A stretch of DNA of 64,000 nt, taken from positions 42,098,001 to 42,162,000 of the forward strand of contig OX597818.1 in assembly GCA_951406725.2 (NCBI GenBank). The letters run 5' to 3'. Position numbers and translations under genes: made by a program. The stretch's first letter is position 1. Each line of letters begins with the position of its first letter. The stretch is from Octopus vulgaris. Its lineage: Eukaryota. This document shows positions 1 through 64,000 of this stretch, in pieces. Below the pieces are notes generated by a model. It ran no database searches. It saw only the letters and a program-made list of their open reading frames with translations, and was not told the DNA's origin.

Positions 1-359
1 ATATAGTGACAGAAATTGATATTAGTTCCTAGGGTTATGTTAAGGTTTGAAAGGCTGCGGTTAGTAAGGTGAGGTAAAATGCTATAATCCACTCACCTCT
101 GTGAATTGTAAAGTAGAGGACTGCTACCCCACTGCATAATCAACCATTTCCATCACTGGCTATATACTTTTATGAGTATGTTTTATTTGTGCATACATAT
201 GTATATGTTAACATATGACTATGCTTATGTCACTGAGCAGAAAGGCTTGGTGGAACATTTATGTGCATACATTTGCAGAACTGTAAGTGCATCTTATAAT
301 ATCTGCATGTATGCATTAGAAGTTAAGCATTAACATCTATTTGTATTGTGTAAGTATGT

Positions 360-424
<65 letters not shown>

Positions 425-825
425 TATAAGAGCCATAGATGAAATTCTTTGCCTTTACATCACTTAGCTCATTTTGTTTAATCTATACAAATTACCTTGG
501 CTATAAATATGATGCAAACCTTTCTATATGTCTATGACCCTTGGCTGCTGGAGATAGGTTAGAACAATTATTATACTAATAATGCTTATTGAGGCAAAAA
601 CAAATGTCCATATCTGTCCTCTTATCTTTAATAGCATGTCAACTTTGGAGACTTCTTAAATCTTGATATCATCTCCTGTACTGTTTAGTCTAGAATGGAC
701 TAAACAGAACAGAAGGATACATTTGGGATGGAAGAGTTAATGAAGAAGTCAAAGATTTCCAGACAATGGATATATGATAAAATATCATCTCCCTTTCTAA
801 TATGGTGTTGGTATCAACTTTCATG

Positions 826-2078
826 GAAAGTTCTGAGCGTTTTTTAATATGCAAAAAGTGATAAAAATAATTGACCTTTCAATAGATTTTATTCAATGAA
901 ATAATTTCTATTATTATTAATGACCATTGCCCATTTTTCAGGCAATTTAAATATTCCATCAGCATAAAATTTGAGTGGTTTTGAAGAAAAAAGTTACCAA
1001 GATGCATTTTGACTCCATCTAAACGAGTTTTGTAGAGACAAAAACAAATGGTAGTTGGGTGGCATGACATCAGGAGAATATGGTGGATGAGGTAAGAGAT
1101 CTCAGCCAGGTTCATGTAACTTTGTTCAGGTAGCCAAAGACACATGTGATCGGGCATTGTCTTGTTAGAACACTACCACTTTCTTGTTGGGAATCTCCAG
1201 CCTCAATTCTTTGAATTTTTGCTTCAAATTGGCCAGCTGACAACAGTACACATCAGAATTAAGGGTCTGGTGTTGTGGGAAAAGCTCATAATAAATAATG
1301 CCTTTATGATCCCACCAAACACAAAGCATAGCTTTTTTGATATGGATATTTGTCTTTGGTTGCTGTTTTGGGGGATCTTTATGTAAATACCAGGATATTT
1401 TTTGCACTACATTTTCGTACACAATCCATTTTTCACCTCTGGTCACAATTTGTTTCAAAATAGGCGTGCTTTCATTCTTATTCAAAAACATATCACAAAC
1501 AGAATACTAGTCCAAGCAATTCTTTTCTGAGTGTTTGTGAGGGACCCATACATTATAGCAAGAAATGTACCCTAGTTTCAGTAGGTGTTCATGAGTTATA
1601 CTTTTAGAAACTTCCAATTCCTCTGCAAGTTCTCTAGTCATGATATTTGAGTTTTCTTTGATTTTTTCCTTCAAAACATCTTCATCCAATTTGAAGGTCT
1701 ACCACTGCAACTGTCATCTTCCAAGCTAAACTCTCCAGCTTTAAATTATGCAAACCACCTTCGAACAGTTGATTCCCCTACAGCATCATCACCATAAACT
1801 TCACGAATGATTTTGCAAGTCTTTACAACATTTTCTCCTTCTTTACAAAAGAAAAGCATTACAATGCAAATATGAAATTTTTGGTTGTCCATTTCAAATG
1901 TCAATAAAGGGTAACTGGAATGAAAGATAAATCTATCTTTAGTCAGGAACAAAAAAGAAATGCACTACCGCTTCAGGCAACACCAAAATTTCAACTGTGT
2001 AATGTTTCAGGTGTGTTCAATGAAGGGTTAAAAGATTTAGCTTAAAAAATGCTCAGAACTTTGTGGACAGCCTAATAA
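826..2078 (-). mobile_element. Decayed mariner (DD34D) transposon
   Basis: Frameshifted fragments: HTH region (REVYGDDAVGESTVRRWF), WVPH, IVTxxEKWIVY, MLCVWWD, QDNARSH, LPHPPYSPD. TIR aaagttctgagc(g/a)tttttt at both ends, left one truncated. Confidence 0.92.
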
Positions 2079-2271
2079 TTTTAATAAAAGTTGTGCCATA
2101 GAAAACCTACCTCAATGAATTCCATTCAATTCATGCTAGCATGGAAAAGTTAGATGCTAAAAGGATGATGATGTTGTGGTGGTGGTGGTGGTGGTGGTGC
2201 TGACAACGACGATGATGATGACAGTGATGATGGTAGTGTGATAATGATGATGATGATGATGATGATATATG

Positions 2272-2308
<37 letters not shown>

Positions 2309-2779
2309 ATATATATACTATCTCATCCATATTCACTCTGCAGCTGATTTATTCTAACATCTATAATCTGTGTTGTATTTGTTAGAATTTTGATAGTTGA
2401 TAGCCTCTTGTATAATATACTATATATCTATCCTATCTGATCACCATCTATAATCTACAATTAATCAACTGAGCATCTATATCTAATCAAATCACTCAAT
2501 TTGTCTGATATCTGTACACTGTAAACACATCAGCTTGTTATCTTGAAGTTATACATTTGATATATTCAGTTTTTGAATTTATCTGCTTAAATATTTAGCA
2601 ATCAGGAATATTTAGCAATCAAACCAAAATCACTATATTTGATGCAAAAAAAAACCATCTTAAGAATACGATTGTAACTTGCCAATCTACTACTAAGTCA
2701 TCAAAGAAATCTGACCTTTCAAGACTTCGTTTGGAACTGTATCTAACAGCAATTTCATCTTTGGCACTTTATATTCAGT

Positions 2780-4159
2780 GCATTTTAGACACTGCAAGCA
2801 GACAGCAGAATGCACATAGCATATGGCAGTCAGCAGGCAGTAGTAGAACCAGAAAAAGGCAGTAGTATTGGGTTGTTCCAGAAGTTCGTGCCAATTTATA
2901 GTAGCTTACCTTTTGACTTATCCTCCCAGGCACCTCAATTCTGGAAAGAGGGTATTTTCAAGTTAAAGGAAAGATGGAGACGCATTGTGCAACAAAATGG
3001 TTCATATGTGGTTGATTAAAAATGTAATGGCAAGTATTTATTGACCTTTTTCTTTCCTTTAAAAATCGGCACGAGCTTTCCGGACAGCCCAATAGAATCA
3101 GCTGCAGGCGAGAGTGCTGGTACAACACAAGAACAATGGACAGTGGCAGCAGCAACACACCATGACCAGCTAATATCTGTAGCGTATGCTTGAGGGAAAT
3201 TCCTCTCTCTCTGTTATATATGGACGTAGTAGATAACAGCTAGCCTTCAGCTGCCCTTTTGGAACCTGTTGTGTCCACTACTCTGATTTGTTAGTATTGG
3301 CACAACTTGTCTCTTGCTCTATTGTGCGCCAACTGGCAACCCAACCAATTGCAGCCTTCTGATAAGGCCACATGATACAGTCTCTTCTAAACCTCTGGTG
3401 AGCTGACTGCACCCTATAAAACTCTAGCTTCACATTGAGTCGAGGTCTTTCGGTTCCAGACCCTTTAAGGTCTAGCCACTGACCACACAGGACACAGCCA
3501 GTTCCAGTGACAACACAACAGCAGCCACATGGAGACTCACCAATTTTGTCCAGCAGCATTCAGGACCTCTATCTCTGTCACCATCATTCATCCTAAACAT
3601 CATCCCTCTACGTACACAGCAACAAGCAACACTCTCACAGGTTCCAACACTGCACTGTTTGTGAATTACTTTACCATGGTTAACAGCAAATACAACCTGT
3701 GAGAAATTCCTGTACCAAGTGACCGACAGCAGCATCATAGTCACAACTTCACGTATGACATGTACCTCAACAGGCTCTGCATTACTGTCACAACTTCTTG
3801 ATACAGCATTTCAACTATCGTGTACCTTGACTACGAACTGGTATTTATCATCCTTGTATCTGAACATTCTTCTAAAGTCATATTATAGACTCTTTCAATG
3901 CTCTGTACTTATCACACACACATACATCCATGTTTGTACACACACACTTTGTTCTCACGACGGCATGTCTATTATTATGCATATATGACACGCACACATG
4001 TTAACATATAAATAAAATCTTCTCTTAAACATTCTACCCATTGTGTCTCTCTTTTCCTTCTGGCACATATATGCATTTATTCTTTTCATATTTATTGTAT
4101 CGACCATGTGATGTGCAAAGGAGCCATTCTCGTCAACTCACTTTGCATGGTCGTTTACA
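2780..4159 (+). mobile_element. Possible solo LTR-like repeat containing the nested mariner MITE
   Basis: GC-richer, CA-rich block with AATAAA near 4011, ending in gtttaca. No TSD or clear 5' boundary found. Confidence 0.3.
2868..3092 (+). mobile_element. Internally deleted mariner (MITE-like)
   Basis: About 30-bp TIRs ttgggttgt.c.gaa.gttcgtgcc.attt, TA on both flanks, transposase C-terminus FWKEGIFKLKERWRRIVQQNGSY. Confidence 0.9.
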
Positions 4160-4205
4160 TTCTTATTCTAAAAATGATTTCGTTAATTTTTCTTCTGAGA
4201 CTTAC

Positions 4206-4381
4206 CAGGGTTCGGTTTACATATAACTCCAGCAGCTTCATCCTTTTTACAGTCATGCTCAGTATCATATGAACAATATTGCAAAGCACTTTCATCTCCT
4301 TTACAGTCGGTATTATCCATGAGAAAGTCTTCTGATTCTGCCAAACCATATCTTGAATTTCCTGTAGCTACTTCAGCACCC
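4206..4381 (-). CDS. SRCR domain C-terminal half exon (176 nt) GAEVATGNSRYGLAESEDFLMDNTDCKGDESALQYCSYDTEHDCKKDEAAGVICKPNP
   Basis: MDNxxCxGxExxLxxC...C..DxAGVIC motif. Acceptor atttttag|G, donor G|gtaagt. Six Cys in total indicates group A SRCR. The gene continues beyond position 1. Confidence 0.95.
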
Positions 4382-4411
4382 CTAAAAAATAATGAAATAG
4401 ACATATATCCA

Positions 4412-6362
<1,951 letters not shown>

Positions 6363-6619
6363 CTCATTTTTACATTATTTCTTTTTGAGAGTTCGTCTAA
6401 GATCAATAATACCTGTTGGAAACTCTTTATTTCTTTATTTATGCACTCTTTCCACCTTGAGTGTTTGTGTGCTTTTTTGAGAGCCCTTTTCTGTAACTTG
6501 ATGCCAATTTTCTTCATAGCAGTAGTATCTGTTGAATATAAAAGATGGCCTTAATGCGATTAAATCTGTCTCAGTTTCAAGGAGAAGCTGCTTCAGAGTA
6601 TAATCATGTATTTTGATCA

Positions 6620-8260
6620 TACAGTGATTTGGTTTGGTGTTCTGAAACTTTGATCAAACAAGACGTGAAAATTTTAGCATTTTCAAGTAGATTTGGGAAT
6701 TTTCCAGTGGGAAAAATGCATTTCTTGTAAAAATCAACGATTGATTATGAAGAAAATTTTGATCTTAAGAAATCATCACACTGAAAATCTATAAGTTCAA
6801 GTTGGAACTTTTCAGGGACATTCTCAATATCTACATCAAAAGGAGTGTCAAATACCTTAGGTAGGTTCTCACATTTTCAAAAATCATCAAAATGTGTCAA
6901 AAAATCGGCCTTCAATTTCTGAATGCTGTGGACAAATACATCAGAACCAATGTTTATGTGCTAGTTGAGATACATAAAATGAGAGTAATTCCCGTTTTTG
7001 GTTGTGACTCTCAAATTTTTGGTTCCCATTCAAATGTGGTAACATATCCAAACATTTGAAATAAGACCTTATTCCATCCTTGCAGTTCAAGATTCAGTGA
7101 GTTCATATGCATTGTTATGTCAGCTTGGAATGCTAGCTTAACAACCCATTGTGGATTCCTTAAGAAAGAGGCATCATAGTCTTTGCTCTCCAAAAATAAA
7201 GCAACCTCCTCTCTCAGTGAATAAAAATGTGCAAGCATTTTATCTTAGCCAACGAATATTGCAGAAGTAAGTTAGGTCACTATACTCAGCCTCTGTCTGA
7301 TTAAGGAACTCCTGAACTGGCAGTGATTGAATCTTCTTGATAGGATGAAATTCACTAATTGACAACTTGAATTGGAGTGTCTTCACACACAAAGCATCTT
7401 GATGTATAATGCAATGTAGCTTGAATAGTGTCTGTTCTTGAAGTAAAGCTACCACACCTTTTTTCTCACCAATCATTGCTGGTGTTCCATTGGTGGTCAC
7501 CCCAACCAATTTTGATAAATCTAAGTTAGATTGAATCACCCTGTTCATGAGGCTGTCATATAAATCTGATCAGGTAGTTGTATTTTTCAAAGAAATAACT
7601 TGTGCAAATTCTTCCACAATGTTAAAGGTTGGAGTAACAAAAAAAGCAAAAACCACGAGTTGGCAGGTGTCTGTCATATCAGAAATGTCATCTTCATCAT
7701 CATCATCATCGTTTAACGTCTGTTTTTCATGCTTGCATGGGTTGGACGGTTTGACCAGGATCTAGGAAGCCAGATGGCTGCACCAGGCTCCAGTCTGATC
7801 TGGCAGTGTTTCTACAGCTGGATGCCCTTCCTAACACCAACCACTCTGTGAGTGTAGTGGGTGCTTTTTACGTGTCACCAGCACAGGTGCCAGGTGAGGC
7901 TGGCAACGGCCACAATTGGATTGGTGCTTTTTACGTGCCACCGGCATGGAAGCCAGTCTAGGCGGTGCTGGCATCGGCCACGTTTGGATGGTGCTTTTTA
8001 CATGCCACTGGCATGGAAGCCAGTCAAGGTGGCACTGAGCAATGGAAAAACATTCAAGACTTTGTAACACACCTACCAAACTTCTCCTGACACCGACTGC
8101 CATTTTTTCAATTCTTCACGTGACTGTTCTTGAGGACAAACTGATTTCAGAAAATAATTTTTTTTGTCTTTTGTACTATCAGGGCCTGTGTTGGAGTGCT
8201 ACTGTCTGACATCTCAGTACGTATTGAGCGTGAATCTTTATGGGCGTTTTCACATGGTTA
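6620..8260 (-). mobile_element. Decayed hAT transposase (GTF2IRD2/SPIN/Buster-like), interrupted by an RTE-tailed element
   Basis: Motifs TTNGTPAMIG, LHCIIHQDALC, RWL and KLAFxxDITxHMNxLNLELQG in ORFs 7240-7548 and 7011-7238. Confidence 0.85.
7694..8045 (-). mobile_element. RTE-tailed non-autonomous retroelement with about 3 pseudoknot modules
   Basis: Shared core ggtgttaggaagggcatccagctgtagaaac, 3' end ccaacccatgc.agcatg.aaa...gacgttaaac(gat)n. Confidence 0.8.
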
Positions 8261-8289
8261 CGCAGTGCAATTACTGTCAATTAAATCCA

Positions 8290-9495
8290 AAAACAAAGGT
8301 GTTGAAAAATAAATGGTAATGAAAGTTATTCAGGACTTGCCAAAAATGCTCCATAAGCTGGATTAAAATACTCAGCAAGCTGGAATCGACCTGTGGACCA
8401 GGGTTTGCCAGCCCCAGCTATAAAATGACTTTGATAGGACACCAAGTGTACATCCAAAGTAACACCGACTGGATGATACAACTGGGAAGGCAACATGAAC
8501 AGAGTAAGAAACTGCACTCACTCTCAAAGGAGGCATATAAATAAAGACCAGAGCTTGACCTCCCTAATTATGATGATGATATGGAGGACACATCACCCAT
8601 TAAGGCAATAAAAACGTGTAAAATGAAAGCCAAACAGAAAAGTTTGAAAGAAATATCAAGACTGTGGTAAGACAAACTGCTGCATTGGAAATACACCAAA
8701 CAAGCTGGGGAAGCTTAGGTAGATGTAAAAAGAACCCATCAGTGGCTGCAGAGTGTTGGTTTGAAAGCTGAAACAGAAGGATTTATCCTAGCAGATCAGA
8801 GTCTCCTCACCTGGAACTATCAAGCTAATGTCACACACAAAGTGTAGTCTGTTATGACAAACTTGAGATTATTGACCACATTGTTGTCAGTTGCTCAGTC
8901 CTTGCCCCTAAAAAATATAGAACCAGGCATGATCGAGTTGGCCAATACTTACACTGGATAATATATCATCATTATGGTATCCCACACCATAAGAACTGGT
9001 ATGAAAACCATTCAGAGCCATTCACTGAGAGAGAGAAGGTTACCATCATATGGTATTATAGGATACATATAAACAGATAGGCAAATAAATGCTAACAGAC
9101 CAGACATCGTCATCAAAGATTTAAGATGAAATACATATCTGTTAATTGATATGAGAGTGCCTACTCATAAAAACATCTCAGCAAAGGAATTCGAAAAACT
9201 GTCGAAATATAAAGACCTTGAGATTGAAATATCTAGGAAGTGGCAATTAGAAACACAAACCATCCCTGTTATTCTAGGTGCCCTGGGAATGATGAAAAAA
9301 TGTACTGATAAATTTTTCGACCAGATCCCTGGGAAACCAAGAATCTATGAGACTCAAGAAGTTGTTCTGACATCAACTGCCTACATTCCTAGGAAGTTTC
9401 TCTCTATCTAATATATCGCTCAGGACATCAAGATAAAACACCTGCTAACTAACTTACCATGCTCTAGCATAGTAGTAGTAGTAGTAGTAGTAGTA
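8290..9495 (+). mobile_element. R4/Dong-like RLE non-LTR retrotransposon, 3' fragment
   Basis: Degenerate LKAETEGFILA, IDHIVVSCSVLA...RHD, NRPDIV, KYKDLEIEISRKW...IPVILGALG, followed by a (TAG)n tail at 9470-9494. Confidence 0.85.
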
Positions 9496-9806
9496 ACATT
9501 AACTGCTTTCTCAGATTTTCCTTGATTATCTGAATTTTGAGGATTGGCATACAATTAATCTAATTACTGGTAAATATTTTGTGAATTTTGAAGAATGAAA
9601 AGCCAAGTTGATCCTTTGAGGATTTGAATCCATTAAGTAGAGGAACTAAACTAACAATACTGAATACCACAAGAAATTTAACTTTCACTTTATTGGCATA
9701 TTAATAATAATAATTATCATTATTTAGCTAAATATATACTGAAGCAGTATACCAAAATAATGGCAGAATATATGGGGATTAACAGGATGTTCAACCTAAA
9801 GAAAGT

Positions 9807-9861
<55 letters not shown>

Positions 9862-9873
9862 TATATATATGAA

Positions 9874-10102
9874 GGCAGCAAGCTGGCAGAAACGTTAGCA
9901 TGCCGAGCGAAATGCATAGCCGTATTTCGTCTGCCGTTACGTTTTGAGTTCAAATTCCGCCAAGGTCGACTTTGCTTTTCATCCTTTCGGGGTCGATAAA
10001 TTAAGTACCAGTTATGCACTGGGGTCGATGTAATCAACTTAATCCGTTTGTCTATCCTTGTTTGTCCCCTCTGTGTTTAGCCCCTAGTGGGTAGTAAAGA
10101 AA
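9874..10102 (+). mobile_element. tRNA-type SINE family A
   Basis: Head gagctggcagaa..gttagca, B-box-like gagttcaaattcc, core ggtcgactttgc.tttcatcctttcggggtcgataaa. Further copies at 22328-22558, 25524-25740, 33264-33450 and 61032-61260 (+), and 21600-21770, 35400-35530, 44150-44555, 54690-54872 and 57075-57285 (-). Confidence 0.85.
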
Positions 10103-10449
10103 TATATGCATATATATATATATATATATATATAATAGATCGTTAGTCTATCATATATCCAAAAGAGAAGCATACTCTAAAGCATAGAGCAATAACATAT
10201 TTATATTCAGTTCATAGAGAGACCAATCATAGAGTGGCCAATGGTTTCACATCTATAAAGTGCATAGCTTTATTGACAATTGTGGAACATGACTGTTTCT
10301 ACTACCACATAAACCTGATGATTGCATAATGCATGAAGGTAATAATTTTGTCACAATAAATATATAATATTCAATTATCATAATTTTGTAAAATAGTAAA
10401 AATTGTAAATAATAAAATGTGAAAATGAGACGAGTTCAGAATTTCAATA

Positions 10450-10790
10450 TATATAAAAAAAGAGTAAAATAAACTACAGAAGGCTTGTGTTATATGGTTA
10501 AAGAATATATTTAAATCATTATGTTAGAAAAATGTTATAAAATTTTGTATATAGTAACATAGTTTTACCTATTTAGGTAAAGAAATTTGAGAAATTTGAA
10601 AAGAAAATACGAAACCGGTTATTTCTCCAAAAACTATGATACTATATGCAAAATTTTATAACAGTTTTCTAACATAATGATTTAAATATATTCTTTAACC
10701 ATGTAATACAAGCCTTCTGTCGTTTTTTCACTCTTTTTTGTCTTTTATACATCCAACCATGTGCTTTCACATACCAACTCTCTCACCTAT
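10450..10790 (+). mobile_element. Solo Penelope pLTR with an inverted partial copy (foldback), same family as the 4521-4700 end
   Basis: About 115-bp inverted arms (10455-10566 vs 10629-10740) matching 4525-4640, with a central hammerhead. Confidence 0.8.
10589..10627 (+). ncRNA. Minimal hammerhead ribozyme motif (U3-A8 variant)
   Basis: gagaaau-UUGAAAA-gaaaauac-GAAA-CCG-GUU-auuucuc. 7-bp stem I and palindromic AACCGGUU stem III. Confidence 0.7.
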
Positions 10791-10804
10791 ATATATATAT
10801 ATAT

Positions 10805-10971
10805 GTGACCTCATGTGTACCGTTGGCGATTTTTTTTCCTATGTTTCCGACGAAGAGCTCCGCTCGAAATGTTAAACCCTCCTTCTTTCCTTCTTTCCTG
10901 AGCGTCCAATAATACTATATTTGTTCCACGGCCTCGCGTTGTTGTGTTTTTTTGTGCTTTCTTGTTTGGAT

Positions 10972-10977
<6 letters not shown>
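10805..10977 (+). mobile_element. Short pLTR-like repeat carrying a degenerate hammerhead (second copy at 40990-41227)
   Basis: CCGACGA-a-gagc-ucc-gcuc-GAAA-uguua at 10847-10874, embedded between (TA)n tracts. Confidence 0.6.
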
Positions 10978-11024
<47 letters not shown>

Positions 11025-11152
11025 TAATATATACATCTTAAAGCACATAGAACTGTATCTGGTTACACAGTGAAAGTACAAGGTTAATAAGACTATTGAA
11101 ATAATGAAAAAATAATATTGTGAAGTCCAATTAAAATATGTCAAGTTCTCAC

Positions 11153-11287
11153 CTGGAAAATCCAAGTTGTTTGCAGGCTACATCAGCATCCTTCATATCC
11201 CAGTTGTCATCACAGACATAACCCCAGCTGTTGTTACGGTAAATACTTATCAGACCAGCATTGTAGAAAGAGGTGTTACCAACAAGC
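11153..11287 (-). CDS. SRCR domain N-terminal half exon (135 nt) LVGNTSFYNAGLISIYRNNSWGYVCDDNWDMKDADVACKQLGFS-R
   Basis: WGxVCDDxW...A.VAC+QLG motif typical of SRCR. Acceptor ttttgcag|G, donor AG|gtgaga, phase 2-2. Confidence 0.95.
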
Positions 11288-12237
11288 CTGCAAAACAAAT
11301 TTAGTTTGATTTACATTAATATCAACTGTTTTTATTTGTTGTATTTAACTCATTGTATGAATATAACAATGGACCAGGGAGCAAGGACACAAGATAGTAG
11401 AGTACTGGTTAAGTTAATAGGGTACTAAGAGCAAGTTGATAGGGTGCTAGCCAAGTTAGTTGGGTGATGACTAAATTGGCAGGTTGTGGATCTTGTCTGT
11501 AGTTCCTGTCACTAATATGGACCTGGTCCCATGGTCAATATACATAGCTCTCAATGTCCCAGCCTGTAAATTGTAAATTGACAGTGCAACATCAGTTGCC
11601 TTGAAATAATAACAATATGCAGGCCACAGGCATGACTTTGTGGTTAAGAAGTATGCATTGTAATCGTGTAGCTTTGGGTTCAATACCATTACACAGCACT
11701 TTGGGCAAGTGTGTTCTGTTATTGCCCCAAGTCAACCAATGTCTTGCACAAATTTGGATGTGTGTATGTATGTATGTATGTGTGTGTGTGTGTGTGTGTG
11801 ATTGTGTTTATATTTGTCTCTTATCATTGCTTGACAACCAATGTTGGTTTCTTTATTAAATAGATAAATATTGGGGTTGATTAAACTCTTCAAAGCAGCA
11901 CTCAAGCATAGCGCACACATATGCACATGTGCACACACATATACACATGCATATGTATGTATGTTCATACATACATACATACATACATACATACATACAT
12001 GCATTCATACATACAATGGCTTTCCACACAGTTTCCATCAATCAGATTCACTTACAAGGCATTGGTCATCTTGGGGCTACAATGTAAGATGCTTGCTCAA
12101 GTTACCTCACAGAAGGATTGAACCTAAAACTACATGGCTGCAAAGTGAGCTTAACTGCACGGACATGACTGAGTATATGTGTTCTTGTGTATGCATGCAT
12201 ATGTGTATTCAAATGTGCGTGTGTGTGTGTGTGTGTA

Positions 12238-12645
12238 TCATCATCATCATCATCATCCTCGTTGTTTAACATCCGCTTTCCATGCTGGCATGGGTTGGAC
12301 GATTTGACTGCTGGATGCCCTTCTTAATGCCAACCACTCCAAGAGTGTAGTGGATGCTTTTACGTGCCACCGGCATGAAGGCCAGTCAGGCGGTACTGGC
12401 AACGGCCACACTCAAATGGTGTCTTTTACATGCCATCTGCACAGGAGCCAGTCCAACAGCACTGGCAACGACCTCCCTCGAATATTTTTTCACATGCCAC
12501 CAGCACAAATGCCAGTAAGGTGACGCTGGTAACAATCACGCTCAAATGGTGCTTTTTACGTGTCACCAGCATGGAAGCCAGTCAGCTGCTCTGGCAACTG
12601 ACTGGCAACCATCATGCTCAGATGGTGCTCTTAGTGCTCCAGTAG
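12238..12645 (-). mobile_element. RTE-tailed modular element (internally deleted core, about 5 modules)
   Basis: (CAT)n, gtttaacatccgctttccatgc, then repeated ggtgcttttacgtgccacc modules. Confidence 0.75.
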
Positions 12646-12666
12646 CACACACACACACACACACAG

Positions 12667-12705
<39 letters not shown>

Positions 12706-12718
12706 CACACACACACAC

Positions 12719-12755
<37 letters not shown>

Positions 12756-12788
12756 TTAGCGTCCGCTTTCCATGCTAGCATATATATA

Positions 12789-12824
<36 letters not shown>

Positions 12825-13099
12825 TAGATAGGTATGTGTGCATTTGTGTATATTGAACAACATTAGCCAGAATTAAAAGGTGTTAAAAAAAATCTTTGTA
12901 ATTTGAAAAATTTATACTCATTCATCCAGCTACATTGCTGTGACATTGATGTACTTCAACAAATACTCATTAAAAGGCAATCTAAAAACAAAAATAGAAG
13001 GTAAACGCAAAAGAATTGAGAGTCCAAATTTCCCAAAAGAAATACCTGATGATTCGCCAATTGACAAGTCACTCAACCCCTTGAGTTGTTGGGGCACTG

Positions 13100-13300
13100 C
13101 AACCATGCAGCATATCTAGGGCAAGAAAGCTTGGTGGAGCTCATCCCTCTACAGGCTAAAATCATTGTTACTGGCTGAGTGGACTAGAGCAACATGAAAT
13201 GAAGTGATTTGCTCAAGAACACAACGCATCACCCGGTCCAAGAATGGAAACCACAATCTTATGATTGTGAGTCCGACACCCTAACCACTAAGCCATGCAC
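13100..13300 (-). mobile_element. tRNA-type SINE family B (fragment)
   Basis: Reverse copy of tggcttagtggttagggtgtc...gtttc.attc.tggaccggg...ttgtgttcttgagcaaa. Full copies at 23227-23475 and 58114-58362. Confidence 0.75.
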
Positions 13301-13361
13301 CTGATGATTTTGTGAACTTTTCAAAGCTGTAAAAAGGCTGAGAATGTTTTGTCAATCTTAC

Positions 13362-13447
13362 CGGATGTTGCTGTGGCCAAGAGGTTCATAAAAGGCAGCT
13401 CTTGCAAAGGTTACATTATTTTCTTCAGTGACAGGTTCAGGTGTAGG
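13362..13447 (-). CDS. Linker exon (86 nt) PTPEPVTEENNVTFARAAFYEPLGHSNI-R
   Basis: Acceptor ttcattttgttttag|CCT, donor CG|gtaaga. The phase-2 end joins G of the next exon to give the canonical SRCR start IRLVG. Confidence 0.88.
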
Positions 13448-13501
13448 CTAAAACAAAATGAAAAGTTTATTATTTTTTATATTTTACACACACACACACA
13501 C

Positions 13502-13557
<56 letters not shown>

Positions 13558-13561
<4 letters not shown>

Positions 13562-13765
13562 TACTCGTTGCCAACCCTCACCTTACTAGTGGTGTCCCTG
13601 TACATGGCTCGCACATCTTTCATTAACCATTCATCTATCCCTAGTTTCCTCATTGACCACCAGATAAGGGATCAGGGGGGACCTTGTCAAAGGCTTTCTC
13701 CATGTCAATGAAAGCCAGGTCCAGGGGCTTATCTTTGGCTAGGTATTTCTCCTGCAGCTGCCTTA

Positions 13766-13768
<3 letters not shown>
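13558..13768 (-). mobile_element. RTE-clade LINE reverse transcriptase fragment
   Basis: [30 protein letters not shown], continuing (frameshift) into [17 protein letters not shown]...MYRDTTSKVRV. Confidence 0.85.
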
Positions 13769-13845
<77 letters not shown>

Positions 13846-13863
13846 AACAATTACATATTATAT

Positions 13864-14075
<212 letters not shown>

Positions 14076-14472
14076 GTATGGTGATGTGAACAAGAAAATA
14101 GAACTCAAAATATAAGTATATGTATATTTTATTAATATTTAGCAGAAGTAGCAAAGTAACTCAAGGTCTGAGAGTTTCATAGTTTCATGCATTGACACTT
14201 ATCAAACTATATATATCTATATACACATGCACATACATACACACCAAGCAGTATGACCTGATACTACTGAATACATTCTGTGTCTGCCATTTTATGTATT
14301 TAGTATTCCATTTGCTTATTTCATTATTGTATTAGTAAAGAGATTTACTTCCAATTAAAAAAAGGTTGAATAGAAGTTTATATTTCATAAACTCTAGACA
14401 GGATTATTGACTATGCACCAGTCTTAAAAGTATGTAAAACATTTATGTAATGGGTTTAATATTTATTCTTAC

Positions 14473-14505
14473 CGTTGTGTTTGGAGTGGGACCCCTTTTA
14501 TTACA
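14473..14505 (-). CDS. Microexon (33 nt) CNKRGPTPNTT of the SRCR gene
   Basis: Acceptor ttcttatcattccag|TGT, donor ACG|gtaaga. Its Pro/Thr end continues into the next exon (PTPEPVT). Confidence 0.8.
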
Positions 14506-14868
14506 CTGGAATGATAAGAAAAGAAATTAGCAATGAATTCCGGTCTCCAAAATTCAGAAATTCTTTAATATATTAAATATATGTGTGAACATTTGGCTGC
14601 ATGCTTGTAAATTTATTGGTGTTATTTTGCTTATTTGTTTGCTTGTGTGTGTGTGCTTTTGTTTTAATTACATTTACCAAACTACCAACCATACAACAAG
14701 CCCAAAAAACCAATCCTTTTCATTGTGTTACTAAAACTGTATTACTCATAACCAAGACATTTAATTTTCACTGTCTTAGTCAATCAAAATCTACTTTGAT
14801 AATCAGGATACCTTAGGTAACAGTTTTGGTTTCAAAATATGAGACAGGTGTATACTAAATGAATGTTT

Positions 14869-15208
14869 CATCATCATCATCATCGATTAACGTCTGTTTT
14901 CTGTGCTAGCATGGGTCAGACGGTTCGACTGGGGTCTGGGAAGCCAGGAGGCTGCACCAGGCTCCAGTCTGATTTGGCAGAGTTTCTACAGCCGGATGCT
15001 CTTTCTAACGCCAACCACTCCATGAGTGTAGTGGGTGCTTTTTACGTGCCACCGGCACAGGTGCCAGGGGAGCCTGGCAGCGGCCATGATCGGTTGGTGC
15101 TTTTTACGTGTCACCAGCACAGAAGCCAGTCAAGGCGGCGCTGGCATCGGTCACGTTCAGATGGTGCTTTTTACGTGCCACCGGCACAGAAGCCAGGCAA
15201 GGCAGCGC
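14869..15208 (-). mobile_element. RTE-tailed modular element (3 modules)
   Basis: Same core and (CAT)n end as the 7694 and 29263 copies. Confidence 0.8.
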
Positions 15209-16892
15209 TTTTCATAATTAATTAGTGATATAAGTTTGGCGGTAAACTCTTGGTGCTCCAAGTCTGTGACTTGGGCTTAGTTTCTGGAAACAGCTGTTTC
15301 ACTCAGCTGATCCCTTTGGGGAAAGCATGACCATTACAACATCCAGTTACTTCTCTCAGTAGAACCAATCCCTTGTTGAATGTCTCTGATGTATAGGTTT
15401 TATTGTGTGTATCACGCCTATCATTTATTAACCCTTTCATTCCCATATTTCTCTTGAAATAAAGTGCCTTTATTACAATTAATTTTGAAAATAATGAAAA
15501 AATTAGTAAAATAATTTTGATGGTGTTAAGAAAAAATTAGTAAAATAATTAAGCTGGTGTAAAGAACAAAAATTAACATGATATCTTGACAGAATGTTTT
15601 TAGATCACTTTAAAACAGTAAATTTGTATCTTGTGGTTTCAAGCAGGTTGGTATCAAAAGATTTAAGTCCTCAATGAGTTTGTGTGTATTTTTTTATCAT
15701 AAATTAGTTATCAGAGAAGTACCAGAACTTATTGCTTTGATATGAGTAAACCTTCTTAGACTAAGCAGTAATGATGTGATTGATGAACTTCTGTAGGAAA
15801 AATGGGAAAAGGAATTTCAGTAGGTTGAATTTCCAAAGAAGAAAGGATTGAAAAAGTGCTTAGTGTGAGGTCGGGTTGTGGGGAGATACTAAAGGGATTA
15901 CTATAAGAACAGAAGTGTCATCAGATGGTCTGGGATGAAGATTTTGATGAAAATTTGTAGACAAAGGAAGAAGTGGCTTTTAGTAAACTAAAAGATACAG
16001 AGTGGAAAAAAATGCATACTATGAAATAGATGCAGTGTGCTGGTGAATAAGACTTTGCCACTTATTCAAAGGCCTTTGTTTGGATATGATCTCAGATGGC
16101 TGTTTGCTTAGCAGAAGTTACATGAACAATATTATAATAATAATTTTGACTCAAGTTTGTCAGTGGGGTCAACTGCTCAGGGCTGAAATTTTTTCAGGTT
16201 CTAAAACAAATGTCTAATGTTTATGACATGAGGTTATCTTAAGTGAATAAAGGCATGTGGTCTGCTGGTCAGAGTGTTTGGCCCATGATCATAAGGTCAT
16301 TGGTTGAATTCCTTACTAAGCAGCACATTGGGCCCTTAAGTAAGGTACTTCACTTTATGTTGCTTCAATCAACTCAGCTATAATGGAGGGTGTCTCTGTC
16401 TGCAATTGTATTGAACTACTCTCTGACAGCACCAGTGGTTAAAAATGTAATGTTTATTCATCCACATTGTTCCAAATTAATCAGACATTGTCTCATAGCC
16501 TCAACCCCAGGACTTATTCTTTGTAAGCTTGGTACTTATTTTGTCAGTCTCTTTTGCTAAACCACTGGTTTGCAAGGGCATAGACACACCAGCATCGATT
16601 GTCAAGTGATGGCAGGGGGGGGGGGGAACAAACGCAGACACATATACACACACAAATATGTACATGTATACATACAATGGGCTTCTTCCAGTTTCCGTGT
16701 ACCAGATCCACTCACTGAGGATTTTAGTTGTGTACTGTACATGTGCAAAGAGAGTCTACTGTAGTACTGTTTCCTTGTTATCATGGTGCTGCTAAATGTA
16801 ATTGAGTTGTTTGTTCTCATTGATGGATGTTTTTGAGATTTCTGTTCATAGAAGCCCTGAAAGTCTGGCATGGGGGGTTTAGATTCATCATT

Positions 16893-16924
<32 letters not shown>

Positions 16925-17545
16925 TTAACGTCCGTTTTCCATGCTAGCATGGGTTGGACGGTTTGACCAGGGTCTGTGAAGCCAGGAGGCTGCACCAGGC
17001 TCCAGTCTGATCTGGCCGTGTTTCTACAGCTGGATGCCCTTCCTAACGCCAACCACTCCGAGAGTGTAGTCACAGGTGCCAGGGGAGGCTGTCAACAACC
17101 ACGATCGGTTGGTGCTTTTTACATGTCACTGGCACGGGGCAAGAGGTTAAGGAGTGAAGGCTGGTACATAGTATGTGGTTAGAAGTAACGGTTCAATAAG
17201 GTACAGAAGTAATAGTATGGAAGACATAATCAAACATTGGAGTATGCTAGAGTTAACAAAGTATGGCTCTGAGGGAAGATGTCAGCCATGGAGATGTCAA
17301 ACAAGAAAATCCTGGTCCAAGAGATGAGAGATAGAATGAATCCAAATGGAAGTGTTCATCTCAGGTATGTTCACAGAATTCATTGTTGTCAAGAGTAACG
17401 AAATATTGCTTTTGGCAATATTGCTGTGTTTGTGCATGTTTATTTGTGTTTGTGTGAGCATGTATGTTACTTGCGTGCTGGTATGTTTCTCATAAGTATT
17501 TGCATGTGTAAGCTGTTTATATGTTTGCTATGGGCATATGTTTAA

Positions 17546-17772
17546 CCCTTTCGTTACTGTATTTATTTTGAGATGTTCTGTGTTTCTTTCAATTATTTTA
17601 AATATAACAAAGAATTTAGAAAAATAACTTAGTTATCATTAAGCTGGTGTTAGGAACATAAATTGTGACTAAGTTTTGGTGGTATATTTTAATGCAAAAC
17701 TTATGAAAACAAGACATTTGTACTACAGAGCCAGAGCCAGAGCCAGTTTTGGCCGGGTTGGTAACGAAAGGG
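17546..17772. mobile_element. piggyBac-type MITE
   Basis: TTAA flanks and TIR ccctttcgttac/gtaacgaaaggg. Related copies at 15432-15662 and a partial one at 18513-18638. Confidence 0.85.
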
Positions 17773-17929
17773 TTAAGTGTAGATCAATGTATATTTTTCT
17801 TTATAAGTATATTTCCCTATTTGAATGTGTTACTGTGGTTATGTATGGTTAAACAGTTATGTATTAGTGTGCATGTGAACAATATGTATAAATGTGAGTG
17901 TTTGTGTCACATTACAAAACTATACTTAC

Positions 17930-17962
17930 TTGTGCTCTTTCTCTTCCTCTCAAACCTCCACA
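17930..17962 (-). CDS. Microexon (33 nt) CGGLRGRERAQ of the SRCR gene
   Basis: Acceptor tgtctctttgtag|TGT, donor CAA|gtaagt, phase 0-0. Repeats the 23589-23621 peptide. Confidence 0.8.
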
Positions 17963-19111
17963 CTACAAAGAGACATTTAAAAGTCATAATTACAAAAATG
18001 AACAAATTGGGGCACGAATTTCTATTGTCTAAATTTTGTTGTTAATGGTAAATAAAAATAAACTATTTGTGTATTTTGCTGGCTTTTACATGCAAGTAAT
18101 GAGTAGTAATAAATACAAGATTTAACAAAATCAACAAAAGATTTAATAGCATCATTACTGAATATAAATATCTATACATGCATATTACACACACACACAC
18201 ATTGTGCCACCGATATATATATTGGTGGCATATAAAAAGCACCATTTGAGTGTGGCCTTTGCCAGTACCGCCTGACTGACCCTCATGCCAGTGGCATGTA
18301 AAAGCACCCACTACACTCTTGGAGTGGTTGGCATTAAGAACATTAAGGTGTTAGAATTTATCTTCTGACTGAAGATTCTCTTTAAGTTATTTTGATCTGC
18401 TAGAGAGTGGGGAGGGATATTCGGTTGAATGGAGACAAAAGAGATTTTCTATTTATAGATATAGGAAAGGGTGAAATATATTTCAAAAGTTATTCCTGAA
18501 GAAGTTAAAGTGGTAGTTATCATTAAGCTAGTGTTAGGATTAATTGTGACTAAGTTTTGTTGGTATATTTTAATGCAAAACTTATGAAAACAAGACATTT
18601 GTACTACAGAGCCAGAGCCGGTTTTGGCCAGGTTGTTAAGGCAATCAGATTTTGTATCAAGAAAACTAGGCCAATACTAAATGGTCACAATAACCATCTA
18701 TATACTACATAGTTATAGAAAATACAGAAGTTCTTTTACACTTATACAAAATCTTCAGTCAGAAGATAAATTCTAACACCTTAATGTTCTTAACATTCAA
18801 ATCAATATCTCTGTCTGTATATCTACCCTCTTTATAATGTTATCAATTAACATGGAAATAAGTATATGTATTGATGGAAAACCTCTATAAATGGCTGATG
18901 ATTGCTCAACATTTTAAAACTGTTGTAATACTTACAATGTTTAATAAAATGATGTAGCGTGAAACGATCATACCAAATTACCGAAGATATTCTAGTTGCT
19001 TATTTTGATTATAATCACCCCATGGATTTATAAAATTCTGGTGCATCTGACTTAAGTACCATATTCATTTGAATCTAAATTTTGCTGAACTTATATATAT
19101 ATATATATATA

Positions 19112-20655
19112 TATACGTTTATATATTTGTTGTGCAAGATTTTTTATGTGAAGTCGTGTGTGGAAACAGATATTGTTATATTTCAGAATGGTCATTTTGC
19201 CAGTTTAGCCAATAAAAACACATGCACTATATATTTGGTGTTACTTTGCTTCAGTGTTATTTATTTTTTACATTAATCTTAATCTTATTTCAGCCAGAGT
19301 TCTTTCGTCACACTCCTGTGACCGCATCAGTGGTCCTTTGTTTTCATCTTTCTTATTTGTGTCTCTCCTTACTAACCGTCAGCCATTTTGTATTTCTATT
19401 GTATGTCTTCATTTGCGCATGCTTATATCTCTATGTGCGTCTATGTTTATTTAGTGTGCGGGGGTGGGGGGGATGCCTGTAATATTTGTATCTTCTGTTT
19501 ATATACGTTCATGTAATTTGTTTTTGTTGTTGTTTTTGTTTATTCTTATTTTGTTCATGTGTTTACATCCACTTGTTATTATCATAACATATGCTTGTAT
19601 GTATGTATGTATAACAACAATACTAATAATAATAATAATAAATCGGAAAAAAAAAATAATAATATAGTTATTTATTTCTATTTGTTTATTTATCTGTGTA
19701 TTTATTATGTTTTCGGGATCCTCTACCGTCATATGTTGTGGTGTGTGCTAGTGTTCCATTCTAGTTTTCCATTCAGGCTACGTTTATTTTCTATTATGTG
19801 TGTAGCTTCTGTAATTTGTCTGATTGTTGCATCTGTTCTATGTGTAGACAATATTTTAATTTCTATGTTGTTGATTCATCCCCCGTGTTCCCGTTCGGTG
19901 TGTTGGTACAGAATCGATGAGCTTTTACCTTCCTTGAGTTGTCTCCAATGTCAATTTACCCACTCTCCTATGCTTCTTGCCGTTTCCTCTACGTATGTCG
20001 TTGTCTTGTTACTGCATCGTCTCTCTATACATCTTATACTATAGACTACATTTCTGGCTTTACAGTTTGTTTGTGGGCTAAATTTACATACAGTACAGTA
20101 CTTATCCGTACAGGGGGTTCTACTAAAAGGATAGGTTCTACCAATTATAGATTTGATAGGGTTGCCTGGCTTTTCAACAACCTTAATCCTTAGCTTAAGT
20201 TTGTCTAGGGTCCTTCTAAAGCGGTACACCAGTTCACCTCCAGGGGTGGTGTCAACGAACATGACACTCTGGTATTTATGGCTATCATACCAAGAGTTGG
20301 CCTTCCCTATTTTCTTTTTTGTCCTTTCTATAGTGTTCCATGACTTGTTCCTATAGAGTGGGCAAATCCCATTCCTATCATTACATAATATATTATCAAA
20401 TTTCTTCATGGCTCCTTTGTATACTCTGATCCTTTCTTTATGGCTGTAACCTGAGAACTGCATGCGGTGAATGAAATATTGTATGTGTCTCTTTAACTCT
20501 GTAGGCTCGCACATGCGTGACACATTCCTCATTATTCTGACGAAATAAGATTAAGATTAATGTAAAAAATAAATAACACTGAAGCAAAGTAACACCAAAT
20601 ATATAGTGCGTGTGTTTTTATTGGCTAAACTGGCAAAATGATCATTCCGAAATAT

Positions 20656-20662
<7 letters not shown>
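19112..20662 (-). mobile_element. Penelope-like element, heavily 5'-truncated, with an inverted pLTR
   Basis: ORF 19951-20532 has CxxxxCxxC...C..RNVVYSIRC...YVEETARSIGE (GIY-YIG-like). The 3' pLTR at 19112-19400 has an inverted copy at 20541-20662. Confidence 0.85.
19293..19336 (-). ncRNA. Hammerhead ribozyme motif (A9C-mutated copy)
   Basis: ggacca-CUGAUGC-g-gucac-aggagu-gugac-GAAA-gaa-CUC-uggc. Intact paralogue at 60413-60457. Confidence 0.65.
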
Positions 20663-20728
<66 letters not shown>

Positions 20729-21054
20729 TGTATGTATGTATGTATGTATGTATGTATGTATGCATGCATGCATGTATGTATGTATGTATGTATGCATGTG
20801 TGTATGTGTTTTTATGTTTGTGTTTGTCTCCCAACAGTTTGACAGCTAGTGTTGATTTGTTTACATATCCATAACTTATCTGTTCAGCAAAAGAGACCAA
20901 TAAAATAAGTATCAAACTTTAAAACAAAAACATAAATGAATAAATAGTTAGTAGTGTCAATTTATTTGACGAAATACTTCAAGGTAGTGCCCCAGCATGG
21001 CTGCACACCAATGTCAAAACAAGTAAAAAATAAAAATATAAAAAGATTTCAAAA

Positions 21055-21335
21055 TCTCTCTATATATAAAGGGCAAAATGTCTGTGTGCATGTCCTTTAT
21101 ACAAATCCACAATTTTTCAGTTAGAGGGCTCGCACTTTCTATGGTCATTTAAAACCGTTCAAGGGTGGTCGTGCACATCTTTACATTTCCCCAGTCACCC
21201 CACAAGGCCATTAAAATATCAATAGAAGTGACTCTTTTGTGAATTTTCTATCCAAAACCCAATCAAAATGCCCGAAACTTGATACGCCAATTGAATGCCA
21301 GCTAGCTGTATGTGATTGCCGGGTCATAGTGCTAG
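21055..21335 (+). mobile_element. Non-autonomous Helitron
   Basis: 5' TCTCTCTATATATAAA and 3' gccggg...tgCTAG, inserted between A and T with no TSD. Confidence 0.75.
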
Positions 21336-21487
21336 TCTTCCATATAATATTTGGTACCTTAAAATACAGTAAAGCAAAATTTACTTAAATTCACTAAAGA
21401 ATACCACATTAATATTACAAGTTGTTTCATGTTAAAAGAATAAACTTATTGTATGTGTGCTCAGGTGCACTACATATTTCTCCTTAC

Positions 21488-21523
21488 TCGTTTGTTATTG
21501 GGGCTGCGATTCTCTTTCATGCA
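21488..21523 (-). CDS. Microexon (36 nt) CMKENRSPNNKR of the SRCR gene
   Basis: Acceptor ttttgtctttgcag|TGC, donor CGA|gtaagg. Only frame 0 is open. Confidence 0.75.
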
Positions 21524-22714
21524 CTGCAAAGACAAAATATAAAGGAACAATGAGTTTTGGTAGTCAGAATAAATATATACATTAAATAATGGTTTCAAAT
21601 TTTGGCACAAGGCCAGTAATTTCAGGGATGGGGATTAGTCAATTAATCAACCCCTGTGATCAACTTGTACTCATTTTATTAATCCTGAAAGGATGGAAGG
21701 CAAAATCGACCTTGGCAGAATTTGAACTCAGAACGTAAAGATAGAAAAAATGCAAACAATTCTGCCAGTTAACCAACTTATATACATTAAATATTAACAG
21801 TGTGCATGCTTGTGTGCATGCATGGGTTGTATATTTGTATTCATATATGCAAGAATACATTTTGTTTATGCATGTGCGTATGTTGTTTGTTATATATGTG
21901 TGTAGTCCTGTCTCAGACTTCAAACTGCATCCAGTAGTGGGACTGACTCTGGTTTGGGAGTTCCAGTGTTTTGGTGAATGTGGAATCACCTCTTAGTCAC
22001 TACTGTTACCAGGTCAACTTTAACCCGGAGACGAAGCATCTGTCAGGGTTACAGTTATTGGTTAATTAACATATTAGGGCCCTAGCTACTAATGCATGCC
22101 CGTGCTGACTGGATCTGGCAGACACTGTAGAAAAAATCTCATGGTCAAATGAAGAGGTAAGTGGCTGCAGCAATGCATTGTGGGGCACAGAGAACCAGAT
22201 GAGACAAAAGACATCTTGGTTATCCATTGCATCCAACTCCATCCCCAACTGAATTGATCTGATCTTGTTACTGGATTAAAGATGGTCATGGAGGAGAGAA
22301 TGGAGCTGACAGTATACAACAATTTAAGGCGGCGAGCTGGCAGAATCGTTAGCACACCGGGTGAAATGCATAGCCATATTTCGTCTGCTGTTACATTCTG
22401 AGTTCAAATTCTGCTGAGGTCGATTTTGCTTTTCATTCTTTCGGAGTCGATAAATTAAGTACCAGTTACGCTCTGGGGTCAATGTAATCGACTTAATCCG
22501 TCTGTCTGTCCTTGTTTCTCCTCTCTGTGTTTAGCCCCTTGTGGGTAGTAAAGAAATAAGTATGCAACTCTTCTTCACTTTAAACCAAGTCACTGCACAA
22601 GTCATCAGTCATCCCTGAAGATGACTAGATGGTCCACGTCACACTGAAAGATGAACATGACGCTATATATATGTGTGTGGTTACATGTATGTGTCCACTT
22701 GTATTTGTACATAG

Positions 22715-23144
22715 AAATCATCCGAACGTGGCCGTAGCCAGTACCGCATAGACTGGCCTCCGTGCTTTGGGGACGTAACAAACACCATCCGATCGTGGCC
22801 GTCCGCCAGCCTCATCTGGCACCTGTGTCGGTGGCACATAAAAACACCATCCGAGCGTGGCCGTCTGCCAGCCTCGTCTGGCACCTGTGTCGGTGGCACA
22901 TAAAAACACCATCCGAGCGTGGCCGTTCGCCAGCCTCGTCTGGCACCTGTGTCGGTGGCACATAAAATCACCCACTACACTCTCGGAGTGGTTGGCGTTA
23001 GGAAGGGCATCCAGCTGTAGAAACACTGCCAGATCTGACTGGCCTGGTGCAGCCTTCGGGCTCCCCAGACCCCAGTTGAACCGTCCAACCCATGCTAGCA
23101 TGGAAAGCGGACGCTAAATGATGATGATGATGATGATGATGATG
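22715..23144 (+). mobile_element. RTE-tailed modular element (4 modules)
   Basis: Near-identical 60-nt units ggcacctgtgtcggtggcacataaaaacaccatccgagcgtggccgt, then the core and (GAT)n tail. Confidence 0.85.
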
Positions 23145-23226
23145 AAATGCTTGTGTGTAATTTGCTTTTTAGTCTGGAGGTGTGCGTACTTGCTTGTACT
23201 TGTTTGTTTGTATGTTGTATGTGTGT

Positions 23227-23475
23227 GGAGGTGCATGGCTTAGTGGTTAGGGTGTCAGCATCATGATCGTAAGACTGTGGTTTCGATTCCTGGACCAGGC
23301 GATGCGTTGTGTTCTTGAGTAAAACATTTCATTTCATGTTCCTCCAGTCCACTCAGCTGGCAAAAATGAGTAACACTGCAATGGACTGACGTCCCGTCCA
23401 GCTGGGGAACACATACACCATTGAAACCAGGAAACCGGGCCCATGAGCCTGGCTAGGCTTTAAAAGGGCACATTT
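23227..23475 (+). mobile_element. tRNA-type SINE family B, full length
   Basis: A-box tggcttagtgg, B-box ggtttcgattcc. Closely matches 58114-58362. Confidence 0.85.
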
Positions 23476-23588
23476 ATTTTATTTATTATGTTGTATGTGC
23501 ATCATAAGATTAAGTGTGAATATCTGCATGTGTGTATGTGTGTGGATGAGTGCCTGCAACAGATAAAGGAATATAACTCAACACTTAC

Positions 23589-23621
23589 TTTTGCTTTTTC
23601 CCTTCCTTTCAAATGTGAGCA
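23589..23621 (-). CDS. Microexon (33 nt) CSHLKGREKAK of the SRCR gene
   Basis: Poly-T acceptor tttttag|TGC, donor AAA|gtaagt, phase 0-0. Paralogous to the exon at 17930-17962. Confidence 0.8.
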
Positions 23622-24179
23622 CTAAAAAATAAAAAATAGATATGCTTAATTACTAATATTCAAATATTTATTCAATATATTACATGTCACCTACTTATCT
23701 GTATACCATTTTATTAGCTATTTTCTCCAAGCACAGACACAAGGCACATGTATATATGTTTGTGTATATAAATTGACAATATATGTACAAATATATATGT
23801 CCTGCCGGCATGGGAAGCAGATGTTAAACGATGATGATGATGATGATGATGATGGTGATATATATTACCTTCGAAATGCGGAGTAGATGAAACAAGGACA
23901 ACTGAAGAAGGGGAATATTCCTTGTGTTGTATGTCTTGTTTTTTTTTCGTTGTTTGAAAAAAAGTTTGTATCTATGTTTTTGCTTTTATGTTTTCATTTC
24001 TCATTGTGTTCCATGTCACGTTTTTTTGATGTCCTGTACCCATATATGCATGTAATGAATCAACCTGTCTATTTACCTTTCTCTGCAGTTATTGATGTTG
24101 CTGTATCTGGGAGGGTCATTATATCAGTAATAAGCTCATGCACTGGAGTGTGTTTGGTTTTGGTATAAAAAGTTACAAT

Positions 24180-24377
24180 ACGCTTTTACTCTTTTACTTG
24201 TTGCAGTTATTTGACTGTGGTCATGCTGGAGCACCACCTTTAGTCGAGCATATCAAGCCCAGAACTTATTCTATCAGTCGCTTTTGCCAAACCGCTAAGT
24301 TATGGGGATGTAAGCACACCAGCATTGGTTGTCAAGCGATGTTGGTGAGACAAACACAGACACACAAGCATATATAC

Positions 24378-24447
<70 letters not shown>

Positions 24448-25352
24448 GTGTGTGTGTGTATAAATATATATATATGAGACTTTTGGAAATATGCTGTGCT
24501 TGAGAAGACCCGGCAAGCCAAATGAGACCATAACCTCGTGGCCTATGCCAGGGGCGTAACCAGTCCACTTATGCGTACCTTTCCTTCATTGGACACTAAA
24601 CTCTGCTAGCGGGGTACAAAGAGCACCATACGAGTGTGATCATTGACAGAGCGGCTAACCGGCTTCTGTGCCAGTGCCACATAAAAGACACCATTCGAGT
24701 GTGATCATTACCAGTGTCACCTTACTGGCACTTGTGCCTCGTGCTAGTAGGGTGCTAAGAGCACCATCCGAGCGTGATCGTTGCCAGTGCGGTTAACTGG
24801 CTTCTGTGCCAGTGGCATGTAAAAGGCACCATTCGAGCGTGATCATTACCAGCGTCACCTTACTGGCACATGTGCTGGTGGCATGTGTAAAAAGATTCGT
24901 TACCAACATTGCTTTACTGGCACCTGTGCCGGTGGCACATGTAAAAAGATTTGTGCGAGGTTGTTGCCAGTACCGCCTGACTGGCCCCTGTGCCAGTGAC
25001 ACGTAAAAGCACCCACTACACTCTCGGAGTGGTTGGTATTAGGAAGGGCATCCAGCTATAGAAACTCTGCTAGATCAAGATTGGAGTCTGGTGCAGCCAT
25101 CTGGTTCGCCAGCCCTCATTCAAATCGTCCAACCCATGCTAGCATGGAAAACAGATGTTAAATGATGATGATGATGATACATATATACGACGGGCTTCTT
25201 TCAGTTTCTGTCTACCAGATCCACTCACAAGGCTTTGGTCGGCCCAAGGCTAGAGTAGAAAACACTTGCCCAAGGTGTCACGCTGTGGGACTGAATCCAG
25301 AACCATGTGGTTGCTAAGCAAGCTATTTACCACACAGCCACTCCTGCGCCTA
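24180..25352 (-). mobile_element. tRNA-type SINE family C with a nested RTE-tailed element in its central microsatellite
   Basis: Head (ggagtggctgtgtggtaa...) at 25185-25352 and tail (...gcaccacctttagtcgagc...) at 24180-24370 flank the insert. Intact family copy at 46121-46525. Confidence 0.75.
24476..25178 (+). mobile_element. Long RTE-tailed modular element with 5' head
   Basis: Head agacttttggaaatatgctgtgcttgagaagacc..., shared with 25877, then about 7 diverged modules, core and (GAT)n tail. Confidence 0.8.
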
Positions 25353-25876
25353 TAAATAAAAATCTATTCTAACAGTCCAAATCAAGAATCTTGCAAATCA
25401 AATATACAAAAGGAAATACATTGATCTAAACTTTCCTCTATCTGCTTAGCTATCCAGCATCTATTCATCTAACCACCACAACTCCATTTAGCTATCTATC
25501 TATCAATATATCTACTGATCTGAAGGCAATGAGCTGGCAGAAGCATTAGCATACCAGGTAAAATGCTAGGCAGTATTCTGTGTTTAATGTTCTGAGCTCA
25601 GATTCTACTGAGGTTGACTTTGCCTTTCATCTCTTCAAGATTGATAAAATTAGTACCAGCTGAACACTGGGGTTGATGTAATCAACTTAGCTCCCACTTA
25701 GAAATTGCTGACCTTGTACCATAAACATTTAAAACCAATATATCTATGAATCTGTTGATATATCTACCAGTCAATATATCTATCTACTCTATCAACACAG
25801 TCATGTATTAAAACCTCTGCCAACAAAACACATATTTCTATTGTCTAACACTCTATTCTGATATACAATATTTTCA

Positions 25877-26458
25877 AGACTTTTGGAAATATGCTGTGCT
25901 TGAGAAGACCCAGCAAGCCAAGTGAGACCACAACCTTGTGGCCTAAGCCAGAGGTATAACCAGCCCACTTATGCGTACCTTCCCTTCATTGGATACTGCA
26001 TGTGAAGACCTGTTGAGGCAAGTGAAATCAAAATCAAATTCGATGACTAGTATCTGTGCAAGTGGAGCACTAAGAGCACCATCTGAGCGTGATCGTTGCC
26101 AGAGCGGTTAACTGGCATTTGTGCTGGTAGCATGTAAAAAGCACCATTCAAGCATGATCACTACCAGCGTCGCCTTACTGGCACTTGTGCCGGTGTGCAG
26201 GTGATACGTAAAAAAAAAGAACGATTTTTCCTTGGCTGTTGCCAGTACCGCCTGACTGGCCCTCATGCCGGTGGCACGTAAAAGCAGCCACTACACTCTC
26301 AGAGTGGTTGGCATTAGGAAGGGCATCCAGCTGTAGAAACTCTGCCAGATCAAGACTGGAGCCTGGTGCAGCCATTTGGTTTGCTAGTCCTCAGTCAAAT
26401 CGTCCAACCCATGCTAGCATGGAAAGCGAACGTTAAACGATGATGATGATGATGATGA
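25877..26458 (+). mobile_element. Long RTE-tailed modular element with the same 5' head
   Basis: Same ~115-nt head as 24476, about 4 modules, core and (GAT)n tail. Confidence 0.8.
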
Positions 26459-27019
26459 ATGACATGTAACAACAAAAATGACATATCTGTAGAATAATCC
26501 TTCCATTATTGAAGATACTATTTGAATTATTCAATGTGAAAATTAAATTGGTAAATAATCACTAAAATTATTATTAAGTAAATGCTGCCATTATGTCTTT
26601 ATCAAAATAGAAAAATACACTGAAAAAAAAAATATTTCTTTTCTGAAATACTGTAATTATTATAATGAAATGTCACTATTGAAAGATTGGAACTATTTGA
26701 TAGTAAAAGTATTTAAATGTTATTTACATTCTGCAGCTATTTTTAATATCTTTCATGCTGGTTTACTTTTCATGGGTTGACTTTACGACAGATACATTCT
26801 TATAGCCTACACCAGAAAATTTTAAAGGGCACATTTGAATTTACTTATTGTTTGGAAAATACATGAACTTTCCCAATGCATTTTAAATAGCACTTATAAT
26901 TAAATCCATCAAAGCATGTCTTCCTCTATACATCCTAATGCCGAAAAATAGAAAAGTGCACATGTACAGGAGACTTTGTTATCCAGGATTTCAAAGCTCA
27001 TAATTACAGTTAAATACAG

Positions 27020-27070
<51 letters not shown>

Positions 27071-27136
27071 ATATATATATATATATATGTGTGTATATAT
27101 ATAAACATGCACACACATACACACACACACACACAC

Positions 27137-27200
<64 letters not shown>

Positions 27201-27234
27201 GGAAAGCGGACGTTAAATGATGATGATGATGATG

Positions 27235-27266
<32 letters not shown>

Positions 27267-27449
27267 ATATGTGTGTGTGTGCGTATGTGTATGTGTGTGC
27301 ATGTTTATATATATACACACATATATATAAATACAGAGAGAGAGAGATAAGTAGATACATACAGATAAATAAATACAAACATATCCACCCGTGCAGGCCA
27401 CAGATTGATCAGCTCAAAGCTAGGTTAGAAAACATTTGCCCATGACGCA

Positions 27450-28760
27450 GATATGTATGTATATATATCTTCACACATGTGTATACAACAGGCTTCTTTC
27501 CCCTTGTTGAGGAAAGCAGTGCTGTGTCTAAATAGACTTGCTTTGTCACCACTGGAGGACATGGACAGCACAGTTACTCACAGGTTCTATGCTGAAATGG
27601 CCATCACCCAATGGTCACCGACTGTAGAGATCAAGCAAGAAACGTCCAGTAATATCCTTTACCTGTCCCTGTTGCTTTCACTATCTTGCCAGAAGACATT
27701 TTGATTTTTACAAGTTGAAGCTGTGCCATATTGAATGAATAAATGTAAGTTGTCAGAAAGCCGACACATATGATTTGATTCATGTGTTGAAGGCTTTTGT
27801 AGAACTAGCTACATGATGCCACATGTTATTGAGGCTACCATTCTCTCTGGATGTGGGAAAGGAGAGGATGTTTTCATACCCTAGATTCCTCTCATTCCAT
27901 CAGGAGCAGAAATTCCTTTTTCATTCAGAAGGGTGCAATTTCCTATTTGTATCAGCTTCGCAATGTCTATCAATAAAATCCAGGCTTAAACATTGTCTGT
28001 GGTAGGACTTAACTTGGAACAGTTGTGCTTCTCACATGGGCAATTATATGTTGGATATTCTAGAGTGAGAAGTAAAAAAGATCTATTTGCATTTGTTCCA
28101 CAAGGGAAAACATAGAATATTGTATACCAAAAGGTTTTGTAGGAATTACTACATCCTGTGATGTGCTCCAGTATCCACTGTTCTTTGTGAATTGTGAAGA
28201 TGGATACCATTTTGGCATAATACCAACGAACCTGAAGACTGCACCAACAAAGCAGTTTCTTGCACGGATTTCAGTATCAAAGCATATTCTCCAATTACTC
28301 CCACCAACCACACAGTAAGCCATTACACCTTATTTTTCAAGTAATTCATTACTAAATTTTCTCATGTGGCTGCATAAGCTCAGTTTATGCTTCTTATTCT
28401 ACAACCACACCAGCAATCCAATGTCAACTCTTCGCCTTCTGCAACACTTCAATAGTTCACTTCCCCATTGCTGTCTCCCATTGCAGGCTCTTTCCAGAAG
28501 GTACTCATATACGTACAATATCTCCATTACACCTACATTCATTCAACTGTCGACATACAATGGGTCATGTGAGACTCAACGCTGACAGCTGCAAAGGAGA
28601 GTATATCCACTGACAGCTTTTCAGTGTGTTCAAAAGTCACATAACCCTGCCCAATTTTCCATGACAGGTTAAGCCTGAAATCCTCCAAATGGATGCTTGA
28701 CATGTTGCTTGGGCAAATTAGCCCATCATTTACTTCACAAATGTTTTGTCATCAATACTG
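27450..28760 (-). mobile_element. Highly decayed LINE-like remnant (possibly RTE)
   Basis: Only traces remain, such as EVL..RRRVDI, resembling an RTE endonuclease N-terminus. Many stops. Confidence 0.3.
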
Positions 28761-29070
28761 CATTTTCCTGTATCACATGTTTCAACATAACTGTAATATA
28801 TTATATATGCCATTTTAATCCCAAGAAATGCTGGGTATCTCTGCTAGTATATATAGTATATATATATATATATCATCATCATCAGCAGCAGCATCATCAT
28901 CATTTAATGTCCGTTTTACATGTTAGCATGGGTTGGACTTGTGTGTTCGAGGTCGTGCAAACAAGGGAGACAGAGAAAGGCAGACTGCCACTTATATTTG
29001 AACACTATACAAATATTCCTTTAAAAAAACTTTTCTTCTAATTTTTCTAAATTTAATTATTTAATCGATA

Positions 29071-29108
29071 CAGTTGAAAAGGTCTCAAAATGACCGAAAC
29101 CGGTACTG
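29071..29108 (+). ncRNA. Minimal hammerhead ribozyme (U3-A8 variant), apparently intact
   Basis: cag-UUGAAAA-gguc-ucaaaau-gacc-GAAA-CCG-GUA-cug. Stem I cag/cug, stem II 4 bp, palindromic ACCGGU. Confidence 0.78.
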
Positions 29109-29195
29109 AAATGTTCTTTATAAAATTATTTTGGCATTTTCTATTTTGACTTGTTTTTTCATATATATCAACTCGCGTGTGTTCCTTTTCACCCT

Positions 29196-29231
<36 letters not shown>

Positions 29232-29262
29232 CATATATATATATATATACATACATATATAT

Positions 29263-29915
29263 CAGCCTCGTCTGGCACCCGTGCCGGTGATACGTAAAAG
29301 CACATTTGCTCATGGCCGTTTGCCAGCTCTGCCTGGCCCCGTGTCGGTGGCACATAAAAGCACCATCCATTCGTGTTCGTTGCCAGCCTCGCCTGGCCCC
29401 GTGCCGGTGACACGTAAAAGCACCGTCCGTTCGTGGCCGTTTGCCAGCTCTGTCTGGCCCCGTGTCGGTGGCACGTAAAAGCACCATCCGTTCGTGGCCG
29501 TTTGCCAGCACTGTCTGGCCCCGTGTCGGTGGCACGTAAAAGCACCATCCGTTTGTGTCCGTTGCCAGCCTCGGCTGGCCCCCGTGCCGGTGACACGTAA
29601 AAGCGCCGTCCGCTCGTGGCCGTTTGCCAGCTTTGTTTGGCAACCGTGTCAGTGGCACATAAAAGCACCATCCGTTCGCGTCCATTGCCAGCCTCAGCTG
29701 GCCCCCGTGCCGGTGACACGTAAAAGCACCGTCCGTTCATGGCCGTTTGCCAGCTCTGTCTGGCCCCGTGTCGGTGGCACGTAAAAGCACCATCCGTTCG
29801 TGTCCGTTGCCAGCATCGCCTGGCCCCGTGCCGGTGACACGTAAAAGCACCATCCGTTCGTGGCCGTTCGCCAGCTCTGTCTGGCACCTGTGCAGGTGGC
29901 ACGTAAAAAACACCC
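29263..29915 (+). repeat. Tandem array of 11 units of about 61 nt at the 5' side of an RTE-tailed element (element ends near 30083)
   Basis: Unit gccag-N6-ctggc-ccc-cgtgy-cggtg-rcacg-taaaag-cacc-rtccgttcgtg.ccgt. Two subtypes in the order ABABBABABAB. Confidence 0.92.
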
Positions 29916-30101
29916 ACTACACTCGTGGAGTGGTTGGCGTTAGGAAGGGCATCCAGCCGTAGAAACACTGCCAGATCTGACTGGGCCTGACGAAGCCTTC
30001 CAGCTTCACAGACCCCAGTTGACCCGTCCAACCCATGCTAGCATGGAAAGCGGACGCTAAACGATGATGATGATGATGATGATATATATATATACATATG
30101 C

Positions 30102-30160
<59 letters not shown>

Positions 30161-30218
30161 CATACATACATACATACATACATACATACATACATACATA
30201 CATACATACATACATACA

Positions 30219-30250
<32 letters not shown>

Positions 30251-30251
<1 letters not shown>

Positions 30252-30671
30252 TGGGTTGTCCGGAAAGTTTGTGCTGATTTATAGTAGCTTACCTTTTGAC
30301 TTATTTTAGAACATGGTTGAGTCCATAAAATAAGATTTGACTACACCTCCATTTAGAGCACAGTTTAAGCTATCTTTTAGTGGAAGAAGGTTTATGCTCC
30401 TATAACCTGTGTTAATTCTGTAACCCTTTAAAATGGAAGATAAGAAAGTTCATTTTCGGCACTTGATGCTTTGGGAACCAGACAAAAATTGCTGCAGCTC
30501 AGCTAGGATGGATTACCCCACCCTCCATATTCACTAGATATTGCTCCTTCAAATTTCCACTTATTCAGGTCTCTGCAGAATAGTCTTAATGGTAAAAATT
30601 TCGATTCCTTGGATGACATAAAAAGATACCTTGATGAATTCTTTGCCATGAAACCACATCAATTCTGGGAA
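30251..30671 (+). mobile_element. Deleted mariner fragment (same family as 2868-3092)
   Basis: Same left TIR, MEDKKVHFRHLMLWE start, LPHPPYSLDIAPSNFHLFRSLQNSL. Confidence 0.85.
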
Positions 30672-31179
30672 TTGAGGTGATTTCATGAGTCTGTTGAGTG
30701 GCAATTTTGTTGTATACAAGGTTGTGGTGGCAAATTGATATGGAGGATTTTTATTGATAAAATTTGGGGAAATGCTAATTGCTAGAATTTATTTATGCCT
30801 GTAGAGTTTTGTAATTAGGTGTGTATGTTTAGGTGTTTCATCTTCAGATCATAAGTGTTCACAAACGAATGTAGTTAGGTTGTTGGACAGCAGAACTTTC
30901 ATTTGAGTTGGTTGTTGTTGGCTTTGTTTAGGTATTAATGGGACATTTGCCTTTTGTATTGAGAATGAGAAGTTAATCTTAGAGTTCATTCCAGTGTTTT
31001 GACCTTGGTATTAAGGTGTATTACTTTGTATGTCAGTTTTTATGCGACTGGTATTCAAGGGTTCCCAAAAGAAAGTAAGTGATAAGGTTTAGTTAACTGG
31101 GAGGTTTTTTGTTGTTTTTCAGCTGTTTATAATGGGATGGTGTTGGTTATCACTTAAGCATGTCACAGTGATATTGGTA

Positions 31180-32530
31180 TGGAAAATTTGTTAATCAAAT
31201 ATTTTAATGTTCAAAACCCTACAATCAGGCTAATTAACACTTCTAGAAGTGAGATGGATACAATAAGTAGATCCTCAGTATTGTCAATTCTGATATCAAA
31301 AGGGTCATTGAATTAATCTAACAGAACTGTAATATCATTGTCATCAACTGGTCCAACAATACTGAGAGAAAATGTCATCTGTAAAATTACCCGGTTCTAT
31401 ATCTGCTATATCAGAAACCCCACTTCTGATTGCTCAAGATTTTGGGAGGAAATACTGGATATAGCAACCACAGCATTTAAATAATATAGAATGTTAAAAT
31501 GTCACTCTTGTATATGATGACTTACACTGAGCCAAAAAGTAAGGTGACCTATCATTTGACACCTACATAGGGAGTTAAAATGAAGATTAAGTTACAAAGT
31601 TTTTTGGATTATTTAATCAGGATATGTTTTAATAGTGGACATCCATACCCTATATTCAGGCTTTTAGTGAGATGATAGTCTGGCAACCTTAAATAACATT
31701 TGTTATGGATAAATTTAGGAAGGCACTAACAGGAATTTTCAAGAAGTTTGGTTTAAATATAATCACCACAGCCAAAGTAACCACAGCTGATTTTTTGGAC
31801 ATTAACCTTAGAACAGAAAAATAGTGACAATAAACCTTAGGAGAGACAAATAGTAGAAATTCTAACGTGGAACTGTGTGTATTAATAGGAATTCCAACAT
31901 ACCCCTGCTATAATTAGATATTTTGTAGCTAGTATCAATACTTCTGTTGCTATGTCTCAGATTTTTTCTTATCCCATTATGATGAAGCATTAGTAAGAAG
32001 TGGATTTAATTCCCAACCTCATCTCTGATGAGAGTTAAGAAGAGAAAAGTATGACTTTTTAATGTGCAAAAAGTTAAGGTGATCTACTCTAGCCTAGATA
32101 ATGTCTCATCTAATATTATACACTGGAAAAAAATGTACACCTACATAACACTTACTCCAAGGACTCATATACATATACTTAAATCAAACCACTTTATAGT
32201 GAGAGGAATTTTGCCTTACCAAGTAATGGTTTGTAGGGTGACTCTCACTCCACCTGATGATAATCTAAGGTACTAAACAGAACTTGCAGCAAATGAATTT
32301 AAAGGAAGGTTTATCAAGCATTTTTACATCTTCAAGTCTAGGAACAAAAGAAACTCTTCTTCCCTACTCTGTTTTATCTAGAGACTCTGACATCAGGAAA
32401 TTCTTCAGAACCAAGAAAGTGATCTATGTTATACTGAGCTGATTAGGAATAAACCCAGTATAACCTAGAGCATGCAAAGCAACACACCTCCAATTTTGGA
32501 ATGCACAGTTGTCATCTTTGTTTCAGCAAA
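31180..32530 (+). mobile_element. Decayed Penelope-like RT remnant
   Basis: MDKFRKALTGIFKKFGLNI...ADFLDINL (RT C-terminal motif). Many stops and frameshifts. Confidence 0.5.
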
Positions 32531-32562
32531 AATTACACATATTGCAGTATCATGTCATTTAA

Positions 32563-32585
32563 CAGCAGCAGCAGCAACAGCAACA

Positions 32586-32616
<31 letters not shown>

Positions 32617-32662
32617 CAACAACAACAACAACAACAGCAGCAGCAGCAGCAGCAACAACAAC

Positions 32663-32703
<41 letters not shown>
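32563..32703 (+). repeat. Compound (CAG)n/(CAA)n microsatellite
   Basis: Read directly from the sequence. Confidence 0.95.
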
Positions 32704-32704
<1 letters not shown>

Positions 32705-33696
32705 AAAGCCATTCTACTGCAAGAAGCAGGGCTCACTGCTGGCTAGCTTAAAACCATTAATGTTAATATCTATTCACAAGTGTTTGCCTTACATATATCA
32801 ACACCCTTCCAACTATGTCTATACAAGATCTGAATGCTCTTCCTACTGCCAACAATGAGACTAACTGCAGGTTGTTCATCGTTAATATCTTCCATAGTTA
32901 AGGCATGTGGCCTTGTGATTAAGCTGTTGCATCCATGATTGTAAGATCATGGTTTCGTTTCCTCGATCAAGCAGTGTATTGTGATCAGTCAATTCACATT
33001 ACTTCAGTCTACTCAGCACTAAAATAAGTTCCAGCAATAGTTGGGGAGTTGACCGTCTGACAGACAGATGTCCCATTCAGTGTAGTGGGGAAGGGAGTAT
33101 TGTGATTGAGATCACTTACATGCCATTGTCACCAGATCAAATGTCCAAATTATGAGTTCTTGGATTCATGACAGACCCTGATATCTTCCATAAATCGTAA
33201 CTGATTACTGCATAAATTTCTATAGTCCTCAACTAATTTTACTTGTAATACTAGGATCTCTTAAGGTGGTGAACTGGCAGAATTGTTAGCATAACAGGCA
33301 TTTTGTCTGTCTTCACCTTCTGAGTTAAAATTCTGCCAAGGTTGACTTTGCTTCTAAAGGTTGATAAAATAGGTACCAGTTGAACATTGGGGTTGATGTA
33401 ATCAATTTATGCCCTCCCCTGAAACTGTGGGCCTTGTACCAAAATTTGAGATCAATTCCAGGATCTCTAGCCAGAGCAAAGGAAATTTCTGCACACTCAC
33501 CCATCACTCACCAGCATCCATTCACACCATAATCCGGTAACATTCCATAGTCAGCCTAATCTGCTAGCAGCCAACAACAGTCAACAATAACAAATACCAT
33601 CACATGATGTGAACCAGCCAATGAAATAAAAACTTACTCATCATCCAATGGGAGTTTGCTTTATCTAGAAGCTATGAAAGCATTGTTACTTAAAAG

Positions 33697-34036
33697 GGAT
33701 CTTTACCTTTTGGCTGACAGATTTAAAAAATAATTCTTTGTAACTAAACACTTTCAAACTTCGTATATTGGTAGAATGTGTCACATAAAACATCTTTTAC
33801 TCTTGGCGTTGTTGAGAAAATTCTGTATTTTGGAAGTTATTTCTTGTTAAAGTTGTCGTATTTCGGTAATTTCAACCAATCAATGACGTATATTCAGCTG
33901 AATAAAATAACTGCTGTTATTTGTCAACAACAACTTCCGGTGGTGTATATTTTGTTTGTCACTGTTATTTATGACATATTTCATCTCAGTTACTAAAAAT
34001 TATTTTAAAAATCTGTCAGTCAAAAAGTAAAGATCC
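33697..34036. mobile_element. Merlin-like MITE
   Basis: GG...CC termini, TIR ggatctttac.ttttg.ctgacagattt, 8-bp TSD cttaaaag. Internal similarity to the 55415 and 56493 elements. Confidence 0.75.
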
Positions 34037-34625
34037 CTTAAAAGCAAGAAAACCAAATGATACAGAGTGTTTTCCTGACCTCTGCAATTCTGATTCAAAA
34101 TATTAATACAAATTATATATCATTTATTATTGCTGTTATTTGTTTCAGTCATTAGACTGCGACCATGCTAGAGCACTACCTTGAAGAATTGTAGTCAAAC
34201 ACATCGACCCTAGAACTTACTTTATTTTTTTAGCCTGGTATTTATTTTATTCATCTCTTTTGCTGAACTGCTAAGTATGAGGATGTAGATACACCAACAC
34301 CAATTTTCAATTGGTGGTGGAGGACAAACACAGAAAGAAAGACAAATGCACACATAAATATGTGTGTGTGTATATATGTGTGTGTGTGTGTGTTTATAAA
34401 TTTTTATATTATACATTATGTATATGAATGCACCTATGTATGCTGTGGAGTATTCCAACGCTTTGAAATGTTCTCTCTTTCTTGGTTATATATATATATA
34501 TATATATACGTATGTATGTATGTATGTATGTATGTATGTATGTATGTATGTATGTATGTATGTATGTATGTATGTACGCATGTATGTATGTATGTATGTA
34601 TGTATGTATCTATGTATGTATGTAC

Positions 34626-34656
<31 letters not shown>

Positions 34657-34821
34657 TGTATGTATGTATGTATGACAGGGTTCTTCCAGTTCCCATCAGC
34701 CAAATCCACTCACAAGGCATTGGTTGGCCTAAGGCTACAGTAGAAGACACTTGCCAAAGGTGCCACACAGTGGGACTGAACCTGGAACTACACAGCCAGC
34801 CTGCACCTATGAGCCACACCA

Positions 34822-34898
<77 letters not shown>

Positions 34899-36182
34899 TC
34901 CCACCTCTGCTTGACAAGTAGTGTTATTGTGTTTATGTCCCTGTAACTTAGCAGTTCAGCAAATAAACCAATGAAACAAGTACCAGGTTTCTAAAAAAAT
35001 AGGTACTGGGGTTGATTTGTTTGACTAAAATTCTTCCAAGCAGTGTCTCAGTACGGCTGTGGTCTAATCATTGAAAGAAGTTAAAAGATATAGAGAGAGG
35101 TTGAAAACTTGACTTTGGCACGGATTGTGCTTTGTAACATTAGAATATTAGATATTTACTGGATAACAGATTGAATTTCATACATTTGATGCAGACTTTT
35201 TAGAACAGTCATGGCTGTATGGTTAATAAGTGTGTTTTATAACTGTAGTCTTAGGTTCAATTACACTGCATGTTACTTTGGATAAGTCGACTTTTTTTTT
35301 GTCATAGTCTTTGAAATTTGATAGACAGAAGCTGCATTGGAGAGACTATTCAAGTCTTTGTGTGCTGCATGTTTACTTCTTATCTTTTCTTTTCAACTCT
35401 AGACACAAGGCCCAAAATTTTTAGAGAGGGGACCAGTTGATTAGATCGATCCCAGTATTTATAGACCCCGAAAGGATGAAAGGCAAAATCGACCTCAGCA
35501 GAATTTGAACTCAGAACATAAAGACAGACAAGGCTGTAGTGCTACCTTGAAGAATTTTTGTCAAACAAATTGTTGACTCCAGTATTTTTTTACTTAAGTC
35601 TAATACTTATTCTATCTCTCTCAATTTGCTGAACTGCTAAGTTATAGAGACATAAACACATCAACACCAGTTGCCAAGTAGTGGTGGGAAAGAACACAAA
35701 CACAAAGGAACACATAGATATATTTATATATCTATGACAGGTTCCTTTCAGTTTCTGTCTACCAAATCCAATCACAAGGCTTTCATTAGCCTGAGGCTAA
35801 GACACTATATGTATCTTGTTTTAACACCACCACTTGTCCTTGGGTGCTTTTGGTGGAATCTACTCTGTTTCAAGCATTTAGGCCTGGTTTCTGATCAGAA
35901 AGTAACTGCCTCTCTTTATCTCAAAAGACAGAGACGATAAAAAAGGCATTGATTTACCTCTCTGACAAATACATAAAAACATTAAAAAACTTTTAACCAA
36001 ATCAGCAATTTTATATTGAATTAGAAATTATTTGCTTTTTCAATCAGATGTTTAATATTTATAGTTTTAGTATGAGAAGACAAACCTTCAATTCCTCAGG
36101 TTAGTCAAAAAAGGTACATACATACATACATACATACATACAAACATACATACATACATACATACATACATACATACATACA

Positions 36183-36216
<34 letters not shown>

Positions 36217-36387
36217 CATACATACATACATGCATGCATGCATACATATATGCACACAAACAAACAAACAAACAAAAATACCCTGTTGCTGATGTTGAAA
36301 GGAGCTTTGGATCTAAGTTAGAAACTGGCTCTTTCTCTATCAGCAAAAAATATTGAAATAAAACTGAACAATGACATATATATATAT

Positions 36388-36800
36388 ATCATCATCATCA
36401 TCATCATCATCATCGTTTAACGTCCGTTCTCCATGCTAGCATGGGTTGGACGGTTCGACCGGGGATCTGGGAAGCCAGAAGGCTGCACCAGGCTCCAGTC
36501 TTATCTGGCAATGTTTCTACAGCTGATGCCCTTCCTAACGCCAACCACTCCGTGAGTGTAGTGGGTGCTTTTTACGTGCCACCTGCACAGGTGCCAGGCG
36601 AGGCTGGCAACGGCCACGGTCAGATTAGTGTATTTTATGTGCCACCGGCACGGAAGCCAGTCGAGGCGGCACTGGCATCGGCCACGAATCGGATAGTGCT
36701 TTTTACGTACCACCAGACCAGGGATCCTGGCTGGTTCAATTTGATTTCGATTTCGCTTGCCCCAACATGTCTTCGCAAGCAAAGGGGGTTGGCATGGGTT
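36388..36800 (-). mobile_element. RTE-tailed modular element (3 modules, partial 5' head)
   Basis: Same core. Its 5' part gcttgcgaagacatgttggggcaagcgaaatcgaaatcaaatt matches 26000-26040. Confidence 0.8.
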
Positions 36801-38019
36801 ATAATTAGATATTTATTATATATCTATGTATGTATATATGTATGTACCTATGTATATATGTATGTAAATATGTATGTAATGTGTGTGTGTGTGTGTACAT
36901 AAATATATCATTCCACCATGGTAGTGGCTGATCATTCAACCACGGTGATGGTTGAATATATTCTTAAGTCCATCATTTCATCAATTGTAGCAGCTTCCAA
37001 GCTTCACCACTAATTCACTTCTCAACTAAATTGTAAACTGTTAATAGTTTTAGAGTGCTGCATGAAATACTTACCAGTATTTCGTCTGACTTTATATTCT
37101 TGAGTTCAAATTTTGCTGAGGTCGACTTTGACGTACAGATTATTTAATTAATTTTTTTTAATTAATCACTTTCAAACTTCTGATACTGGTAGAATTTGAC
37201 ACATAGAACAGGGTTAATTCTTAATGTTTTGACAAAATTTTGTATTTTAGAAGTTATTTTGTCAGAAGTTACAGAGTGACAATGGACAAATTTGTGTTTG
37301 ATGAGTGCCAATACACGAAACTCTCAGCTTTTGACTTACTCTCTAACTTCTGCCAATGGTATATATACATATTACATATATGTGTAAAAAAATATCATCA
37401 TGCAATCAAACCAACGAAAGAACCTCTGCCTGGTCCCTCGACATGCTAAAAATAGCAGACAAAGTATCCCCCTATCTAAATCACATCCATTGTATGTAAT
37501 GTCCTAGATTATCCCTAAAAAGATGGTTTGCCGAAGGCTGGAATGTCTTTGATGATAGGTTTGAAGTATCAGAGTTGATTTGGGGCTAAATAACAACAAC
37601 ATTATGGTAAATTTCTATATAAACACCTGCATGATTTTCACTAAGAAAAAAAAAACAGGAAATTTGATTTTTTTGCATGGAATCAAGTACCCTGACCTCA
37701 TAATATGCTGCAAATCCCTTATTTTGGTATGGATAAAATGAGGTGGGGGTCCTCCCACTATTCCTGGAATCATTGGAAATGTTTTTTTTTGTTGAACGAA
37801 TTCCTGTGACCTCTTAATATTGCAAAATTAGGTTACTTAAGGTGAGCCTGGTAACTGATGGTTCTGGGATCTTGTTTGTAACCTTTGGTGAGCCATGGTG
37901 CAATCCACAACATGGTAAAAATATCTGCCATTAATTTGGTGTGGATGGGTAATATCAAATAATTCAATCACAACATATATTTAAATTAAACACGAAAAAA
38001 ATTGAAATATTATCATCAC

Positions 38020-38620
38020 TTACATGGAAAAATTGAAATATTATCTTTCAGTATTTTTACAAGGTAAAATCTTAAATTATTAATTGACACATTATTATCT
38101 TATAACAGCAATGCCTGGAAAAATGTAAGCATGAAAAGTAATATTCTTAAGATGATAAACCTGGAAAAGTACACAACACAAGTTGTTACACCTGTAAAAG
38201 TATAGGACAAGCTATTACTTCTAGTAAAGTAAAGAATAAGAAACTTAAAATATTGCAGCTGCAGCTAAAATTAAAATTTGAATATTAAAACTTATTTTAT
38301 TATAGTTTACAAATAACACTGTACTTATTTAAGTAAAATTTGACTAATTTACTACCTTAAATACAGAAATTAATTAGACAAACTTACAAATTAGCTGAAC
38401 AGTTTTGTACAATGAATTTAAAAGATGAGAACTGTTAAAGCATGATAAATTAGAACTGGCATTCTTTACTGCAATATTTTAAGTAGAAAGTTTCTTATTC
38501 TTTATTTACTAGAAGTAATAGCTTGTCCTATACTTTTACAGGTACAATAACTTGTCCTGTACTTTTCCAGGTTTATAATCTTAAGAATATTACATTTTAA
38601 GCTTCCATTTTTCCATGTAA
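38020..38620. mobile_element. Foldback DNA element with long inverted arms and subterminal repeats of about 30 nt
   Basis: 38111-38246 is the imperfect reverse complement of 38488-38620. Termini tacatggaaaaa/tttttccatgta. Related arms at 59410-59500 and 60205-60292. Confidence 0.7.
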
Positions 38621-38728
38621 TATATAGTTTGATGCATCTAAATGAATTGTTACATAATTTTTTTGTTTCTTTAATTTGTCTTAAAAGATTACTATAATTC
38701 TCTTAATGTTTTTGTGTATTTTCACATT

Positions 38729-38779
<51 letters not shown>

Positions 38780-38860
38780 CACACACACATGTATATACAT
38801 AGACACAAATGCATGTGTGTATATATATACACATACACACGTACTCACACATACAGACAC

Positions 38861-38933
<73 letters not shown>

Positions 38934-38986
38934 TATATATATATATATATATACACACACATATATATATATACATACATACATAC

Positions 38987-39035
<49 letters not shown>

Positions 39036-39263
39036 GTGTGAGCACGTGTGTATGTGTATATATATACACACATGCATTTGTGTCTATGTATATACATGTT
39101 GTAATTATTTTTTTTCCTTAAATGTTGCATAAAAAGAACAACAAAGCAAAATGGAATGGAAAGGCTGATAAAATACAACAGAATAAACTACAGAACAGAA
39201 ATAATGTTGAAAAAATTAGAAATTCAAAGACATCACATTTTGACCAAAGATATTTACCAATCA

Positions 39264-39308
<45 letters not shown>

Positions 39309-39365
39309 TGTCATTACAACTAATAATATTTTTTGCTTCTAGAACACATTCTTCCAATCACTTAC

Positions 39366-39440
39366 CTGTTTCTTGGCTTCTATTTCATCCAGCCACAATG
39401 CAAAAACAAGAATTACAAGAATAAAAATTGGTAACTTCAT
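39366..39440 (-). CDS. SRCR-domain secreted protein, first coding exon (signal peptide MKLPIFILVILVFALWLDEIEA-KKQ)
   Basis: ATG at 39440 (an in-frame upstream ATG at 39458 gives MFTGNR). 25 codons with a basic N-terminus, hydrophobic core and IEA cleavage-like end. Perfect donor CAG|gtaagt, phase 0, in frame with the downstream microexons. Confidence 0.8.
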
Positions 39441-40084
39441 CCTGTTACCAGTAAACATCTAACTGACTTTAAAGTAAAAAAATATTTCTGAATTTGTGAT
39501 GAGAGTGAAGGGGAGGGTGATTGTGTTTTGTGATGGTTGTTAACAAAGGAGAGGCCAGAATACATTTAAGCTTCAGTCTCCCTGATGACAATTGTCAAGT
39601 GAGCCACTTCTCCCCTCCAACTTACTTCTACCCTGTCACTGTCACCATCACCAACAAACTGTTAACTTTTTTTTCTTTCTTATCTGGTGACTTCATTTTC
39701 TTCTTCTGAATGTTTTGTTGGTTCCTTTTTCTTTCTTTCTTTTTTTTTTTTTTTTTTTTTGTTAAATCTAAAAATGAGGACAATATTGCTACTCTCATCT
39801 GTAAAGATTTCAGCATCAGCAATTTGATACAAACATTGTTTTTAGGTCATACACAAAAGACTATTTACTACATGGGGCATGTATGAGTTTAAGTATGTTT
39901 ATGTCTGTGTATGTATACATGGGTGCATAACTCAAGAGGACAGTTTTTTATGACGGGGTTTTATGAACTTATAGATGTGAATATACATACCCTGAAATAA
40001 GAAACATGTTTATCTATAAAGCAAATGAAAGATAGAATTTCAAAATAGTTTAGCAATGTATATGAAGGTGTGTGTGAAGTGAGG

Positions 40085-40144
<60 letters not shown>

Positions 40145-40240
40145 TCACTATCATAATATATTGTGTAACATGATGGCATGGGTTGGATAGTTCATGTGTG
40201 TGTGTGTGTGTGTCTATGCATATATAGATGTTTATAAATA

Positions 40241-40285
<45 letters not shown>

Positions 40286-40302
40286 ACACACACACATATA
40301 TT

Positions 40303-40351
<49 letters not shown>

Positions 40352-40810
40352 GAATGTATGAATACTCATATGTATGTATGTATATCTTTCTGTATCTACA
40401 GATTCACATGTTTGGGCCTCACACTTATAATAACATGCACAAACAACCAACACCCAATAATCCCTAATCTGTGCCTCAAGACAGCTAGAGACACACCAAA
40501 GAATATATAATCACATCCTGTTTATTCAACTTATTAATCATACAATTTTTTCATATACAGCAAGGAGACCTGTCTTAACAATTTTGTGAAGCCCTTATTT
40601 ATTGCTAACATCCTCCTCTTTACTTTGTTGTCATTTTTCATTGTTGTTATCGCTGATGTTACTACGATGAATTACAATAGGTTTATGTGTTTACTTCATG
40701 ATCAAGTGTATCTATTTCATAATCAAGTGTTTGGAGGAGTTGTTTCTCTTCAGTCATTAGACTGTGGTCATGCTGGGGCATTGCCTTAAAGAATATTAGT
40801 CAAATAGGTG

Positions 40811-41432
40811 TAGGAGTGGCTGTGTGGTAAGTAGCTTGTTTACCAACCACATGGTTCCGGGTTCAGTTCCACTGCGTGGAACCTTGGGCAAGTGTCTTCT
40901 GCTATAGCCTCGGGTTGACCAAAGCTTTGTGAGTGGATTTGGTAGACGGAGACTGAAAGAAGCCCGTCATATACATGTATATATATATACTTTCTTCACC
41001 CATTCCCTTCCGGTCAATCAAAATGTGACCATGTGTGTATCGTTGGCAATTTTTTTTCCTCTGTCTTCCCTTCCTTGGATCTTTCCTTTTCCTATGTGTC
41101 TGACGGAGAGCTCCGCTCGAAACATTAAATCCTCCTTCTTTCTTTTCTTTCCTGAGCATTCACTAACACTATATTTGTTCCACGCCCTCGCGTTTTTGTG
41201 TTTTCATGTTTGGATTAACTTTAACTATATATATATTTGTGTGTCTGTGTTTTTGTGTCTGTGTTTGCACCCCCCCCCCCCCAACATCGCTTGACAACCG
41301 ATGCTGGTGTGCTTACGTCCCCGTAACTTAGCAGTTCGGCAAAAGAGACCAATAGAATAAGTACTAGGCTTACAAAGAATAAGTCCTGGGGGTCGATTTG
41401 CTCGACTAAAGACAGTGCTCTAGCATGGTCAG
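40811..41432 (+). mobile_element. tRNA-type SINE family C with a hammerhead-bearing insert in its central (TA)n
   Basis: Head ggagtggctgtgtggtaag...gggttcagttcc at 40812, tail at 41235-41432, insert at 40990-41227 with CUGACGG-a-gagcuccgcuc-GAAA. Confidence 0.8.
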
Positions 41433-42138
41433 AGTTATATAGATTTCGTTATATATCTTTTTATGTATATTTTTTGCATTTTGTCATTCATTCACATTTG
41501 TTTACATCCGCTTTTAACTACAGTTTTTATTCAAATATATATTTCTTTGTCCCGGATTATTTTATCATCACTATATTATATAGTCTTTTCATTATTATAT
41601 CATCACTATTATACATTCTTTTCATTATTATATTATAATTTTCTTCATTCCTACATATTATTAATTTATTTGCATGTTTATAGGCATAAGTCACGTTTGA
41701 ATTTAGCTTTGTAAATTTTTAATTTTTAATCAATTAAATTATGGCTTGCACAGCAAGGTCCGGCGAATTCATTTGTACACACGCATATTTGTCTGTTAAT
41801 TACATTCATAACTGTTACAATATTAAAATATAGAAACTGCTATTGAAAGTTATCAAGAGTCCTGACAATTGGGGTTGCAGTTAAGACATGTTTCTGTAAA
41901 AAAACTGAGAGTCTAGGGAACGTTAAACGCACCTCATGAAACATGTGTAGAAGAGAATTTTAGGACTGATAAGTAAGTATTAAAATAAAATTTTATGATG
42001 TGGTGTGATGTATATTAGGATTTGATGAATTACATGGGGACTCCTATCTCTAAATAACATATATTTCCTTATCCAGAATAATTCATTTTATTTAAACCCC
42101 TGTGACGCCGGAATTTTTATTCCTAATGAATAAAATAA

Positions 42139-42574
<436 letters not shown>

Positions 42575-42584
42575 TAGGTTGGTA

Positions 42585-43780
42585 TTAGGTTGGCAACTAA
42601 GTTCCCACCGTTTTTTTGAAAGGTTTAATAAAAAAAATAACAACTAGTTAATCAATAATGTATTCACCTTTCTTGTTTACAACTTCTTCCCAACGTTCAA
42701 CAAGGTTTTCAATACCTTATTGGTAGAAATCACCCGATTTCGACTCGAAAATTTGATCCAACCAAGCTCTCAATTCTGCATCAGTATTGAATGAAACTCC
42801 ACGCATAGCATTTGAAAGAGATCGAAAGATGTGGAAGTCCATTGGTGTCAAAGCAGGAGAGTACGGCGGGTGTGGCAGCACTTCCCAGCCATGCATTTGA
42901 ATGGCTTCCTTGGTCATATTGGCATGCTGCAGAAGAACTCCAAGCTGCATATTAGGTCTTTTCTCTTGAATAGCAGTGCTGAGTCGTTCCACCTGTTGAA
43001 CATATAGAGTTCCGCGTTGACTGTTTGGTTCTGTTCAAGCAATTCATAATGGATAATCCCTTCCCAGCCCCACCATACTCACAACATCGTTTTACGCGGA
43101 TGAAGATCTTATTTCATGTGTGATGTCACTTATTTACCAGGGCTAAGCCATTCCTTACTCTGCTTCTTATTGATGTACAGACACCAGTAAAGATTCAGTA
43201 AAGAAATCGTTGCTTGTGTCTATGAGTTCAGTGGTGACAAGCAAGCAAACCAGTGGAGATTATGGCTCATTGATTTTTGTTGTTGTTACTTAAAGCATGC
43301 AGAACCCATGCTCCATACTTCTGAACCTTTCCCATCAAGTGAAGATGTTTCTCTATAGCAGTGTGGGAGCATTCTATTTTCTCTGCTAATTCCTTTGTCA
43401 TTTGACGAGAATTTTTGTGCAAAAGTTGGTTTAATCACTCTACATCAAACTCAACTGGACAGCCAGAGTGAGGTGTGTTTTGGGGTCAAAATTTCCATTT
43501 TTGAACTTGGCATACCAATCACAAGCGGTTCTTTCAGCTGTGGCACCCTCTCCATACACAGCACGAATGTCGCGAAAGGCTTTTCTGGGCTTGGAACCTT
43601 GATTAAAAGCAGTGTCAAAAATGCTCATTCTTCTTAACTTGACATTCCATTTTAATGATCTGAAAATAAGCAAAAATTAACTAAAATTAACTAAAAAAAG
43701 GAAAAAAGATTCCAAAATTTAAAAACACATTAAATTCCAAAATTAAAAAAAAAACAGTGGGAACTTAGTTGCCAACCCAA
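42585..43780 (-). mobile_element. Near full-length decayed mariner transposon
   Basis: TIRs tt(a/g)ggttggcaactaagttcccac.gttttttt with TA flanks. Fragments AVYGEGATAERTACDWYAKFKNGNFD and WEVLPHPPYSPALTPMDFHIFRSL. Confidence 0.93.
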
Positions 43781-45564
43781 TAGATAAATATATACACACA
43801 CACACGACAGGCTTCCATGGTTTCCATTTACCAAATTCAGTCATAAGTATTGGCTGACTCACAAGCTGTAGTCGATGATATTTGCCCAATGTGCTGTGGA
43901 GTGGGACTGAACTTGAAACCAAGTGGTTGTTAAACAAGCTTCTTAATCTCACAACTATGCCTGTGCCTATTAAAGCTTTGATTGTTGTGTAGACTCTGGG
44001 CTGAGTGAGCTGTGTTACTTTATTGCATGGTGATTGTGTTGTGTATCTGCTTAGGATATACTTTGGGTTATGTAATATGGTATGAGCCATGACATAACTT
44101 TATGTTTTACTTACATATTTTACACATTTCTTCAATAATATACTTATATCTTTACTACCCACAAGGGGCTAAACACAGAGAGGACAAACAAGGACAAACG
44201 GATTAAGTCGATTATATCAACCCCAGTGCATAACTGGTTCTTATTTAATCGACCCCGAAAGGATGAAAGGCAAAGTCGACCTCGGCGGAATTTGAACTCA
44301 GAACGTAGCGGCAGACGAAATACCTATTTCTTTATTACCCACAAGGGGCTAAACACAGAGCGGACAAACAAGGACAGACATAGGTATTAAGTCGATTACA
44401 TCGACCCCAGTGCGTAACTGGTACTTAATTTATCGACCCCGAAAGGATGAAAGGCAAAGTCGATCTCGGCAGAATTTGAACTCACAACGTAACGCAGACG
44501 AAATACCGCTAAGCATTTCGCCCGGCGTGCTAACGTTTCTGCCAGCTCGCCGCCTTTAATAATATACCATTAATTATTTGCTCCATTTTTATGCATCACC
44601 ACTCTGGGTAGAGGATTGCCAAAATCATTAGAAAACTAGACAAAATTTGTTGTGATATATATATAACAAATATTTAAAACCAATTTAATTTCAGAAGCAT
44701 TCTGCTTTTCACCAAAAGGATTTAATTCAGCTTTAGTGTAATCTGAACACACATATTCTCTTGTCAGATTGTATATAAATCAAGTTGATAACTAGAAATT
44801 ATCACCTAGTGGTGTAGATCTGACAATAACACTATACTGATATTATATACTTTTCATGTACTGTTTTAAACCTATGTTGAGTTTGTGATGCCGTGATATT
44901 CATGGTATTCTCAACAGTTCTAGATGTATGTGTGAATTGAAACAGAGTAAGCCAAAAGACTTGTTAAAAGCTTATCTCTTGTGTAACAACTTTTAAAAAT
45001 GCTACATATTGCAGTTGTTTGGGAAAAATTTCACATATTTGTATTTCAATTATAATCTTTGCCTTAAGACAGTAAGTAATCCTTGAAAATAATATCATAA
45101 ACCACTTCTCTTCCTCACCACATGCCAAATAAAGAGAAAATAAAACAAAAGAAAAAGCATTAGGTAACAATTAAAATTATATGAATTACTGGATTATGTG
45201 AACATATATATATATATATATATACACACATATTTTGGCATGAATTTGTGTGTTTAGCTTTGCCTGTATGAATGAATACTAATATCTATGTCTCTATATG
45301 CATATAATAATTATATATGTGTTAAAAATATTTAGTGAGGAAGAATGTAATGACATGAAATTAGATGAAAAAGTTGAGAGATTATCTGGCAAGCCTGATG
45401 CTACAGGTTCAAATCTTGGTGAGTAAATTTATTGGTCTCCAGGAATGAATTCAATTTTTTGGAGAAAGGAATTTGTCTCTTATTTGTTTAACACCACAGT
45501 AACTGATATAAACACCATCATAATGGCGTCAGAGCTCCTCAAAAAATGATAATAGTGATGATGA

Positions 45565-45606
<42 letters not shown>

Positions 45607-46120
45607 TGATGATGATGATGATAAAAATAAGGACTAAATGACTAAATGTAAAAGACACTGTTGGTACTGCGATACTGAATCTAAAGATTATGTTGTACAG
45701 GGTAAAGAAAGAATATTTTCGGCGGCCCCAGATCGACAAAACTTGGCAGCCAAAGATCAACACAACTCAGTCAGACAACAAATGTAGAACCAAGGGATAA
45801 GCCCCGTTTCCAGGAATTACCGGGTACGTCAGCGAGTATATATGAATATATATATAAAATAGAAACATTGTTGTTCCTAAATCTCTCAACGAGAGACATT
45901 CAGTAGCAGCACTTTAAAGTAATGATATTTTTGCCAGCCTAATGTGGCAGAACCATTTTGGGGCGGATGCTACTGTTGTTTAGCTGTAGGAAACATCGTC
46001 TCCAGTTGGCTATACGACACACGACCTGTGTCCTTATATTTTCGAAGAGGGGAGGTTAGCACCTCACCTAGTACAAAGTAGTATCTGTGGACTGTACAGT
46101 TTCAGGGTCATATATATATA

Positions 46121-46322
46121 CTCTTTAACTTGTTTCAGTCATTTAACTGCGGCCATGCTGGAGCACCGCCTTTAATCGAGCAACTCAACCCCGGGACTTA
46201 TTCTTTGTAAGCCCAGTACTTATTCTATCGGTCTCTTTTTGCTGAACCGCCAAGTGACGGGAACATAAACACACCAGCATCGGTTGTCAAGCAATGCTAG
46301 GGGGACAAACATAGACACACAA

Positions 46323-46363
<41 letters not shown>

Positions 46364-46525
46364 CACGACAGGCTTCTTTCAGTTTCCGTCTACCAAATCC
46401 ACTCACAAGGCTTTGGTCGGCCCGAAGCTATAGTAGAAGACACTTGCCCAAGGTGCCACGCAGTGGGACTGAACTCGGAACAATGTGGTTGGTAAAGAAG
46501 CTACTTACCACACAGCCACTCCTAT
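46121..46525 (-). mobile_element. tRNA-type SINE family C, full length
   Basis: Head, central (TA)/(CA) tract and tail all present. Partial copies at 11620-11850, 12010-12160, 16500-16720, 20800-21045, 34135-34810, 34900-35090, 35540-35800 and 43800-43970. Confidence 0.85.
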
Positions 46526-46829
46526 AAGAAGAAAAGAAAATGGAGAATGGATAGTTAATAATTATTTATCATTAACAGCAAACTGGTCATCTTCACTTAC
46601 AGCCGTTTCAGCGGATACTCAATAAACGTTAAACTTATATTTATGTGACATGAGCATAATATCCTCAGAAGAAAAAAAAAGATGTACCTTCGGATGTTAT
46701 GTGTGTGTCTATGAATTCATTTTAGCAGACTAAAATAAACTCATGAGTTTGCTCAAATGAATTTATAAGCAAACATATAACATCCAAAGGTACATCTTTT
46801 TTTTTCCTTTGATGATGATATTATACAAC

Positions 46830-48712
46830 TATAAACAACAAAAAACAATCAAAAACCTCACCACCCTCATACTTCAACACAGTCAGGGACTCACAGAAAA
46901 AGAAAGGGATTATATCACCAATTTCAAATGCAAGCCTAGCCTTTTCTATGGCCTTCCTAAAGTCCATAAAAACAAATACATCACCGAAACCTGCAAACTC
47001 TCCTCTGACATCCACATCAACATCAAAGCACCGGAGGACCTAAAACTAAGGCCCATCATAGCTGGCACCTCCTGTGAAACATACCGCTTGAGTAATTTCC
47101 TAGACATCCTTTTGAAACCTTTCCTTATTCACATCAAAAGTTTCATTAGGGATGATCTGGACATGCTCAAACACCTCCCGAAAACAGCTAACGAGGAGGC
47201 ACTCCTGGTGTCCTTTGACGTCATCAACCTATACACCAACATCCCACATGAATATGGTATTGAGGCAATTGATTTCTGGCTAGAGAAACACCCAGAGGCA
47301 TTCCCTGACCGCATTCACAAGACCTTCATTACGGAATCACTCAAGTACATTCTGACAAACAATTATTTCCTTTTCGATAACAGACACTACCGTAAAAAAT
47401 GTGGTATTGCGATGGGTACCAAGGCTGCACCAGTCCTTGCAAACCTCATAATGGGCTTTTTCGAACTATCACTCTATGAGATATCACGCCAGAAATTTGG
47501 ACACATTTTCCACATCTACCTAATGGAAAACTGGAAAAGGTATTTGGATGATTGTTTCATCATATGGAAAGAATCTTATGAAAAGCTTCTGGAATTCAAA
47601 ACCATACTGAACAACATACATCCCAACATCCAATTCACTATGGAATTCAGCAAACATCATCTCCCTTTCCTTGATCTCCTAATTATAAAAACACCTAACA
47701 ACCAAATCATAACAGACATCTACCACAAACCTACAGACACACAACAATACCTCCTCTTTAGCTCATGCCAGCCAAAACACACCAAGATAAATATCCCTTT
47801 CAACTTAGCTAAAAGGGTATGCACCATTGTTTCGGATCCCAAAACTCGAGAAATACGCCTTCAAGACCTAAAAAAAACACACACACACAATTACAACGCC
47901 AATATCCCTCCACCCTTATAGAGTATGGAATAAAACGTGCCAAAGAACTAGATAACAATACACTGAAAACCACCCAACCCAACAACACACACAACCCCAA
48001 AATACTTCCATACATTTCCACCCACAACCCCCATAATATCGAAGCATATACCACAATCATACAAAACCTCACTCTACTGTCCACAGACCCAAAAATGAAT
48101 AACATTATCAATACACATAAAATCCTCAAATGTAAAAGGCAACATAAATCTTTGAAAAAACTCTAAACAAATACCAAACTTCACACACCACATCTAACCC
48201 CATCAGTTAAAAAATGTGCACGCCCAAACTGTGGCACCCGCCCCTTCCTATTTGAAGACTCTGAATTTATTTTCAAACAAGGAACAAAGTTTAAAATCAA
48301 GACCAACTTCTGTTCCTCCAAGAACCTTATCTACGTTCTCACATGCGCCGGTGGCCAACATAATTATGTTGGACAAACGAGCCTCCCTTTACGTAAAAGA
48401 GTAGCGGTCCATAAAGAACAAATAAATCTCCCAGAATACCGTCAAATTCCACTAAGTAGCCACATAAACCCGTGCGCTAAAGATAAAAATCCCAAATTTT
48501 ACATATTCCCCTTCTACCAATGTAAAGACGGTATCACTACACAAGAAAGAATTAACAAGGAGAATCTTTTTATTGAAAAATTCAAAACGCATCTTAATAT
48601 GCAAACTCCACGTTGATCATACTTCTTTTTTCTACCTCATTCTTCAAGGATGGACTAATACAAATATATAAGGATATCATGCAGTTATCACTTCAAGCTA
48701 AAAATTATATTC

Positions 48713-48776
<64 letters not shown>

Positions 48777-49450
48777 ATTATTTTTATTATATATGACATA
48801 ACAATCTGAAACGAAATTATAAATTGGTTTATGTAAATTTATATAATTAGAAAACAATATAAAGTGTTAAAATCTGAATGTTAAGTTAGCAAACAATTAT
48901 ATAAAAAAAAGATAATGCAAATGAAGCTAAAATGATAATTTTATACTTTAAGGTTTATTAACATCCTATCTTACAAAAAATTGATAATCCCAATTGAAGA
49001 GCACAAAATCCACAGAGTTGTCTCCCCTTACTCACAGGAACTGGATAACTCCTACCCCATTTCCTGTTTTGACATTCATTTAACAAACATCCTAAATTAA
49101 ACACAACATGGATTTAATCACATGGATCTTAATCCTCCAAGGTAATTTTTCCAAGAACTATCTTTGAACTCGAGATACACAAAGACTTTACAATGTATCG
49201 GTGTACCTATTTTTTAATTTTTGTATATGTTTATTATTTTTTTGCAAAAAACAATGTAATTTTCTTTTTTCCCCCTCCTCAATTATAAAAAAAATATCTT
49301 TTCACCTTACAATCCTTGAAAAGTGGCACTGCGACGAAAACCGGTTAGAGTTAATATTAAAAAAAAAATTTTTTTTTAATTTTCCATACACCCATTTTCA
49401 TTAAAATTTACCCTCAATTTAGCATTCTGCCTTTTTATAAATTTTCCTTG
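46830..49450 (+). mobile_element. Penelope-like element (RT ORF 46809-47921, then frameshifted GIY-YIG to about 48615, AT-rich 3' pLTR)
   Basis: FYGLPKVHK, LRPII, SFDVINLYTNIP, GIAMGT, WKRYLDDCF, LPFLD, IYHKPT; later NLIYVLTC...YVGQT. Related to the 4521-6362 element. Confidence 0.95.
49314..49350 (+). ncRNA. Degenerate hammerhead motif in the pLTR of the 46830 Penelope
   Basis: UUGAAAA-guggc-acu-gcgac-GAAA-ACCGG-UUA. One mismatch in stem II and a weak stem I. Confidence 0.55.
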
Positions 49451-49519
49451 CCTATATATATATATATATATATATATATAACAAAGTGAAGTTGTAAGGT
49501 ACCGTACGAGTGGAAATAT

Positions 49520-49813
49520 ATATGAAAGAAGGTTTGAAAATGTAATTTTAAAGATGTTTATTCACTTGACCGGTTTCACTTTTTAGTAAAAGATTGTCAA
49601 AAGTAAAATGTAAACCTTTGTATAAGCTTTGTTGAGTTAAGTACTGGTTGTCACAAATGGTTGTCACAAAATGGTTGCCACAAAATTTTGTGACAACCAG
49701 TACTTAGCACAACAAAGCTTTACATTTTACTTTTGACAATCTTTTACTAAAAAGTGAAACCGGTCAAGTGAATAAACATCTTTAAAATTGCATTTTCAAA
49801 CCTTCTTTCATAT
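49520..49813. mobile_element. Palindromic element with two opposite-strand hammerheads
   Basis: Arms 49520-49657 and 49686-49813 are near-perfect reverse complements around three tandem tggttgycacaaa units. Confidence 0.85.
49729..49769 (+). ncRNA. Hammerhead ribozyme (U3-A8, GUC site); identical copy on the minus strand at 49564-49604
   Basis: acuu-UUGACAA-u-cuuuu-acua-aaaag-u-GAAA-CCG-GUC-aagu. Stem I acuu/aagu, stem II 5 bp. Confidence 0.78.
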
Positions 49814-52067
49814 CTGTGAGTGTGTGTGTGTGTGTGTATACTATAAAAGAGAAAATATATTCTCATATCAGTCATTTTATCAGGGGCTTTTTCATACAGG
49901 AATTGAGATAATCCCGATAATCATTAGAAAGGGCCGAACAGAATAGTGTGGAATGCGTTCTTTGTCACTGGAGTACTGAAAGCCGGATGTGACACTTTCA
50001 TCTCTTTAGGGACATAGAACCCTCGCCATACTACTCTGTTCAGCTTTCTCCGACGATTGCCGAGGTTATCTCCTGATATGAAACTAATTGTTAAAGAGGC
50101 TGATATGGGGATGTAACATATTTTATTAATAACCGATGTATGAGTGCCTGTCACGCGAAGTTTTAGACAACTCTGTGTGTGTGTGGGGGGGGGGGGTAAC
50201 CACAGCCGTCAACTGCATAAAATATGCTTTCTGTCCAAAGGGTTTTTTAACCCAAAATTTACACGCTATTATTTGTGGCTTCATTTAACACATGATAAGC
50301 AAACAAAGAACAGTGACGGTATCAACAGATTAAAGAAGAAAAAAAAAAGAAAAGAAGAAAGAAAGAGTGCATAAAATTAGACAATCCTTCCTTGTCAGCG
50401 CAGGTTGTTACGGATAAGGCGTATTACCTTGAACATCGCAGAAAAATAAGTGACATACCGCTTTGTTGATTTCTTAGTTTACTTTTTAAAGCCTCTGGTG
50501 TCAGCTCTGATCAAGCAGACATATGACCAAAATGTACCACCTGTGGCAACGATGTCTTATGTTATTGCTTTTGTTGTTAGTGTTTTTTCTTCAGTCAAAT
50601 TCTATATAGGACTACATAATCCAATGTCTCGCCTCACATCAATTCTATGTTTGAAGACTTTTCAGTTATGACCACCACCACTATTTTTCTATTCTTTTTT
50701 CAGATATAAAATATTGAGATCTATATTATCAAAATGCGCTCTTATATTTTTTAATAGTCGGGTGTAATTTGAGAAGGATTTGGCTGCTATTTCTTGTAGG
50801 TCGAGCGACTGCATGAATGCTCATTCGTTGATTCGCTTGATTTGTTTAGTCGTGCTTATTGTTGTTGTTGTTGTTAAGCAACAAGACGGGTAAGGGTGAT
50901 TAGGTGATGGTCTAGGGCTTAGGGGTAGGAGACCCCAGACCTTGGAAAAAAAAAATTTGGTCGTCTTGTTGTAGTCGAGGGCTCTTCGTTGACGCCCGAC
51001 ACCACTGGGAGGTGGCCCTCGAAGTCACTGGAAATGGAGATCTCCAGGTCCAAATTCTTGAACGGCTAGTCGTGCTTTTGATGCAGGAGGAATAGATGTA
51101 CAGGTAGATAGTCGAGTGTATATGTATGTATGTTGTTGTTGTGGGTAAAGTGGATTGCTAGAAATACAACACAGGAGAAATATCCCTTAACATCTCTTAG
51201 TTGTTATTAATTCATTAGGGCCAGTATTAATATGGATACGTCAATTGGATGGGGAGCAGAGACTCATTCGTCTTTTCTCCAGTCTATTTACTATAGCCTA
51301 ACCCTGCCAACACTTCATGGAAATAACCTGAATTGCTCAGACAGAAATCGAAACCGGATCGTGACATTAAATAATATCGAATGTAAGAGAATTTCCAGAG
51401 TTATTAGAGCGTCGGAGTGATTATGTTGCGGTATTCGTTCTGGCTGTCGGTGTTCTGGGTTCAAATATCGTCGCTATCAGCTTTATCCTTTCGGGATCGA
51501 TCAATAAAACTCCTGTACTGGTGTACATTTTTCTCACACTCTTTCCCCCCTTTTTCTCAAGGAGAAATTGGTTGGGCTTAGACATAGAAAGGATGGATTC
51601 CGGCAGCTCTAAAATGTCCAAGACACGTCTTGTATCATGACGGTGTCCTTAAGACTTCATCAAGAGTTGAGAGCCAAAATCAAAACATGGCAACTGAATT
51701 TTCAGAATGAAGGTCACTTCTTACTCACGTTTTCCATATAGGTACCAACTAATATTTAAGGTAAATTTCGATCTCCCCGATCTGAAAAAGCCTGAAAAAA
51801 AAAAAAGCAGTAAAAAGCAAAAATGATGATGATCTTCGCTTGATGTATTTATTCTCACGGTACATTAAAATTCATAATTTTTACTTCATTTTATTAAAAT
51901 CTTGTAGTATCATTTACGCGCAGCTAACGGCACTGAGGTGTTCTTCGACAGCCCGATGTCAAACCTTTTGAGCTTCCTTATCTTTTCTACCGTTCACTTC
52001 ACCTGGAAATGCACTTTCCAGGATGGCTTTAGAAATTTCCTATTATCATAGCATTTGTTCAAACAGT

Positions 52068-52385
52068 ACCTTACTTAATCCCTACGTTCCCAATGGAGCA
52101 TTAGCCATCGACGACTTTCCTCCACTGTCCCCGACTGTGGAATGCAAAGCTTTCCTCTTCTAGGTTTTACTAGTTCTGAATTGTCATCAATGCTATAACT
52201 TTGCATTTTTCTAGGTGTTGGCCTTACATAACCCATTTTTACTTCTGGGAACTGGTGATTCATATTAGACTGGCCTCTCTACTTTGATCTGACCGACATG
52301 GGAAGCTCTACTAGGAGCTTGAAATTCGCTAGCATAGCTCTCAGGGTCATTTGGGTATACAAGCTACCAAACAGCAACAAGGAGA
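52068..52385 (-). mobile_element. Bipartite non-autonomous RTE element (5'UTR fused to the 3' end)
   Basis: 5' ccttgtt...aatgaccctgagagctatgct...cccatgtcggtcagatcaaag..gaggccagtctaa and 3' atgctccattggga...taagtaag resemble RTE-clade ends (recalled, not searched). Confidence 0.6.
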
Positions 52386-52659
52386 GGACCTTGTGGTGAC
52401 CAAACTGTATCAGCTTTCATAACTTTTTATGATAAATATTTGGTTGGTTTTCAGATCATATGTTGCTGGTTGTGTGCAACCATACGAATGACGAATTGAG
52501 CACTGAAGACTTTTCAATAGAAACTTGACATTTCATCACATTGGATTTTATAATTTTCCTTTTAAATCCTACATGTCGAAGATAATGATAACTAACAATT
52601 AACTATATCAATGTTCCTCTAATTTACAGCCCTCAGGTGATATACGACATTTGAAGCAG

Positions 52660-53010
52660 ATAGATGCAGTCCTCAAGTAAAATATTCAATTCTATTCTTC
52701 CAATCGAAGTTGGATGTAGAGGGTTTGTTGGACACAGTGTGAGAAGACTGTTGTTATCGTTAGGCCTAACTCATCGTAAAGTCAATACCACCATGACCGA
52801 TATCCAAACCACAGTGAAGAAGGCTAGCCACTGGATCTGGTTAAAAAGAGACAATGAGCAATGACTAGAGAAATAGTGAGCTTTATTTAATAACCAGTTG
52901 ATCTAGCAAGCGGGGCCTCATATCAGTGAGAGGGGCCGGCGCGCATTGATGCCTTCGAGAGGTAGGCCCCGAAACGGCGCGCATTCTCTCCTGATGACCC
53001 CATACACTTG
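52660..53010 (+). mobile_element. HERO-like RLE retrotransposon 3' fragment with a structured 3'UTR
   Basis: PIEVGCRGF...ASHWIWLKR C-terminal motif, followed by a GC-rich self-complementary UTR. Confidence 0.75.
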
Positions 53011-53584
53011 CTGACTTCCAGTATGCGGAGTTCTTGACTGGTAGCACTTGCATGTGCAAGTTGTTTGCAAGACATCATAATAATTCAAAATTGAACGTCG
53101 ATTATTCAATGTCAGCTATAGCATAATACTTGAAATATTTAGTGAGATTAAATTATCTTTTTCGTTAAGAATCACCCAACCTTAACGAATGCTTGATAGT
53201 GTGACGATATTTTAAGATAATTTCAAAAGAGTATTTATATAATAATCAGCTGGACTGTTTTAACATAATTAGGTTCAAACATGTGGGTTCAAATATCGCT
53301 GCTATCAGCTTCATCCTTTCGGGGTCGATCAATAAAGCTCCTGTATTGGTGTACATTTTTTTCTCTCACTCTCTTTCCCCCCTCTTTCTCAAGGAGAAAC
53401 TGGTTGGGCTCAGATATAGAGAGGATGAGCTCCGGCAGCTATAAAATGTCCAAGACACGTCGTGTATCATGACGGTACCTTTACGACTTCATCAAGAGTT
53501 GAGAACCAAAATCGAAATATGGCAACTGCATTTTCAGAATGAAGGTCGCTTCTTACTCACGTTTTCCATACAGGCACCAACAAT

Positions 53585-54233
53585 GGAAGCCTTCCGACAA
53601 ATTCTTGCTTATTAGAAAGCGAAACGACCCACGTTACACGACGAAAGCAGTGAAGTTTGGGAGTAAGAGTCTGGTGTTTTGGGTATACATAGAAAGTGAT
53701 GTTTCAAGAAAGTTGGTTAAAACTGACGGTAATTTGAATAGTGCCAAATATAGCCAGTTGCTGGGGGACAATTTGATACCAGACTTGGAGGAAGGTGAGA
53801 TTTTCCAGCACGACGGAGCTCCATGCAACGGATCGCGTGCAACACAACAGAGCCTGGCTGATGAAAGTGTTATCGTATTGAAAGATTGGCCAGCTCAGAG
53901 CTCTGACTTAAATGTCATCGAGAAAATGTAGACAGAACTAGAGAAGAATTCGTCAGAAGAATCCACACAATCTTGAAGAGTTGCGAGAGCTCAGTCACAG
54001 AGAATGGCAACTCATACTTGTGAATATGGTGAAGGATTTGTACGTATCTCTTCCCAAGCACATTGAAACAATTATTCAAGCTAAGGGAAGCTACACGAAA
54101 TATTAACAATGCACAGTAACTTCTTGAAAATAATATTATGTAATAAATTTTCATTATAGACATTTTTGTTTTAAAACAATGCATCTTAACTGGATTATGT
54201 GTGGGGCCGAAAACTTTTGCACGGCCATTTTTG
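53585..54233 (+). mobile_element. Tc1-like (DD34E) transposon, 3' half
   Basis: VKFGSKSLVFW, FQHDGAPC, DWPAQSSDLNVIE. TIR-like end ccgaaaacttttgcacggcc. Confidence 0.88.
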
Positions 54234-54255
54234 TATGTATGTATATGTATGTATG

Positions 54256-54289
<34 letters not shown>

Positions 54290-54324
54290 TGTATGTATGT
54301 ATGTATGTATGTATGTATGTATGT

Positions 54325-54565
54325 ATGTATCTCACAGAAGAATGTACACCCCAAAAATTTTCAGTAAAATTGCTATTACTTTGATGACATCGAAAGAAAT
54401 CAAACAAAAGTTATACTGAATAAATATATTGAACATGCAAACATTATACAAATTTGAAACACAAAACATTCAGTATAAATTTCGTCTGATTTCCTTTGAT
54501 ATTATCAGAGTAATGGAAAATTTACTGAAATTTTCTTAGGGGTGTACATACTTCTGTGAGATACA

Positions 54566-54566
<1 letters not shown>
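54325..54566. mobile_element. Tc1-type MITE with inverted arms of about 95 bp
   Basis: gtatctcacagaag.atgtacacccc... versus ...ggggtgtacatacttctgtgagatac. Confidence 0.8.
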
Positions 54567-54654
<88 letters not shown>

Positions 54655-55080
54655 TTCATGGTAGTGCACAGGAAAATATAATATTGGATCCAAATTTTGG
54701 CACAAATCCAGCAATTTCGGGTGAGAGGGTAAATCGATTACGTCGCCCCTAGTGCGCGAGTGGTACTTATTTTTTCGGGTCCGAAAGGATAAAAGGCAAA
54801 GTCGACCTCTACGGAATTTGAACTTTAAACGTAAAGACGGACTTTGCCCGGCGTGCTAATGATTCCGCCGCCCTACAGGAAAATATAATAATAAGGTTAG
54901 AATCTTTAGTCAGAAGTATTGGAGGTCTTTTATTTATTTAAGTACAGATATAAAATGTCTGCATTTTCGTAAGAAAATCAGGTAGAATACTGCTGAAGTC
55001 CTTTTTCTTTTTAATTTCTTCATATCCATATTCAAATAAATAAAGATATCTACATCACTTCTAATTTTTCTATTATCACA

Positions 55081-55154
<74 letters not shown>

Positions 55155-55414
55155 ACATACATACACACATACATACATACATACATACATACATACATAC
55201 ATACATACATACATACATACATACATACATACATACATACATACATACATACATACATACATACGTTATGTTTGTTATTATGTCGAGTTAAAATAAAAAC
55301 ATTATACTGAAGAATTTCCCCATTGTATTTTGTAGAGAACAAAAAATAATAAAAGGTGGGGAGGGGCTAACATCGTCTTATATAAATTATATACGTTTTA
55401 TAAGAATAGTATCG

Positions 55415-55830
55415 GGATCTTTGCGGTTTGAACGGCAATTTTTAACATAATTTCTAGGTAACTAAAAATTGTTAAACTTCGTATACTGGTAGAATGTGTT
55501 TATAAAACATCTTTTTCTCTCGGCTTTATGGAGAAAATTCTATAGTTTGTAAGATATTTGTTGGTTTTTTTTCTTCTTCAATTTCTGCAATTTCAACCAA
55601 TCAGTGACGTCTATTGAGTTAAAAAGCATTCTGTGCCGTATGAATATGTCCCTCGTTTAGGAAACAGATTGGGCTTATTTATATTTGTGAAGAAAAAATA
55701 CCCTTCCCCCACCCTAACCCTAACCCTAAAAGAGATTGAAATGCAATAGATCGATTCTAGGGTCATAATTATGGGTGACAATTTCATATGACACCGCTAG
55801 AAAAAATTGCCGTTCAAACCGAAAAGACCC
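55415..55830. mobile_element. Merlin-like MITE with internal (CCCTAA)n
   Basis: TIR ggatcttt.cggtttgaacggca.ttttt, 8-bp TSD tagtatcg. Confidence 0.82.
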
Positions 55831-56492
55831 TAGTATCGTCGAAAAATTTTGCTATAAAGTTGTTATTAATAAAGCTATATTTTCCATCTTTTCCGCCCAA
55901 CCTATGAAAATGACTTCGGTTAGTTCGAAAAATAGGGCAAATAGCATAGATCATATAAAACACTAATTTATCAGGACCGTCAAGGAATCGAAACCTTAAA
56001 CAAGATATAAAGATCAGTTTTCATTGCAAGGGAGTGTACGAGCAAACAAAATATATGATTCTGAAAAGTTCATCCTTTCTCAGCTGACGAGCATCTGTCT
56101 ACATTAACTTTTAATGCCTTGCAAAAACTAACAAACAAGTTGACATTACCAGGCTTGTTGAGAAGATTCAACCTCAAGCATCTCATTAAAATTTCTTATA
56201 CATATATATATATATATACATACACACGCGCGAAAGGAAACGTATAGTTCCTTTTAGCCATGTCAGATTTAAATTCTGATAATTCCAAAATGCAAACTCC
56301 CACCAAATTTTGCTCTTCATATTGGCCTTTTCGTATTAAAAGGTAAGGGTCACTGATCTAAGAGTGTAAACTAATTTAGAGAAATAAAGGAATCCTATAA
56401 ACGACACAGAAATGTCAGCCTACAATAGCAAATGTTAACAACAGGCTGACTTCACTTCTCATTCTGTCGGAGTCGATAAAAGTAAAGTACTG

Positions 56493-56929
56493 GGATCTTT
56501 TCGGTTTGAACGGCAGTTTTTAACATAATTTCTAGGTAACTAAAAAATTTTAAACTTCGTATACTGGTAGAATGTGTTTATAAAACATCTTTTTCTCTTG
56601 GCTTTATTGAGAAAATTCTATAGTTTGTAAGATATTTGTTGTTGTTTTTTTTTCTTCAATTTCTGCAATTTCAACCAATCACTGACGTCTATTGAGGTAA
56701 AAAAACATTCTGTGCCGTATGAATACGTTCCTCGTTTAAGAATCAGATTGGGTTTATTTACATTTGTGAAGAAAAAAAGATACCCTTTCCCCCACCCTAA
56801 CTCTAATCCTAACTAACCCTAACCCTAAAACAGATTGAAATGCAATAGATCGATACTTGGGTCATAATTATGGGTGACAATTTCACATAACACCGCTAGA
56901 AAAAACTGCCGTTCAAACCGAAAAGATCC
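56493..56929. mobile_element. Merlin-like MITE (second copy), inserted in a SINE-A remnant
   Basis: Same TIR, 8-bp TSD aagtactg, closely similar to 55415-55830. Confidence 0.82.
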
Positions 56930-58059
56930 AAGTACTGAAGTTGACATAATCGACTTTACTCATCTGCCCAAATGTGAACATTTGTGTCTATGTTAAATTA
57001 ATCAATATTTCGGAAACGGAAACTTTACATTACGTAAAGATTCGACCCAGTCTGCTTGTAATAATGGTTTCAACGCAAATTTTGGCACAAAGCCAGCAAT
57101 TTTGGAAGAAGGGTTAAGTCAATTTCATCGACTTCAATATGTGACTGGTACTTATTTTATCGATTTCGAAAGGATGAAAGGCAAAAATCGACCTCTAAGA
57201 AATTTAAACTCGGAACGTAAAGACGAATGAAATGCCGCTAAGAATTTTACCCGGCGGACTGACGATTCAGCCAGATCACTGCCTTCAATCTGCATGTAAT
57301 AACAGAAACTAATTAAATATATGACAAATACTAAACAAGGTAATAAGACAGTGTAACTGAGTGAAGTATTGTGGCAGTGTAGTAAAATGTGAATGATAGA
57401 CTGATTAAAAAATTAAATGAAGTTTTCTGCTACAAAGATAAGTGATTAAGATGCTATAGTTGTTAAACGTATTTAGCCTTGGAGACTAATTACTAAGATA
57501 TTTTGTGAACATCAACAGCTATAGACTAGAATCATCGAACAGATGAAAAGCAAAATCGACCTCGGGAGGATTGAGCTTAGCATGTAAAGAACCAGAAGAA
57601 ATGTTATACACATTTTTGTCCGATACGCTAACGATTCTGCCAGCTCTGCTAGTTTGTTAATCAAGGAACTTTCATACTTCTTTACATGTCCTTCATATTT
57701 TCGTTTGGAACAAATATGTTTCTAAGTTCATCGATGTAGCTAGTCATCGATATTTCTAGTTCATCGATGTTGAGCACTAGAATCGATGTAATCGACCAAC
57801 TCCCGCCCCTAGATTGCTGGCCTTGTGCCAAAACTTGAAACAGTCGCATTAATATGTAGAACGGTGATTTTCTTACAGGCCTATACATTCTAAATTCAAA
57901 TCTCTTTGAAATCTGGGTGGGCACTAATTTGTTATAACGCTAAAGTGGAGTATCAAAATAAGTGTATCACTGTAAATCTGGGGGTGCACCATTGAATAAT
58001 TGGTGGGGGAAGGAGTAGTGCCGTCCAGTGCACTCCCATAATGACGGGCATGATTAAGA

Positions 58060-58600
58060 CCCATAGAGGCCTTAAGCACTTAAATGATTTTGGTGCACCC
58101 ATATATTATATGTGGAGGCGCGTGGCTTAGTGGTTAGGGTGTCAGCATAATGATCGTAAGATTGTGGTTTCAATTCCTGGACCGGGCGACGCATTGTGTT
58201 CTTGAGCAAAACACTTCATTTCACGTTGCTTCAGTTCACTCAGCTGGCAAAAATGAGTAACGCTGCGATGGACTGGCGTCCCGTCCAGCTGGGGAACACA
58301 CACACCATTGAAACCGGGAAACCGGGCCCCTGAACCTGGCTAGGCTTTAAAAGGGCGCATTTATATTTTATTTCATATATTATATGAGTAATTCAAAATA
58401 TAAACAATAATAAACTATAAAATATTTTTTCGTTTCAAATTGAAACAAAACTGACTGTAAGATGAAAATTAATGTTTCTTTTTGTATATTTCCACTTTAT
58501 TTATATTTGAAAAGTTTTCTCCGACTTCTTTTTATTGCAAAGTCTTTGCTCAAATCCTCAAAATTAATCTTACATAACACATCGAATATTATTTTGGCAA
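58060..58600 (-). mobile_element. hAT transposase C-terminal remnant interrupted by SINE B (58114-58362)
   Basis: INFEDLSKDFAIKRSRRK resembles the tail after a hAT dimerisation domain. Confidence 0.45.
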
Positions 58601-60359
58601 GTTTAAAGTGATTTCTTTCGTTCCGTGAACAATTTACCATTTCTGTGGTGCCTCCTTCCCTAACGTGCCTATTTGCCTCATGGTTAATCCAGCGCTGAAA
58701 CCTGGTGAGCACTGACTAAACAATGAAGTTTAGGGTTAAATGAATGAGAGGCGTTCCAGCGATGTTTGTAGGACTACGTGATATAACGTATTACTTTCTC
58801 CTTTTTTTTTTGAGGCGGCAGGGGTACAGTTTGAAGGGATTTAACTATTGTTCCCAGCATGTCGGGTAAAGACGCAAGGATTCCCTTAGTGGCTTATGAT
58901 AGATTCTGTAGATAAAATGTGGTGGTGTCTTGTGTGTGTGTGTGTGTGCAGGCAAATGACAGGTTCATTGATTTAAAATATATTTGAAACAGGGATTCCT
59001 CTACGGGTATGGGGTATGTTCCCACCCCACCACACCCTACTGCATAAGCAAAGATTTTGTAACAAATAATTTCTCATGTGAAAATTGAAACTACGCCTGA
59101 AAATGTCAGCATTCTTGCGCAACAAGATTTGACATTCAATACTACTACCCGTCACGTAGTGAAGTCTGCAACCTCTGGCGGCCTTTGACATGAGATGGAT
59201 ATGATAAACATTTTAGTTAAAAGATTTTTAATTTATATCAGATAATTTCGACTAATCTATCATAGGATCATCCTTTATCCCCACCATGGCTCGTCCTTGT
59301 CCTGATTCTGTATTCTATAGAAAAACGTTTATATAAATATAAAATCTGGTTCAGAACTATATTTGTCAATTATTATGCTTTCAGAGAAAATGCGGGCACA
59401 AAAATGATAATATAATTAATTGAACCTGGAAAAGTACAGGACAAAAACAAGTAGAAACTTTTAAATATTGCAGCTAATGTTGAAACTTCTATTTTATAAA
59501 ATGGTTTTTGGGTGAGTCCTGGTGGAAAATGAAGGGAAAAGACTAAAAGTAAGAGTAAATGTCCTTTGAGCGACATACTAGTAATTTCGTTAAATCTGAA
59601 GGGTTATTTTTCTTCTTCCCGTAGCACCCTCCCATGTGCATATCTAAGCGAGATCGTATATAATGGTTTATGTTAAGTCTGATGGAGATAAGTAAAATTT
59701 TGTGCAGTTTAGAAGAGGGTGGTTTGATTGCCTAGCTTTAAAGAAGATGCGATTGTTGGGAATAGGAGTTTCCGGATATCAAGAGCCGAAGGTTGTTGGA
59801 TTTTCAGAGTTTCATGGGCACAGATTTTTAATGTTTCTAACGAGGATAAATTTTCATTTTTTAGTGAAAGGTAAATTCCATTAAATCCCTCATATCATTT
59901 ATCTCTCCATACTTTTAAGCTGACTGCCTATTTAACTGTTACTAGGCAGCATTTCTGCGTTCCTAAAAGTCACCTCATTTATAACTGGAAAAACATGAGA
60001 TGAAGGTAGTTGAGCATCCTTAGATTTTAAAAACCGGGTCATATCTCCATCATATACGAGTGCCACAACTCCCACCCAACATCCACCATATTTTATAGGG
60101 AATAAATGTAAGAAGTTCCATATAATTTTTTTCATAGGTGTTTGAAATTGAAATTAATGAAGTTATACTTTTACATTTGAATAAAACTTTTAAATATTTT
60201 TGTTTTCTATTTCAAGTTTAGCTGCAATATTTTTAAGTTCCACTTCTGCTTGTTCAGTACTTTTCCAGATTCAGTTAATCAACTGTATTATAACTCATGC
60301 GTCCTCATTTCACACTTTTTTCTTTACTTTTTTTCTTTGCCGCTTGCCAAATAATACCA

Positions 60360-60640
60360 AATGACTGACCGTTAGTAAGGAGAGACACACAAATAAGAAA
60401 GAAGAAAGCAAAGGACCACTGATGAGGTCACGGGAGTGTGACGAAAGAACTCTGGCCGAAATAAGATTAAGATTAATATAAAAAAATGAATAACGCTGAA
60501 GCAAAGTAACACCAAATATATAGTGCGTGTGTTTTTATTGGCTAAACTGGCAAAATGACCATTCCTAAATACAACAATATCTGTTTCAACACACGATTTC
60601 ACATAAAATCTTGCAAAACAAATATATAAACGTAACAAAT
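60360..60640 (+). mobile_element. Solo pLTR of the 19112 Penelope family
   Basis: Close reverse-complement match to 19112-19385. Confidence 0.85.
60413..60457 (+). ncRNA. Hammerhead ribozyme with canonical core
   Basis: ggacca-CUGAUGA-g-gucac-gggagu-gugac-GAAA-gaa-CUC-uggcc. 5-bp stem II, minimal stem III. Confidence 0.8.
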
Positions 60641-63019
60641 AATAATTGTTATTGAGATAATACTGAAAAAGTATAACAGGTAATAAATTGAGATATTTTT
60701 CAAAATGTTTAAACTATAGTAAAAAAATGAATTTTGCGAATTGACAAAAATTAATTTACATTAAATGGTTATGGCAAACTCGAAATGAAAGAGAAAACGA
60801 CTAAAACAATAGTAAATGAAGTAAATGAGGTGATTTTTAAAAGATCGAAATTTGGGGGGAAAAATACTTTTCAAAGCTTTGGCTGCGACCATATCTAGGT
60901 CTCCTTTGTCAGCATCACGATCGTAAGATTGTGGTTTCGATTCTTGGACCGGGCAACGCCTTGTGTTCTTGAGCAAAACACTTCATTTCACGTTGCTCCA
61001 GTCCACTCAGTTGGCAAAAATGAGTAATAAAGGCGGCGAGCTGGCAGAACCGTTAGCACGCCGGGCGAAATGCGTAGCCGTATTTCGTCTGCCGTTACGT
61101 TCTGAGTTCAAATTCCGCTGAGGTCGACTTTGCCTTTCATCCTTTCGGGGTCGATAAATTAAGTACCAGTTACGCACTGGGGTCGATGTAATCGACTTAA
61201 TCCGTTTGTCTGTCCTTGTTTGTCCCCTCTATGTTAAGCCCCTTGTGGGTAATATAGAAACATATCTAGGTGTCCTTTATTTCGTCTGTTGGCTCAACAG
61301 GTATCGTGCCAGTCGAGACCTATGTGTCGATGCTATTGACTGCTCCCCTCAAGTTTCTGGTTTTAGATAACGCTTTGTGGATTCTGACTTTCATTTCATT
61401 CACTTCTTGTTACTCCTTCTTATATATACTTAAATGTTACCCATGGATAATATCAATTGTTATCTCTGTAAATCGGTTATGTCAACGCACGTAATGATAC
61501 TCTATCAGCGAGGTTTCTCAGCAGTGAAGGAACCTATAGTTAAATCCACTAGCGTAGCTAGAGTGTGTACCGCCCAGGGCAGCCCTTCCGTTTTCCGCCC
61601 TCGGACCCCACTAAAAACATCTATTGCCTACAGCAGACCCAAAAGTGGTGCTCCTTTAAAAGTGCCGCCTGGTGCTGACCACCCCATATCGCCGCTCCTA
61701 TATCATTACATTAAAATATTGCCGTTAGGCATTTTATCGTTACTGCACCGCACAAAATGTTTAACGGCATTTCTTCAGGTTCTTTACGTCCTTTCGTAAT
61801 GGATAAAATAAATACCAGTTGAGCACTGAGGTTGATGTAATTGACTTAGCCTCCCCTTAAAATTGTTGGTCATGAGCTAGAATTAGAAAGATTTCTATTA
61901 AAAGATCCCGAACTATTGGTGTTGTTTTAAATTACATGTATAACCGATCTCCGACTGTTAGCCAATCTCTTTAACCACTCTGCAGTTCCTGTTTAATTTA
62001 AGCATTCCCGACCACAAGAACTGCATACTAAAGCAAATGATTTTATCAAAACAATGTCTTTTATATTTATATTTTCTTCTCACTGTTTCTACTCGCCTTG
62101 TGAATGACGGCTGCTTTAACCTTGGCGTTTTTAGTTCGCGTAACATATCAGGTTACATAAAACATTGAGGCTATGATTATTACATAACAGACTGCGATTA
62201 AACTATTTTAAAGAAAAATCCTGGTCAAAGCGAAGCTATTTAGTAGTACACTTTATTTTCATATCTTGACTGTTTGGTGATCAAGTTTTTGCTATTGAGC
62301 TGTCCAAATTAGCTCATATCAAGAAGACCTATGACAAGAGGCATTCCAGTCGCGACCATCCTGTCATTTTCTACATCTATGATGACATAGCCCAATACAT
62401 CCGTTGTATTTAGGATAGTAGGGTATGATCTGAGGGGAATTTGGCTGTTATTTCAAACATGTGGAGCGATGGTGGGACAGAGGTGGGTGACCCTTTTTTA
62501 GTACCAGGGGCTAATTGTAAGTGCTCAAGAATCTGTGCAAAACGCTCTGTGCTGAGGAAACTAACGAATCCTTAATTCTATAAATTTCTAAATATGCAAT
62601 TTATTTTTATTTTACAGTTTGGTGTTGGGGATTAAGACATATTTATTCTTTCTTGTGTTTTTAGAGACTTCGTCAGCGAACAGTTTCAAGTATACCATAG
62701 TTACTTATATATGTTACACGAGTATTTACTTGTATATGATTCACAACTCCGATTTTGTGCTAAATCTTGGTACAGTGTCTCTTTCCTTTCATAAACTTTG
62801 CCCCGTGTATAAATCCCCAGTTAAAATCAAGTATGAATTGGTACAACTTATACACAATTAAATACGATAAATGCAGGCAAAATTTAGTTCTGTTCACATC
62901 CCGAAACTGAAAATGTGCTCATGGGCTTAATCTTGCAGAGACATACATACATACATACATACATACATACATACATACATACATACATACATACATACAT
63001 ACATACATACATACATACA

Positions 63020-63578
63020 TGGTGGTGGTTGTTCCCTCGTTATCGAGTATGGCCATTGCACGAAGCGTAATCAATGTTGTTATCGTGCAATGCCTGTGCA
63101 AGAAGAGTTTTTTTAAAGTGAGGAAAGGCTGTGCACTGAGTCAATCCCACTCACTAAGCAACAGCAGTCATAATCCGAAAAGAAGAACAAGTCAACATCA
63201 TCGGTAACCACTGAGCCGCAGGTTTTATGTCGGAGTTATCCCAGTTACCTGAGTTACCTTCTCCCAGAAGGATGCCCTAACAAAGGCTAGGAGTCCTTCA
63301 CTCCCAATGGTTTAACCGCGCGATGGGGTATTCAGTCCGATTATTTCTATGTCCCCGCGCAAGATACAGCCTTCAGACATTTATTGGATGGATGTTGACT
63401 CTCAAGAGTTCCTCCGCCCTTTGACGGGTTTTGTTTTTCATTCCGCAGGGTATCCAATAAATACCCTCCTCACCAAGCAAGCTTGGTGGGGTTGCGGGTT
63501 TAGTCGCCGACGACCCGACCATGCAACAGGTTGTACTGGGTTACATGTTACCAGTAGCATTCGAAAGTGACCTGACAT
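63020..63578 (-). mobile_element. Non-autonomous RTE-related element between (CATA)n tracts
   Basis: Minus-strand ctagcctttgttagggcatccttctgggagaaggtaactc resembles an RTE 5'UTR motif. (CAC)n end and GC-rich structured 5' part. Confidence 0.5.
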
Positions 63579-63627
63579 AAACATACATACATACATACAT
63601 ACATACATACATACATACATACATACA

Positions 63628-63658
<31 letters not shown>

Positions 63659-64000
63659 GTGTCTGTTTCGTGTTTGTGTGTATGCGTAATTCTACATAAT
63701 TATTTTTTCTTCCTTGCTCACAGTTTTAATAAAGTTTAATTAGTATTTATGTGAGTGTCTATATATGTAGTTTTGTTTGCTTTTTACCCATCCGACCACA
63801 TTACCTTCGACCAAGTTATATCCGCAACTACTCTGAGATAGATTAGAAGAAATTTTATTTTACTACGAATGGTCTTTGTTTTGCTAAGGATAAATAAACA
63901 TACTTCCGGGAAAATTACGCATGTAGGAAACCAACAAAAAAATTTATTGTCTGCTACCCAGACAAATGGTGCTGTACTAAACTGAATCGGGTACGCTGAT

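Follow-up and report, generated by a model that had tools for sequence, protein, structure and literature searches.

A short cysteine repeat encoded by paired exons in a cephalopod SVH-1/Tequila-type protease, and its possible role as a surface tether

Introduction

On the minus strand of a 64,000-nucleotide stretch of the Octopus vulgaris genome (the window), four very short exons, each opening on a cysteine codon, are scattered through long introns ahead of an SRCR domain. An earlier note on this DNA proposed that they build a duplicated, cationic C-x10-C module. The locus thus poses the question of whether such small exons are genuine parts of a gene, and if so what the module is, how it arose and what it might do for the protein that carries it. 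The features concerned are as follows.

Signal-peptide exon, coding part: 39366..39440, minus strand; phase-0 donor; the public model begins six codons earlier, at 39458
Exon A: 23589..23621, minus strand; 33 nt, phase 0; first cysteine and L-x-G loop of unit 1
Exon B: 21488..21523, minus strand; 36 nt, phase 0; closing cysteine of unit 1, then linker
Exon C: 17930..17962, minus strand; 33 nt, phase 0; first cysteine and loop of unit 2
Exon D: 14473..14505, minus strand; 33 nt, phase 0; closing cysteine of unit 2 and onset of a Pro/Thr linker
86-nt exon: 13362..13447, minus strand; Pro/Thr/acidic linker and a conserved YEPLG motif ahead of the SRCR domain
SRCR domain 1, exon 1: 11153..11287, minus strand; 135 nt
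SRCR domain 1, exon 2: 4206..4381, minus strand; 176 nt; the gene runs on past the window start

The short exons and their splicing

Exons A–D each have a pyrimidine-rich acceptor ending in tag or cag, a TGC or TGT start and gtaag directly after the end, and reading the sequence returned the coordinates, phase, cysteine-codon starts and translations of the earlier note without change. A pattern scan of both strands of the 64 kb window (YAG, TGY, an open stretch of 27–42 nt in multiples of three, GTRAG) matched exactly these four exons on the minus strand and nothing on the plus strand, while a looser splice-score scan gave nine candidates of ≤60 nt on the minus strand, exons A–D included. Within the window, a six-frame motif scan for more unit-encoding exons found exons A and C only, tblastn gave no convincing extra exon, and there was no Rfam family match.

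Joined from 39440 to 4206, the exons give a frame of 202 aa that agrees at every position with residues 7–208 of CAI9722756.1, the public O. vulgaris model (P0002 below). The three internal junctions that had been predicted (23589>21523, 21488>17962 and 17930>14505) have GT-AG ends and occur in Logan contigs of all four runs examined, out of 24 listed; these come from four studies, bear two species labels, are coded without tissue labels, and are 'RNA' by the tool's guess. In each run every internal joint lies in a single contig, with equal depth across the three joints. No run is on record as RNA, and the contigs are taken to come from transcripts because the joints are spliced. The outer junctions, 39366>23621 and 14473>13447, are those of the public model; the interval 39366–39740 is present in RNA-guessed runs. 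Chance splice signals as the source of exons A–D were ruled out by the two scans, the spliced contigs and the identity with the public model.

The repeat unit

The unit encoded by each pair of exons is C-x2-L-x-G-x5-C, 12 residues bounded by cysteines, with two copies at the N-terminus of the octopus protein and five in its cuttlefish-side relatives, where the cysteine spacing is invariant and the linkers vary. Twelve units were collected from three proteins, picked as C-x10-C with L, F or I at position 4 and Gly at position 6. Arg or Lys stands at positions 9 and 14 in all twelve, neither position having been used for picking, and Glu or Asp at position 8 in eight, giving a conserved face L-x-G-x-E-R. 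Linkers between units run from 11 to 68 aa. Since the cysteine spacing is fixed while the linkers vary, intra-unit disulfides are favoured, and we infer that Cys1 pairs with Cys12 inside each unit; the number of cysteines between signal peptide and SRCR domain is even in all three proteins (4, 12 and 10). AlphaFold2 places a helix over the latter half of each unit (residues 10–18 and 33–40), with a pLDDT of ~65 in unit 1 only, in a low-confidence model (mean pLDDT 39.3, pTM 0.22, from 4 sequences) in which the SRCR domain is also poorly modelled.

Calling the module cationic is apt for octopus, where it counts 15 K/R and 3 D/E, and does not extend to the cuttlefish side, where single units range from -1 to +6, the linkers are acidic and the N-termini are acidic overall (-6 and -12). 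With cut points set by eye, 8 of the 9 non-cephalopod members examined have a net basic charge in the corresponding segment, and one is at -13. Basic charge is therefore not universal, given the acidic cuttlefish-side N-termini and this one non-cephalopod member.

The earlier note could not assign the module to a named domain, in agreement with Pfam and NCBIfam, neither of which gave a match above its curated cut-off over the module at E-values up to 5–10. A profile search of the PDB matched only from profile position 73 or later, which is the SRCR domain, with none over the module. The ESM Atlas was blank for the module, which indicates neither absence nor novelty. A homology search with the repeat region of P0046 recovered only itself among 1360 candidates of 754–2400 aa, and the unit was not found in the non-cephalopod family members examined. 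A likeness to the PsiF repeat of bacteria was considered and found no support in Pfam. The module is a real coleoid cysteine repeat, apparently unnamed, at least in the libraries searched (Pfam, NCBIfam, PDB), on a known protease family.

Probable growth by exon-pair duplication

Exons A and C are identical at 24 of 33 nt, a value reached in 0 of 100,000 shuffles, and exons B and D at 18 of 33 with one codon gap (p ~0.009), which fits the exon-pair duplication proposed earlier; similarity in the introns around A/C and B/D has decayed. As each unit is split over two exons, both together would make up the element that was duplicated. Copies would have multiplied by duplication of a loop exon together with its closing-cysteine exon, which would preserve both the frame and an even cysteine count. 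Judging by the five copies in the cuttlefish-side relatives, this duplication is not confined to octopus. In Octopus an intron separates the first cysteine of every unit from the second, and one indirect sign points the same way in Sepia. The locus may therefore offer a clean example of a domain enlarged by duplication of a short exon pair after the octopod-decapod split.

The host protease and its paralogs

The earlier note placed the module before an SRCR domain, which is correct, and took the host no further than an SRCR protein, which falls short. Pfam matches on P0002 and a domain map give the order SRCR-lectin-kringle-LDLa-PAN-LDLa-SRCR-LDLa-SRCR-trypsin, the lectin being C-type and the PAN call indirect (P0002 701–780 aligns with the PAN_1-matching parts of P0109 and P0135). 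By this predicted architecture the host is a modular serine protease of SVH-1/Tequila/Sp22D type, secreted to judge from the hydrophobic N-terminal exon (39440–39366), read by eye as a signal peptide. The protein is 1211–1305 aa long, and exons A–D contribute 135 nt to a coding sequence of ~3.9 kb. P0002 ends before the catalytic Ser; the His-Asp-Ser triad and the R/K-I activation site are intact in the longer model P0006 and in O. sinensis P0005–P0009, and the catalytic Ser is kept in all proteins that combine the module with a complete protease domain.

Paralogs that have neither module nor catalytic Ser are found in Octopus (P0001, P0003, P0011, P0013, P0014) and in Sepia (P0051). The protein sequences indicate that the gene is duplicated in cephalopods into one copy that bears the module and is predicted to be active and another that has neither module nor Ser, and that this joint absence probably arose independently in the two genera, on a tree of lophotrochozoan members and two CBM14-bearing proteins. 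A bolder version, which we regard as unlikely, is that a new exon-pair disulfide repeat domain, confined to coleoids, is the hallmark of the SVH-1 form that is catalytically active. On this view Octopus and cuttlefish would each independently have divided an ancestor with both functions between two products, one a tethered protease and the other an HGF-like growth factor lacking module and serine, like the division between plasminogen and HGF. Cephalopods are known for regeneration of nerves and arms, and the pair of copies, apparently arisen twice, would be an entry point to SVH-1-type proteins. Public sources label the octopus and Sepia proteins svh-1-like or SVH1. In the literature covered, which excludes subscription journals, no paper was found linking svh-1 with cephalopods, and the host gene was not found in the examined part of the octopus microexon literature. 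The octopus neurotrypsin literature, in the part examined, describes unnamed neurotrypsin-like products that are not attributable to the host gene.

What might the module do?

The reading that we prefer, held tentatively and at a little under an even chance, is that the unit (likely a small hairpin that a single disulfide closes) makes the module of this SVH-1/Tequila-type protease a tether to polyanionic surfaces. The zymogen would be held at putative ligands such as sulfated matrix glycans, mucus or microbial envelopes, with exons A–D included jointly, not skipped one by one, and the module is likely a constitutive tether. The acidic N-termini on the cuttlefish side speak against this reading. 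The module would occupy a variable N-terminal targeting slot, which arthropod-type members fill with CBM14 and other lophotrochozoans with basic segments free of cysteine; Pfam finds CBM_14 ahead of the first SRCR in an amphipod protein (P0145) and in P0135, and no match to it in P0002, P0046, P0050 or P0202. Because non-cephalopod members with intact catalytic residues are without the unit, it is presumably dispensable for catalysis. The same point weighs against the module being a protein-protein interface, be it an exosite for substrate or cofactor or a clamp within the molecule that keeps the zymogen inactive. This we consider rather unlikely, although module and catalytic Ser are jointly absent from two independent paralogs and the acidic residue in the L-x-G-x-E-R face is more specific than charge demands; two to five copies on long, variable linkers would better fit avidity for a repetitive surface.

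Three further readings appear much less probable. The earlier note pointed out that skipping any one exon would keep the frame and change the cysteine pairing, and exons A–D, all in phase 0, could, like the short exons of Schistosoma micro-exon genes or neural microexons, form a regulated cassette whose isoforms differ in pairing or leave a thiol free. In keeping with this, Sepia pharaonis models P0198 and P0199 are without exactly one Cys-initiated 15-aa segment that is found in four transcript-derived proteins. However, the segment is present in all four full-length Logan-derived Sepia-cluster proteins and its absence from the models may be an exon missed in annotation. In octopus each joint has its single contig at equal depth in 4/4 runs, and single-exon skipping found no support, with no skip joint among the 15 joints listed of 364, in a contig set that drops rare isoforms; the exons also exceed the size of the SRRM3/4 class. 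We therefore give skipping little credence. It is similarly improbable that the module is cleaved off after secretion to work on its own as an antimicrobial or signalling peptide, cationic and stabilised by disulfides. In octopus an exposed Pro/Thr linker comes after the basic module, and R-x-[KR]-R sites lie within or adjoin the repeats of P0046 and P0050, yet the octopus protein has no such site in its first 310 aa and no defensin or antimicrobial family matched (Toxin_2 reached E 0.17 in one of four members, below cut-off). Inter-chain disulfides, forming protease oligomers or matrix cross-links, would suit the N-terminal location and tandem copies and are just as doubtful, as even cysteine counts, fixed intra-unit spacing and variable linkers favour pairs within units. 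Should the preferred tether add generic basic charge only, its interest would be modest.

Comparison with known systems

The closest parallels are Tequila/GRAAL, Anopheles Sp22D and honey bee SP23, which share the order SR-Clect-KR-LDLa-PAN-LDLa...SP (PMC1761132) and likewise have a variable, repeated module ahead of the first SRCR; SP23 is given as 4CBD-SR-Clect-KR-LDLA-PA-2LDLA-SP (PMC1761132, Table 1), and Sp22D has been reported to bind chitin (PMC1761132). In these arthropod members the repeated module is the chitin-binding CBM14, whereas octopus has the unnamed C-x10-C unit and cephalopod proteins have no CBM14 match. C. elegans SVH-1, of the HGF/plasminogen family, shares the kringle, the PAN-like domain and a trypsin domain with an intact triad.

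At the level of gene structure, the micro-exon genes of Schistosoma, with 10–20 very short exons and diversification via alternative splicing (10.1101/2023.06.21.545858), resemble the octopus gene in their secreted product, short exons in multiples of three and kb-size introns. The octopus gene differs in having four such exons, a minor part of a large multidomain enzyme. Neural microexons dependent on SRRM3/4 (eMIC) are short and frame-preserving like exons A–D. Microexons of this class have a UGC between branch point and AG; in octopus a TGC lies at -5 from exon B and at -27 from exon D, the 50 nt ahead of exons A and C contain no TGC, and the 135-nt exon of the SRCR domain likewise shows one at -5. 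SRRM3/4 microexons are, however, 3–27 nt long (10.1101/2024.09.17.613571) and tissue-regulated, whereas the octopus exons, at 33–36 nt, each begin with a structural cysteine and work in pairs.

Short exons and their transcripts

The earlier note had placed four short, Cys-initiated exons ahead of an SRCR domain. Their positions are correct, and all four have an AG acceptor, a Cys codon in first place and a gtaag donor:

23621-23589, minus strand, exon A
21523-21488, minus strand, exon B
17962-17930, minus strand, exon C
14505-14473, minus strand, exon D

A pattern scan of the window for Cys-initiated, open, frame-preserving short exons returned these four on the minus strand and none on the plus strand. 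Splicing them to the signal-peptide exon (39440-39366), an 86-nt linker exon and two SRCR exons yields a 202-aa frame that exactly matches residues 7-208 of a public Octopus vulgaris protein model (P0002, CAI9722756.1), and exons A-D are already present in that gene model; since P0002 may derive from the same assembly, its support for the sequence is not independent. Upstream of the signal-peptide exon there is an apparent 5′ UTR extension of ~330 nt, to an acceptor-like site near 39770 (39366-39770, minus strand), and 39366-39740 is wholly covered by several runs guessed to be RNA. No non-coding first exon was found beyond that site.

Junctions were checked over 14200-23800, a stretch that covers the three internal junctions while the outer two lie outside it, in 4 of 24 runs (four studies, two species labels) available as Logan contigs, their RNA status being the tool's guess. 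Junctions A-B, B-C and C-D, with GT-AG ends, were each found in 4/4 runs, on a single contig apiece, and were equal in depth within each run (160.9, 209.8, 55.3 and 101.8).

An exon-pair repeat and its distribution

Each unit takes its opening Cys and loop from exon A or C and its closing Cys from exon B or D; the element that repeats is thus a pair of exons. The exon sequences fit the duplication proposed earlier: exons A and C share 24/33 nt (0 of 100,000 shuffles as good), and exons B and D share 18/33 nt with one codon gap (p about 0.009). The introns that flank the copies have drifted apart. Two gene models from Sepia pharaonis are short of exactly one segment that four transcript-derived proteins have, beginning at a closing Cys and stopping before the next opening Cys, which suggests that cuttlefish intron positions are the same as in octopus; the gap may reflect either an exon overlooked in annotation or genuine skipping. 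Skipping of a single exon would leave an odd number of Cys, and only skipping of a pair would keep the count even.

Relatives were gathered by a lectin-domain search (best 150 of 366 matches) and one earlier search. Octopus has two copies of the unit, C-x2-L-x-G-x5-C, and the Sepia-cluster proteins P0050 and P0201-P0203 have five each; P0046, which groups with Sepia in the tree, has five and a variant pair besides. Across 12 units drawn from three proteins and selected for C-x10-C with L/F/I at position 4 and Gly at 6, R/K stands at positions 9 and 14 in 12/12, and linkers between units measure 11 to 68 aa. A unit profile run against 217 stored proteins gave nine matches with E-values of 1.3e-11 or lower, every one from the cephalopod clade, three of them the profile's builders and three more with identical N-termini; the tenth-best match had E 0.29. 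A motif scan found the unit in 9/52 family-like rows and in none of the named oyster, scallop, freshwater mussel, snail, brachiopod, nemertean and amphipod members, although short exons could be missing from those gene models. No entry in Pfam, NCBIfam or the PDB covered the unit, and our literature searches found no description of the exons A-D repeat. The N-terminal inter-unit linkers of P0046 and P0050 are Gly/His/Glu-rich, with metal or chitin binding a possible function; His-rich regions are a described feature of Tequila as well, in the accessible part of PMC1761132.

Paralogs lacking the module

A module-less paralog occurs in Octopus (CAI9722758.1, with XP_036359157.1 from O. sinensis) and another in Sepia (CAE1270053.1). 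In the Octopus and Sepia paralogs the signal peptide almost directly abuts the conserved motif preceding the SRCR domain, and the catalytic Ser is gone from both (GDD and GDI, respectively). In the SRCR+lectin tree and in the protease-domain tree alike, each dead paralog sits with the active gene of its own lineage, and grouping the dead paralogs in one clade was rejected (AU p 1.6e-41). The most likely reading is therefore two joint losses of module and catalysis, both seen in gene models, with gene conversion a possible alternative. The paralog proteins P0001, P0003, P0011, P0013 and P0014 (Octopus) and P0051 (Sepia pharaonis) have neither module nor catalytic Ser, and their activation sites are degenerate. 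They are candidate HGF-like pseudo-proteases of separate origin in the two lineages.

Proposed role of the module

We tentatively favour, at somewhat under an even chance, a module acting as a constitutive tether to polyanionic surfaces. Each unit would fold into a short hairpin, held shut by a bond between Cys1 and Cys12, and present basic residues toward such surfaces, with unit copy number setting avidity. The proposal draws on the Cys spacing pattern, the even Cys counts (4, 12 and 10), a weak AlphaFold model (mean pLDDT 39.3, about 65 in unit 1) that places a helix in the latter half of each unit, and the content of the N-terminal slot, which holds CBM14 in P0135 and the amphipod P0145 and a net basic, Cys-free segment in 8/9 other non-cephalopod members examined. 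Against a tether, the N-termini on the cuttlefish side carry a net acidic charge, and some units are neutral.

A protein exosite or zymogen clamp is a rather unlikely role, though the strongest competitor to tethering. We give little credence to the short exons being a regulated skipping cassette: no joint skipping any of exons A-D was seen among 15 of 364 joints in the four runs, in contigs that lose rare forms. It is similarly improbable that the module is a released peptide, and just as doubtful that its Cys form inter-chain disulfides.

Repeats and mobile elements

The window also contains the following, the first two groups identified by eye:

4800-6374 (minus), 46761-48616 (plus) and 19951-20550 (minus): retroelement-like long frames with RT and GIY-YIG-type remnants, stop-broken
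1165-1800 (minus), 42717-43034 (minus), 53503-53931 (plus) and 6600-7570 (minus): mariner/Tc1- and hAT-type transposase-like fragments
7899-8029, 15034-15209, 22780-22972, 24604-24951 and 29270-29908: arrays of a related 54-67-nt unit

The retroelement family of the long frames is presumed from their features. The transposase-like fragments sit in introns and in upstream DNA. The arrays are part of an abundant interspersed repeat, and those at about 15000-15200 and 22800-23000 have very high contig depth in 4/4 runs.

Comparison with known systems

A Schistosoma-type micro-exon gene was rejected for the octopus gene, as far as the available portion of the source describes that type (10.1101/2023.06.21.545858). 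Neural microexons are defined as 3-27 nt in the accessible text of 10.1101/2024.09.17.613571, whereas exons A-D are longer.

Pfam and the domain map give the host protease as signal peptide, module, Pro/Thr linker, SRCR, C-type lectin, kringle, five LDLa, a PAN-like region, LDLa, SRCR, LDLa, SRCR and trypsin, and in the longer model, P0006, the catalytic triad is intact. The activation site and catalytic His segment come in two alternative versions in Octopus isoform models (P0005 vs P0009/P0002), and likewise in Sepia (P0198 vs P0199); this suggests mutually exclusive exons, conserved between Octopus and Sepia, that would exchange the trypsin domain's N-terminal portion, encoded past the start of the window. 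The domain order of the octopus protein matches that of honey bee SP23, which is related to Anopheles Sp22D and Drosophila Tequila; these relatives carry chitin-binding domains at the N-terminal front, and Sp22D binds chitin (PMC1761132, in the part available). Judged by architecture, the octopus protein is a member of the SVH-1/Tequila/Sp22D family, outside its chitin-binding subtype.
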